Made by a program: the position numbers and the translations under genes. The notes beneath the pieces were generated by a model. The model worked only from the letters and a program-made list of their open reading frames with translations. It was not told where the DNA came from and ran no database searches. A stretch of 63,706 nucleotides of DNA, counting the filler, from Klebsormidium nitens (Eukaryota; Plantae; Klebsormidiophyceae), in NCBI GenBank assembly GCA_000708835.1. It is 9 parts of 9 records of this genome, joined end to end, with 100 filler letters (N's around TTAATTAATTAA, not from the genome) between each part and the next. Parts side by side here need not be neighbours in the genome. Positions count along the whole stretch, not along the records: positions 24,319 to 32,034 come from DF238334.1; 8 more parts are not named here. The stretch is one strand, 5' to 3'. Of this stretch, positions 1 to 63,706 are shown piece by piece; positions within the stretch are counted from its first letter, which is position 1; each line of letters begins with the position of its first letter.

Positions 1-1
1 T

Positions 2-178
2 GGCAGCAATCATGTTGTGCAGGGGCCAATTCCCTTGGAGATATACGATTTCCAAGAATCTCACAGTAATCCAAGGAAACCGAAGACCTGGTCGTGCAAT
101 ACATATGTAGGAGAAGATACTGAACTTCTAGCATTTGAATTTTCTGGACGTTTCTTTTCTGTGGGCGTTCCACGTTGA
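2..178 (+). CDS. 3' end of an F-box-like family paralogue (5' part outside window)
   Basis: Frame 2 reads GSNHVVQGPIPLEIYDFQE...TWSCNTYVGEDTELLAFEFSGRFFSVGVPR*. This parallels the C-terminus of 7816-8586 (NLGLEIFKFSDE...IWVCDLEYEG...GFTFAGNFRTVR*). Confidence 0.5.
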   Translation, partial: GSNHVVQGPIPLEIYDFQESHSNPRKPKTWSCNTYVGEDTELLAFEFSGRFFSVGVPR

Positions 179-1812
179 GTAAACGAAAACGTGAGTTTAT
201 TGCACAGTTACTGACTATAGATTGAGATTCTTGTGGCCAACCATCACAGAGAACGTGGCGTGATCAGGGAGTCTCGTAAAAATCTAGGCATCATAGCAGC
301 TTGGCAATGCGTCTTGGAGGTCGATCTGCGCATCAGAATGAAAGACGGGTCCGTAGATTGGAACGAAGTCCGTGAGCTTGGAACTTTCTGAGGTTGGAGC
401 CGCAAAGTAATTTGTAAATCTGAAGGATTGCAGATCAGAAGCGATGTATCCTCCTTTTTCAGTCCAACCCGGCCCAGTATGCTACTTCGCACTAATCCAA
501 CGATGGGGTCCAAAAATGGTGTGATATGGAGTTGATCAAGAATTCGTGCATGATGAGATTGGAATATCAGATTGCCAATGCTTATCCGAGATCCGGAAAA
601 GAGTCATCTATCGCTATCTTTTTCTTCATGTTTTCGTGTGACGTCAACTAAATTGGCCAAGCGCCAAAAGAAACGGTATAGCTACTGCTGTCCATTTGAT
701 AAGGCTCTATCTTTCAAGTCGAATTGTATGAGAATTGTGAGTATGTTACTTTCCTCTGTCGGACTCAATTTAAGAAGCGGGCGATCCAAGCGGAGACTAC
801 GTTATAAAACGGGTCATCCGGACTGTATGCGAGTACCGTTCCGCCCCTTTTCGAGAGACGTATGAGACTGCAGCGCTTCATCCGGACGGATGTGAGCGGA
901 ACGCATCCGCTTGGGTGCCTTGAATCAAACGGTTGGATTACCAAGGACAACTTGCTAGATAAATATTAGTCGTCTTCCGACGACTTGATCCGCTGTCCAC
1001 TTATATGTCGAAGTTGCTCTTACTGGCAATAAGACTAGCGTACATCTTCAGAAAGTGCTTTGCACCAAATTGTGTAAACAGTATCCTGTCGGACTTGCTT
1101 GATTGGTTGTAATGAATGCTACTCAAGCGACAAACGGGCCTGGATACGTCATTCCGGTCCGGCAGACTTTCTGACGTCATATTCCATGCGTACAGCTCGA
1201 CGTGACCAGCTCGTCAGGCCGCAATCGATATTGTTAGACTGGGATTTAAGAGTATACGCAAAGATTCTATGCAAGTGACTAACTATCACTGTAGATTGCG
1301 ATCCGCTTGGGGCGCGCTTACACGTTTCTTTTAACAGTCTCCACAGACGACTTGCGAAGAAGGATCATGTTATCTGATTTTTGAGGGAGGCCATATACGC
1401 CACTCACGGATCTCGGTTCCGAATCGTATCCAATGGCGTCACCCCTTTTTCCAAACCCCTGTATGCACAGCCGCTTCCTGTGTACCTTCATCACCGCAAA
1501 GTAGAATTCCCTGAAGTCAACATCAACTGTTTCCCCCAGGCCTCTGTTGTTGCAGCCAATGACGCTTCCCCTTGTCGCGTGTCTGCTTGCAACGACTTGA
1601 AGCTGGAACTGACAGGTTACCTGGCGTTGGTTACGCCTTCTTAACTTAGGGAAGTCGGCGAGCTTTTGGCCTCATTGCTCAACTTTCGAGCGGGATTCAC
1701 AGCCAGGGCAGCCTGCAAACGGGACACTTACGGATGAGTCCTTCTCAAAGGCACGTGAACCGAGAAGAAGTATCAAAATGTTACCCTAACCAAGTTTGAA
1801 TACTTCCTGCAG

Positions 1813-2023
1813 GCAGAGCCGCTCCCAGTCGTGCCCCTTTTGCCGCGACAGCCTGAAGCGGGTGCGTTCGCGCGACTTGTGGGTCTTCACGGACGAGGAA
1901 GACTTGGTGGATATGGGCACGGTCGCAAAAGAAAACCTCGAGCGCTTCCTCTTGTACGTCAATAAGCTGCCGGTTCTTATCTCGGACAGCGTGTTTACGT
2001 TCTATGAAGACCATGTAAAATAG
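1813..2023 (+). pseudogene. Terminal exon of a plant AIRP2-like C3HC4 RING E3 ligase; upstream exons not found
   Basis: Acceptor cttcctgcag|g, then QSRSQSCPFCRDSLKRVRSRDLWVFT...KENLERFLLYVNKLP...*, matching the known AIRP2-family C-terminus (RSQSCPFCRxSLKRVxSxDLW). An AATAAA follows about 120 nt downstream. Confidence 0.75.
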
Positions 2024-3562
2024 GCCCTGTTCGGGCTCGGAAAACGGAGTGGGTATCGTGAGTCTGGGCTTGGTGAAAGTTGAGTGGGGTATACACGAGA
2101 AGGGGTTGCCAAAGGCGGCCCTGACAACCTGCAGCTGTAAATAAACCTGGCAAAGTAGAATGATGTCGCCGGTGCCTGAGGGTATACCGAGCGCAAAACG
2201 TGCGCGTCAAAAGCTGGCGGAAATACTAGGTAAATAAGCGGGCAGGCTCAGAGAACTCTAGCTACTTCCAAACATAAGTTGACGTAGTCTTAGGCAATGT
2301 ATCCTGTACGAGTTAGGTATTCTGTAAGTACACTCAAATCATTAGCTTCTCGGTCCCGGCGAGTTTGTGCACTGTTAGATGTTTGCCCAAGTTGCAGCCT
2401 TTCAAATAGAATCTCATGGGCCTTTCGCCCGCAGTCAATAAAAGGTATCTGCAGGGCGCGGTCTGTCGGCCATGTGCCTGTGTAAAAACAAATACTTCCA
2501 AGCTTCCTTACGCCCTCGGATCCTCAAAGTTTGTTTCCTCAGTCGTTAAATGATTGCGGCCACTGTTCGCTTGAAAAGTTTGCTGTCCATCATTGTGCAT
2601 CCATGAAAAGTTGGAAGCCATCTCACATCACTGCCTTCAGTGTGCCGGGCGGATATCTACTAGTTAGCTACCGTCAAGATATATCTTGCCACTCAATAAC
2701 CCCTCAATACATTGTGTGACACCTTCAATTGCGACTGAAGATCATCATTGGATTCTTTCGACATACCTAGATAGGGCCCAGAGGCATGCCAACGAGAGCG
2801 GAGTAAAGGCTTTAATACGTACAATTGCTGGACGGCCGCGGCCGGATCGTTGTCGGAATCCGGATCCCCATGTCGATCCGGCCAGCGTTGAAGTCCTATA
2901 GCGAGGCATATTAGGTAGAAAGCGACGGTCAATATACAACGAAGGCGGCCACGAAAGAAGCCGCCTGTGGGCAATTTGTGACTGGAGCTGACGGGGCGCA
3001 CCGCGCGCCGCCGCAGAATCGTCGCGCGCGCATGGCCCGGCAGGGGTACGGCCACACGGCGCGGCCTGTGACCGGCCTCAAGGGAGCGGCTGGCTGACGC
3101 ATCGGGGTGGCGATGTGCGCGCCTCGCATCCCGACTGCGGCCGCGGCCAGGATCATTCCCAAACCCCGGGCAAAACCGCGTGGCGTGCCGGTAGCGCGGG
3201 TAGTCGGCCGCCGGCCCGCCCGGCGACCCGCGCGCGAAGACCGGTCCGCCATCCTTTTACTTCCAACTTGGCCTAATCCAGCTAGCGTGCCAACGACTTC
3301 CTTGCCGGCCAACGTACGGTTTGAGCGCGTTTCGCGCGCGGCCGCGCTCGCTGCGCAGGGTTTAGAGCACAGAACCTCCGCAACCGTGGCCGCGGCCATT
3401 CACGCGTGCGGTTGAGCTCGAAAGATCACGCGGCCGCCTGACGCGCCGAAGCCTGGCAGCAGTGCGCGGCCATCGCGGCACGCGCGGCGGCTCCAATGCC
3501 TTTCTAAACAGCCCGTGCGATAGTGAGTGACGACGTCAGTTCGGGGCTGCGGCTGGGCGGCT

Positions 3563-4605
3563 ATGGAGCATCTCCCAAGCGACGTGATTCAGTGCGTTCT
3601 CCAAAAGCTAGCCAGTCAGGATGTTCCCTCTCTGCTGCAAGCCATAAGGGCGTGCAAAATGCTTCAACAGAAGCGGAACAGGATCCTGCCGTCTGGAGGG
3701 AAGCCTTCCTTGCGCCGGAGCCAAAATCCGCTGAACAAAATCATGTTGGCTGCGCTAGTGACGGAATTGCTGACGTCGCTGAACTCGACGCAGAAGTCGC
3801 CTCGTTGGGCGGTTACAAGCAGCTAGCGCTGACAAAAGCTAGATATCTTCGAGAGATGCAAAACGGATGTCTGGACTTTAAACAAAAGCAGACTAAGGCT
3901 CCGATAATGATAAAGATTCGGCATTCAACGTTAACTTTGGCTGGGGGTTCGACTTCGGGGATAGTGTCACGGTATCTGACGATCTACAGACTCCGAGGCA
4001 GAGTGATAGGATGGGATGCCGTCACTCCGCCAAGAGACTCGCTACAAAGTCTGGTAGAGTTTATAGCGCCTGACCGCGAGTATTCCTTCCCTATTCCTAT
4101 CCTGATATGTGCCAGCAGTGCTCCGGACAGTGACGAGGCCATGCTAGATTCTGTCGATCAGGGGGCGCCTAGCTCGTCCGGACAAGAGCTGCGTTCTCGC
4201 GATCGGGGGGCGCCTTTCCATGACGTCATTCAAGAGTGGACAAAACGACTGGGCAGCACTGTCAAGCACGGCAAGTGCGTAGTCGAAGAGGAGATCTCCG
4301 CGCAAGTCCACGCGTTTCAGCAACACGGAGCTAAGGATCTCCCCGGCCGGCTGACGGCGCGGAACGGCAACCCCTGGCGGTTTCAGGTCGATGAGAGTAT
4401 CACAATTACTCCAGAGGTTGAGTACGAGCTTCCGGACTTCGACGGTAAAGTCTACCTCTTCTCGCGTGAGCGTGAGCTCGACAAAGCTTCCGGTTGCGAA
4501 GCAGTAGTCAATCAAGGCGTCACGTCTTTCAAGTGCCTTCGCGGTCTTACGTTAATTTTCGTTTTGATTCTGATAGCTTGTCTGAAGTGGGACTCAAGTA
4601 TTTGA
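3563..4605 (+). pseudogene. F-box-like protein with one frameshift near 3665
   Basis: ATG at 3563 gives MEHLPSDVIQCVLQKLASQDVPSLLQAIRACKMLQ. Homology to 7816-8586 continues in another frame (EAEQDPAVWREAF...SLGGYKQLA) to the stop at 4605. No splice sites explain the shift. Confidence 0.75.
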
Positions 4606-6421
4606 GTTAGGGAAGTCGTAGAAGTTTTAGGTGGTCTTAATCGGAAAATTGTGGAGCGCCTGTAAGTTTCGCGGGTCCTCTCAACTGGTGATCTGTTCCA
4701 TTTGTTGCGTCTTTGGGAGCCACAGTACAAGTCTGATAGACTCGTTCGAATATTGAATAAGAAAGCTTTTCTTAGCTGAATTTTTAGCCTTCTATTCAGG
4801 CAAGCTTAATGTGTTAGCTCGCAAGCCTGATCAACTTTTACATCGTTCTTAGACTTGATAGGCTTTCCTGTTTTAGACGAGAGTGTCCTTATACGATTTG
4901 GAGTATCTTCGATGTGTCCAGTAATAGTCTTTCATTGCATCAGAGAAGATGTTCACCGACCACGCACTCCGCAAATGTGTTTGAGTTACAATTCGTCCAT
5001 CCATGCTATTCAAGTCGCAACAATCATCGACTGGACGGTTCCGCAAAAAACCTCAACTCAAGGCGGATATTTCGTTGATAGATTCGCCAGTCAGTATAAT
5101 TTCAAGCCGCGTTCTACGTCGAATGATGTGCACCTTATGCCCCGACGAGACTGAGGGCTTGACTTCTGGTTTGTCATACCGTTCTAAATGCCAATCTGTG
5201 GGCACATCTCACACAAGTTAACACCCCGTCAATAAATGCAATACTAACTTGTAGTTCCAGCGATATGAAAAATACAGATAAGCACAACCATACTGGGCAA
5301 CCTTTGAATCAGACGCAAGCTGGTCATTGTAGTCAAGGGTGCCTCCGCTTGGCGTTGGAAAGTTTTCCCGGGGACTATCGTAATGGCAAGCCTCTCTAGA
5401 GCATGCTGCGTGTTGTAAACAGTTGCATCCTTCGTTCTGTTGGATGCTCATTTTGTGATAGTCGAAGACGTTCTGATGCTGAAAGACTTTCATCAAATCT
5501 CAAAGCATTATGCACTCGCGAAGAGGTGGATATATACAAGTCAACAGGTTAAGCAAACAGAGGAAGTCTGAAGTCCTCTTGCGGCCTAACCCGCAATTAG
5601 CGTTTTGTACATACACCTCGGGGTCTCAGACTCTACTAGCGACTCGCTTGGCTACAGTCATTGGGGCCCCATCTCCACACACTTGCTCTTTTTGAAGACT
5701 ATGTCAACGAATACTCGAAGGTGCTTCCGACCATAAGGTCGAGTCTCAACCAAGCATTGAATTAATGCACAGCTGGACCTTCGGTGAAAATCTCTAGGGA
5801 TCGGAGGCGGTCCCATGTCCACCCGGGCATGTCACAAGCAACTCGGGAAGCAACTAGTGGTTGACGGCGACCTGCTCTCAGACTGTTACTCCGAAACGGT
5901 CCACGGATCGGAGAGTTCTCCCACCAGAATTTGTTATCAGGGGGCCGGTTCTCCTGACTTTGTACTGTACGCGAGTCCCTTGCGAGTCTTAGAATCGAAA
6001 GGCATACAGCTCGGCATTTAATGCCGGCCGGGCAAGGATCGGCATCAAAAGCTTGATAGCTTCCTTCACAAATCTTTCCCAAGCGGTCCTGAGGGCATCG
6101 CGCCAATCTTGAGTGGGGAGATGAGCTTGGAGGCTGTAAGTTCTCGTGTTCTTCGACCCAATCGAACGTCCAGCGGGTAGGTGTGTCGAACTTGACCCGC
6201 AAGCGAGATCCAGCTAAGGTCTTTGGCTTACTTGGATTGGTATCTGTAGACGGAAACCCTTGGAAGGAAAAGTTGTACCAAGCAATAGAGTCTACAGAGG
6301 TTTTGCGCTGAGCGCCCACTTCTCTAATTCCGGATGGAATGCTCCATACAAGATGTCGGCATCTGCTCTTAACCGGTCCTGCTTGAAGGCATACACTTCG
6401 GCGGAGAGCCCCTTAAGATTC

Positions 6422-7024
6422 TTAAATCTGAGCGGTGCCTCTATCAGGTTTGCCACGAATCTTCCGCCATGCTTCCCTTAAGGAACCTTCCAGAAAGTCT
6501 GAGTCAGCTCGAGAAACCAAATTCAAGGGAATTTTGACGGTTACAGGACGCTCTGCCGAGTTCTGGTCCCTTCTCTGTGGTTTCACTGAGTCAGAGCTCA
6601 TCACAGACACACCCCAAAAAAGGAGACTTCCATGCAGCCTTAGCAGAAGTAAGATGTTTCTATCACAGAAAGGGGGCAGATGGAAATCAGAATCATTTGT
6701 GCTGCCCTCTCTTTTTTGAGATGCTCTGCAAGCACACTCCGAATCAACACTCCGAGCCACCACCATTTGCTTGAAACCGCCTAGCTTGTCTACCGTTCCC
6801 TCCAGATGCCCTCTCGCTTCTGATTCGCAGTAATTTTTCTTTGATTTACTGGTCCCGTGTTCAACCGGTGGGCCATAGATTGCTTCCTTCCAGATGTCTG
6901 GGTATTCCGCAGCGGCGCGGTAACAGGGCGCTAAATAATGGGTCGCTCGCAGCAAGGAGAGTGGATCCTGGGCCGCCAGCTTGCGGAGAATCAGTAGAAG
7001 AACGTCGCCGTGAAGGCTCTCCAT
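6422..7024 (-). CDS. F-box-like protein, probably truncated by frameshifts
   Basis: MESLHGDVLLLILRKLAAQDPLSLLRAT...IWKEAI...KLGGFKQMV...LLLRLHGSLLFWG. Paralogous C-terminal motifs (GLSAEVYAFKQD; WYNFSFQGF) continue in other frames down to about 6150. Confidence 0.7.
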   Translation of the reverse strand: MESLHGDVLLLILRKLAAQDPLSLLRATHYLAPCYRAAAEYPDIWKEAIYGPPVEHGTSKSKKNYCESEARGHLEGTVDKLGGFKQMVVARSVDSECACRASQKREGSTNDSDFHLPPFCDRNILLLLRLHGSLLFWGVSVMSSDSVKPQRRDQNSAERPVTVKIPLNLVSRADSDFLEGSLREAWRKIRGKPDRGTAQI

Positions 7025-7815
7025 ATCTAGTTTGCTGCTGCTTTTGCATAGAGCATCACGTTGATTTGCGCTCCTAGCTGGCGCAGGTCAACAAGAAGCA
7101 GATTGTGGCCGTATCAGGAGAAGGGGATAAAGAGATAAGAAGTGAGGAAGTCTTGCGCTTGAACGCGCGGCGCAAGCAGAAGCCGCGCCGCGGCCGAGTC
7201 CAGGTTTATCAAGATCCTCACCGAAACCTCCCAAGATGTAGGCCCGCGCTCCGACGCACCAGTCTTGCGGCAAGCCGACGCGGCCGCGAGCCGAGATCCG
7301 TCGCGTCAGCGATATCTGCTCTGGTTAATCTGGTTCTTCAGTGGTATTCATTTCAGGATTTGGCCAGCAGCACGTTTCAGACTGACGAGGGTGTGCGTCA
7401 ACAGTGTCGCGCTGTACAGTCGGACACGTGGCATGGCTCTCAGCACGTTTCAAGTGGCCCTTTCCTGGAAGCCGCCTGAGCGATTCTGACTTCTATCTGC
7501 TTTCCTCCATCTAGAAATCTCAATTGTACTGTACGTCTGATATGGTTCTGCGGTTGTTCGCTTCGAGATCCTCAGAAGGTTTCCACTTCAGCCTTTTCTT
7601 GCACTGGTCGAAACTAGAAAGCGCTGTGCTCAGCTCGCACGGTTTTCATATTTCCTCGCTTCTCGGAAAAGATTTTGAGGCCAAGCTTGCGTATCGCTGG
7701 AAACAACAGAAATTTTCATTTTCATACTCAGTTCTTGAAAAGGAGGTGCAGACAATAGGAAAGGAAAAAAGTCGAAAGGCGGAGGAAAGGCGTCAAGCGA
7801 GCTTCTCGAGCGGCC

Positions 7816-8586
7816 ATGGAGACTCTTCCGAGCGACGTCGTTTCGGTCGTCCTTCACAAGCTGGCGGTACAAGACCCCCGGTCCCTGGTACGGGCCACGT
7901 GCGCCTGCAAAACGTTCCACCGGGAGGTTGAACAGAACCGGGGCGTCTGGAAGGACGCTTTCTTTGGCAGAGACTCGAGCTTCGGGGACCACTGCAAAGA
8001 CGAGAACATCGAAGCGGAGATCCTGGCTTTGGGTGGGTATGAGCAGCTGGTGAAAGTTCGGTGGGATGTACCGGGGAAGTTCTTATCCAGACAAAAGCAG
8101 GGGCCTAGGTCGGTAACCGGGAATGGTGGCTCGGTTCGGGACAGCTCAGATAGGGAGTTTCACCTGAACAAAATCCTGGTCGTACTGAGGGAGGAAGGGC
8201 GGCTTCTCTTGTGGGGCCTCTTTAAAAAGGAACGCTCGTCCTTTTTGCGGGAAGTGGGCGACTTCACATTGAAGACAGCACGCCGAGCAGAGGGCGCTCC
8301 CGATATAACCGCCATTCGTTTATCGACCTCTCGCCTCGACTCAGTGTTTGATGAGCTTGAGAGCGTCGTTTACTCGAGGATAAAGACGAAGGTTGCGGAA
8401 AGTGGGCGCGTGATGGAAAGGTCTAATCTTGGTTTGGAGATCTTTAAGTTTTCAGATGAACCATCAGTGGTTGTAGGACATGACAAGACAAAAAGACAGC
8501 CGATTTGGGTTTGCGATCTCGAGTATGAGGGCAAGAAAAACGTTTGGGGATTCACATTTGCTGGAAACTTTCGTACTGTGAGATAG
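7816..8586 (+). CDS. Intact intronless F-box-like protein (256 aa)
   Basis: N-terminal LPSDVVSVVLHKLAVQDPRSLVRATCACKTF F-box-like motif; uninterrupted ORF; clear paralogy to neighbouring ORFs. Confidence 0.85.
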   Translation: METLPSDVVSVVLHKLAVQDPRSLVRATCACKTFHREVEQNRGVWKDAFFGRDSSFGDHCKDENIEAEILALGGYEQLVKVRWDVPGKFLSRQKQGPRSVTGNGGSVRDSSDREFHLNKILVVLREEGRLLLWGLFKKERSSFLREVGDFTLKTARRAEGAPDITAIRLSTSRLDSVFDELESVVYSRIKTKVAESGRVMERSNLGLEIFKFSDEPSVVVGHDKTKRQPIWVCDLEYEGKKNVWGFTFAGNFRTVR

Positions 8587-9197
8587 CTAGAAAGATTCAT
8601 TAAGGACAGTGCCCTCCTGGGTCTCAAATCTTATCGATCAACCGGAATATGGGCTACCATTCCATTTAAACTGGATTAGTATGACAGAATTTGAGCTATT
8701 GATGAATTTGTGAGGAGGAGCTGAGTCGGTCTGACAAGCTCTTCGTGGTCAACATGTGTCGACCGCGGTCGACGCAACATAGTTACGAGGGTGTACCTTC
8801 GTCAGCACTCTCGCATTACTATAATTGGACAGATAGGATGACGTACTCCCAACACGTCTCACTCCTTTCCTAGAAGGCCCCCTGAGCGCCTCGGCGCTGC
8901 CTGCATCTCTGCACCTAGGCGATACTCATTTGTTCGAGAGCCGGAAGTGTTTCTTATCAATTGATAAGTACTTGCAATCTCAAACAAGTTCCTTCACTGT
9001 GCAAGTTTTTCAGATCGACGCTGTCTTGAAAATCTTCAATTTAGATACAAAAGCTTCAGCGCCAAGCTTCTAAGCCTCCGTGCCCAGCTCCAAACAGCCT
9101 CAGAAACTCAAGAGTTTGGATCTTTCATTTGAAACAAGGAAGTTTGGAAAGCGCAGCGGAGGAAAGACCTCATTTGCTGCGCATTTCTGGAGCGGTT

Positions 9198-9905
9198 ATG
9201 GAGAGTAATCCGTTGTACGTCTCTCAGCCGTTCTTCACGAGCCAGCTGGCGTTACAAGCCCGCTACAAGACCCCAAGTCCTTGCTACGGGCCACGTACGC
9301 TTGTAAAGCTCAGAACCGAAGCGATTGGAAGGATTCCTCCTTGCAAATTTGGGACCATTCCAAAGACGAGGTTGTCGAAGCCAAGAAACTGGCTTTGATG
9401 GGTACAAGCAGATGGTGAGCTGTGGGCTGTGCCGGGCTTGTTTGTTCTCTGAGCAGGGAGCTGGGTCCTTTTACCGGGCACAACGGCTCGTCGGTTTGGG
9501 GAGTATACGCTAAGCATACAGCTGGTTACGATAAGGGAGAAGGGGGTTCTTCTTTTACGGCCCTTTCTGGATCAGGAGAGCCCGTCGCTTTTGCGACAGT
9601 TGGAGACTTTTGCTTCAGAACCGCGCACGTATCGAGGCAAAGCTCCCGATAGGATCTTCTTCACCATCTTCACGTCTCGGGTGGAGCCGGTACTCTTCTT
9701 TTTAAGGATCTTATAGATCAGTAAGGATTATAAGATCGCGAGACCGATCTTGACCTGGACAAATCAGATTCTGCAGTCGACAAACTTAAGGTTGCAGGAT
9801 ACGTATCACTGAAATCTGTCCGGTTGTGGGCGTGAAATAATCTTACAATGGCAGGAATGATGTTTGGGCATCTGGTTCTGAGGCGAAGTTCTTCTACGTT
9901 AGCTA
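9198..9905 (+). pseudogene. Degenerate copy of the 7816-8586 F-box-like gene
   Basis: Fragments LQDPKSLLRATYACK, QNRSDWKD, DHSKDEVVEA and VGDFCFRTA align at protein and nucleotide level with 7816-8586, with deletions, frameshifts and stops. The 3' end tagctagagagcttatgaagga resembles tagctagaaagattcattaagga. Confidence 0.75.
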
Positions 9906-10012
9906 GAGAGCTTATGAAGGATAAGGATTGGCCTGATCGAAAGTGCGCTGTTGGGTGTCCGTTGTGACCAACCACAAGTACTGATCCACATTTGCAATTG
10001 CTCTACCCCTTT

Positions 10013-11790
10013 TCATGGCAGGGCTCGGAGGTTCGGGCGCTTGCAGAGAACGATATCAGAACCCCAGTCGCTTTCAAATACTATCCCTTTCAAGCATTGA
10101 AATCGGCGGCCCTCGCAGATCGATGATAGCGCAATCTGTTGGGCTGTTAGGCCGGGCGGCCGATGAGAAGTGCGATCAGGTTGTGAAGCTCCACACTCAA
10201 CGGTCATGGCATGGCCCGCTCACATTGCTCAAACACTCATGAAATCGGACACATGTCAACGTCTTGTGGATATGTCCTCGCCGTCTTTGTCGTGCACATG
10301 GACTGAAAATATTGCAAGCTGAAATATGGGATGACCCAGGATGACCGTTGAAAAGTCATGCAGAGACGACAAGTCCTTTTCGAAGTGTTGGGCAGCCCAT
10401 GCGTTCAGCAGATCCGAAGAGGAGACCTCACACCTTATTAAAGCCTGATCAAACCTAACGAGCATGGTGAGGTTACGGTCCTTTGCAAGTCCTTCGTGAG
10501 CTGCAGGACAACTTCATAATTAAAGCCTGATCAAACCTAACGAGCATGGTGAGGTTACGGTCCTTCGCAAGTCCTTCGTGAGCTGCAGGACAACTTCATA
10601 TAGACCAAGCTATAGTACAATCTTAAGCTGTTCGACCAAGCAGTGCAATGATGTCTTCGAGGGATAAGCTATCCGTGTGAGGTTCCGGCACCGGCACTGG
10701 CACCTCTAGTTTTTCCTGTCTTTTCCAAGCTTCTAAGGGAAGACTAAGATCCAGCTTGTCAGATCGAGGCCTCAGTTCAGGGTTGACAACATTGCAGGTA
10801 GCTTTGCCCTGTGCACGCGAGGCCTCTGTGGCACTGAATTGTACCGAAGTCTGCACCCTTATATCCTACTCATCTAGAATCTGTTCGACCTTTGAAGACC
10901 CTTTCATTATCTCGGCGCTAGATGTGCCCTCGGTTTCGAAAGCACCTTCACTTCCTTCCTCCTCAAGTTTGCCCTTTCGACGCCTTTGCCTCCTACGTTT
11001 CTTCTTTGTTTCTGCGTCTAAATTACCACCGACACCTGACGTCATGGAGACGTCTTGAGCTGACACTGACTTGTCCATATTAGTCGAAGTTGGTGAGATT
11101 GGCGCCCCTTTGAGTTGTTCGTTACCACCAAGCTCCCTACTGCCAGCACTAGAAGTTGAGACTGTGACTTGCTGAAGAACCTCGATCCTATGGAAGACAC
11201 TTCTGCATGCCATGCTTGCTGAAATCTGCAGAGCTGCGCAGGAGTGGCTTATTGCACGAAGTTGTTCCTCATCTATCTCAAGCCGAGTCGAAGCAGAGAC
11301 GGTCTTTTTGTTCTTTGCCTCGTTCTTGTGATCCGGCCCCTCTGATCCCAATCCGGCGCACGTGAGTATCTGCTCAAGGGCTGCTGCAGCTGTTGCAGTT
11401 GCACGGACAAAGAGCAATTCCGAATGAAACGGCTGAAAAGGAGCCATTTGTTGAGGAGTCTGCTGGCTTGGAGATGTTAAGTTTGACTTTGTCCTCTGCC
11501 GTCTTGTCAATTCGGCGAAGGATACTATTCTTTGGCGCCTGAACTTCCTTACAATCGTCCTGTGAAGCAGAGAAGCAAGACATGGGCAACAATCTTAGTA
11601 TGCAGCAAAAGACTCTTGTCCAAGTTATCCCTGGCCAGATCAAGCAGGCCTCAATGAAGCGCACCGGCAGCCGGCCACGCTCCCGTAGCCTGGTCCCGTA
11701 GCCAGTGTTCGATTGAACACTGAAATGTTGAAAGAACGTCCGACAACATGAATACGTTGGAGTCACGAGCCAAGTTCTGCAACAAATCAG
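10013..11790 (-). pseudogene. Disrupted multi-segment gene of unknown function
   Basis: ORF 10866-11510 continues in frame past a single TAG into ORF 10623-10856. Further coding-like pieces lie at 10256-10465 and 10013-10207. A splice-like acceptor cttcacag| lies near 11565. No recognisable domain. Confidence 0.4.
10437..10600. repeat. Tandem duplication, 2 x 82 bp with one mismatch
   Basis: attaaagcctgatcaaacc...ggacaacttcata at 10437-10518 and 10519-10600. Confidence 0.95.
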
Positions 11791-13237
11791 AGTTGAACGC
11801 GAAGACGTCGTACAGTCAACTACATGACAGTACAGCATTTGCCGGGCAGCTGAGGCCCGGCTAGGACGATCCGAACAGCTCAGCTAGCTTGATAATGCCG
11901 GGCTCAGGCTTTCGGCCGCTTTTCGGCTTTGCAAAGTGATGTGGTCAACGCTACGAGAACTGCAGAAGGGTATATAACTGGTTGCTCAGATCGCGGCAGA
12001 CCGGATGCAACTAGTCCATAAATTACCGGGCAAAATCTCCACTCCAGCGCACAAGCAAGTTATGACCGGAAAGTTCGCCCCGGCCACCGCACGCTCGGAA
12101 CCCTAATTTTGCGGAACCCTAATCACGTCCTTGTCTGGTGTCGCATTTCAGACGCAGGCAGGCTTGGCCTGCTCTGCACCATGCAAAAGCGGCGATCTTC
12201 GCTGGCTGGCTGTAGTTCAAGTACCTGGTAGCCTGGAATCAATCGCCTGTACAAAATAGCCACTCAGACACACTGACAATCTGACAATCTGCACAAAGTA
12301 ATTCCAGATGACCAGATAGTCAGCCTCCATCCATACAATCAGTACACCGCGAAGTGCTTCAGCTAGCACCTGGTGACCAGATTGCAAAGGAGAACGCAAT
12401 CTCTAGGGCGCGCATGCCGATTTCTGTTATAAGATGGTAGCCCCGATCTCATGGACCATGATGATACGTACCTACTTGAATGATATACACGTCAGACGGT
12501 CGTCTGACAATCGTTTATCTAGTTTAGCATGCACGTACATGCGTGTTGCTGCCCGGGTCTCCGGCAGCTTTCAAGTACGCGCATGCCAGCGATCTTGTGA
12601 AACGACCAATTCTGCATATAGCTTTCCGCATGTTCTTTTGAATAATTCAGTTTTCAATTCAGAAGACAGTCGCGGCCTAGCCTGTCGAAGGCTCGGCATC
12701 TAGCTGCGCCAGGCAGCATGCAATGCACATGCTTTCATTCATGCAATATGAAGAGGATGAGTCTGCCGGACTCCGAGGCTCTACTCAAGCTGGGCAATGA
12801 TGTGCAAAATCAATTGCATGGGTACTCATGATGCAGCATGAGTGTCATTGAACATAAAATCCGACCAGCCTGCATTGATTCGAGAATATATATGATGTGT
12901 CGAGTTCTGACTATGACGAGCTCCAAACAACCATTGTATAACGCGCCTAAGATCTGAAACCGTTTATGTCATGCCAGCCGGTGCAATGGCTGCCGCCAAG
13001 TTCGACCATCGTCAGCCATTCAGTCAAGAAAAAACTCGCATGTTAGTATCTGCTTACGAGGCATCTTTCCGTGGCAAAGGACCCAGAGACCAATTTGAAT
13101 CGAGCTAGAAAATCTGCTATAATCATGCACTTGAATAGCAATCAATTTTGTCCGTCTATCTTACAGTGTCCCGGCTGCTTTCCATTTTCATACACATACT
13201 CACCACCGGGGACAGTACAAATTGGACGCAATCATCC

Positions 13238-16188
13238 TCAAGCGCACATTGGACACCGTATCAGCCCGTACTCATTGCACGCGAAGCACGTTTCTACTTT
13301 GTCCCCTACTATGATCTTCCGGCTGCCTCGACAGTCGACACACGGCAAAAACTTTCCACCCCCACAGCCCCCGCATTCCTCTGTGAACTTGATCCTGGGC
13401 ATGCCAACGAGAAGCTCGTGCATCTTTTTCTCGTCCGCGAGAAATCGCACCTCCTGCAACCACAGACGGATGTGTTCAATTGACAGCTCGTTAAAACCAA
13501 CGACAGAGGGTTTTCAGAATGAGGGGGAGATGGAAGTTCGGAAGTGACCAGGAATGGAGGCCTCGACTGGCGCTGCCAAATCGACACGCTTGACTGGGAA
13601 CGCGTTTGATAGACCGCGAAGAAACAGAAACCAAGACAACAATCTGCAATCACATTCTTTCCAGATTGCTAAATGCAACGAGCAAGGTATCGCAAGGAGA
13701 TGCCTGTCTTAATGTCTGCGTTCTCCTCAACTGAGAAGTTGCGACAGAACATCGAGCGAAATCCCATACATCCCCCAAAAAAACAGAAAACCCTTGCAAA
13801 TGCAACATCTGTGCGGATCATCCAGAAGCTCACCGAAAAACCCCTCAAGTATTGCCCTAGAATAAGACGCGTGCATCAGTGTCCAGCCACCTTCCGAATT
13901 ATGGGATAGCTCTTTGAATCGTCGGGTTCCAAATTCTCGGAGCATGGGTCCTGATCTTGTACCGTCCGATCGATGACAAGGATGGCATCGGACGGCTCAT
14001 GATCAGGAACTTGGCTCGAAAAAGTGGGAACCCGATGGCAAGTTCAACGCAGACAGCTGTCCCACCTCAATTCATAGATACCTTTGGAAAGGAGGTTTTC
14101 TGGCGCGATCAAACGAAATTTGCATTAAATAGGAGACGAAGGGAAAGCCCTCACTTGCAGCCCCCGATGTGCTTCCTCCGAATAAACAATTGCGGAACGA
14201 TGACGTGCCGGCCCTTTCAACAATTCCACAACATAAGTGCTTACTTTCGTCTCTTTTCAATGACAAGTCATTCCGAGGGTTTTCATGTGATATTGAAGGA
14301 ACACGAAGAGATTCACCTGGACTCCCCCAATGTGCTTTCCCCGGATGAACACTTGCGGAACGTTGACGAGGCGCCCCCCCATAAGGTCCCGCATCTCCTG
14401 GCGGTACGGCAGGTGGATGCTGATGTCACGCTCGTCCACGGCGATGCTGAAGCCGTGGAAGATCTGACGCACCGTCGCGCACTCCTCAAACGTTTTGCGC
14501 ACCTGTTCAGATAGTTCGTGACGATGGATGTTCTGGAAGCTGAGAGTACTGCAACGTTGGTATGGTGGTCGATCCACACGGCTGACGGCCTTACGCACAA
14601 TTGTGCAGTCCCCGAATTCTTACCGCACTTGTTAGGATGTACGATTTGATGTTTCAGTTTGAAACATTGAAGTATCTGCCGGTATTCGGCGGTGCACACA
14701 AGGGCTGGAGTCTAACGCAACTTTTGCGCAGTTCTTATATGTTCCGCGCTCCTGAGGTTGCAAGCAAAAGCTTCGACTGCAGGATCCGCGTCGTATTTCT
14801 GATGGCGTCTGAGTCATCCGAGTTTTGGAAAGGGCCCTATTGCATGTGCGTCGCAGGGCCTGAAGACAAGAAACAAAACGTTGGACGAACAAGTTCGGCA
14901 CACAAATCAAGTCGACAATCAAACGCTCGATCACAGCAGAGGTCGGAGCAGGGGACCAGAGATTGGAAACGAGCGGAGAGTCGCACGTTCAAGCAGGAAA
15001 TAAGGACCGAAAGATGGGAGCACGCCTTGTGACGAGACCAACGTCGACTGAATGGGAAAGGAAACTAGGCTGTGAGCAAGGCATGAATACTTCCTCTCGT
15101 GACTGCCCAGACGAGGAACACATTCGACTTATGCAGTCAAACGACACAAAGACAATGCAATCAAGAGAAAGCAGAACGAAAGGAACGAGGGAGAAAAAAA
15201 GCTAGCTTTGATTAAGAGAAATACGTGAACTAGGCAATGGCCCCGCATCTGTACTTGACGAGCAAAAGCGCAGGCCACTTACCGCTCGCACTGACGTCAT
15301 GTAGACCACAACCCTGTCCTCCCCCCCGGCCGGACCCCTGTATTCGGACCCCCCCGACACGGACACTTGCTCCAAACCAGTATCTCCGTTGACCGCCACC
15401 TTCTTTCCCTGATCTCCATTTGAGTGCCTTTCATCAGCGTCTTCCTTTCTCTCCTCTCCCTTTTCCCTTTCCGACTGGCCCCCGTTTTCATCCAAGTTAG
15501 CCACCATGGCATTGAGATCGCTCTCGCTCGGAATCGATTTTCGCCTCCGCACAATCTTACTCGCCTTAGGGGCCGCCTCCGCTGCTTCTGCCTCGCTTTT
15601 TTTTCTCGCCGTCGAAGCAGTCCCGACTTCTCTCCTCTCTCCTAGTGGATCTTCCTTACTTTTCACGTCTCTTCCTTCCTCTCCTCCTGCCCGACCAAAA
15701 TTATTTCCAAGCAACGCAGCCTCTTTCAATGCCGCCCACTCCCGCTTTGAATTGGGCGACTCTTCGTCCGATAAAACGGCCTTAACCGAGATTTTCTCCC
15801 CGTAACTACTTTCCCGGTGCCCATTCTGCCCCCGCCCCTGAACCCCATTCTCACCCTGCCTGTGGAGCCCATTCTTACCCTCCACAAGGGGTTCATTCTC
15901 GAGTTCTCCAGGTTTTCGCAGGCCCCTTTCCCCCCGAGCTTTGGCAGAATTAGACTGACCCGCGCGCTCCACCGCCTGGCTCTCAAACCAGCGCCGGAGC
16001 TCCTTCACACTGAGGGTGCTGGCCTTATCGGGGGATTGGAAGGCTGGGTGTGAACGCGCCCGGGCGGCCACGATCTGCTCAATGATGCGCCAGACTTCCT
16101 CGTCGTCTTCAGCACTCAGCTGCAGAAGGTACAACTCATCCATCATCACCTTTCGACATTGATCAATCTTTCTTCCCCTCCGAACCAT
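13238..16188 (-). CDS. Glutaredoxin-like protein with C-terminal Cys-rich Zn finger (plant GRX-like / GRXCR-type), spliced
   Basis: Exons 16188(or an acceptor near 16119)-15283, 14502-14317 and 13453-13238 join in phase with GT-AG ends. They give VVVYMTSVRA|VRKTFEEC...ERDIS...VPQVFIRGKHIGGVQ|EVRFL...CGGCGGGKFLPCVDCRGSRK...CFACNEYGLIRCPMCA. Confidence 0.9.
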
Positions 16189-16697
16189 TGAATTTCTCTG
16201 CTCAAAAACCTCGGTTGTTCCGGTCCAGCAGATCGATACATGGCATAAGGAGTGTGCATCAAAATAAGCACATCAGTGCAGGGCTGTTTCTTCTGTCGGC
16301 GCTAAACCTACATCATGTGTCAGCAGCTGAACGAAAGGTGTCCTCAGTATTCTCTTTCTATACCTACAAAACACATGTCCCAAGAAAATAGATCTAGAAA
16401 AGGGAACTTGAAAGTTGGGAACAATGAGTGTGGCGAAATTCGAATTCTTGGAAGAGCTGTGATGAGTTCCAAAACGAAGGGCTATTGGAACACCCAGAAG
16501 TACCTTTCATTCCCAAGATCTGATCTTCTCTAGTCTTCCAACACAGCAAGAAGAGAGTGACAGTAAGGGGAGTGTACATTTGAAGCAGACGGGTTGCGAT
16601 AGATATTTGACGGCAGTAAGCCCATCAGCTTCGCCGCGAAACCTTGGAAGGCAGCACACCAAAGAAAGAAGAAAGGAGGGTAAGAAGCGGTTCTGAC

Positions 16698-18010
16698 CTT
16701 CGAGTGACCACTGCCCCGCTTTCGCGCCTCCAGAATGGAAGCAATGTGCTCCCATAGATCATCTTCCTCATCGTCACTGACTTCAATGGTACTCGGGATC
16801 TGCACCGAAGGGGCCACTTTCTTCTCCTCCCGCCCATTTCCAGCCTGCACATACAAAGCATGTTTATCTTCCTTTTCAAAAGCACGTTGATCTTTCGAAA
16901 GCATTGGAAGGGGAAGAGCCTGGCAAAGTGACAGAACGAAGGAGGGAGAACGTGGACCCCCGAGCCGCGTAAGAAACCCCTCCTAGCTATAACTCCCTAG
17001 GATCGACGGTCTGGGCTCATTAGATTCACTGTTTCTGACCGTCAATCGAACGGGTTATTGTGGAAGGGGGTCCTACAGAGACCGCCAGGAGTCCCTGTTC
17101 GCCTTCTGTTCTGACACAAGACTTGCAAACAAAGGCCCCAGAAATCTGAAATACCGACTGCACATGATTCCATCGGTTCAAAGTTGACAGCCGGCTGCCA
17201 TCCTTGGATTTTGTGTGGCCTTCTCAGGCCCAGAATTGCCTCCAGCTTTGCAGGTCTACTCTGGCAGACCAATCGGGGTTTAAGCAGATCTCTAGCGATG
17301 TGACCTGAAGCAGGCAAAGGGCACCTCACATTGTGGACCACTTGGAAAAAGATTTCAATGCTAGGAATGTTCCAAAGCAGAAAAGCTCACAAGCAATTTG
17401 GCGTGTGCATCCTGTCAGCAGCACGGCGGGGGTTGCCAGAACTGATTTGAATATTCTTTTTGTCTTCAAGATGTATCAACTTCACCAGACCACACCACCA
17501 TTGCTACTTTCCTGAGTGTGGTTACTGGCATGGGTGCTCCTTCTCAAACCAAAAGCCTCCGGCACAGTTGACTAGCTGTCACAAACATGCCATGCTGCAT
17601 ACTTTCGCACACGTGCCCCATTCTTGGATCAAGCCACTGAGTTTTCTTTCCCTCCAAAACGCGGATGCAAACCCACTGGACTCCATACCAAGAGGTTCCA
17701 TAAAACATCTAACCAGGTCTTGACAAGAGCGCCTACATGAGCCTTGCTCCAAGCATGTTAGGCATTTGTCGGAGTGGACTGAGGCCTTTGAATAAAAAGT
17801 TATGGCGGCCTGGAAAGATGCTAAGAACGCCAAGTCCAAAAAGATCTGATCTTGCGATATACGGGAAACTTACATGCCGTCCTCCAAGCACCCATACCCC
17901 AGCAGCCAGAGCTAGTGCTGCAAACCCTAAAGCACTCATTGATACAGAGGTCATCTCCCAACCCCAGAAAAGCCGCTGCCTCATGTAGGGGTTGGTGCTC
18001 CTCATGAAAG
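16698..18010 (-). CDS. Probable further exons (hydrophobic exon 18010-17874; acidic exon 16919-16698), possibly the 5' part of the glutaredoxin-like gene
   Basis: Both pieces have canonical cag| acceptors and |gtaagt or |gtcaga donors. They encode a TM-like stretch (ALGFAALALAAGVWVLGG) and EVSDDEEDDLWEHIASILEARKR. Confidence 0.45.
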
Positions 18011-18733
18011 CTGTGACGCTCCAAATCTTCAGGCTAATCTTGCAAACACATCTCCTTGAGCTACCGATTAGCTAATCAGGAATCAAAATGAAGCTCAATC
18101 GAAGGCCATGTAGGAAGGCTCTTTCGGGGCGCGAGCGACTCAGTAATCTTCGAGTTTCGTTATCTCCAAGCTGTATTCTCAAGGGTCCTACACCACCATC
18201 TGGCATGCTTCGCCTTCTCCGTCCATCCTCCACCCACCTCCCACGTTTTTGCTCACATTTTTGGCGCACGTTGGAAACTGGCCGTTCTCCCAGGGCCAGC
18301 AGCAAGACTCAAGAGGGACGTGCACACAACCTTCCAAAGTCATTATCATCAATCTTTCATCTTCACCGTTGAGATTCTTTACGTCCAATCTGACGGCTTA
18401 GCGAGGTCCTAGCTGTCAAGGTTTCCGATTGTGGCCGCTTCTCTAGCCGCGCCTTCGCTGATGTTGCGTACGGTAGTACGTGGCCGCACGATTTTGCCGT
18501 ACGCGGCGCGCCTCGAATTTTGGCCGGTTCGACGGCTAGATTTTGGACCCCCGGGCGCTTCGTTGTGCAAACTTCAAAGCGGCCGGGGCTCCGCATTTGT
18601 CGGCCAAGGTCCGCGCTTTTCGGCAAGATAAATCGCAAGGAACGTCGGTCGGTACTGATCGACGCGTTTCGACCGGCGAAGACATGCTTCGTCTTCCCCT
18701 TAAATCTGTTTTGAAGGGGATATGCTTCGGGTT

Positions 18734-18800
18734 TGTCTGTTGGCCAATGATTTAAGCCCATGACCCGAAACTTGAAAGTAACTGGGTTCGAGCCCGCTGT
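18734..18800 (+). other. tRNA-like relic with Pol III A/B boxes (possible SINE head)
   Basis: TGGCCAATGATTTAAG (A-box-like, 18741) and GGTTCGAGCCC (B-box-like, 18785) at tRNA-like spacing; acceptor and T stems do not pair. Confidence 0.35.
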
Positions 18801-18902
18801 ACTCTCTAGGAAGCCACACCTACCTGCCAACCCCCACCATGGCGGAAATCAGCAACTAGGGTGGAGAGCAACGATACACCTGGCAGCCATGCTCATGCGC
18901 GT

Positions 18903-19002
18903 NNNNNNNNNNNNNNNNNNNNNNNNNNNNNNNNNNNNNNNNNNNNTTAATTAATTAANNNNNNNNNNNNNNNNNNNNNNNNNNNNNNNNNNNNNNNNNN
19001 NN
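18903..19002. other. Artificial assembly spacer (44 N + TTAATTAATTAA + 44 N); same block at about 24219, 32035, 35908, 54289, 57120, 60164 and 62346
   Basis: Identical 100-nt blocks containing a six-frame stop linker. Confidence 0.97.
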
Positions 19003-20557
19003 TCTGGTTTTTGAATTATATGAGCCAACCAATTCAATATGTAGTCGTTCACATTTGACTCCTTGTTCGCGAGGACCTCGTATATGTGTTGGAGTAATGG
19101 ATCTATGGCATCATGATCTACGGGTGAAAGCGGCTTACAAGCGAGCGGGAATCCATGAAAGAGGTTGTACTCGTCACTGGAGCACGGTAGCGCACCGCTC
19201 GACGGCTTGAAAACGATTCGTTGATGGGTCTTTCGACGAGAGGACTTGCACCACAGTTTTCCGAGATTCTCCACATTTTTCCCCATGGTCAGGTTGAAAG
19301 ATTCGCATCTATCGATGAATTCGTTTCGAGTGCGGTATATGCTTTTTGAAGGAGTTGCAGCTTCCTCTTAGTATTATAAACCGTTTCGATGAACATCGTC
19401 TTCGAGCTTCCATCTATGACACAGAAGTAATGATTCATTGTTTCAAAAGCAAGGCGTATGAGTTGATCAAAGTCCTTGCGAATCTGTTTTGGATCCGTAC
19501 ATTCATCCGCATGGAATCTTGCAATGATCCTAGCCGCTTTCTCAAACACAAAGAAATCAAACCGATGTTTTCTTGTGAGTAACTCGGGCCAATGGCAGAT
19601 ACCGAGGAACGATCTGGGAGTCTGAACACACTCGGATGAGAGGCAATGATACATCAAAAGGACTCCATCACTAATCACACTAAAGTTGTTGCTGACATGC
19701 TTCTTCTGATTGACGCACTTTCTGGATCCTGCCACTCTGAACTTCATGATGGCTTCCCCATTGCAAAACTTTGTACCAGTGTATCGGCTGGTGCGGTCGT
19801 TGCACTTCGACTGTAACAGGCCTTTTGTGTGTTGAACTATTGATGAAGTGCGTTCATTCTCTGACAAAAGGGTACCTTCTTTTTCCGTATGTAACCTGGT
19901 TGATATCGGCCTTGCGATTTTATCAGGAGGAGGTTCGCCTACACCGGCATTCAGAATGTCGATCAACCATGGTGGCACCGGTGCGAGCTCGATTTCCCAT
20001 GGTGCTGTAATCCATTCATATGAGTTGATTTCACCATTCCGTTCGAACGAACTAGGAGGTGCAAATATGATTCCATTGCCTCGATAGTCTATCGTCGTCT
20101 TCTTCCCATCGATCACCAATTTTGTAGTGTCCGTTTTCCTCTTCAATCCGGATGTCTCTGCGTCGAAGTAATAGTGCCATCCACCACTTTGCGACTCGGC
20201 CTTCCAAGTCATAGGCTCGCCATTTTGTTCGATTTTTGATAACCAAAGCTTCATGCCGTCCGCGATATCAGGATCCCCGTTTGCTTTTGAGAAATCCACA
20301 TCTACGACGACGATGCTGTTCAGACCTTCTCTTCCACAACAGAGAGCTATCGAATTTTTAGAGGCAACACCGCGAACCTCGTTTTCATGCTCTGCCCAAG
20401 TTGCTTCTGATACGATATCTGCATACTTTGAGCAACACCAGTTACGTGCCTTTTTAGTGCAACTGGTAGGGTCCCATCTCAATTCCAGAGTGAGAGGGAG
20501 CAGATGTAAACGCCGGTAGTCGTTGATAGCCGTGGTCAGATCTTTCGTTCGAGACAT
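19003..20557 (-). pseudogene. Virus/plasmid-type primase-helicase: Prim-Pol (AEP) domain + Zn finger + start of a D5/SF3-like helicase; one frameshift near 19375, cut by gap
   Basis: AEP motifs VVVDVD, SGGWHYYF, IDYRG..IFAPPS; Zn-finger-like RKCVNQKKHVSNN...YHCLSSEC. The second frame gives WCKSSRRKTHQRIVFKP...YNLFHGF...HIYEVLAN...YILNWLAHIIQKP, typical of the region preceding Walker A in D5/P4-family primases. No introns. Confidence 0.85.
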
Positions 20558-20659
20558 GGGTCGAGAGTATCACGTGTGCGGCGCCTTTGTTTTAGGCCTA
20601 AGGAAACTTTATTTGAAACGAAACGCGTTCGGTGAACATGCCCGCTGACAACAGAACCA

Positions 20660-20944
20660 TCAAGGGCATAAAGGACCAACCAACGCATGAACGTCATCGC
20701 TTGAGGTTGCGAGACGATTGCATGTAACACTCTTATCGATCAATTGTGCGTCTATTAACTTTATCATAGTACTTGCCCAGACGTTTTTACCTTGCTCAAA
20801 TCGATGGAGAGCCTTTCTCAAACATACAGCATCTTTGTTTGAGTCGTAGTATCGTTTCGACCACTTACGAAACAGCTCTGGATGCTCATTTCGATACTCG
20901 TGCTCGTACCGGCGCCTGCGTTCGATGGCGGATTCAGATGGCAT
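20660..20944 (-). CDS. Small basic ORF (94 aa) of viral/mobile-element type
   Basis: ATG at 20944: MPSESAIERRRRYEHEYRNEHPELFRKWSKRYYDSNKDAVCLRKALHRF...; co-oriented and about 100 nt upstream of the primase. Confidence 0.5.
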   Translation of the reverse strand: MPSESAIERRRRYEHEYRNEHPELFRKWSKRYYDSNKDAVCLRKALHRFEQGKNVWASTMIKLIDAQLIDKSVTCNRLATSSDDVHALVGPLCP

Positions 20945-20969
20945 TCTGCAGAGAGCCACTGTATTACAA

Positions 20970-21297
20970 TTGGCACTACATAAAGTTTTTTGCAATTTGG
21001 ACGAACGAACCGTACCACCTGTACCACCTCGAACGAGCAATTTCTACCGTTTTATTTTGTAGGTGACTGCGTTTTTCTATTACGCATTGGCACTACATAA
21101 AAGTATATATGTACCATCGTACCACATGTACCACCTCAAACGATGAAGTTCTACCGTTTCTTTTTTTAGTTTTTGGTTTTTGAGAGCACTTGGAATTCGA
21201 TGGTACGGTGGTACGGTGGTACGTGAAGACTTTATGCAGTGAGCTTTGCTAGTATATATATATATATATATATATAAGGTGGTACAAGGTGGTACAA
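20970..21297. repeat. Convergent GTACCAC(C) iteron-like array around a (TA)n tract
   Basis: Forward GTACCAY at 21012, 21021, 21111, 21119 and 21128. Reverse TGGTAC copies: three in 21201-21223, then at 21278 and 21288. (TA)n at 21253-21276. ttggcactacataaa is duplicated at 20970 and 21087. Confidence 0.85.
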
Positions 21298-21449
21298 AGA
21301 AAGGGTTCTTCCCTTCCACGTAAAACATCACACAAAAACATGATCATACCCCGAAAGCATCTGAAAAAACAAAGAGAGCGTTGGGATTGATTTTTTTAAC
21401 TCATTTGACGGCTCTATTTTACCTAAACTCGCTAAGCTCAGTCGATAAC

Positions 21450-24009
21450 TTACACATTAATTACAAGGAAACGGACGGCCTCCGTCCACAAGTCCGCTCT
21501 ACCGGCTATCAGGATCTTTGCGTCGTCGACCCGTGTGAGCTCCGAGTTTCGTCCGCTGATAAGATTAGCTAATATTACCATGAAGGCTTCTAGTCCGGAG
21601 TACCAGCCGAGCGTCCTAAATCTAACCAGGAATGAATTACAGCTTTCGACCGCAGAAGTATTGACCCAGCGCACCGCGTCGTAGTATGATCTGATACAAA
21701 AGACGGAAATAGGTTAGCCTAGCCTGGTAAATGCTCATAGCGATTGCGGTTGGCATGCAGAGTCAACGATAATAAGCGTTTGCGGGACAATGCAAAGCTG
21801 GTGCGCACGCTTGAGAGTCATTCGAACGTGTTGCTTTGGTGTTGGAAGGCTTACCGGGGTTGAAGGATGGTCCGCACTTGTGGGCCTCAGCTCCAGTGCG
21901 TTGGAAGTGGAACCTGAGACAAAACACGTTGACCGTTAGATTCGACCAGGCGCCTTTGTTATGAAGCGCCCTTTTTTCGGAGCCAGGTATACATCTTCAA
22001 AAAACAGGTTGGGGGGCCAGTGGGGGGCACCCTATGCAGTATGTCAAGGAGCGGCGGGTATATCAAATGCACTGGATTCACTGCGGCTCAATGGCAGAAG
22101 CTGCGGGGCCGAGTCGAAGCTCTTAACCAAATCCATGAAGGTCGAACGGTCTCAGTCTCACCTGTCGACCAGGAACCGGACGTCGGCAAAGAAAGCCGGT
22201 TCTCGTCTCATGCAGTACGACTGCAGCTTGCACGCATTGTCGTAGAAAATGTACCGGGGGAGGTTCCGTCGATCCAATCGAGTGTAGAGCACGGTGAAGG
22301 GGTCTCGAGGTGACTCGCCCCGGAGCATGGCGTGAAAGCCATAAATGACTCTATGGCTGCAGCAGAAGACGAACCCGCCCTTGGTGTGATTTTGCAATCG
22401 CTTTGCCGACTTCGATCCCCCTTTGGAGGCGACCTCCGCATCAAACTTGCCCACCGTGAGCCCGCTCCTACACCGGTGCTCTTCGCTGCCCTCGATCGAG
22501 CGGCCTAGTTCGTCCTCGAAGGGCTTATATTGGGGAAGGGAGCGCTTCTGTTCCCACCCCGGCAGAGGGTAGCAACCGAGCACGCGCTGCTCCTTGCAGA
22601 AGGAGTGCTCTAGGGGAAGGGCTCCGCATGATTCACCGTCCGGATTCAGACCCAGCCGCTCGTTCAAGAGCTCCGTCTCAGGTACGTTGAGCGGGTACAA
22701 CGCCGTAGAGGGCGCTGTCAAGCTCTCGACACCGGGGAGCAGGGCATTCGCTCTCATCTCCCAGAATTCGACGGCCTGCAGGCGATCTGCGGTCCGGGTC
22801 CACGGGCGCTCCACGAAGTCGCGTGCTGCCCAGACGCAGTAGTCGAGACCCTCGATAGCAGACAACGGCCAGCCAGCTCGTCCCACCCCGAGCCCGACCG
22901 CGCCTCGGCCGAAGAGGGTCAGCCGATAGAGATGGTGCAACGCTGGGGTGAAATACCTCGGGAAAACGAACCCGAAGTGGTCCAGCAAACGCCCCAGGAT
23001 GGGAGCGTGCTCAGCGAGAATCGCCTTATCTTCCAGGTTGGCAACTCCCCCCAAGAGTAGCTTCCGGACCACGGCCAGAGCCCGCTGATGCTGAATGAGG
23101 TTGCTGTCGTCCGAGACCGACTGCGGCGTGCCTAAGCCATAGAGTAGCTCCGCCCACTTTGCGGGGCATCGCGGTGGTCGTAGAGGGGAAGCTCGCGGGG
23201 CCTCTGTCTCGATCCCCGCTAGGAGCGCCAGCATGGCACGGTTCTTTGATCGAATCTGTGCAAACTGGTCGAGGAGAAGGCGGCGCCGCTCGTAGACTAG
23301 CACTCGGGGCCTCTTCGTCGACGGGGTTCGGCACGAACTCCGGGGCGACCTGCACATCCTCTCGGTCGAGTGCGGCCTGCCACAAGAAGATAAGGCGGCT
23401 AGAGACAGTGGTGTTCGAGATTTGCATCCATGCTGCTCTTTTTGCTGTGTCTGTCATCGCAGACCATAAGTCTAAAAGACCTAAATTTCAAGTCTTTTTA
23501 TTTTATATATTATTTGCTCTTTAATATCTGAAATAAGAAAGACTTAGAATCTGGGTCTTTTGGGCTGTTGGTCTGTGGCTTGATGACGTCAGCAATTTGC
23601 CCACAGAGATACTCGATTTAAAACTTGGACAGTTTGGGAGGGGTCTACGGAATTCAGTCACGCCGTGCACGCGATCCTACCAGCCTCGTTGGACTATAGC
23701 TTCAAGTCAGCTCACCAGCAATTCGTCGAACTCCACGTTGCTCAGCTTGGCTCCTAGATCAGGGTTGTCAGGATGATGCTGGCTGAAGCGCGCAATCAAT
23801 GCACGGAGCTCCGGTTGGTGCACCAAGCGCCGCTTTAAACCAGCCCCACCCAAGGCGGCAGCACAGAAATTCACCCCCGGCTCCATGAGCTTCACGACAT
23901 TCACCCCCTCGGCGTCTTGACTCGGTGCCGTAAATGGCCGCAATTGCGCAGCGCTGGATCCAGCAAGCCCTCCCTTCTGCCGCCCACCATCGGCAGAAGC
24001 CAGCCCCAT
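21450..24009 (-). mobile_element. KDZ (Kyakuja-Dileera-Zisupton) transposase gene, spliced, probably degenerate
   Basis: Core motifs HTKGGFVFCCSH.VIYGFHAML.GESPRDPF, IFYDNACKL..YC..REP.FF....FLVDR|FH...HKCGPSFNP|...VNTSAVESCNS. Introns 22161-21914 and 21854-21691 (GT-AG); upstream exon ends near 23713. Apparent 1-nt frame slips near 23300 and at the last splice. Confidence 0.85.
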
Positions 24010-24318
24010 CGGAAAAAGCCTCGACTGCCGGGCATACGCCGGACGAGAGCCGGCCTAGACCTCAGGTGCCGCCCCTAAATGGGCTCCTGCCGGACCCGCA
24101 TAAGGGCCGGCCGCCCGGCAGTTTGTTGGCCGGCCGGCACTGGTTATGTACGGGTCCAGCAATACTATAGCCCCACACTTGCTGCGGCCGGCCGGCAGTA
24201 GTATTCCTAGGTACTACTNNNNNNNNNNNNNNNNNNNNNNNNNNNNNNNNNNNNNNNNNNNNTTAATTAATTAANNNNNNNNNNNNNNNNNNNNNNNNNN
24301 NNNNNNNNNNNNNNNNNN

Positions 24319-25018
24319 GCACTAGCATGGTACTGGCATGGCACTGACATGGCACATGGCACATGGCAGGAGCACGGCACAAGCATGGCAGGAGCATGGC
24401 AGGAGCATGGCACACGGCACTAGCATGGCAGAAGCATGGCACTAGCATGGCGCATAACACTAGCATGGCGCATGGCAGGAGCATGGCACATGGCACATGG
24501 CACTAGCATGGCACTAGCATGGCGCATGGCATGGCTTTGACATGGCACATGGCACATGGCAGGAACATGGCACTAGCATGGCAGGAGCATGGCACTGACA
24601 TGGCACATGGCAGGAGCATGGCACATGGCACATGGCACTAGCATGGCACTGGCATGGCACATGGCACATGGCACTGGCATGGCACTAGCATGGCAGGAGC
24701 ATGGCACGGCAGGAGCATGGCACTAGCATGGCAGGAGCATGGCAGGAGCATGGCACATGGCACTAGCATGGCAGGAGCATGGCACTAGCATGGCGCATGG
24801 CACTAGCATGGCAGGAGCATGGCACTAGCATGGCGCATGGCACTAGCATGGCGCATGGCAGTAGCATGGCACATGGCAGGAGCATGGCACATGGCACATG
24901 GCACCAGCATGGCACCAGCATGGCACTAGCATGGCTGGAGCATGGCACATGGCACATGGCACATGGCACCAGCATGGCACTAGCATGGCACGTGGCACAT
25001 GGCACATGGCACCAGCAT
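24319..25018. repeat. CATGGCA-based complex satellite (7-11 bp units: catggca, gcatggcagga, gcatggcacta)
   Basis: About 700 bp of shuffled GCATGGCA units, starting at a contig edge. Confidence 0.95.
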
Positions 25019-25290
25019 CCGAAAGTTCGAAAACGGGAAGACACAGGTTACCAAATCCTACGGAATGTATAAGTTCGAAACCGAGTTCGAATGCCAATCA
25101 GGAGGAGAGGGAGGGCATGGCGCTTGCGGATGATCACTTTGGTAGCCTTTCCTAAAAACTGCGAAGACGTTCACCATCCACAGTGCTGCCCAGGTACCTG
25201 GTGCAGCGCATGCTAGCTTGAGGATTTAAGGCACTGTCAGAAGTTTTCAAGGTCGTTGGGGAGTGGAGATTCCAAAACAATGTGCTCAAA

Positions 25291-25484
25291 CCTCCCTTGC
25301 ATTGTTCGATAGTTGTAACAAGCCGCAAGCATCTGTATTCTTATAAAATTCTGATTGTAAGCTGCTTTGAAAACGCTGCTTTAGCTGTTACTACTGTGTC
25401 TTGTGGACCTCCCCTGCATTGTTCAATGGTGTAACAAGGCTCACCCATGCATTGTTCAATAGTGTAACAAGCCGCAAGCATCTG
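25291..25484. repeat. Three imperfect direct repeats of about 30-45 bp (tgcattgttcaatagtgtaacaagccgcaagcatctg)
   Basis: Copies at about 25291-25335, 25408-25438 and 25448-25484. Confidence 0.75.
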
Positions 25485-26794
25485 CATTATTACCATTTGC
25501 TCTCAAATTGTTGTGACCCGAGACCCTAGTAACTCGTGACATTTTATTATAAGGAAGCTCAAACGCTTTGGTGGAGATGGCTAGGGTTCAAGGAGGAGTA
25601 CTGGCGTCCCGGTGAGCATTTGCTAACGCTCTGTTGCAGTTGGCTCGCCATTTGTAATTTCTATGCAGTAGGGTTTGCAACTTTACCATAAAGACAAGCC
25701 ATCCATACAAAAGGTTCTCTCTTCTGATGCAGGCTGATAGAGAAGTATGCATGTCTGTAAAATCGGGAGTCGAGGACATGCCATTTTCAGCAGAGATNNN
25801 NNNNNNNNNNNNNNNNNNNNNNNNNNNNNNNNNNNNNNNNNNNNNNNNNNNNNNNNNNNNNNNNNNNNNNNNNNNNNNNNNNNNNNNNNNNNNNNNNNNN
25901 NNNNNNNNNNNNNNNNNNNNNNNNNNNNNNNNNNNNNNNNNNNNNNNNNNNNNNNNNNNNNNNNNNNNNNNNNNNNNNNNNNNNNNNNNNNNNNNNNNNN
26001 NNNNNNNNNNNNNNNNNNNNNNNNNNNNNNNNNNNNNNNNNNNNNNNNNNNNNNNNNNNNNNNNNNNNNNNNNNNNNNNNNNNNNNNNNNNNNNNNNNNN
26101 NNNNNNNNNNNNNNNNNNNNNNNNNNNNNNNNNNNNNNNNNNNNNNNNNNNNNNNNNNNNNNNNNNNNNNNNNNNNNNNNNNNNNNNNNNNNNNNNNNNN
26201 NNNNNNNNNNNNNNNNNNNNNNNNNNNNNNNNNNNNNNNNNNNNNNNNNNNNNNNNNNNNNNNNNNNNNNNNNNNNNNNNNNNNNNNNNNNNNNNNNNNN
26301 NNNNNNNNNNNNNNNNNNNNNNNNNNNNNNNNNNNNNNNNNNNNNNNNNNNNNNNNNNNNNNNNNNNNNNNNNNNNNNNNNNNNNNNNNNNNNNNNNNNN
26401 NNNNNNNNNNNNNNNNNNNNNNNNNNNNNNNNNNNNNNNNNNNNNNNNNNNNNNNNNNNNNNNNNNNNNNNNNNNNNNNNNNNNNNNNNNNNNNNNNNNN
26501 NNNNNNNNNNNNNNNNNNNNNNNNNNNNNNNNNNNNNNNNNNNNNNNNNNNNNNNNNNNNNNNNNNNNNNNNNNNNNNNNNNNNNNNNNNNNNNNNNNNN
26601 NNNNNNNNNNNNNNNNNNNNNNNNNNNNNNNNNNNNNNNNNNNNNNNNNNNNNNNNNNNNNNNNNNNNNNNNNNNNNNNNNNNNNNNNNNNNNNNNNNNN
26701 NNNNNNNNNNNNNNNNNNNNNNNNNNNNNNNNNNNNNNNNNNNNNNNNNNNNNNNNNNNNNNNNNNNNNNNNNNNNNACACAAGGAAGGGCTCC

Positions 26795-27184
26795 ATGAAT
26801 CACACTGGTCCTAGTGCTGTTGTCCAAGAACACCTGTTTTCAGCGACTGAACAAGTTTACTCGATGGCCAACCTGGGATCAAAGAAGACAGGGCTGCCAA
26901 TGGTAGTCTGGGTGAGCCCCAAAAATGCACCTCACGGACCGCGTCTAAAAGTTTCACAACGCTATGGAGACAAAACCAGGGTAGGGGAGTGGTTCACTAT
27001 GACCCTAGAGGACAAGCCAAGGGTTATAGGGGAACTTGGGCAGATAAGACAGGAGGACGTTGAGCTAGTCGAAGGATTTATTAAAAAGAACAAGTTGCTA
27101 TTGTTAGCATACTGGGATCAGGACGAATATGTAGACACTTCAGACCTCATAGAGGGGCTCCAAAGAGTGGACAGTCAGTTGTAA
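26795..27184 (+). CDS. Small prokaryote/phage-like protein (conserved part likely starts at ATG 26864)
   Basis: MANLGSKKTGLPMVVWVSPKNAPHGPRLKVS...PRVIG...VEGFIKKNKLLLLAYWD resembles a MANL..TGLP..W...HGPRIKV family I recall from phage and bacterial hypothetical proteins. Intronless. Confidence 0.65.
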   Translation: MNHTGPSAVVQEHLFSATEQVYSMANLGSKKTGLPMVVWVSPKNAPHGPRLKVSQRYGDKTRVGEWFTMTLEDKPRVIGELGQIRQEDVELVEGFIKKNKLLLLAYWDQDEYVDTSDLIEGLQRVDSQL

Positions 27185-27797
27185 GGATAGAAAGCGGACA
27201 AGACTGAAATTGGGAAGATGTGATGAGGAGAGATGTGGATATATATCTAGACACTATATGCATCGAAAACCAGCCATACCAGAACAGCCTCATGTGCAGT
27301 ATCCAAGGGCAGCTCGAGATGTTCTTTTTGTGCAGAGGAGAGTCTAGATCTGATAACAGAAGGTCCAGTCACCCCGGTTTCCAAATTATCGTCCAGAGAG
27401 TGTATGTGGAATGTAGAATATGGAAAGGTGAAATTTGGAATGTAGAATGTAGAATCTCTGGATAGAAGCAATCGAAAAGTGCTGGCATGTCGCCCAGTTC
27501 TTCAACGTACCCCATATGGCGTCCAGCACCGCTCAGAGATTGACAAGTTGACGAGCATCTACGACAACAGGCACAATCCAACGATACGTGTCATGAAACC
27601 TAATAAGTACATACAAAGGGCATCGCGCTCCCCTACTTGGTTCCGATTCCGCGACCTTGCCATTGCCATTTCTAATGTCGCTGCATGGTCAGCAGACGCA
27701 CTGTCGCGGCTACTGCTGAGAGTCCGTCCATTAGGAAATTGCAAGTACAGTTAGAAATTACAATTTTTTTCCTGAGTGTATATCAGAACGCACATTC

Positions 27798-28766
27798 ATG
27801 GATCTCGTGGGAGTCAACTATGGCCGTCTTGCGTCCAATCCTCTCCCTCATGACGTAGCCATCCGAAAGATCAAGGATGTCGGTGCAAATGCAATCAAGC
27901 TCTTCGACAGCGACTCCGCTACTCTGGATGCATTGTTGAATTCGGGCCTCGTGGTCATGACTGCGATTCCAAACAGAGAATTGCACAAGTATGCTTACGA
28001 CCCAGCAGCTGCACCGGCATATGTGTCTTTCATCAAGCGATACATCGAAAGAAACGTGCTCATTCAATACGTGGCAGTTGGCAATGAAATCACGGCAAGC
28101 TGGTTCGGGGGTCAATTCGAGCCCCTCATCATGCCTGCTTTGATCAACATACAGAAAGCCTTGGATGCAGGCGGTCTCAGGAACAGGGTCAAGTTGGTGG
28201 TGCCACTCGATCTCTCCATCCTGTCAGTCTCATACCCACCCAGCGCAGGAGAGTTCCGTCCAGAGCTAACTGGTCTCATGAAGGACCTGCTCTACTTCTT
28301 CCGACATAACGGGGGCTGCCCGTTCGTCATCAACATCTACCCTCAGATAACCAAGATCGAGAACCCCGGCATACCGCTCGACTTCGTCCTGCTCGAGGGC
28401 CAGCAGCATGGTTACTGGGACGATGGAAAGTTTTACAAGAACCTGCTGGAGGCGCAATTGGACGCGGTGTATCATGCGATCCGCAAGGTGGGCTACGAAA
28501 CCGATAATCTGATGCTCGGCGAGATCGGCTTTGCGACCGGTGGGGCCGAGGTAGCCACCTTCGAGAACGCCAGACGCTTCCTCCGAAACTTTGTTAATCG
28601 GCGGCGAGACGGGACTCCCTTAATCAGGAAGAGTATCCCCGCCTTCCTCTTTGCCTTCATCGACGAGGACCTGAAGGACACCTGCGGAGGACGTACGGAA
28701 TACGAGAGACATTGGGGGATTCACCACGCGGACGGAAATCCTAAACACGGCATCAGGCTTTGCTGA
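27798..28766 (+). CDS. GH17 endo-beta-1,3-glucanase (plant-type), intronless, no signal peptide, no X8/GPI tail
   Basis: VGVNYG, IKLFD, YVAVGNE (acid/base Glu), PFVINIYP, Y.NLLEAQLDAVY.A, LGEIGFAT (nucleophile Glu), FLFAFIDEDLK, ERHWG. Confidence 0.95.
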   Translation: MDLVGVNYGRLASNPLPHDVAIRKIKDVGANAIKLFDSDSATLDALLNSGLVVMTAIPNRELHKYAYDPAAAPAYVSFIKRYIERNVLIQYVAVGNEITASWFGGQFEPLIMPALINIQKALDAGGLRNRVKLVVPLDLSILSVSYPPSAGEFRPELTGLMKDLLYFFRHNGGCPFVINIYPQITKIENPGIPLDFVLLEGQQHGYWDDGKFYKNLLEAQLDAVYHAIRKVGYETDNLMLGEIGFATGGAEVATFENARRFLRNFVNRRRDGTPLIRKSIPAFLFAFIDEDLKDTCGGRTEYERHWGIHHADGNPKHGIRLC

Positions 28767-28847
28767 TTCGCTGCCATCGTTGCGTCATTCTTCGACTTGG
28801 CTCCTTGAAGGTTGGCTTTTATTTTCCCAGTATATATTAGGCAATAC

Positions 28848-29777
28848 ATGCCTACAAACCCCGTCAGCAATGTAAAGCGTACGAGCTTATTCGCGGTTAC
28901 GTTGCTTGCGATCAGCACTTTTCTCTCAGCTTCGGAAACCGACATCTGCCCTCTGATAAAGAACGAGTATACCGGACGAGCGACCTACTACGGCGATGCC
29001 ACAGACAGTAACGTCGACTCTGGACACTGTGGCTTTCTCGGTCATTATGGAAAAGATGTCGCTGCGGTGTCCGAGGACCTGTGGGCGGACGGTCTCGCAT
29101 GTGGCGCTTGCTTCCAGTTAGAATGTATCAACAGCACTGCATGCCATGCGGGCGTGAAACGTACGGTTACCGTGACCGACAGTTGCATAGGCTGTGGAGG
29201 ATTTACGGACAAGGGCATCGAACCGGGTCAGCATTTCGATCTGAGCCGGACGGCGTTCACAGCCATCGCTGATGAAAGCGCCGGCTTTATCCAGGTGAAG
29301 GCTCGGAGGGTGGCATGCTCGGGTCTCTCGACCTCCGTGTACGTGCGGGGAACCGAATGGTGGTTGGAGGTCCGCTTCATGGGTCTGCCAGGAGAAGCAG
29401 GGAATGCGGAACACGTCACTATCACAGATCCTCAGGGGATAGTGAGGGACCTGGCAAAGAGTTGGGGCGGTGCGTTCGAGACGATCGGACAGAGACTGGA
29501 GGCCCCTCTGTCGTTGACCGTAGTGGATGGATTCAACAGCACGTGGTCGTTCCCAAATGCCATTCCTCGAGGGTGGACGAGCGACCGAGCTTTCGAGACT
29601 CAAACGGAAGCATCGCCGCGCGGGAGAGAGCTCTTTGCTGCAGGTGGGGTGGAGTGTGCGAAAAATGTTGCCTTTCAGGCTTCGGGACCCAGAGGGTCAG
29701 CCGAAAAGGCGATCGCACAAATGCTACAAGAAACCTCTTCTTTTGTATACGGTAGATGCAACTCCACGCATATGTGA
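28848..29777 (+). CDS. Expansin (DPBB/GH45-like domain + CBM63-like domain) with N-terminal hydrophobic segment and C-terminal extension, intronless
   Basis: ATYYG, GHCGF, CGACFQLEC, VTVTDSC, HFDLSRTAF, G.I.V..RRVAC; domain 2 WWLEV, SWGGAF, IPRGW. First ATG at 28848; hydrophobic SLFAVTLLAISTFLSA. Confidence 0.92.
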   Translation: MPTNPVSNVKRTSLFAVTLLAISTFLSASETDICPLIKNEYTGRATYYGDATDSNVDSGHCGFLGHYGKDVAAVSEDLWADGLACGACFQLECINSTACHAGVKRTVTVTDSCIGCGGFTDKGIEPGQHFDLSRTAFTAIADESAGFIQVKARRVACSGLSTSVYVRGTEWWLEVRFMGLPGEAGNAEHVTITDPQGIVRDLAKSWGGAFETIGQRLEAPLSLTVVDGFNSTWSFPNAIPRGWTSDRAFETQTEASPRGRELFAAGGVECAKNVAFQASGPRGSAEKAIAQMLQETSSFVYGRCNSTHM

Positions 29778-30436
29778 AGGCCTTGAAGAGAGGGGGTCGC
29801 TCGGCGGGGCTCTGTGTCTTTAGAAGGGACCCCCTGCGGTCAACGTGTGAAAAGCTGCACGAGACGACTAGAGCCATCATTTCGACTCACGAAAATCTCC
29901 TGCGACAGATCAAACTCCTTGAGAAGGAGACCAGCAAGCTTTTGAAACGAATACGTACTCTCATCCTCAGAGGGAGAGAGCTCGTCGAGCAGCGCGAGGA
30001 CTACAGGGTTCCGGAAGCCGAGAAAGAGAGAGAGATATTGAACGACTTTCGGGAATGCCACATGCCTTATCAAGCCGCACGAAACGCAAAATTCGAATGT
30101 TTGCAGTTGTCGAAAAAGATGTCGACGATATTTCTCGAGGTGGGAAAGCTTAAAGAGGATGTAAGGTACTTGAAGAAGAAAACGATGACAGGATTGCTAA
30201 CACCATTTTGCGAAGATCTATGCAAAGAGAATTCGATGCTTGGAATGATGTCATCGGGTGTCGAACGCATGTTGCAAGACTTTGACGTGCTCAAAAAGTG
30301 CGTAGAAAGTGCCACGTGCAAAGGTAGTTTGGCCAGAGCTCTCCTCACGTTTTCCAACCTCGGCTTCGAAAGAGCGATAGACAGGGTGCAAGAGAGACTG
30401 TATTTCCTTCGGTTGTGGCAGGCCAGCGAGAGCTAG
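29756..30436 (+). CDS. Hypothetical coiled-coil/helical protein
   Basis: 226-aa ORF rich in L/K/E/R heptads (LLRQIKLLEKETSKLLKRIRTL); overlaps the expansin stop by 22 nt. Confidence 0.6.
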   Translation: MQLHAYVKALKRGGRSAGLCVFRRDPLRSTCEKLHETTRAIISTHENLLRQIKLLEKETSKLLKRIRTLILRGRELVEQREDYRVPEAEKEREILNDFRECHMPYQAARNAKFECLQLSKKMSTIFLEVGKLKEDVRYLKKKTMTGLLTPFCEDLCKENSMLGMMSSGVERMLQDFDVLKKCVESATCKGSLARALLTFSNLGFERAIDRVQERLYFLRLWQASES

Positions 30437-30461
30437 TTTTTTTCTCCACAAACTGGTAAAG

Positions 30462-30794
30462 ATGGACGGCAGTTTTGCTTTGGGCTCTACGGGTGTCGAT
30501 GCGACGGGTGCTCCTCTTATAGTATCATCAGCTACGTCTCCTCCCAAGAAGCCCGTGAACAAGGGGCTCCTGGTGGTTAGCCTCATCGTCTGGGTTATAG
30601 GAGGTTTATATGCTGGTTACCTGTCGTGGAGATGCAACAGCAATCATGGGTTTAACACTTTTGTAAAGGTAGTGTCCGCACTCTTCTCCTTCCTAGGCAG
30701 TTGGAGCTACTGCCTCACCTACCTACTCTACAAGTCTTGGACGTGCGATCCGAAAGCCAGCATGTCGAGGCTGGACATCACTGGACACGCTTGA
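30462..30794 (+). CDS. Small two-TM membrane protein resembling nucleocytovirus small membrane proteins
   Basis: LLVVSLIVWVIGGLYAGYLSWRCN...VKVVSALFSFLGSWSYCLTYLLY. The AxYLSWxCN plus second-helix pattern is one I recall from giant-virus hypothetical proteins. Confidence 0.75.
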   Translation: MDGSFALGSTGVDATGAPLIVSSATSPPKKPVNKGLLVVSLIVWVIGGLYAGYLSWRCNSNHGFNTFVKVVSALFSFLGSWSYCLTYLLYKSWTCDPKASMSRLDITGHA

Positions 30795-30797
30795 TTC

Positions 30798-30814
30798 TCG
30801 GACGGACCGTCCGA
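30798..30814 (+). terminator. Palindrome immediately after the stop codon (possible viral 3'-end hairpin)
   Basis: tcggacgg-a-ccgtccga starts 4 nt after the TGA of 30462-30794 and is followed by aattttt. Confidence 0.35.
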
Positions 30815-30867
30815 AATTTTTCGTCTACTTAGGAGAGGGTTGCTTTCTCACGATCGTCATTCCAACG

Positions 30868-31998
30868 ATGGCGCCCAAGAAGAGCAGCGACTACGTCGTC
30901 CTCAGTCACACCGAGCACGTGCGTCTGAGACCGGACACATACTTGGGCCGGACCACTCCGGAGACGGCCACGCTCTATGTAGCGGACGGCCCCAGCAGCA
31001 TAAGGCTGCGTTCGGTGTCTGACTTCGTGCCCGGGCTCTACAAGATATTCGACGAGGTGCTGGTCAACTGCATCGACCAGTCCAAGGTAGACGACAGTCT
31101 CACCAAGATCAAGGTTTCCATAGACCAGGAAGCAGGAAAGGTTACTGTGTACAACGATGGAAGAGGCATTCCGGTAGAGAAGCATCCGAGCATGACGGAC
31201 TGCTTCACTCCCGAAGTGATATTTGGAGTCCTGCTGCCCGGTTCCAATTATGACGACAGCGTGGAGCGGGTGGTGGGTGGGCGCAACGGTCTGGGGGTCA
31301 AGCTCACGAATATCTTCTCCACACTGTTCGAATTGGAAGTGGTGGACTCGGAGAGGAGCCTAAAACTCACGCAAAAGTGGAACAAGATGCAGAGGAAAGG
31401 AGAACCAAAGGTGACCCGTCTGAGAGAGAATCACAAGACTGCGAGCTACGTGAAGGTGGCATTCGTCCCGGATTTGTCCTATTTCGGAGTGGAGAGGCTG
31501 AGCGATGCACTGGTGGCTTTCTTCCACAAGCGAGTTCTGGACGCCGCTGCTTGTACGCCCGAGAGGGTCGGCGTGTATCTGGACGGCAAGAAGGTCGGGG
31601 TGAAGTCCTTCAACGACTACGTTTCCATGTACATAGGAAGACCGTCCGAGTCTCCTCGTGTGGAGATCGATGCGGGACCTCGTTGGAAGGTCGTCCTGGC
31701 GAGAGCTCCAACGACGGAGGATGCAGAAGAGTATCGCAGCGGCGACCTGCAAGTATCCTTCGTCAATGGGGTGCTGACGGCTGGGGGAGGGACGCACGTG
31801 GAGCACGTGATGAGCCTCTTCTTGAAACAGGCACTCTCCCTCTTGGATGCCAAGGCAGGCAGTGGAGTGGCGGGCGCCCTCAGGAGTGCGCTTCTCCTCT
31901 TCGTAGACGCTACCCTGGTCAATCCGACCTTCGACAGCCAGACTAAAGTGAGGCGGCGTGCGGCAGGATCTCTTCTTCCTCCGACCCGAGCACTCTAG
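30868..31998 (+). CDS. TOP2: Type IIA DNA topoisomerase, N-terminal ATPase/transducer part, intronless over 1.08 kb; truncated
   Basis: EHVRLRPDTYLG, GLYKIFDEVLVN, NDGRGIPV..H, SNYDD, GGRNGLGVKLTNIFS, QVSFVNGVLT..GGTHV, NPTFDSQTK. Very short N-terminus; similarity stops after 31947. Confidence 0.92.
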   Translation: MAPKKSSDYVVLSHTEHVRLRPDTYLGRTTPETATLYVADGPSSIRLRSVSDFVPGLYKIFDEVLVNCIDQSKVDDSLTKIKVSIDQEAGKVTVYNDGRGIPVEKHPSMTDCFTPEVIFGVLLPGSNYDDSVERVVGGRNGLGVKLTNIFSTLFELEVVDSERSLKLTQKWNKMQRKGEPKVTRLRENHKTASYVKVAFVPDLSYFGVERLSDALVAFFHKRVLDAAACTPERVGVYLDGKKVGVKSFNDYVSMYIGRPSESPRVEIDAGPRWKVVLARAPTTEDAEEYRSGDLQVSFVNGVLTAGGGTHVEHVMSLFLKQALSLLDAKAGSGVAGALRSALLLFVDATLVNPTFDSQTKVRRRAAGSLLPPTRAL

Positions 31999-32134
31999 TC
32001 TGCCTTAGTACGTCGCAACGCGGGACGGTCATGANNNNNNNNNNNNNNNNNNNNNNNNNNNNNNNNNNNNNNNNNNNNTTAATTAATTAANNNNNNNNNN
32101 NNNNNNNNNNNNNNNNNNNNNNNNNNNNNNNNNN

Positions 32135-33300
32135 AAGAGAAGTTTTTGGAGAGAAGGAAGCCGCTTGTGAGGCGCTTCGTGTTCCTCTTAGGATGCATGG
32201 CTGCCATCAACGTGTGATGAGCATGAGCACCGGGCAACTACGATAAGACCCGATGACGAGTGAAACCCCACAATTCTAGTCCCCTACAAGGTGAATCTCA
32301 ACATGCGCCCCCGCCTTCAGTTCTGCCGCTTAGTTAGCACGATACCACTTCCGGGGCGCGTCTCTCACGCGTGGGGTACCCCTGGTAGCCGGTATTTGCA
32401 TCCCGGTATCCTCCTCTATCTCTTCCGGCTCTGCGCCTTCTTTGCACACAGTTTGAATTTTGCCTTCATTTGGCCCATTTGTTAAAGCGCGCGCGGCGGC
32501 CGCGTCGGCCTCGCGAAAGATTTTTGACTGTTGGTCCCTCCTGGGCCTCCGTGTAAACCAGTGCGTCGTGACCCTCCGCCGTCTACGAACCGTCCGTGAA
32601 GTCGGAGCCAAGCTTGACAACCCCGTCGCCCCCGATCCCTTCGTCAAAGATGACGTCCCGGATAAGGATGAACCTCCTGTCACGGTCCCGGAGCAACCTC
32701 TAAGCCTTCGTGTCCGGCTCGTATACCACGAACACACATCGCTCGCTCATTGGATCTGGCTTGCGCCTTGGCTCCTTGCGGACGTGGCGGAACACTTGGG
32801 CCCAAAGAACCCTTATATGCTCGAAATTTGGATTTTTATCGACGAACGCTTTGCAGGGGACTTCCCATGTGCGCTCACGGGCGCACGTTTCCGTGTGTAG
32901 TTCGCCGTCACCACGGCTCTGCCCACAATGTTTTGGGCAACCCCGAATCCTCAAGCATCGGCCAAGTCTTCTCAAGTTCCAATCCTGGTTAAGCCATTCT
33001 GCCTACCCGTTCTGCTCGGGAGTGTAAGGGGCGGTTGTCTCGTGAGCTATCCTTTGATACCACCTTGCCTCCAAAAACGTCTTCAAGGGCCTTGTTGACG
33101 TACCTACTGCTTCCCCCGGTCCGTCCACATCGACTTGAGTTTCTTCCGCGTTTGCAACTTCAACCGGCTGATCACGTGCCTAGTGACCTTCGCCACCTCG
33201 CTCTTTTGCTTCATGGGAACCACAACCAAGTGTTTGCTGTAGTCGTCTAAGAACGTGGCAATGCACCGGCTTCCCCTTACCGATGCTACCGGCATTTGCA
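32135..33300 (-). mobile_element. Degenerate Ty1/copia retrotransposon fragment: integrase, PPT and start of 3' LTR; RT/RNase H absent
   Basis: MPVAS..G...IATFLDDYS, TDRG, LPKTLWAE, RRK.DPMSERCVFV.YEP..KA, RDVIFDE, YPTRERRAP..WY.AN, then aaggcgggggcgca|TGTTG at 32303 running into the gap. Confidence 0.88.
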
Positions 33301-33940
33301 CGCAGAATTCCAATCTTATGATAATCAGGATCCATATCTGACATGCCTCGTGACATCTGTAGGTCAAACTCGTCGATGCAAAATGTTGGTGTTAAGGGAG
33401 AAAGCCAACACGAAAGATTGACAACAACCGGGTTTGATCAAAAAACAAAAGCCGACCGACATATGGCAAGTAAATGGCATCATTTTACTTTTGCCCCATG
33501 AACGGGCGATTCACTTTTCACCTTTAAAAACTTTACTGAAATCATATTCGCCGTATGACTCGCCGGCGGTATATGGAATTAATTGCTGCGCTCGACTCTA
33601 ACAGACAACGAGTACATTATTGCGACCATAAAACCAATTCCAAGTTGCTCGGTCATTTAGAAGTATGCTCACAGCAACAACAAAGCAACAAGAAGGAACT
33701 TCACATATGAACCTATATACATTGATCGAAATTGGATGATATGTGGAACATCGTCTTGAAGTCCAAGTATGGCGATACAACGAGATTCTCGTTTGGAGAA
33801 CAGGTACCGTCGCTCATCACCCGTGCCACGGTCCCCGAGAGGTGTCGCCCCACTGTACGCAAGCTCGGCTGGGGAATCGTGGCGACCAGTAGGGGCTAAG
33901 GTGGCGACAGAAACGCGGCGGTAAAAACCTACATGCACGT

Positions 33941-34220
33941 TGTTGAAATCACACGCTCATGCTTGGAGCCTACGAGAAATTTAACCACCTTCACACACAA
34001 GCGCCTTCACAAACGGAGCGCCCTCAATTTCACCAAGCATCTCTTAGTATGAATATCAATCACATGACAATGGTTCAGGTCAAGTCTAATCCCGTAGCTA
34101 GGTCTACTCCACCTTAGTCCAAGTCCACCATATCCCTTAGATGCGTCTGGACCCTACTAACGTCTAGACTTGCGGCTTCATAATACGAGCGGACAGCCAT
34201 CCGTAGATGTCTGTCCAACA
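33941..34220. mobile_element. Possible solo/remnant LTR (280 bp)
   Basis: Bounded by TGTTG...CAACA; no target-site duplication or PBS seen. Confidence 0.3.
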
Positions 34221-34589
34221 CTCCGTCGACAGAACTGCAAAGCGGACGCTGTCCTTTGACGATCCGCTGAACGTCCCCGTCACCTCAGCCTTCAGTTTGC
34301 GCCGCTCGCAGTTGCCCGGAAACAGACTTCGATCCTGCTCGATCTAAGTTTAAAACCAGCTCACAATATGCACGTTTCTTCCCATCTCTCAGCCTGCAAC
34401 TCACTCATTCTTTTCAAGTTGAAGGAGCCGGTGGGCTTCAACTTCCTCACACTTTATTGAGGTGGCCTTCGGCCGTAATTCACGCAGCCAGCCCGTGGGT
34501 GCAATTGACGGCCTAGCTTCACTCACTCCAACCAACTACCATCGAACGGTCCACACAAATACGGTCTTAATCTCTTGCATCTACCTTTC

Positions 34590-35633
34590 CCAGGTTCTTA
34601 ACCTCCCAAATTCTTCCAAATTTGTTTGGTCAAGTTCATCTGCCAAGTACTTGGGCTATTTGGTCTCAATCTATTTCAATCCCTTTTTTCTTAATCCATT
34701 AAGCACTCAAGTTCGTTTATCTTAATCTGCCAAGCACTTAGCTCCTTTTATCTGAATCTATCAAACACTCTATCCTTTTCATGGTAATCTGCCAAGCCCT
34801 CAATCCCTTCTCTTATAATCTGCCAAGTCTTCAACTTCTTTCATTTTACGGTGCCAAGCCCTCATTCTCTTTCATCTCAATATTACAAGTAGTTATTCTC
34901 TTTTTGTTCATGTCCACATTTTGGCCGTCAACCAACCTTCATCTCAACACACGTCGGCTATCATACTGCGGAGGTTCGCTGTAATCTCCGTTGCCACGAC
35001 CTCCCTGAAACCCAAAGTTGCGGACGCTAGAGTTGTGGCCCTAAGAATCTTGCCTTTCGAAACTCCTGCCACCATCAAGGACTAACCAACGGCGACCAAT
35101 AAAACCTACCTCAATCAGGCGGTTGCGCTACCGAGCGCGCTCACCTTCCTCCTCCTCAGCCTTTCCGCGCTCCTTCTGGTTCTATTGCAAGGCGCCCGCG
35201 CTTGCGATCAAGCCAATCAAGTCGGCAAAGACGTACGCCTGCTACACATGTCGTGGTTCCACTGTGACCCATGAACATTGCGGCATGTCTTCATGCTATC
35301 CTAGTGGTCCCAAAGAAGCTTCTTCTCGCTGGCATGAAGGCCTCCATTTGGAAATACTCTTCCCTAGCCTCCTAACGTTGCTACTTTAAAGCGCTCCTAT
35401 TCAGCGACAAGAGGCGGATTAACCTTGTTCTTTTCCGAAGCAAAAATAAGGCCACACGAGCGCTCGTTGCGCTCGCTACATGCTTCTATGGACTCTTCGG
35501 TTTCCTTCAACTTCATCAGTTCCGCCTTGTTTATGTATATTTGGGCGTGGCGGTTTGCAGCAATTTGTTCAACTGCTGAGCCGAACGGGACAGCCGATTC
35601 GAACGGGGGAACTAAAAATTCCGTCGCTTGCAC
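34590..35633 (-). pseudogene. Long decayed ORF, possibly ending in RNI-like LRR remnants
   Basis: Reading continues through in-frame TAGs at 35399, 35366 and 35303 and, after a shift, 35184, 35130 and 35043. Repeated CTTGGCAGAT units encode GAKCLAD/AKYLADEL-like pieces at 34600-34870. Confidence 0.45.
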
Positions 35634-36058
35634 AGCGCGCCTAGTGTCATGCGGTCTTATGTCGGTGCGATATCATGTCGGTGAACAGACTGCCGCGCTC
35701 AGGCTAACGGCGAAAATGAAAAAGATACGATCTTTCCAGGTCACTCATATGGCATGCACACATCATCCATGATCCCACAAGAAAGCTTGGCACAGGCTGA
35801 AACAAGTAGTGGAGCGTGAAGTCGATGGTAATACTGGCTGAGTTAGGACAGTGTCAAGAGTGTGGCGACTCTATCGCTGGAATGTGGTATTCGGACCTAA
35901 CTCGCGCNNNNNNNNNNNNNNNNNNNNNNNNNNNNNNNNNNNNNNNNNNNNTTAATTAATTAANNNNNNNNNNNNNNNNNNNNNNNNNNNNNNNNNNNNN
36001 NNNNNNNATTTTAAAACGTTTTGGTTGTTTTGCTGTTTTTAAAACAGGGATATTTTGA

Positions 36059-36115
36059 GCCTCATCCTGGACGCCTCATCCTGGAGGACGCCTCATCCTG
36101 GAGCCTCATCCTGGA
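36059..36115. repeat. Four copies of gcctcatcctgga
   Basis: Direct reading of the sequence. Confidence 0.9.
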
Positions 36116-36534
36116 CATGTCTTGCGGCCGTTTTGGTTGTTTTATTCTGTTTCAAAGTGGTTTTAAAATCGAAGGGGGGGTCCATTTTCAAAAATAAGGG
36201 GTGTTTTAGGCACCTCTCGACGAGCTCTATCCGTTGGTTATGAATAAAACCTTAGCGCTAATCATTTTATGCGGTTTTGAAAAAATAAGATGAATAAAAC
36301 ACAAGGTGTTTTAAAACTTGAGTTGCCACCTCGTGATACAATAAGAGAAACGGATACAGTCACACTTACAGTTCTGATTACGGTTACTGTCACACTCAAA
36401 ACTCCGACATGACTCTGGATATTTAATTTAATAGTAGCAACTCTAGCAGAGTGTACAGCCATGGTTAAATAATAAAACGGCACAGACAGAGTTACAGAGA
36501 CCAAGTTCACTCAACAGTTACACTTACAGGAATA

Positions 36535-36594
36535 CAGTTACAGTTACAGTTACAGTTACAGTTACAGTTACAGTTACCGTTACAGTTACAGTTT
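36535..36594. repeat. (CAGTTA)n microsatellite with decayed flanking copies from about 36350
   Basis: About 10 near-perfect hexamer units. Confidence 0.9.
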
Positions 36595-37330
36595 AATACA
36601 GTTGCAGTTATCTGCTTACAATCTAAACCTTACTAGGTTGAGGTTCATTACGTTAATGCAGAGCTCGGTTCTTCATCGCGGGGGTGCCGCGGACGGAAAA
36701 CGAGACACAGGGTCCAGGCAATCTATTTAAGTTCCAATGCTCCGGTCAAAATCGTCCGACAAATCGACGGGCCTGAATTGTCGGGCCTGGATCATGCGGG
36801 CCTGGATTGGTACTCTCCCGCGCACTAGTTAGTAGTAACTGCTTGGACAGCCTGCATTATGCATGCCGAGTAAGGTTAGGAGAACTAATAGGACTCTGGG
36901 AGCCAGGAACTTCGACTTGTCTCGATTTCATGTTGACTAAGGCCATGTTGGCTAAGGAAGGTGCCCGGTGGACGGGTAGGGTTGGTTTGGGGGTTAGGGT
37001 GGGCATGGGTGCGGACTCCGGAGGGCACGGCTATCTCAGATGTCCATGGTAACCCACCATAACCAGACCTCCCCAGACAAGCCGGTTTGTTGATAAACCG
37101 GTCTATCGGCGCTGCCCAAACTCGCGGAATTAACTTCGAGGTTATAAGTTCCGCGAACTGTTCGCCCATCAAAGGGCTAAAATGAAGGAGTATCGGAGTA
37201 GGTCCTAAGGTTGACCGGTTTGGGTTCCAGGCAGGGAACAGAAAAAGAATTGCAGACTCAGCATGGCTCAGCTACAACGATTGATTGCCTGATGTCGACA
37301 TATCGAGGCAGTGTGCACTGTGAAATACCG

Positions 37331-38562
37331 GTAGTACCAGGGATTCCCATAGGCGGGCTTCTCAGCCGGTTGGAGAGGAGGACCAGCCGGTGCCGAAGGC
37401 ACCCTGCCGGCTCGGTTGCCGGCTTGCAGCCGGTAGAAATCATACCCCACCGGCTGAAGGTTATACCAAATGCATAAAATTGATAGTTTTCGACGATAAA
37501 CAGAAGTCGAAAACAGAGGTTTTCTGCTAACAAGCACTGTAACCTAACCCGATATGCGGCTTTAAGAAGCCGCATCCTCGCGACAGCTCTTTCAATCTGT
37601 CGCTCTGCATCAAAGTCACAGCGCAAGGAGGGCGGCGCCTCCTTGCTGTACCTGCTTCCCCCCCCGCGGCCGGCGGCCGCTCCCACCCGTTCTCGGTACG
37701 TTGTTTTCCTCTTACGCCTCTGTTCAGCTCCCGTTTCCTACAGTGATCGACGTCACGGTGCTGCCCATCATCTGTACGTTCGTCCTCTTCGCGTCCCCGT
37801 TCCGGCCCTGGCGTTCTAGCTTCGCGTACCACTGGCGGTCTGGTGGCGTTCCGGCGGCGGCGAGCATTCCGGCGGCGGGCGTTCCGGCGGCGGCGTCCCG
37901 GCGGATTGGCGCGTCTCCCCTCGGCGGCTCCACTTGGCGTCGCCCCAGACGTAGTTGCAGTCACCTAGTTTTCGCTAGTCCACTTCTCGTAGTTGGCACA
38001 GACTTTTTGCTAGGCCCTGACTTCGTGATTCGCAGTTAGACTTTTGCGTCCATAGTTTTCGTTCATACCGCTTTCGTTAGCGTTTCAGGTAGCGTCGCTT
38101 GTCGCTAAGTAGACTTCTACAGACAATTAGCGACTTGCTCAAAACATGACCGGTCCGCTTTATGAAGCATTTGGGCCGGCCATGCGGATCAGACGCTGCC
38201 CACCCGGGTACGTTCTGTGACGCACGCTGCACGAGCCGACTACGCCTAACTTCGTGCACACTCATTGCGTCACTCTCTGCGGTGCACCACCGTGCACCGC
38301 AGCTCGTATGTGCAAGTGCTTGTGTATAGCAGAAAACCAGGCTATACTATTGTCATTTTTCCCCTGTCAATGATTCAAACCGCCCAGGAAGGCTCATTCT
38401 GAAAGCTTTGAGGGCACCGGGCTGGCACAGATAGAAGGATGTCGGCTGCCGGCTTGAAGGCCGTGAGACGGTTCGGGCCGGTAGATCTCACCAAGTGCCG
38501 GCTCAATGACTGGCTGCCGAAAAATCCATGGGAAACCCTGGGTAGTACAGTACGTACTACCC
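37331..38562. mobile_element. Possible non-autonomous TIR element
   Basis: Left gtagtaccagggattcccatagg versus reverse complement of right end gtactacccagggtttcccatgg; CCGGC-rich subterminal regions at both ends; no clear TSD. Confidence 0.35.
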
Positions 38563-39556
38563 TACGTATGATTGGATAACAGAACAAGCTGAAGGTGCTG
38601 GTCAGCTCTTCCAGCTAGATGATTGCGCTCAGAAAGTCAGGGCTGGGGGAGGGCTGGGAATCTGGGATACATTTTCAGGCAAGACCGGCGCCAAGACAAC
38701 CAGGGAAAAACGGATCTAACAGAGCGTCTCAGCGGCTCTTAATTGAAGGGGGTTCGAATACCTATCCTGCCAGTCTAACGTCATGAGCAGCTAAATCCGC
38801 AGCCACCTGAGCCACTGAGGGATACGTTAAATTAGGGTGCGGGAGATGAGACCGTTAGCGCCAGTTTTTCCTGGTCTCCAGTATGGCTCAGCTCTGCTGG
38901 CGGCTGCGGGGGCGACTTGACAAGCTCAGGGGGGTGAAGCTCCGAGCCTTGAGCTTGGTCTTCCTCATTGCTGCAAGCTCCTTCCACCGCGCATTGGCGC
39001 AGGATTAGTGCTCAAGGAGTGGAAACCGTGGATTTCCAAGGGATTGTGGGGAAGGAACTTGCTGCAACGATGTGGAGTTCTCGGGAATTCCAGGTAAGAG
39101 AAAACGATGCTCTTTAAACTCGTTCTACAACATGTCTTAAGACAGCCCTCTTGAAAGCAAGGAAGTGTGCGGACGCATGAAATGTACGTGTGCCCATAAT
39201 GCTTGACAGTTACATCATCTTCTACACTATCATTTCAATATTGAGCCAGCTATATCACGCTAAATTGTGGCCTTAGCTGTTGGGTTGCAAACCGGGTCTC
39301 TTTGGAAAATGCGTGTACCGGCTACCCCTCTTTAGGCTTGCTTTGACAGACTGACAGGCAGCCTCTGCTTTATAGCTTTAATCTTTGCGAGGTATCCTTG
39401 CCTAGTCTTGAACAGGCTGGTAAAGTGGCAGCTTGTTATTTGATGTGCCATAAGAGGGGAAACAGTACTCAGCAAAACTAGCTTCACTTGTGAGCTGGAA
39501 AAGCAGCCACCCTCCCGCTTGGATATTGAATAACATTGAACCCTTGCATGCTCCAG

Positions 39557-42168
39557 GATATTGTGGAACCCCCTGCGGCACCGAGTGCTGCGCTGCTTCT
39601 CTGAACTTCGCATGCAGCGGCAATGCAGCTACATGTGGAGCAGGTGAGGAACGCCACACAGGAAAGAGACGAAGGCCTCTAGGAGATGTTACAACAGTCA
39701 GCATTGTCACTGAAGCAATGTCCCATGCTTCAAGCTCTTGCGTTTCCATGTTCTGGCTAGCTTCTACTTTAAACACCTCTTTGGCCAACCCTGTATGGTT
39801 AATTTTGCCTTCTGACTCTTTGCTGGAAGGATTACACGCCGTTCTACTCTTGTGGGTAAACAGTCTCCTAGCAAATGGACTACTAGTAGAGCGACCTTCA
39901 TTCATATTCTGCTGCTGTGACGAGAATCCAGAAAGGCGCTATCATCTTGACTTCAGGAGTCTACTAGCACACTGATTCTTGCTTTTGATGCGCAGGCTGG
40001 TGGTTCAATAGTAATGGCCAAAAAGCATTTTTGACATTCAATTCTGTTGTCCGAAGCCAGCTCTTCTTCTTTTGCAGGGTCAGCCGGCACAGAAGATCCC
40101 CACTTTCAGCTCACCGGGCTTCCAGATGACCAAGAGTTCACATGGGACTTTCATGGCAAAGGCAACGAAAGCTACTGCATGGTTTCAGATACCTTCTTAG
40201 GCGTAAGTCTCCTTTGGAGTGATTGGCCCGGGCTGTGATGTAAATTCTTCGCGTGGTTTCATGCAGAAGGACCCGTTGCTTGGTGTAGGGGTGAAGAAGT
40301 CAGGAAACGTGGATTGTCAATCAATACGTCTAGATCTCACCTAAGCAGGGAACTACAAGTCAAGCAAGAATCAGCATGTGAGCAGCCTGCTTATAGCGTC
40401 TGAGCACACAGTCCCCTTTTGTCTGGAAGCCCTTGAGAGGTACCAATAACATTTAGTAAGAGCAGATGTTTGGCGTGCAAAGTAACGCCTGGTCAAATCT
40501 TCCAGTTTTGGTTGACTCTATAAAGGTGCCTGCGCATGCATGGCTGGCCATCAAGAAGGTCAAACCTGTGAAGCTAACAATCTACTTTTGGCCCATTCTG
40601 AGATTCTGCACCAGCTCTCATATGGTGCCATCTGCCCCCTTTGCAGATGAACGTCCATATGTTCGGTATGCCAACTGACGTCTCCATTCTTGAGCAAAGG
40701 GCAGAAGCTGACAACGACTTCTTTGAAGGCACCTGGATGGATGCAATCGGGGTCATGTATTTCGACGAGCACGGAGAGAAGCAGAGCCTGGAGATCCTGC
40801 TCAATCACACGCAAGCCCGCGCATCTCAGGGAGACCCTTACATCATCCGTTTCCTTGCCAATGATGCTGCAATGGACCCGGTGAATTTCTACTCTTTCAG
40901 TCAAGGCTAGTCTTATTATAGTTCTAGGTACTTGAGTCGGATACCTAGTCCAGCATGCGTTGTTCTTGTTTTTTGTCTAAGTTGAATCAATGTTGATCTG
41001 CATGCTCAGCTTTGCTCAGCACTGTTCCTTAGTTCCTGTCGACCGAGCGCTGATTGTTGTCTATTGCTAGAGGATTGTCATTTTAGGAGCAGCTGATGGA
41101 CTCAGCAGAGCAACTCGAGTGCAGACTCTCTGAATATACAAGTCTTTGCCAGGATTACCAGGCTTTTCAATGCCAAGGCCAGAATAAGAATTAGCGTGAC
41201 CCAGAGATAGCGGTGCATGTGAGCCTGATGTTTCTCCTCCTTATTGTAAAGTTCTATCGGGCCATTGGTTTGTCATGCCCCTGAGCTTGCTCACAAGGAG
41301 TCAACGTCGCTCATTCCCTCCTTATCTTTCCTTGCAGTTTAGTGAGGGTGAAGTCACTTGGACAAGTGCTGACAAGAGCATCACCGCAACTCGTCTTTCC
41401 AACCACTTTCTCTCAATTTCCATCCCCGGTCTCCTTTCTTTGGAGGTCAAGGTGGAAAAAGAGACGGAGCTCATCACCGAGCCTCCAATATACTTCCTCA
41501 ACTTTGAGATCAAGACAATTGCCACGACTCCCAAAGTTCATGGAGTAAGTGATCTTATAATGCAACTGCTGACCTGGGCAGAACGCATGCCATCTTTCAA
41601 AACTGCCTGAATACGAAGTCCCGGCCGTTGTCGTTCCAACTGCTTGGATATAGACAAGTTTCTGCAATCAATGTTAACGGCTCTGACCTTAGATGTGACT
41701 CATTGCGAACCGTATCAATTAAAAGCAGAAAGGGGGTCTAGGCAGATCACTTGGCCCTTTAGTTCATTGTGCACGGGTTTCGTTTTGCAACGTAGTTCTA
41801 CATTCATTCTGTTTGATCAGGAAACGAAATTTCACCCGGTCCCACGCAAACCTGACCTCTACGAGAGAGGCCAGCTTTAACCAATACTTGGATTCCTCTG
41901 GCTGGAACGTCCTTTGCTGATATGTTTTCTCTCAGCAAACCCTGATCAGATCACTTTTGATGAGCGTGGGCTCCGCTTCGGCTGAGTTTCTCTCTTCCTC
42001 GATCTGCAGTTTCTGGGGCAGATGTATGCGCCGGGGGCTGTAGAGAAGCGCCTGAACATGGGTACTCTCGACGGCTTCCATCACCGCGAGTACGTGGAAG
42101 GATCTGACGAGGATTACCTGACGTCTAACCTAAGCGGGACTGATTGCTCCTTCAACCGCTTTGGGATG
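39557..42168 (+). CDS. Spliced root-cap/LEA-related (VWD-like) extracellular protein; first and last exons unresolved
   Basis: In-phase GT-AG exons 39557-39643, 40078-40202, 40647-40880, 41338-41544 and 42010-42168 give EDPHF...FHGKGNESYCMVSD..LG|MNVHMFG...TWMDAIGV...FLNFEI...VHG|FLGQMY...DYLTSNLSGTDCSFNRF. Confidence 0.8.
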
Positions 42169-43232
42169 GTGCGTGCTTCTCGCTCCGATTTCTCTTTTTG
42201 TTTCTTTTAATGTTGTAGGGGCTTATGAGACAAGTACGTTTTTGCTCGTGCTCCGTGTCTCTACCCGTATCTGGACGTGGGCCTTAGTTGGCGTGACTGC
42301 TTGCCCAGGCAAGCCTGAGCGTTGTTGAAAGGTAGAAAGCTGCAAAACCTCCCGTTCCAAAACGAACCTGCAAGTACTATGAGCCGTTGAAGGGCTTCAG
42401 GTTAGCCTCCTTTCTCGAAACATGTCGTGTTTCTTATGTTCTTTTGTGAAGCGGCAGCTGCACATGCGCGACAAGCTTGCATATCTGGTGCCGCCTGGGT
42501 GCTTTCGCCATTAGCATTGACAGCAGTTCTCCTTCGGTTTCGAGCTCATTCAATCCGACATGACTTTGGACTTTGCTCAAATTTTCCGCTTACATATAAG
42601 CATGCGCTTCGTCTGCTATTGTTTGCTTACTAACTTGCTCATCCTTTCTGGAATGGTCCCCATCATGCTCGAGATTACTCTGTGCACTGGCAAGCCCGCA
42701 AGCCTCGTCGGCCAGTATCGACTTATATCGGTAGTTGAGCTGGTTCTGTTCGGACCCCTCAGCTTCTTTCCGTGTTCCTGACACTCAAAGCTTCGGACCA
42801 TTGGTTTCCGAGCCAGCTTTGGGCACGCTAGAAATTGCTCCATATCACCAGACGATTGTCATGGCCGGGTCCAATTCTAATTAATTACCCGTCCATGTGC
42901 ATTAGTACGGTTTATCCAATGTTGACCCTTGCCTATTTCAGACTGCCAACTTGCATCCTTGAAGCGCACGTCTGATCTGCGTCTGACCAAGTTTTTGTGT
43001 TGAATACAGATCTCTGGAGGTCGCGAAATCCAAAGTTTCTGCTCTCTTCATGGTTAACTCAACCTAGTCTTTCCTCGACCTAGGCATCCGCTCCCGACAT
43101 CTTTGGCTCCAATCTAATATTCTCTCTTTTCCACTCCCGAACCCCAGATTACAAAGCGTACTGGCTTTAGGCCCACAAGTCCTCCACTTTTAAACCGTCT
43201 CCAAATCGTCTCGCCCGCTTCTACATACGCAG

Positions 43233-44036
43233 GGCGTCAACAACGCGACGAAGAGCGATATTGCGCTGAGCGCCTTCCTGTCCACCTCCCAGAGCTCCGG
43301 GACTCCGGGTCGGCGACTCCTCCAAGCTACAACTACTCGGGAGTCGCGCGGCCTTCTCCAAGCCATGACCGGGGAATCGCAGTGCGAGTGCTTTTACACC
43401 TGCGACGGGTCCACCCCGTGCTCCGAGACGTGCTGCAACGGAGTGTGCACTGACGTCAACACCGACCCGAACAACTGCGGTGACACGTGTACGACATGCA
43501 GCTTCGACAACGCGGCTGCATTCTGCCTGGATGGCGTCTGCACTTTAGGCGCGTGCAATGAAGGCTACTATGATTGCAACGGGGACTCCTCGGACGGCTG
43601 CGAGACGGATGTGTTCAACGACCCCGGTCACTGCGGCAGCTGCTTCAATGGAGACTGCAGTAATTTCATCATGCACGCGATGCCAACGTGCTCCAACGCT
43701 TTCTGTGACTACTCCGGCAATTGTGACTCCGGCTACGGAGATTGTGACGGGAGTCGGGGTAACGGGTGCGAGATGTACCTGGATGGGAGTATCAACAACT
43801 GTGGCACCTGCGGTACTGTTTGCAACAGCAATAACGGCCTACCATCGTGCGTCGTAGGGAGTTGTACCATTGAGTGTGACGAGGGCATCTATGGCAACTG
43901 CGACAACGACGTCACAAACGGTTGCGAGACCTTCCTGTTTTTCGGTGACCCGACCAATTGTGGCGGCTGCGGAGTCCATTGCGAGCCAGAGACACCGCAA
44001 TGTGTCTTTGGAATATGCCAGGCACCATTCGACTAG
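43233..44036 (+). CDS. Terminal exon of a secreted Cys-rich repeat protein (STIG1-like / DCD..NGCE...NCG.C repeats)
   Basis: Acceptor catacgcag|ggc, RRLLQ motif, then DPNNCG, DCNGDSSDGCE...DPGHCGSC, DCDGSRGNGCE...NNCGTCG and NCDNDVTNGCE...DPTNCGGCG. Confidence 0.85.
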   Translation, partial: GVNNATKSDIALSAFLSTSQSSGTPGRRLLQATTTRESRGLLQAMTGESQCECFYTCDGSTPCSETCCNGVCTDVNTDPNNCGDTCTTCSFDNAAAFCLDGVCTLGACNEGYYDCNGDSSDGCETDVFNDPGHCGSCFNGDCSNFIMHAMPTCSNAFCDYSGNCDSGYGDCDGSRGNGCEMYLDGSINNCGTCGTVCNSNNGLPSCVVGSCTIECDEGIYGNCDNDVTNGCETFLFFGDPTNCGGCGVHCEPETPQCVFGICQAPFD

Positions 44037-45374
44037 GTTGTATCGGACCTAGACGTAGCGTGTGGCTTCAGACTGGTAGGTGGGCTGCGCCCCACCTGCG
44101 CGCTGTGATAGGTTCTGCGGTGTTTAAAGTTGTGCCTATTGAATGTGCTGTAGCAAAGTTGCTGGATCTGGACGGTCGGACCGAATTAGCTAAGCCGGCT
44201 TCTCGTGAAAAAGTGAAAGTTGGACTGAAACGAACTAAAAGTGACCGTTGGCAACAAATAAACATTCAACATGGCAATGAATCTGGTCCGACGTAGTTTG
44301 TAACGTCTAAATTGCAAGTTTGCACACGTTTGAACTGAATACAAACTTGCTCCATCAATGTTTACACAACGGTCATGCTCGGACCAAAGGACGGTGATAT
44401 CACATGCATATGCAATTTCGTCACTGATTGAGTAGGTATTGATCTGCGCACGAGCGGCGCGCGGTCACGTGCACTCAGTGTTGAAGTAAACTTCGTTTCT
44501 CAGCACGCCGAAGTTGAGAGATCGTTATGTGAACAACATGATATTCAATGATTGATCGCACGCTGTATGGGGAATTTCTAAGATTTGAAATGTAAGCTAA
44601 TTTCTATACAAGCTTTGTATACGGTGCTAGCTAATGTGACATTTGTATATAAAGGGTGTAAATCCCAAATACGTGACATACTAGCTTGCATCCAACGCGA
44701 AGAAGTTATGCGTACCATATAGGCGGCCACACCACATTCCGGCCAACGTCAAATTGATTTAGGTCATGCGATTTGTATAGCATGACGGGCGGCCGCCACC
44801 GTCACGAACTTAGTACGTTGCTCGAGAAGTCGCGACTCGGCCCGGGTCCTATTCATGCATCGATCAATCTAGATTCCGCAACTTCCACCAATTTATCATT
44901 GCATGGCCAGGCACTTATGAGCTCGATATACGCCGATCTTGAGTTTCACAATGTTTAGCAAGCCTGCTGTGCATGCACTGAGTATTGACTGCACCGTGAC
45001 TGAGTCACTAGCTGTAGCCTAGTAAACCATAGCTTGCATGGCTTCACATTAATTGCGCTTCTGTGCCTGAGCGAGTTTAAGTCTAGTAAACAACTCGAGA
45101 CGGTATGTCGGACATGAACTTTCGGAAGATGAGTGCCGAGTCTGATAAATGTTCGACAATTAGAACATGCCATGATGCGTAGTCTGGCCGCGTAATCTCA
45201 GGCTAGCAGATAGCAGAGGCAATGTACGCACCGCGGCAACACAACCACCCTGGTGGCAAGCTAGTAACTCCTTGATCGAGTATAATATCAGCATGTCTTG
45301 TTGGTCTTGAAGTGGGAATCGACATTTTTAAGACCACGTTCACTAATACGGGTGCCGCAATCATCGCTCCTAAC

Positions 45375-47130
45375 CTTGCTTGCTCCTCATAAGGAGGCAG
45401 CTACCGCCAAACAACATCACCCATGTATTGCAGGGCAGGCATTCCCCGTATCTCAAGGTCGAAGAGCGGTGGCTCAATGGTTTTGAGGTCCTTCAAATCT
45501 GCGTCAATGTGTGCGAAGTCCAGTGCCCGAGCTTAATCCTGCATGAGCCAGTAGAAAGCCGTCACTTCGGGATCGTTTACCCAATACTAACAAAAATCTT
45601 GGGCAGCGTAGTGCTTATTTTTGATACATTTTGGAGGAAGGCTGGCCAAAAGGAGCAGCATTCTCAGATCAACAAAAATGGTTAAATATTTCACAACATA
45701 GCTCTCGAAGAACGGCAAATCTCGTCCTTGGCCCCACTAGCACAAGGCGCGGCCAAAGGGAGCACTCGACCGCACAACCACCAAAAGAAGGCCCTCGACT
45801 GAAGTTGGTTAAGACTTGCGACAGAAGGCCATGACGTGGCTCAACTGGAGCGCCATATCGAGTTGAACTCAACCTCTCAATGCACACGTGATTCATCAGA
45901 GTTTCGCAAAGGCGAGACGAAACACAAGACGTGCGAAAGTTCTGCACCTTTCGTTTGGTGTTGCAGATCTTGCAGTCGGTGCCAGGGCGTTTCTGAGAGG
46001 AGCTACTTGACGATGAGGCGTTTCAGGGGCACGCCCTCCTTCATCAGCTTTTGAGCAGCCGCGCGCTCTCGGTGATTGCCATTACCTGGAAGTCAGCAAG
46101 GTCATCAACGGCGTTACGGCGGCGAAACTCGTCATACAAGGCCAGGAATGACTGAGCAAAAGAAAGAGAAATTGGAGTGATTTGAAAATGATTTAAGGTC
46201 AGGGAACAAAGCCTTGATTCAAGGGTCAGGATGGGGACACTGTGAGATGCGTGCCAGAAAGCTAGGGACTTTGAGCAGAATCACAAGCCCAGAAATCATA
46301 ATCTTGGCTGATGTCGACTTATGTACGTTGAGGTGCACGCTGGCGCTGTACCACAAAGCGCTTTCTCTCAAAGCTCAGACCTTATGGGAACGAAAAAGGC
46401 TCCTTCCGCAGATGATCAACCTCATGCCTTTGGGGCCCGAAGGTTGTGGAAGTTCGATGTCCACAGAGCCCCTATCTTTGCACTAGGAATGAGATTAGTA
46501 GCAGAAACAGCTTCCGTGGAGAGAGTGCTCAAAAAAGCAACAATTTTGACGTGTGACAGATCGAAAAAATAGCCCGGGAGGGCACGGAAAACGGTCGACC
46601 CAAAAGAGCGAAGGCAGAGTTGTAAATAAACCTAGTAAGTTCAGAAATGACGTCGATACAAACAATGCGATGGCTTCGAGGATATCGACCTCAAACGCGA
46701 CGGCCTCCAACATGCCTGGCCTCCTGTCTAAAACCAAAACCTGAACTGCCTCTCGCTTTTAGAGCAATACAAAACGCAACCAGAGCGGTTTCCCTGGCCC
46801 GGCAGCAGACGCGCCAGAGTCAATCAGCCCAGGGAGGAGGTCAACGTGGAGCTGCCCCGTCCGAGTATGACACGTGGACGTGTAACAAAAGGACACGTGG
46901 CAGTCGTGGTAGGCGCTCTGATCTTGTGGGGATGGCAACAAAGACGACCTCGGTGGCTTTAGTTTTGCGGAAGATGCTCTCCGGAAAACGGTGGGCGTAG
47001 AAGAAAAGGACACATGTCAGTGGAAAGGGGCAATCTGCTCACCGTAGGGATGGCAAAACCGGTGGCTTCGGTGTCGGAGAAAGTGCCCCGCGCCTGGATC
47101 ATGCTCCTTCAGCTGCTCCACCTGCAACGT
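45375..47130 (-). pseudogene. Multi-exon pseudogene of unknown function
   Basis: Exon-like blocks with splice signals and premature stops: LRFVLL*KREAVQVLVLDRRPG (TAA 46761), LKRLIVK*LLSETPW, QDFC*YWVNDPEV...MQD*ARALDF...VVWR*LPPY. Confidence 0.5.
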
Positions 47131-50100
47131 CCAAAGATAGACTTTCGTTATCATGCGCCATAGATTCTCAAACTCAGTCTTCCCGAAAAGTTGTCTTTGA
47201 TACGCGTTCTTTCCTATTCAATCGCGAGCCGTCTTCTCCGCAGCCGAGTATTCCATTTCTGAGGGTTTATATAGGCGGACTTCAACGCAAGTTGTGGGCC
47301 CTTCGAGCTGTCGAGGTTCTCAACCTGTCAGAAACAAAGGAGCGTTCCGAGTGTTCCGTCAGCACTTCCTAGCCGGGTTTGGTCACCAGCTAACCCTACG
47401 GACTGCATGACGTCAGTCAGCTTCGCCAAGGACCTTTCCCACTAGCGTGATGACTCACGAGTCTGTAAGACTTGCTCTTCAGCTCAAACTGCTACGTTTC
47501 CGACTTCTCAATATTCACGCGAGTCGAAGAATATCTCCATCGCCTTGTTGGTGGCCAATTTAATCAAGCCAGGATTTCCTTTGAGTTTCGAACGGCTTTT
47601 AACAGCTATTCCAGGCACAGACTAACAAGAAACACCGCGCGGTCTCCGCGGAATTCTCGGTATCTTCTGGACAAAAGGAGACTGCATGCAACTGTGACTC
47701 AAAAGACACAAGAGGATTTCACTGGACAGCACGTGGTGACGTCATGCTTCCATCAGGCACTTGCTGGTCCATTTCAACTGGATGCTTGCCATGGATTTTA
47801 TTTGGTCCGGAAGAACACGGCCTTTGTCGCGGCCCGCTGCGCTCGGAAGCTTCTACGCAGCCGCGTAATCTTTCCGATTGAGGCAGCTAGGGAGACGTTG
47901 GGAAGCGTGTGTCCGGAGTAGAGACGGTGCTGAAGATAATGCGCGCGGAATTCTGCTAGTCGGGGGCGTGGCTGAACTGCAACACTTTGGGAGGCGCTAG
48001 TGGCTCGCCTCGTCGAGACCTAGTGACAGAGAGCCAAACGTCTGAAGCTTTCAGCCTACTGGGTTTAACGGATATTGTTGTCACCCGCTTCTTAACAGTT
48101 CACGGGCAAAGCAGTCGGAAGCTACGCCCAATTGCCGGCGTTGAAAATGATGCTCGCGAGCTTTTGTTTTTCGGGGGCTTGACTAGTCTACTTGCATGAA
48201 AATAGGTACCGCCCGCATCCAACTTAGAGAGAAAAGGTTCACCCCCGAACATTTCGAGGCGTCGGACTTCAGCAAGTTTTCGGGGTCGCGGTCGTACTGA
48301 GACTGAGGGGAGCGCAAGCAGGCTGAGCGGATGCCTGGTGAAGGCGTTGTCCAAAGAAAGCGCATTTACACAATCTGCAATCCTGGATAGACTTGACACC
48401 TTCCAGCTGGCTACCGCCTTGTCCCGACCTGAATGTCTCCACTTTCTCGCGTTCAGGTGTTTTGAAGGCATTGGATTCCAGTGTTTGGAGAGCGGAAAAT
48501 TCTGGAGGCCTGAACGGCCTTGACCAATCTGGCATCAGAACTGCTACGTCAAGACCTAGCAGTTGTCCTGGCCCTTGGATTCTGGACCTTTGCAGACTGG
48601 TTTTAACCAAGCAGATGCTCGAATGCATGATACACTCCACGTCCCTGCATTGGAGGACTCGGAGCCAATGGCCATCCCTATACAAACCCGACAGCAAAGC
48701 ACTTTCTGATGCAAACATTGTCGTCAATAAGCATTACGAAGCAAATACGAGCGATCTAAAGGTGTACCGAAGTCAGCGTGAAAGTGGCCAAAGCAAGCCC
48801 CGACTCTATCCAGGTGCAGATTCATTTGACACTCACTGGACAGAGCAAGCGGAAAACGCCTTTCGTTTTATCAAGATTCCTCTCGCCAGAAGCCCCGCTT
48901 GGATCCGCTTTCTCCTACAGTAAAAACCGCTCCGTAGGCTCACCCGGGGGGCGTGGTCCAGTGGTTCACCCCGCTTAAGCTTCCCGCGCTGTTTCACCCG
49001 ACCGCCGAGTCACATGCTGTCTCTCGAAGTAGGTTCCACGCCTTTGCCGCCGTTTTGACCGGCCTTTGCACGCCTGCAAAAGGATTAACCTTTATCAAAA
49101 GTGACGTCGAGGTCTCGATCATTCTCTTGTTCAACCATTCCGAGTAGAGTAGTAATCACGTGGTTGCCGCAATTTGTGAGTTGGCGTCAGTCCGGCCCCG
49201 CTCCCCATTTTTCACGCACCTTAAGGATAGGGCGTGCTTGAAACAAGTTCGTAGTTGTTCCAATCGTTGAAGTTGACACGCTGAAATAGCGCCAAAGCGG
49301 CCGAGCCCCATGCCCTTCAATCAAGTACTTCTTGTCTTACCGGCGTTCTGGACAAAGACATTGCTCCGACACTCTTCTCATATCCGTAAAAGACCGCGTG
49401 CATCAAACTTGCCGCGTCAGAACAGGTTTATAGAGCCGCTCTGGTTTCACAACGGAGATTCGGAGCAGGTGGATAGATTCGACAAGTACAGCTCGGCGTG
49501 ACTGCTCAAGACAAGTGACTCTTGCTCAATTTTGCGGCACCCCCCGTGTTTGTTAGGTGCCGGTCATCTTTCAAGAAAAGCAGAAAACAACTCACGCTGC
49601 TCAAATCAGCAGAAACTAAACGAATGGTTCGGCTTGTTTATGCAACCCTCCCTCGATCTTTAGCAGCCGAAGCTCGTGGGCTGACCTCATCTCAACCAGG
49701 CATGGCAGCCAAAAAGCGTGTCCGCTTTTAGTCAGAAGTTCACAACCTTCTTAGCCAGCGATGCTTTTCAGTATCACCACATCCTCAGAATGGAACCGAG
49801 GACCCGCGAGAAAATGCCCCCACCTGATTCAGGTCGATCTCCAATGCACATAGAGAAAGGTCGGCGCTCGGTAGCTGGACGGGCGTCTTGCCACGTACGG
49901 CCTGGAAGCAACGAGGCAAGCATGTGACGCTCAACATCAGACTTCAGCGAAGAAGCTTTATGTCACCAGGCACGAAGGGGGCCTGACAATAGTCGTTCAC
50001 TATCTGCGCTTTAGAAGCAGCGGATCCGCTGCCAAAGGAGACATTCTAGCAGAATCTCCGAACTTGAACACTAACTGCTGATCTTCGTTTTCTGGAAGAT

Positions 50101-53100
50101 CCTGAGCCGCGAACTGGTGTCACGGAGTGCACGTGAGCTCCGCCAGAGATATGTCCTTCCGTTAGCTTAAGCCGCCATAAAGCGAATCGACTTCAAAGGG
50201 ACCAAACGAGACACCCAATTTCTGCCGCTTCCTGATGAAAGGAACATAACGTCAAGGCTGTGTATCGAATGTGTCACCCTTTCCGTCTTGACCAAACTAA
50301 ATCTGTAAAGAGGACTCAAATTGTCCGATGGCTCCGCTGGGACTATCCTCTGGTCCAAGATCTGCCATCATCTACTCAGTTAAGGAGCGAGAGGCGCTTG
50401 TCACTCACTGTGGGGATTGCTGAGGGACAGTCCCTGCTCCATGGAGGCGTTCACAACCATGTTCTGGCTACCCAAGATCGATTGCCAAATTAGGCTGCTC
50501 AAGGCAACGGAGGGGTTTAAACGTTGACGATGGCAACCTTTTGTTGCCCGGGTACATGCCCTGCGGCGTACAATAGAACGGAGCGGTGTGAACAGGGTCC
50601 ACAGGGCACGATTTGCAAGTTGTCAACCGTGAACAAAGAACAACGGTCGGCTGTTGGCGAACTGACTTCCCCTCATCCAATGTAAATGACAACTTGAATG
50701 CACCCATGATCCGTGTGACAGGACTGCGGGGTATTGCCAAACCGGTTTCAGATAGAAGCGGCAAACGGTCGTTTGTCTTCGTCAATCTGTCGCGTTCTTC
50801 TTCAAAAAGAACTTGGGGTCCGGCCTGTTATAAAAGCCCAAGTCGTCAACGATGGACGGTTTTCGAAATGCGTTTCGGCCAACATGATCGCATATTCTCA
50901 AATCAAGAGCGAGATCCTTATTTCAACATGGACATACTTGTTCGAGAAAAATACTGGCCGCAAAGCGCTGAACTGACGAGGGAGCCCGCAGAAACATGAG
51001 CTCAAGTGAGCGTATGCGAACAAGAATGGAGTCCCGATGGAAAAGAGGACTTACGCATTTGCTGAAGGTATTGCCCGTTTGACGGCGAAACCCGTTCGTC
51101 GGCAAGAAGCGTCGCGGGCACTGAAGTGCAGCTGGCCGCCTGCACAGACAAAGAACACCCCTGAGAAAGGCGACCGAAACTTCTGTATAATAAGCAGAAA
51201 GGCGGATCCGGAAATCTGATCCCTTTGTAAAGAGCTGGCCTGCTTGTTCTGAGGAGAAGATTGAATCTGGATTCTGGCCGGGTCCCTTGTGCCCTTAACA
51301 CGTGCTTACCGTCACACCGTGTCACGATAACCGGAAAAAAACCTCTCGGAGAGCTGGCCGCGTTTCCAGCCACGCCCCCAGGTTGGCGAGTCGATCCCAA
51401 CCGGCCCTCGGTGTGGACGTACTTGAGTACTCGTTGCGCCATTGTTTTTGAAAAGTGGACAAGAAGATTATGGTAACTCTTATATTGGAGCTTCTGTAGA
51501 GCTACGATACTCACCAACCTCTCGTTCCGTCCGCCGATATGGAATGCGCACTGCATCACGTGCTCCCCATATGCGCTGAACTTCAACTAGAGCGAGATGC
51601 CAAAAATTTCGAAGCCCAGGCGGTAAAGTTCGCAACCGAGTCGGCTTGTGGCTTGGCTAATCTTCTCCGGAACCGCCAGCGCCCGAGTAGCCAAAGTTTC
51701 AAAACACTACCAGCATCGAGATAAACCCATGTGGTCGGGCAATTACGTGCTCATTACGTGCATCCCCCCAGACAATCCTACTATAACTCGACTCCTGCAT
51801 CACACCAGAGGATCTGAAATCGGCGTGTCCCTCACAGAGATTCCGCAAGCTTTTCAAAATTTGTCGCCAACACAAACCAGCGTACCTGCGACACGCGGCA
51901 ACGGATGACAGATACCCAAAAGCACGGTCATTTGAAGAAAGCCTGCCTTGGATCGATCCTAAGTCGTCGAAGACGGTTACTATCGACTTCCCGTCCACAA
52001 TCAGCCCGTTCGAGGCCGGTTTCGACTCGGCGGCCGCGCCGCTGCGCGGGGCGGTCCAGAGTGTCCCCCACTTGGGCGCAGGACAGACTTGTCGGATGTC
52101 TGCACCACAGGTATTTTATTTGGGCCTTGACCATGGATGTTACGGGCTGGCTATGGGCTGATCAAGAAGTGGTTAACTGTCAAACAACCAGATTGAGGCG
52201 TAACCAGCCAGGAAAAGGTTGATCCAGTTAATCCAGTTAATCGTCCAATAACCAGTGAGTCTAACCTGGCGATCAGCCTGCTAACAAAAGCCAGAGCTCC
52301 CTGTGCACATGATTAAAAAGATTGCATAGACTGGGCTAGTCTTTGCAGGGTCTCAAAGCTCTGCTTTGCAGAGGCTGCCCCCAAAAGAGAGTGCCTCTAG
52401 CCTTTTCAGGGTGCCTCTAGACTTCTTCTCGATATAAGGTCGCCTCAAACTCCGCCCAAACGAAGCCCAAAGCTGGGTCACTACAATTCTGGCTGCGCCC
52501 TGGCAGCGAAAGCCTTCATGTCATCACAAAGCTATTTCAAGATGTGCCATGACTCCCGTGCAGCTCCGGACTGCCGCCCATAACACGACGCACGTTCGCT
52601 GACATCTTCAACGGCTGCTACTCATGTCTCGTGATCCGCATGATATCTACCGATACACCAAGACTGTGCCGTACACAGAATAACCCAGCACTTGCCAGGG
52701 CGCATCCAGCTCGCTTGAGATACATATCCACCCAGTGAACTCGCAAAGCCAACAAGAGCAGCCTCGTGCTTGTATTAATCAGTGTCTAGAGAAACAGAAG
52801 ACCAGGATTGAGGAAAGCTTGCCGTGGTGTTGTTGTCGCCAGTGGAGAGGGACGGAGGGGCGCCCTTGGACTTGTTGCCTCCGACATGGCCCACATCTGA
52901 AGGGATCCAGGCAAATTGGTTAGGAAAGCGCGTAAGTAGAAAGAGCTTCTATATCCATGGCTGCTCGATTTTCGGCTTGAGCGTGAGCGTACAAACTCCA
53001 GTTGCACAGGAACTTGGATCAGGAAAGTGGGCTCACAAATGAGTCCGAACTGAAAATCATGCTTTGTAAGCTGTTTGACTTTTACGTGCGAGCAGTGTGC

Positions 53101-53439
53101 TTCCAGCTGATGACTAAGCTACAAGAATGTTAGTGGTCTAGTCTGACAGCTCCTTCAGGTAACTCAGCTCTTGTTCCCTCCTACCCCAAACCAGTCAGCA
53201 TAGCCTGCCGGAAGAAATCCCGATGACTTGGCACAGATGGACTTGAATCCCAGCTTGTTCAACCACATAGAGGCAAAATTCGTTGATTGACGCTTTACAA
53301 ATCTGAAGCGGCGCTTGCAGAAGTTGGAATACTGGTGCGTCCGTCAGAAGCCAGGAAGGTCGTTAACCCCCCAGCCACAAACCCCCAGCATAAGTTGTAG
53401 AGTCACTCTTCCAGCTGTTTCTACCTAAGAAGCACCGAC

Positions 53440-54076
53440 ATTCGAAACCATCTTTGACGCATTTGAACAACGCAGCAGTCCTTCAGAACACCCAGAGGAA
53501 TGTCACCGCAGCCAGACTTTCCGAGAATTCAGAAGCATTAAATGCACTGAAAGTCACCGGTGATTGCTGGCCTTTATCCATTGGAATTTCTTCCACCAGG
53601 AGCCCTCCAGAGCCTCTTCCCCCATTCCTGTGCAAATGCGTATGCCGATGATTCAAAACCTACCACCTTTACTGAAAGGAGTAGATGCCACTCAGACTGG
53701 GCCCCGGTAAGTTGAGCTTCAAGACTGGTTGGATATCAGGTTTAGGACGGAGGCAAAATCTGGCGCATTTGCACACAAGCATCTGGCTCACCATAGGCCC
53801 TGCGCTTTGCTGAACGTAGGAAAAGTGGAAGGGCCAATGACTTGAGCTGGGATACCTATATCCAGAGGTAAACCCGTCAATGTGATTATCATATACACGT
53901 CTACAGCATGATCTACACCAACATTTTTCATTTGGCCTCTGATCTTTGAACATATGCTGGCTGGTTAGTTTCTTAAAGTACGCACCAGCGTTAACCTGCT
54001 GTACTAATTTGAAAGCGTCTACCACACTTGCAACTCTGAAAGCACCCAACCAGGACTGTAGGCGGCGCTCCTTCAA
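53440..54076 (-). pseudogene. Decayed ORF with Cys-rich segment
   Basis: ORF 53669-54076 (KCWCRSCCRRVY) continues in frame through stops into GGLLVEEIP...FKCVKDGFECRCFL followed by a GT donor. Confidence 0.35.
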
Positions 54077-54388
54077 CGAAGCATTTTTTGGTCAACAGGA
54101 AAGCCCTCGACGATGAAGTATCACCCGTGCGGCAGCGGCCCTATTGAAGGCGCTCAAAGTTTGCTACCTGGAACCACGGAAAATGCCAGCTTCAAAATCA
54201 TCAATTGGCTGCTGTCCGACTAACACTAAAAACCCTAACCTTAAATGAAACACCCGCTCCCCACCCGTACCCACCCTAGCCACCACATNNNNNNNNNNNN
54301 NNNNNNNNNNNNNNNNNNNNNNNNNNNNNNNNTTAATTAATTAANNNNNNNNNNNNNNNNNNNNNNNNNNNNNNNNNNNNNNNNNNNN

Positions 54389-55470
54389 GCTTCTCGTTCT
54401 CCGAGTTCACTCCGGTGGATCTGGCGGCGGCGGTCCACCAGGTAACGCAGGCGACGAGCCTTTTCTGCGCGCGCTTAGGCGCGGCTCTGCGCGCGACGTT
54501 GGGTTCTGCTTACGTCATGGAGTCGGGGCGCGACAGCGGCTCCGCGCGAGTGGCCTGCGAGCGCGACGGGAAACACCTGCTGACGTCACTCGTGACCGGG
54601 GCGCTGTTCCTGGATTTCGAGAACGAGAGCTTCACGCGGGGCGGGCCGAGCTGCTTCCCTGACAGTGAGGAACGGCGGGCGGTTCTGGAACTAGAGAAGC
54701 GGCAGATCCGGGCCGGGGACATTGACGTCAGGGGCGAGACGCTAACCCCTTTCACCGAGTACTGCTGGGCGCGGCTGGAGCGTTTCGCGGAGGCGCTCGG
54801 CGCGCAGTTGCAGATGCCCCCCGAGAAAGTGCGCGAGAACATCACGCAGTCGGAGGCCCTTTCGCAGCCGTGGGTGGAGGCCGTCACGCGCGCGTGGCTG
54901 CTGCAGCGGCTCGCGCGCACTTTCTCGCCGCCCGCAGAGATCGTACGGCGCGCGCCCGGGATGCCGATCGACGCGCAGTGCGAGCGTGTGACGGAGCCCG
55001 ACGCCCCGGGGTTTGGCAACCGGGTTTACCTCGTAACCATGCCCGGGTTTAAGGTGGGCGGGGTGGCCGTCTCCAAGTGCCTGGTCTACCCCGACTTCCG
55101 CCCGGTAGAAGACGCACAGATCTCCCGAGCGGTAGAAGATGCCCCGAGCCCACAGAAAAGGGCTGCGCAGGCGTTTGACGAGACGACCGAAACAACGGCG
55201 GTAAAGACTCCGGGTGACCAAAGAGACTCTCTCGGGTTGCCGCCTACCGAGAATGCACAATGGTTGAGGAACGGTTCGAACCGGGACGTTTCGGCTGGTT
55301 CCCCGAGGCAGGGCGCTTCCCCGGGTGACGTCACCGGAATGGCGCTCGATGGACCGGACTTGGAGGGGGCTGCAGACGAGTCAACCGGGCACGGGAAGGC
55401 GGAACCGGTCAACGTATCGCCTCACATGATTCCGGATGACTTCGGCAAAGAGACTTCGGCATATCACTAG
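54389..55470 (+). CDS. GIL1/IRK-interacting-protein-like, 5' truncated by gap
   Basis: Frame open from the contig edge: EFTPVDLAAAVHQ...AWLLQRLARTFSPPAEIVR...G...VYLVTMPGFKVGGVAVSKCLVY. This matches the plant GIL1/IRKI C-terminal domain pattern (WLLH.LA.SF.P...MPGF.VG..V.KC.VY). Confidence 0.75.
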
Positions 55471-55633
55471 ATGAGGAGCTGACAAACTGAGGTCTTCGAG
55501 ACAGCTTTGGAGGTGCAAAAGTCGTTCTTAATAGTGCTTGGTAATTTTAAGTCAATCTAATAACCCAGTGCTCGAACGAGGTTCGAGACGTCTAAGGAGG
55601 AACGCGCTTGCAATCAGAGTCAAATCACGAGTC

Positions 55634-56113
55634 TCACGTGAATCGGCAAAACCGTAAAAGTCTGGCAACGGTGACAGAAAGCTGTTGGGAGACTTTGACA
55701 ATCCCGTCTCTTCGACGGACGCGATTGGCTCCGACTTTTTGAAGCACTTCTGGTGCCTCATAGAATGAAGCGTCCAACCATTGACACTGCGCCAACAGCC
55801 GTCGTGTGCAAGATTTCCCAACGCTTTGCCGTTCGATCCCCCCGTTCAAATATTCGATCCTCCTAACTAGGTCTGTGTCTATAAACACCGTCTTGTCTGA
55901 ACGAAGCGTGCGAACTCTGCCGTCGTCCCCTGCAATACCGCGTCTCTGCCTTTCATTTCCATAAAGCAAGTCTTTTGTAACTGGAACCGAACGGTAAACG
56001 CTCGAATAGCCCGACGATCGTTCTCGTGATGAAGTGCAACCAGCTTGTGAGGATTTTGTCACAAGATGAGGCCTAGTGTCAGCTCTTAGATTCATCCGTG
56101 GCTGCTTCAACAC
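55634..56113 (-). pseudogene. Unknown coding-like relic
   Basis: 159-aa ORF with protein-like core (TKDLLYGNE...VFIDTDLVRRIEYLNGG...WLDASFYEAPEVL); no clear start and no family recognised. Confidence 0.3.
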
Positions 56114-57374
56114 AACGATTGAGACGTATTATGTAGACTAGCAGCTTCGTTCAATCTCATGCCGGTGCTCTTCTGCACTCATGTAAGAGCATCAATGACG
56201 ACTGTTCCTTGTGACATGCAGGCTTTGAACCGCCTCGTGCAGCACTCAGCCGGCGGGAAATCCCGTGAGACAGGCGTACTAACGCTCAGAGTTTCAGGCT
56301 TTCAGTTATTAGAGTCTCAGGGTGTTTGAAGTGTGGACTGCTGCGGCGATTGGTCAGGCCCGGCAGGCTGGGGTGCAGGACAGATATCACAAGATGGAGC
56401 CGATTGTGCAAAAGTAGAATGTACTGTGCCATTGGATGTCTGCTTAAAGCTTCAGTGGTCTTGAAATTTGAGAATTGGTAGGAGTTGGCAACTTGATAGA
56501 GAAGTGACAGTTTTCAAACACCGGCGTAACTCATGAGTCTGTGTGAGGCAGCCGAACGTGCTAGAAGGCCGCCGCATAACGGCTACTCTATAGTCTTTCG
56601 TAGTGGGTCCGAAGTATGTCAAATTTCGCATTCGTAATTTCTGACGTAGAATGAGGACTTAAGCGAAATTTCGACTTGACTTCGTGTTACTTTTATAGAT
56701 TGAAGCCGGCTCCAATGTCTGAGTGTCTCGAACATCACATCTGGTGCATTGATATCAGAGAGCCGCAGTCGATCATTAGCAATACATCGGCAGTGCTCCT
56801 CCTCATGAGCGTCCCTTAACCTGTCACTGAAAGGCGTTTACAAAAGTGGATCCAATGCGTGCCAGCAAGAACAGATTGCTTATCCGTGGTTCTTTATATT
56901 ACAAGTGGGCAAGGCCAGAGCATGATTAATTCCATTGGTTCTGATTTGGAAAATCAAGGGAGACTGTATTTTCGAGTCATCTCGCTCTAGAATACGCGGC
57001 TGTCACGTAGTCGAAGCACTCCGGAAACTCGATCTCATCTTGCACGTCATCTTGAACTTTGATGCGACTATCACCAGAACTTCCAGCTTGAAGGGGGCCC
57101 GTAAGTGCTATGTTAGAAGNNNNNNNNNNNNNNNNNNNNNNNNNNNNNNNNNNNNNNNNNNNNTTAATTAATTAANNNNNNNNNNNNNNNNNNNNNNNNN
57201 NNNNNNNNNNNNNNNNNNNGCTCGGCCGGCCATAAGCTTAGTCTCGAAAGCTTATCGGACGGTTCCCTCGTACGCGGTGCACGTGGGTCTTATCGGACGG
57301 TCACGCGGTGAAGCAGTAACCTGGACACGTGGCGTGTAGTGATTCAATAAGTCGATAGCGTATAATAACGGACG

Positions 57375-57785
57375 ATGCGCGGCCGCGAGTTCAGCGCGCA
57401 GCCGGGAGTCGGTGCGCAGTCGTGCCGTTACATGTGCGGCTCTTCTTCGGGCCAGGCAGTTGCGCCCCTCGTCTTCGACAATTGGGAGGACATCCAAGGC
57501 AAGCCACACGGACAGTACCTCAGGCCCAGGAGCAAAACGAACGAGTCCGTGGACTCGGGGATGCAGCCGAACATCTTGATTCAGATCACAGTCAGCAAGC
57601 GGCACGATCTGAAACCTGGCGGTATGAAGAGAGCGTTAGAGTTCTTGGAGAAGAACGGGCCCGGGGCTGTCGAGCTCTATTTCGCACTTCCATCGGATGC
57701 CTTCAAGAGCTTCTCAAGGACAGAGATCAAGCCAGCTGCTGTGAACAGCGCAGTCAAGCAGTTCGCGCTGGAAGTCGGCTTCTAG
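57375..57785 (+). CDS. Crinkler/RHS-type C-terminal restriction-endonuclease-like domain, 5' truncated
   Basis: YLRP.SKTNESVDS....LIQITVSKRHDLK..GM......LYFALP...F..F...K.......QFALE, the D-(Q)xT-H-xK pattern of CR-REase effectors. Confidence 0.7.
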   Translation: MRGREFSAQPGVGAQSCRYMCGSSSGQAVAPLVFDNWEDIQGKPHGQYLRPRSKTNESVDSGMQPNILIQITVSKRHDLKPGGMKRALEFLEKNGPGAVELYFALPSDAFKSFSRTEIKPAAVNSAVKQFALEVGF

Positions 57786-59559
57786 TAGTCATACGCTGCC
57801 CTCCCGTAGTCTCAAAAAGATGATGAGAACATTGAGGTCCCTTGCGCTCTAGGTCAATGCAGGTTTTGGATTTGTCATGATCAGACACTTAAATTCAAAA
57901 GGGACTCGTGTGTAAAATTTGATACATAGTTGTACATAAACACTATATCTTACGGACGCTAAGCGGAACCACCTGGATTACAAGAATGTATAGGACATGA
58001 GCGCAAATTTGTTTGTAAGCATGTGAGGGGCTCGGCAGCAAGAGGGGGCTTTGCAAGTGCTAAGTGAGTCGATATTGTACAAACAGAATATTAAAGGACT
58101 TTGTGTCATCATAGAATCATGAGATTCGGTGCCAAAGGCCTCCAAGTAGATATACATGTAATAAAGAACTGTTTCGACCAATAAGGAGCGCATTGCCATG
58201 TTCCTAAATACGCATCCTAGTGATATGTTGACAATGTGTAGGTTGCATGCATACGTACGAACAGATTAGCCAGGAAAACGAGCGTGTTCACTGGGGCGGC
58301 TATCTAATAGGAGAGAATTTCCAAGTAAACAATGCTATGTCGTGGATGGTCACTTCTTTTATACACGCTTAGGCACCTGGGCTCATGGCGCAATTTCGGA
58401 GTTCGGGCTTCTTCAAAAAAAAGTTCTTTACTAGTTACCAAGCAGTTACTAACAACAAAGCAACATGACTAACATGACATGCTACCTCATCATGGCGTAA
58501 GTACTGGGTATCAAAATTAGTGGATCAGTACCAAGGAAAGCCTATTACTGCCCTCGGACGGCCATGTGCTGCAGCAAACCAAATGATTTCAGCAAAAAAA
58601 ATATGGCCACTCAAGGGGCGCCACGTCAGCCCCCCTCGGCAGTGCGGCCATACCCGGGTACAATAAGGGTACGCGGCCGTCGTTTCAGCGAGACAAGCTG
58701 AGCTTGATCCAGCCCCGGGTGCGACCACCGGGGGCCCCGCCCCTCGTAGTATACGAAGGTAGATAGCTGCATGGCCATTACCGAGGTCTTTCAAGTTAAC
58801 CGTACCTGTTACCAGTGTGACCAGCTCAACCCCCAGGCTCTAGTTGCTCCATCCTTGCCTCAGCTGGCGCTGTGGCACTCAATGTCATTGTGAATCATGA
58901 CAATGATATATCAGAGGCATGATTTCATCAGCCCACAGTAGCTGTCCAGTGTATTGGCAATTCACTGTGTGCCCTGTCATCTCAGTTTTCACATGATTTG
59001 CTGCATGCTTGCATTTGATTTAGATATTGAACGTCCAACATGACACAACCGTAAGTGCGGTTTCAGCAACAACATCATGCTGGCATGCTTTCGCTTTATT
59101 GTTCATAGAAGCTTCCGGTTAATGCAGCATGGATAAGGCTACGCGCGAAGTCGATATGGGGTTTCCGGTCCGCGACCGACCCGGATTTTAAATTTTTTTG
59201 GGAAAACCGACATAAAATATTCTCAGATTGCCTCTCAGGGTCTTCAATTATATGCAAAAAAAAAATTGCCCGTACGTTTTTTCATTATTCTAAGACATAT
59301 CTATATATTCCTTTGTCTTATTATAACATTCTCCAGTAGCATATGCTCGAAAGTTTCAGAAGTCAGTTCAACCAGCAGCAGAAACCACGAACCACCAAAT
59401 CTGAGCATATTACGATCGTACATAGACCCAAATATAATTGAAATATTGCCTGGGACGTCGAGCGACGGGTGAAGCCGGTGAACCTCGACACCCGAAAACT
59501 CACGTACCGTATTTGTTTTCCGATCGATCATACGGTAATCTCGGGATATTGACCACCTG

Positions 59560-59755
59560 TAAAGAAAGGCTCAGGGCTTGCTTGAAAACCCTAAAACGCG
59601 TTCGATCCTAGAGCAGATTAGGTGGGCCCCCAAAATCCCGAAAATGCACTGGATTTTCCAGTACAAACCCCGAAATTTTGCACCTGGACTCCAATATAAG
59701 GTCCCACAAAACCCCGAAAATGCTGCCAGAATTGACCCCAAACCCCGGATTTTCA
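59560..59755. repeat. Cluster of aaaccc(c)gaaaa(t)gc-like short repeats, possibly transposon subterminal
   Basis: aatcccgaaaatgc, aaaccccgaaattttgc, aaaccccgaaaatgc, aaaccccggattttc. Confidence 0.5.
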
Positions 59756-60861
59756 TGCATCTACGAAATAGAACATAGGACGTGCACATGACATGCGAGA
59801 AGCAGGTTTTAACATGAGGTTTGAAGATTCAAACCCCTTGATGAAGCTACGAGAGTAGGGCGAGATTGCTATACTTGGATCTAACATGTTGACGAAGCAT
59901 CTTTAAAAGCTCAAAAACCTCGTAACACATATACTACACGATACGTTGAATCGTTGAGATTGAATATAAGGTTCAACATGTAATTGACAAAGTCATCAAG
60001 ACATTGAATCATAAGGTGATTGCTCGTATCATGCAGAAGTCTGGAAGTTTCGCAAACGACTTCGAAACAAAATTGTTCGAAGCTCCTGTGTCAAATAAGA
60101 TGTTAGCTTTGGTCCCAGCTGCTCGACCAGAAAACATCATACGAGAGTAACGTTTCTTGTTCTNNNNNNNNNNNNNNNNNNNNNNNNNNNNNNNNNNNNN
60201 NNNNNNNTTAATTAATTAANNNNNNNNNNNNNNNNNNNNNNNNNNNNNNNNNNNNNNNNNNNNGGGCTGGCACCTAAAGGGGAAGGGGAAGCGAAACTCA
60301 GCATAGAATACAGAACTCTGGTTTCTGCAAGAGGGCGCTTCCAGGTTTTCTATGGCTGCTGCATAGGCGACAGAGTTTCCGCTTCGTTCTCTGATCGTAT
60401 TGCCGCTTTATAGCTGAGGCTTTTAGGGCAGACGTCACACGGCGCAACCGTCCTAAGTACCATACCAGGGACACCCTTCGGAAAACGGACGAGCTGGGTG
60501 CGAAGTAAGCTCTTGGGCCCTTTGGTCGCTATTATGATACTGTTTGCCAAGGATTCTATGCAGCTTTCAAACGTGACGTCAGCATCTGGTGACGTCAACA
60601 TCTGATTCAGCCCAAGCCTTCGTAACCGGTGACGTCATGACCAGTCAGCAAAACCCTCTGAGTCCTAGCTTTTGTTACACCAAGATCTAGAGTAAGAAGG
60701 CATTCGCAATCTGATGTCCGTCCCTGGTTGGATCTCGTCAAAGAAGGTGCTCTTCATCATTCGATATCAAACCCCGACTCTCAATTAGCTCCCGTCGTGC
60801 CGAGCCATCCGTTACGCATTTGCGGATTCTCCAGCTTGACTTAATGGACACCCATTTGCAG

Positions 60862-61069
60862 GTTCGGTCGCTCCGCTGTTCGTATCCTGTCGGGCGTCTA
60901 GAAGTCCGACTTCAAGACTGCCAAGTTCCACCACATTCCTTTGTACACCAAGGTCATTCAAGCACGAGGCCTAACCTCGGAGACGAGTTGCGAAGAAGGG
61001 GAAGGCAGCCACGGCCGCACCTCCAAGAAGGCCTATCTCGCCTCCAACAAGAAGGACACGGGAGATCAG
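60862..61069 (+). mobile_element. Exon of a Plavaka/CACTA-related transposase (C-terminal part) with premature TAG
   Basis: Flanked by ttgcag| and |gtgcaa. Reads SGV*KSDFKTAKFHHIPLYTKVIQARG...SCEEGEGSH...KKAYLASNKKDTGDQ, resembling the PK.H...HY..I...G...E..H..K.AY..SN motif. Confidence 0.6.
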
Positions 61070-62445
61070 GTGCAAGCATTTTCCATGCTCAGATTTTGGC
61101 CAACGGTTGTGATTTGGAACTCAACCATTCTGAACTTGAGAACATCGACAGCAAGGGTAATGAATCTTTTGTACGACCGGAGGAACAGCTCGGGAGACGT
61201 GAGCACCGGTGTCAAATTGGGTGCGGATGCCGGTGTTAACACCGTGCCCATCGGCCCCGATTCGTGTTCGTATCTTTCTTCGGATGCGTTCGTTCGTTCC
61301 GTACTTTCAATCGATTCTCTTAACGGTTCGGCTCTCCTGTCTGCGAGCCGAGCCGAGCCTTAGTGCGGTCGGAGCTGTCCAAACGAAAGCGCAATGTTAT
61401 TCGACTTCTAAACGCAAAGCAGACTGTCAGCCGACTAGGTGAATCACGCAGGCAGCAAGGTCTTCCTTCTGGTCGCACTATGAAAAGGCTTTTTCCATAG
61501 GGCGACACGTGGCAGTAAAGAAGCTGCAGAGCAGCTACATTGAATCGTTGACGACATTCCTTACGCTCTTGATTGTGCAAGCTTAGGTTCATGGGCATTG
61601 GTCACCATTATCGTAGTTCTGCATGCGTAACCCTCGCTCGGGATTGCAGGTGATGCGCTTCAATCAGCGTCGGCAGAACGTGGCTGAGTACGTCAACGGA
61701 TGCAATACAGGCCGCCGCGGTTTCCGCATCCAGCAGCGGGTCACAGTTGTCGCAGTCGCTGCGTCTGAAAAGGTACGCACTTTTCACAACCTGCATTTAC
61801 ACCAATTTTCAAATGGTGCGCGCACAGTTAGCTGCCAGCTTATGAGGTTGCTGCGTCTTCAGGCCCTTAACCCGTGAAACAGAGCTTTTGACTCAATGTC
61901 TTTGTTCCCGTTCGAGTTCTCACAATACCCTGTCCGTACAATTCTGGTCGTGACTAATCCACTCACTGTAATTAGAGTCGGAACACTATAAGAGTTCGGA
62001 CATTACAAATGGTGATTGACGTGCCGTGCCGTGTCTCGGTTCTTTGCTTCTGGAAACTGAGCAGAAAAGATGATTCACCCGCTTTTTTTGAGACCGAGTG
62101 GAATTGCTTGAAGGTCCGTCTTCTGTAGAGGATGAGCCGACGGTGCACGTTAAGCTTCTACTCATCATCAGGCTTCCGAATGCGTCTGTGTCAGCAGTTC
62201 TATAGTGCTGATGCGATATTTAACGAATCGCTTTTCCTCGTCGCAGGCAGCGCGGCAGAAGAAGCACGTCCTGGCAGCCAGACGACTGACGTTGCGGTGG
62301 GAGTGGCTCCGGCCAGCGGGCCAAGCCACGTATGCGCGCTTCCCANNNNNNNNNNNNNNNNNNNNNNNNNNNNNNNNNNNNNNNNNNNNTTAATTAATTA
62401 ANNNNNNNNNNNNNNNNNNNNNNNNNNNNNNNNNNNNNNNNNNNN

Positions 62446-63706
62446 GTGGCACAGGCGGTTCGCCATGTTGTGAGCATACTGCTCGTCCGTAAGGGCAGCA
62501 GACAGCCGCGCCTTCGACGTCCTCCCGGAGCCACTTCCGGACGCCTTACGTTTGCCAGCCACCGACTTGGTGGACTGGGCAGGCTTACGCTTCAAGCGTT
62601 CCTCGATCATGGGCCACTGCAAAGTAGCATATTGCATAAGATCACGCAGAGCATTCCAACGAGTTCCGTTGGGAAACGTTCTGCACAACTCCTTCAGATC
62701 CACTTGGAGACCAGACCGATACTTCTCGATCTTGATCTGCTCGTCTGTAATCTCAGCGGCAAGGTTAGTAGCAGCTTGCTCGAAAGCAATGTTGTACTCA
62801 TCCAGACTTGTGGATCCCTGCTTGAGATTATTCCAGGTGTCCCAATAAGACTGAATGGGAGTCCTCAGACCATACCCACGAGTCATGGTTTCCCTGAAAA
62901 ACTGACGAGCATTCTGAGCATACAATCCTGGGTTCGCACGCTGATACACAGCATACTGGGAAGACCAATACGATCTTGGCTTCCCATTCAGATACGACGA
63001 CGCCAGACGCAAATACTCAGCGTTAGGCGTGTTCCGAAGATACTCTTCGATCTGATCGAACCACTCCAGAATGGGCGGGTTGCTCGCCTTATTCTCCCAC
63101 TTGGAAGGAGGGAGGCCTTTACCTGCCCTGCAGCAGCTGCAACGGCAGCAACCTGAGCAGCAGCAGCGGCCTGAGCTTGCTGTTGTGCCTGTGCAGCCGT
63201 GGCCTGAGCTTGCTGCAACTGACCCTGCATTGCTGTCAGATCGGCGTGGTTACGATTATCACGCTTCAGCAACACAGAGATCCTTATGGCGTCACTGCCA
63301 TGTGTCAGGGCCTGCGTCTCAGCCGCAATCCTGGCAAAATCTGTCTGAAGACCATTATAGTAGTGGTCAAACTGGGCAACCGTCATAGCCGCAAAGTTCG
63401 GCAAGTTGGCCGCCATAGCTGAAGATTCCCCTCAATCAACAGACTGACTCCTGACCTCCCGACTGACAGGAGTGATGTACACAGATTGAGAGCTACCCCC
63501 AACAACCTGACAATAGGAAGGAGGTGTATCACTCTCAGATGGAAGATCGGGAACACTTTCCCAATCCTTAGAAATTGCACTCTCCTCTTCGCCAGAGACC
63601 TTCTCCTTCCCCTTGCGTGAAGGCTCAAAGACTGCAGCCCCAGGACTGAGAGCACTCGAGGAAGCCTTCGCGGATGCTTCCTCCTCAGAGTCGTCGCCAA
63701 TCGCCA
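62446..63706 (-). mobile_element. Ty3/gypsy-type retrotransposon 5' region: leader and Gag (ATG 63416, frameshift near 63125), cut by gap
   Basis: ILEWFDQIEEYL...LASSYLNGKPRSYW...WNNLKQG..SLDEYNIAF...KYRSGLQ...then RLCH (start of a Zn knuckle): retrotransposon Gag signature. Confidence 0.85.

What the first reader, a model, noticed from the sequence alone, without database searches (positions are those of the whole stretch)
26778..32034. Candidate endogenous giant-virus segment carrying a plant cell-wall breaching module (GH17 glucanase + expansin next to a viral-style topoisomerase II)
Seen: five consecutive same-strand, intronless ORFs packed within 0-81 nt of each other, preceded by a phage-like ORF, while native genes in this window are split by many introns. 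Known: nucleocytoviruses encode compact TOP2 genes and small TM proteins; expansins loosen cellulose networks; GH17 enzymes degrade callose, the typical plant wound/defence plug. Inference: a giant virus of walled streptophyte algae captured two host-type wall-remodelling genes and placed them in tandem as an entry/exit or anti-callose kit, then integrated. I am not aware of such a paired viral module having been described, but I could not search.
Basis: partly seen in the sequence, partly recalled or inferred. Interest (0 to 1): 0.9.

Follow-up and report, generated by a model that had tools for sequence, protein, structure and literature searches.

The report
Giant-virus fragment in Klebsormidium scaffold
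The piece is an entire 7.7-kb orphan scaffold of the alga Klebsormidium nitens that carries an intact fragment of a chlorovirus-like giant virus, including a callose-cutting enzyme and a wall-loosening expansin; such viral inserts, with expansins, were already reported in this genome, so only the glucanase partner and an intron-split viral topoisomerase are new details.

Summary
Positions 27798-32034 carry five same-strand ORFs spaced -22 to 81 nt: GH17 glucanase, two-domain expansin, a 226-aa protein, a 110-aa membrane protein and the ATPase part of TOP2.

The piece is byte-identical to DF238334.1 of Klebsormidium nitens NIES-2285. Its only gene model, GAQ93247.1, is a chimera that fuses four of these ORFs.

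The block is collinear at 73-78% DNA identity with a 56-kb SRA-assembled contig (L018), which also carries an A32-type packaging ATPase. More distant GH17-bearing contigs carry a PBCV-1-type minor capsid domain, dUTPase, dNMP kinase and a thaumatin. A contig found through the upstream ORF carries an intein-bearing RNR and a cyclin.

All five genes are whole, with dN/dS of 0.07-0.33. GH17 forms its own clade (100/100 bootstrap) at no more than 39% identity to plant enzymes. TOP2 groups with compact-length TOP2s, not cellular-length ones.

- TOP2 is not intronless. Exon 1 ends at a GT site shared with L018.
- The upstream ORF is a lineage orphan, not phage-like.
- GH17-expansin adjacency holds only in one sublineage.
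- Integration is not shown on this scaffold.
- Viral expansins in this genome, with the same wall-crossing hypothesis, were published in 2017.

Verdict: a real but largely known kind, and GH17 is a new addition.

The parts
24319..25011 (.). Degenerate satellite built on CATGGCA units (periods 7/11/18/29), at the 5' end of the scaffold
   Evidence: Tandem Repeats Finder. The motif is absent from all 27 other loci fetched. Whether it is host or viral cannot be told.
25012..25797 (.). Unique non-coding DNA with 33-nt direct repeats (25294-25476). The last 246 nt (25551-25796) are homologous to metagenome contig L022.
   Evidence: the repeat finder. blastn gives 86.6% identity to L022 9692-9937.
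25798..26777 (.). Scaffold gap of 980 N inside DF238334.1
   Evidence: In L022 the two flanks are only 46 nt apart, so the gap is probably over-sized or hides an insertion.
26795..27184 (+). 129-aa orphan ORF (frame open from the gap edge at 26780). Lineage-specific protein of unknown function, not phage-like.
   Evidence: No Pfam, PHROG or NCBIfam hit. Relatives are P0069 (91%, L022) and P0070 (67%, L023, beside an intein-bearing RNR, RNase III and a cyclin). The AlphaFold model was unusable, pLDDT 40.
27185..27797 (.). 613-nt spacer without a conserved ORF. It marks the boundary between the L022-like block and the L018/L021-like block, and may hold a relic of a small gene.
   Evidence: blastn collinearity stops at 27185 and resumes at 27764. 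There is a 22-aa similarity to the end of a 118-aa ORF of L023. No Rfam or tRNA hit.
27798..28766 (+). GH17 beta-1,3-glucanase, 322 aa, catalytic domain only: no signal peptide and no X8/CBM43 domain
   Evidence: Pfam PF00332 at 1.5e-52. Matches plant GH17 structures 4hpg and 2cyg at 1e-45 and 1e-41, with both catalytic Glu motifs aligned. Forms its own clade with 10 metagenome proteins, 100/100 NJ bootstrap. dN/dS is 0.07-0.12.
28848..29777 (+). Expansin-like protein, 309 aa: signal-peptide-like N-terminus, DPBB domain 1 with HFD motif, CBM63-like domain 2, and a ~50-aa C-terminal tail
   Evidence: Pfam DPBB_1 at 3e-15; Expansin_C at 18 bits, below the cut-off. phmmer to beta-expansins covers both domains. 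AF2 model plus Foldseek: Phl p 1 at 9e-14 (TMt 0.70), EXPB1 and bacterial EXLX1. Conserved Cys and HFD. dN/dS is 0.14.
29756..30436 (+). 226-aa protein of unknown function, probably coiled coil. It overlaps the expansin stop by 22 nt.
   Evidence: Only sub-threshold Pfam hits. Conserved in L018 (65%) and L025 (48%) at the same position. dN/dS is 0.19.
30462..30794 (+). 110-aa small membrane protein with one strong hydrophobic span (residues 31-56)
   Evidence: Hydropathy. Homologues in L018, L025 and L020. dN/dS is 0.33.
30868..31946 (+). TOP2 exon 1: GHKL ATPase and transducer domains, 359 codons, ending ...NPTFDSQTK
   Evidence: PDB TOP2 ATPase domains at 4e-66. Pfam HATPase_c and DNA_gyraseB. 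90% aa identity to L018 exon 1 with dN/dS 0.07. NJ placement among compact-length TOP2s.
31947..32034 (+). 5' part of TOP2 intron 1 (starts GTGAGG), cut by the scaffold end. The apparent stop at 31996-31998 lies inside it.
   Evidence: L018 has a GT..AG intron of about 200 nt at the same codon. TOP2 coding then resumes, and the rest of the enzyme follows in four more segments.

Best explanation
DF238334.1 is a fragment of the genome of a phycodnavirus-like (chlorovirus/Algavirales-related) giant virus associated with Klebsormidium. It is most probably one of the many viral inserts already known in the K. nitens NIES-2285 nuclear genome.

The fragment carries an intact block of five genes kept under purifying selection. 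Two of them were taken long ago from the streptophyte lineage.
- The GH17 endo-beta-1,3-glucanase is reduced to its catalytic domain and has no signal peptide.
- The two-domain expansin has a signal peptide.

Inferred mechanism: the virus uses them on the host wall, which in Klebsormidium is unusually rich in callose. The expansin is exported through the host secretory path and loosens the cellulose network. The glucanase reaches the wall either packaged in the virion (entry) or on loss of cell integrity (exit), and cuts the beta-1,3-glucan.

The neighbouring TOP2 is a viral replication enzyme. Its gene is split by spliceosomal-type introns, which implies transcription and splicing in the host nucleus, as in other latent or endogenous algal giant viruses.

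Shown here: source identity, domain identities, synteny, selection, clade structure and the shared intron site. Inferred: integration, the routes by which the two proteins reach the wall, the timing of their action, and wall breaching itself.
For: Source: the piece equals DF238334.1, and GAQ93247.1 is a chimera of four ORFs.

Viral nature:
- Positions 27798-32034 are collinear with L018 at 73-78% nt identity.
- L018 has an A32 packaging ATPase 1.4 kb upstream of its GH17, scoring 28.8 bits against a cut-off of 22.8.
- Other GH17 contigs carry a PBCV-1 minor capsid P8 domain, dNMP kinase, dUTPase, SET and a DNA methylase. L023, found through the upstream ORF, carries an intein-bearing RNR and a cyclin.
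- The literature assigns K. flaccidum/nitens NCLDV core genes to Phycodnaviridae and reports viral expansins and a U-type cyclin (PMC5294986).
- The viral gene fraction of K. nitens is methylation-enriched (PMC12344493).

Integrity: no internal stops, and dN/dS is 0.07-0.33 with dS of 0.85-1.9 against L018.

Gene origin:
- The GH17 clade has 100/100 support and is at most 39% identical to plant GH17.
- The expansin is at most 32% identical to plant expansins.
- Both keep catalytic or signature motifs and folds.

TOP2:
- Its nearest neighbours are compact-length TOP2s in 99 of 100 replicates.
- The intron site is shared with L018.

Host wall: callose is abundant in Klebsormidium cross and terminal walls (PMC4650865).

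Precedents: chloroviruses carry wall-degrading enzymes, including one packaged in the virion (PMC8145301). Spliceosomal introns are known in endogenous giant viruses (PMC9693826 and preprint 10.64898/2026.10.09.758095).
Against: - The 7.7-kb scaffold has no hallmark gene (MCP, PolB, A32, VLTF3, D5) and no host gene or junction.
- The comparator contigs are unnamed SRA or metagenome assemblies. Some may themselves be inserts in Klebsormidium-like algae: L022 has TTTTAGGG arrays and a plant-type LRR gene, and L025 has frame-broken genes.
- IMG/VR holds no relative of this GH17 or expansin.
- No expression, splicing or enzymatic data exist for these genes.
- GH17-expansin adjacency is not conserved across the lineage, so a functional pairing is not demonstrated.
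- The TOP2 tree is NJ on one domain, and protein length stands in for viral versus cellular origin.
Confidence: 0.8

Rival explanations
1. The scaffold is DNA of a free or episomal giant virus present in the sequenced K. nitens culture. It would then be a contaminant or persistent infection, not an integrated element.
For: All five genes are intact and under purifying selection. The scaffold is a short orphan with no host gene. For K. flaccidum NCLDV contigs, only one showed an apparent junction with host DNA (PMC5294986).
Against: The same paper found several divergent copies of core genes (DNA polymerases 40-92% identical) with rearranged order, and argued for insertions. The viral gene fraction of K. 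nitens is enriched in host-type repressive methylation (PMC12344493). The scaffold starts with about 700 bp of satellite and is joined across a gap to non-coding DNA.
Confidence: 0.2
2. GH17 and the expansin are not an entry/exit kit. They would remodel the wall of the living infected or latently infected filament. Examples are removing callose deposited as a stress or defence response, or weakening callose-rich terminal walls so that infected filaments fragment and disperse.
For: Callose rises within 30 minutes of stress and is abundant in terminal walls, where it may aid cell detachment (PMC4650865). The expansin has a secretion signal, which suits action from a living cell. A related contig also carries a thaumatin, a glucan-binding PR-5-type protein. 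TOP2 introns suggest a nuclear and possibly latent lifestyle.
Against: GH17 lacks a signal peptide in every member of the clade with an unambiguous start. That argues against secretion from an intact cell. There are no expression data.
Confidence: 0.25
3. The block is a set of host (Klebsormidium) genes, either native or domesticated from a virus and now serving the alga. It would not be part of a viral genome.
For: The genes are intact and under purifying selection. TOP2 has spliceosomal-type introns. GH17 and the expansin are plant-type families.
Against: Spacing is compact and includes an overlap, and the deposited gene model had to fuse four ORFs. The block is syntenic with a contig bearing a packaging ATPase. 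There are no K. nitens paralogues among the GH17 or expansin hits, and identity to any plant protein is at most 39%. TOP2 lies among compact-length forms. The block, or GH17 alone, recurs in several divergent viral-type contigs.
Confidence: 0.05

Closest known systems
NCLDV-like (Phycodnaviridae-type) contigs of the Klebsormidium flaccidum/nitens NIES-2285 assembly, with viral expansin genes on DF237168.1 and DF237869.1 (Gallot-Lavallee & Blanc 2017, PMC5294986)
   Same: Same genome assembly. Same kind of small, virus-dominated scaffold. A plant-like expansin sits among viral genes, with the same proposed role of crossing the host wall. A U-type cyclin is also seen in a related contig here (L023).
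   Different: DF238334.1 is not among the contigs cited there. Their screen was anchored on core genes, and this scaffold has none. Their expansins are flanked by VLTF3 and a phycodnavirus-only gene, whereas this one is flanked by GH17 and the ORF226-TM-TOP2 block. That paper mentions neither glucanase nor topoisomerase. I could not fetch those two contigs to compare the expansins directly.
Chlorovirus (PBCV-1) cell-wall-degrading enzymes: the beta-1,3-glucanase and the chitinase, chitosanase and lyase set, and the virion-packaged A561L wall-digesting domain (PMC8145301, PMC7019647, PMC5408694)
   Same: A large algal DNA virus must breach a rigid wall for entry and release. It carries host-wall-matched glycoside hydrolases, some without secretion signals and one packaged in the particle.
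   Different: From my own knowledge, the chlorovirus glucanase belongs to a different family (GH16), and no chlorovirus expansin is known. Here the enzymes are of plant type (GH17, expansin) and match a callose- and cellulose-containing streptophyte wall. A full-text search for Nucleocytoviricota plus GH17 found no paper.
Microbial expansins (EXLX1 of Bacillus, Clavibacter, Xanthomonas and fungi) acquired from plants by horizontal transfer
   Same: The same two-domain fold (Foldseek TMt 0.65-0.70). A plant-derived wall-loosening protein used by a parasite of walled hosts.
   Different: By sequence the viral protein is closer to plant beta-expansins and group-1 allergens. It has an extra C-terminal tail of about 50 aa that is conserved in L018.
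Intron-bearing endogenous or latent giant viruses of green algae (Chlamydomonas GEVEs and punuivirus; PMC9693826, preprint 10.64898/2026.10.09.758095)
   Same: Canonical GT..AG introns occur in a subset of viral genes, next to intronless, tightly packed neighbours.
   Different: The host here is a streptophyte and the viral lineage differs. The intron-bearing gene is TOP2 (four introns in L018). Splicing is inferred from sequence only.

Membership tests
Nucleocytoviricota-derived (giant endogenous) viral element | Hallmark genes (MCP, PolB, A32 ATPase, VLTF3, D5) on the same contig | tested here: not met
   None on the 7.7-kb scaffold. The feature is met only indirectly. Syntenic L018 has an A32-type ATPase above the Pfam cut-off, and L020 and L026 have the PBCV-1 minor capsid P8 domain.
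Nucleocytoviricota-derived (giant endogenous) viral element | Collinearity with a longer virus-type genome fragment | tested here: met
   27798-32034 is collinear with L018 10001-14923 at 73-78% nt identity. The GH17-to-expansin junction is also present in L021.
Nucleocytoviricota-derived (giant endogenous) viral element | Dense, mostly intronless gene packing that differs from host gene structure | tested here: met
   Spacings are -22 to 81 nt. The eukaryotic gene model fused four ORFs. TOP2 is the exception, with an intron.
Nucleocytoviricota-derived (giant endogenous) viral element | Junction with host chromosomal DNA (needed for 'endogenous') | tested here: inconclusive
   There is no host gene on the scaffold. 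The 5' satellite and non-coding DNA are of unknown origin. The literature supports insertion for the genome as a whole, not for this scaffold.
Glycoside hydrolase family 17 | Full-length match to the GH17 profile above the curated threshold | tested here: met
   PF00332 at 179.5 bits against a cut-off of 28.2, covering profile positions 1-304 of 306.
Glycoside hydrolase family 17 | Two catalytic glutamates (acid/base in the GNE motif; nucleophile in the E-x-G motif) | tested here: met
   Both motifs align with those of Hevea (4hpg) and banana (2cyg) glucanases. The assignment of the residues' roles comes from my own knowledge of the family.
Glycoside hydrolase family 17 | Endo-beta-1,3-glucanase activity | not testable with these tools
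   Sequence only. Some GH17 members are lichenases or transglycosylases.
Expansin superfamily | Domain 1: six-stranded double-psi beta-barrel with conserved Cys and HFD motif | tested here: met
   DPBB_1 at 56.6 bits against a cut-off of 28.8. Cys and H129-F130 are invariant across viral and plant sequences.
Expansin superfamily | Domain 2: CBM63-type beta-sandwich following domain 1 | tested here: met
   Pfam Expansin_C is below threshold (18 against 24.6 bits). However, phmmer to beta-expansins spans both domains. The AF2 model matches whole expansins at TMt 0.64-0.70 and the single-domain Phl p 2/3 at TMt 0.76. Model confidence is moderate, pLDDT 61 overall and 70-89 in the domains.
Expansin superfamily | N-terminal secretion signal | tested here: inconclusive
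   A basic n-region is followed by a 14-residue hydrophobic stretch and SAS|E, conserved in relatives. No dedicated signal-peptide predictor was available.
Eukaryote/NCLDV-type topoisomerase IIA | GHKL ATPase plus transducer domain | tested here: met
   PDB TOP2 ATPase domains at 4e-66 over residues 13-362. Pfam HATPase_c and DNA_gyraseB.
Eukaryote/NCLDV-type topoisomerase IIA | Toprim and breakage-reunion (GyrA-like) domains in the same gene | tested here: inconclusive
   The scaffold ends in intron 1. In syntenic L018 the remaining domains follow in four further segments that cover a complete IMG/VR TOP2 query.

The most novel reading that the evidence does not exclude
The K. nitens copy is not a relic. 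It would be part of a still-coherent latent giant virus of a streptophyte alga. The lineage would have assembled a plant 'PR-protein-like' wall arsenal (GH17 as PR-2, thaumatin as PR-5, and an expansin) turned against the host wall. Its replication genes, such as TOP2, would have acquired host-type introns for nuclear expression during latency. That would make it the first temperate giant-virus system in the algal lineage leading to land plants.
Probability: 0.2. Interest if true: 0.75.

Novelty: new member of a known kind. Interest (0 to 1): 0.45.

Why it matters
It corrects a public annotation: GAQ93247.1, named 'DNA topoisomerase ii', is a fusion of four viral genes. It adds a GH17 callose-type glucanase to the known repertoire of giant-virus wall enzymes, and possibly a thaumatin in a relative. 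It shows that the Klebsormidium-associated viruses form a small environmental lineage with conserved gene blocks.

The fit between a callose-rich host wall and a virus-borne beta-1,3-glucanase is a clear example of host-matched auxiliary genes in a relative of land plants. The conserved introns in a core replication gene add a streptophyte case to the emerging picture of nucleus-dependent, possibly latent, algal giant viruses.

Tried and rejected
Searches that gave nothing or little:
- An exact look-up of the window's GH17 gave nothing, because the only deposited model is the chimera.
- IMG/VR scans with GH17, with the expansin and with the GH17 alignment found no relative.
- The single JGI metagenome-contig scan gave only a 28% distant hit.
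- PHROGs and NCBIfam gave nothing for the small ORFs.
- AlphaFold on the 129-aa ORF with 3 sequences failed (pLDDT 40), so no fold search was run on it.
- Rfam and tRNA scans were empty.
- De novo 6-mer enrichment upstream of ORFs found no strong shared promoter word. The GTATA enrichment is post hoc and confined to the window/L018 sublineage.
- Naming the TOP2 neighbours mostly failed, because nearly all are unnamed metagenome proteins. Protein length was therefore used as a proxy.
- SRA and JGI sample identifiers were not found in any paper, so the biological source of the comparator contigs is unknown.

Readings rejected:
- Recent retrocopy of host genes: identity to any plant protein found is at most 39%.
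- Phage origin of the upstream ORF.
- TOP2 as a naturally short, ATPase-only protein: downstream exons exist in L018.

Slip: searches printed tblastn segment coordinates for relative L025. The places of its frame discontinuities could be read from them. I did not repeat or use them, and nothing was deleted.

Full report
WHAT IS THERE

The finding's piece (24319-32034) has three parts:
- 24319-25797: a degenerate CATGGCA-based satellite followed by about 0.8 kb of unique non-coding DNA.
- 25798-26777: a run of 980 N.

On the + strand of that segment lie:
- a 129-aa ORF, 26795-27184, with its frame open from the gap edge;
- a 613-nt stretch with no conserved ORF;
- five ORFs spaced -22 to 81 nt: 27798-28766, 28848-29777 (ATG; a TTG lies at 28812), 29756-30436, 30462-30794, and 30868 onward.

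Family searches identify three of the five:
- GH17, Pfam 1.5e-52. Plant glucanase structures match at 1e-45 and both catalytic Glu motifs align.
- An expansin, DPBB_1 at 3e-15. Beta-expansin structures match over both domains and the HFD motif is kept.
- The GHKL-plus-transducer part of topoisomerase II, PDB 4e-66.

An AlphaFold model of the expansin was built from a 7-sequence alignment and had moderate confidence. It matches whole plant and bacterial expansins at TM 0.64-0.70.

GH17 starts directly at the catalytic domain and has no signal peptide. The expansin has a signal-like N-terminus and a C-terminal tail of about 50 aa. The 110-aa protein has one strong membrane span. No function could be assigned to the 226-aa or the 129-aa protein.

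WHERE IT COMES FROM

A whole-library search with TOP2 exon 1 returned a 90%-identical cluster. One member of that cluster is GAQ93247.1, 'DNA topoisomerase ii [Klebsormidium nitens]', on a 7,716-bp contig. That contig, DF238334.1 of assembly GCA_000708835.1, is byte-identical to the piece. The 1,025-aa model maps at 97-100% onto parts of GH17, the expansin, ORF226 and TOP2. It is therefore an annotation chimera.

IS IT VIRAL?

The GH17 search gave ten close relatives (55-88% identity, nearly all 320-327 aa) that occur only in metagenome or SRA assemblies. Land-plant GH17s follow at 39% or less. The clade is monophyletic in 100 of 100 NJ bootstraps.

The contexts of these relatives are virus-like:
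- L018 (56 kb) repeats the window's order: GH17, expansin, 226 aa, 109 aa, TOP2. DNA identity is 73-78%. It also has an A32-type packaging ATPase above the Pfam cut-off and a GIY-YIG gene just upstream, and one extra 0.6-kb gene between GH17 and the expansin.
- L021 shows GH17 running straight into the expansin, as in the window.
- L016, L017, L019, L020 and L026 place GH17 elsewhere, beside a dNMP kinase or a laminin-G gene. Their other genes include kinases, SET, dUTPase, a DNA methylase, a lipase, the PBCV-1 minor-capsid P8 domain and a thaumatin.
- L025 keeps expansin-226-TM-TOP2 without GH17. In that copy the expansin, the TM gene and TOP2 exon 1 each show one frame discontinuity, while ORF226 is whole.

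The upstream 129-aa ORF has relatives only on L022 (91%) and L023 (67%). On L023 it lies next to an intein-bearing RNR, RNase III and a PF08613 cyclin.

This matches the literature. Gallot-Lavallee & Blanc 2017 described phycodnavirus-type NCLDV contigs in this same assembly. They reported two expansin genes, a U-type cyclin, several divergent copies of core genes, and an apparent host junction in only one contig. They proposed that the expansin helps the virus cross the wall (PMC5294986). DF238334.1, glucanase and topoisomerase are not mentioned there. Viral-origin genes of K. nitens are enriched in repressive methylation (PMC12344493).

STATE OF THE GENES

None of the five window genes has an internal stop. 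Against L018, dN/dS is as follows, with dS of 0.85-1.9:

| Gene | dN/dS |
|---|---|
| GH17 | 0.09 |
| Expansin | 0.14 |
| ORF226 | 0.19 |
| TM110 | 0.33 |
| TOP2 exon 1 | 0.07 |

Nearly all of the divergence therefore accrued under selection for function.

TOP2

IMG/VR viral TOP2s are uninterrupted ORFs of about 1,075 aa, only 35-39% identical to the window's.

In L018 a complete TOP2 is present as five coding segments separated by four GT..AG intervals. The first interval begins right after ...NPTFDSQTK. At the same codon the window's sequence turns into GTGAGG. The scaffold ends 88 nt later, inside this intron.

I tested the splice model segment by segment only and did not join the exons.

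An NJ tree of the ATPase domain used 152 sequences for the full tree and 69 for the bootstrap. It puts the window, L018 and L016 together at 100%. In 99 of 100 replicates their closest neighbours are compact-length (about 1,000-1,150 aa) or fragmentary metagenomic TOP2s, never cellular-length ones. Deeper nodes are unsupported.

Introns in endogenous or latent algal giant viruses are documented (PMC9693826; preprint 10.64898/2026.10.09.758095).

HOW IT MOST LIKELY WORKS

Klebsormidium walls are rich in callose, especially the cross and terminal walls (PMC4650865). A virus of such a host needs to open a wall of cellulose and beta-1,3-glucan.

The inferred scheme has two routes:
- The expansin is secreted and loosens the wall.
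- The signal-less GH17 acts either from the virion at entry or at cell breakdown.

Chloroviruses offer the closest precedent. They carry a set of wall hydrolases, and one wall-digesting protein is packaged in the particle (PMC8145301).

GH17, the expansin and ORF226 share a GTATA word 10-25 nt upstream of the ATG, while TOP2 and the TM gene do not. The word is enriched in L018 (6 of 18 genes) against 1.5% in random 40-mers. This is a post hoc hint of shared regulation, not proof.

WHAT IS NOT SHOWN

- Integration of this scaffold is not shown. It carries no host gene.
- It is not known whether the comparator contigs are free viruses or inserts in related algae. L022 carries TTTTAGGG arrays and a plant-type LRR gene.
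- There is no evidence on expression, splicing or enzymatic activity.
- The GH17-expansin pairing is a feature of one sublineage, not of the family.

VERDICT

This is a genuine giant-virus fragment of a kind already reported in this genome, including the expansin idea. The new elements are a virus-borne GH17, the conserved expansin-to-TOP2 block, the intron-split TOP2 and the corrected annotation.

SLIP

Searches printed alignment-segment coordinates for L025 that reveal where its frame discontinuities lie.

Noticed in passing
window 27798-31998 (= DF238334.1 3480-7680): The only deposited gene model, GAQ93247.1 'DNA topoisomerase ii' (1025 aa), is a chimera. It splices together parts of GH17, the expansin, ORF226 and TOP2 exon 1, plus read-through into intron 1.
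   Followed up: yes
window 25551-25796 and 26778-27185; L022 9692-10391: Metagenome contig L022 matches the scaffold on both sides of the 980-N gap (87% and 94% identity). Only 46 nt separate the two matches in L022. The gap is therefore probably over-sized, or the K. nitens copy holds an insertion there.
   Followed up: partly
L022 3132-3180 and 4799-4821: Two same-orientation arrays of TTTTAGGG/TTTTAGG, a green-algal telomere-like repeat, bracket a 1.6-kb stretch. The contig also encodes a plant-type LRR protein. L022 may be nuclear DNA of a Klebsormidium-like alga rather than a free virus.
   Followed up: no
L026 2476-3108: A thaumatin-family gene (PF00314, 1e-36) lies 7 kb from the GH17 gene of a related contig. 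This is a second PR-protein-like gene in the lineage.
   Followed up: no
L018 13754-18913: The complete TOP2 is split into five segments by four GT..AG introns. The second intron, about 1.1 kb, contains a 351-aa antisense ORF with no Pfam or NCBIfam match.
   Followed up: partly
L016 16409-17785; L027 10001-11011: In more distant relatives only the ATPase part of TOP2 is found within the fetched 10-kb flanks. In L016 the ORF runs about 100 codons past the point where L018 and the window have intron 1. The rest of the enzyme is either far away, behind a long intron, or lost.
   Followed up: no
L025 7266-13518: This copy of the expansin-ORF226-TM-TOP2 block is decaying. The expansin, the TM gene and TOP2 exon 1 each show one frame discontinuity, while ORF226 is whole. 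The 7 kb upstream has almost no ORFs. It looks like an older insert.
   Followed up: partly
window 27758-27797, 28808-28847, 29716-29755; L018 upstream regions: A GTATA word lies 10-25 nt upstream of the ATG of GH17, the expansin and ORF226, and of 6 of 18 L018 genes. It is nearly absent upstream of genes in L016, L019, L020 and L026. It is a candidate sublineage promoter element, found post hoc.
   Followed up: partly
window 27334-27400: A 22-aa stretch in the 613-nt spacer resembles the end of a 118-aa ORF of L023. It may be a relic of a lost gene at the boundary between two syntenic blocks.
   Followed up: no
window 24319-25011: About 700 bp of degenerate CATGGCA-based satellite lies at the scaffold end. 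It is not found in any of the related contigs, and its origin, host or viral terminal repeat, is unknown.
   Followed up: partly
L023 10593-14744 and 16587-17354: An RNR large subunit with an intein lies beside PF08613 (U-type) cyclin genes. This echoes the cyclin reported for K. flaccidum NCLDV contigs.
   Followed up: no
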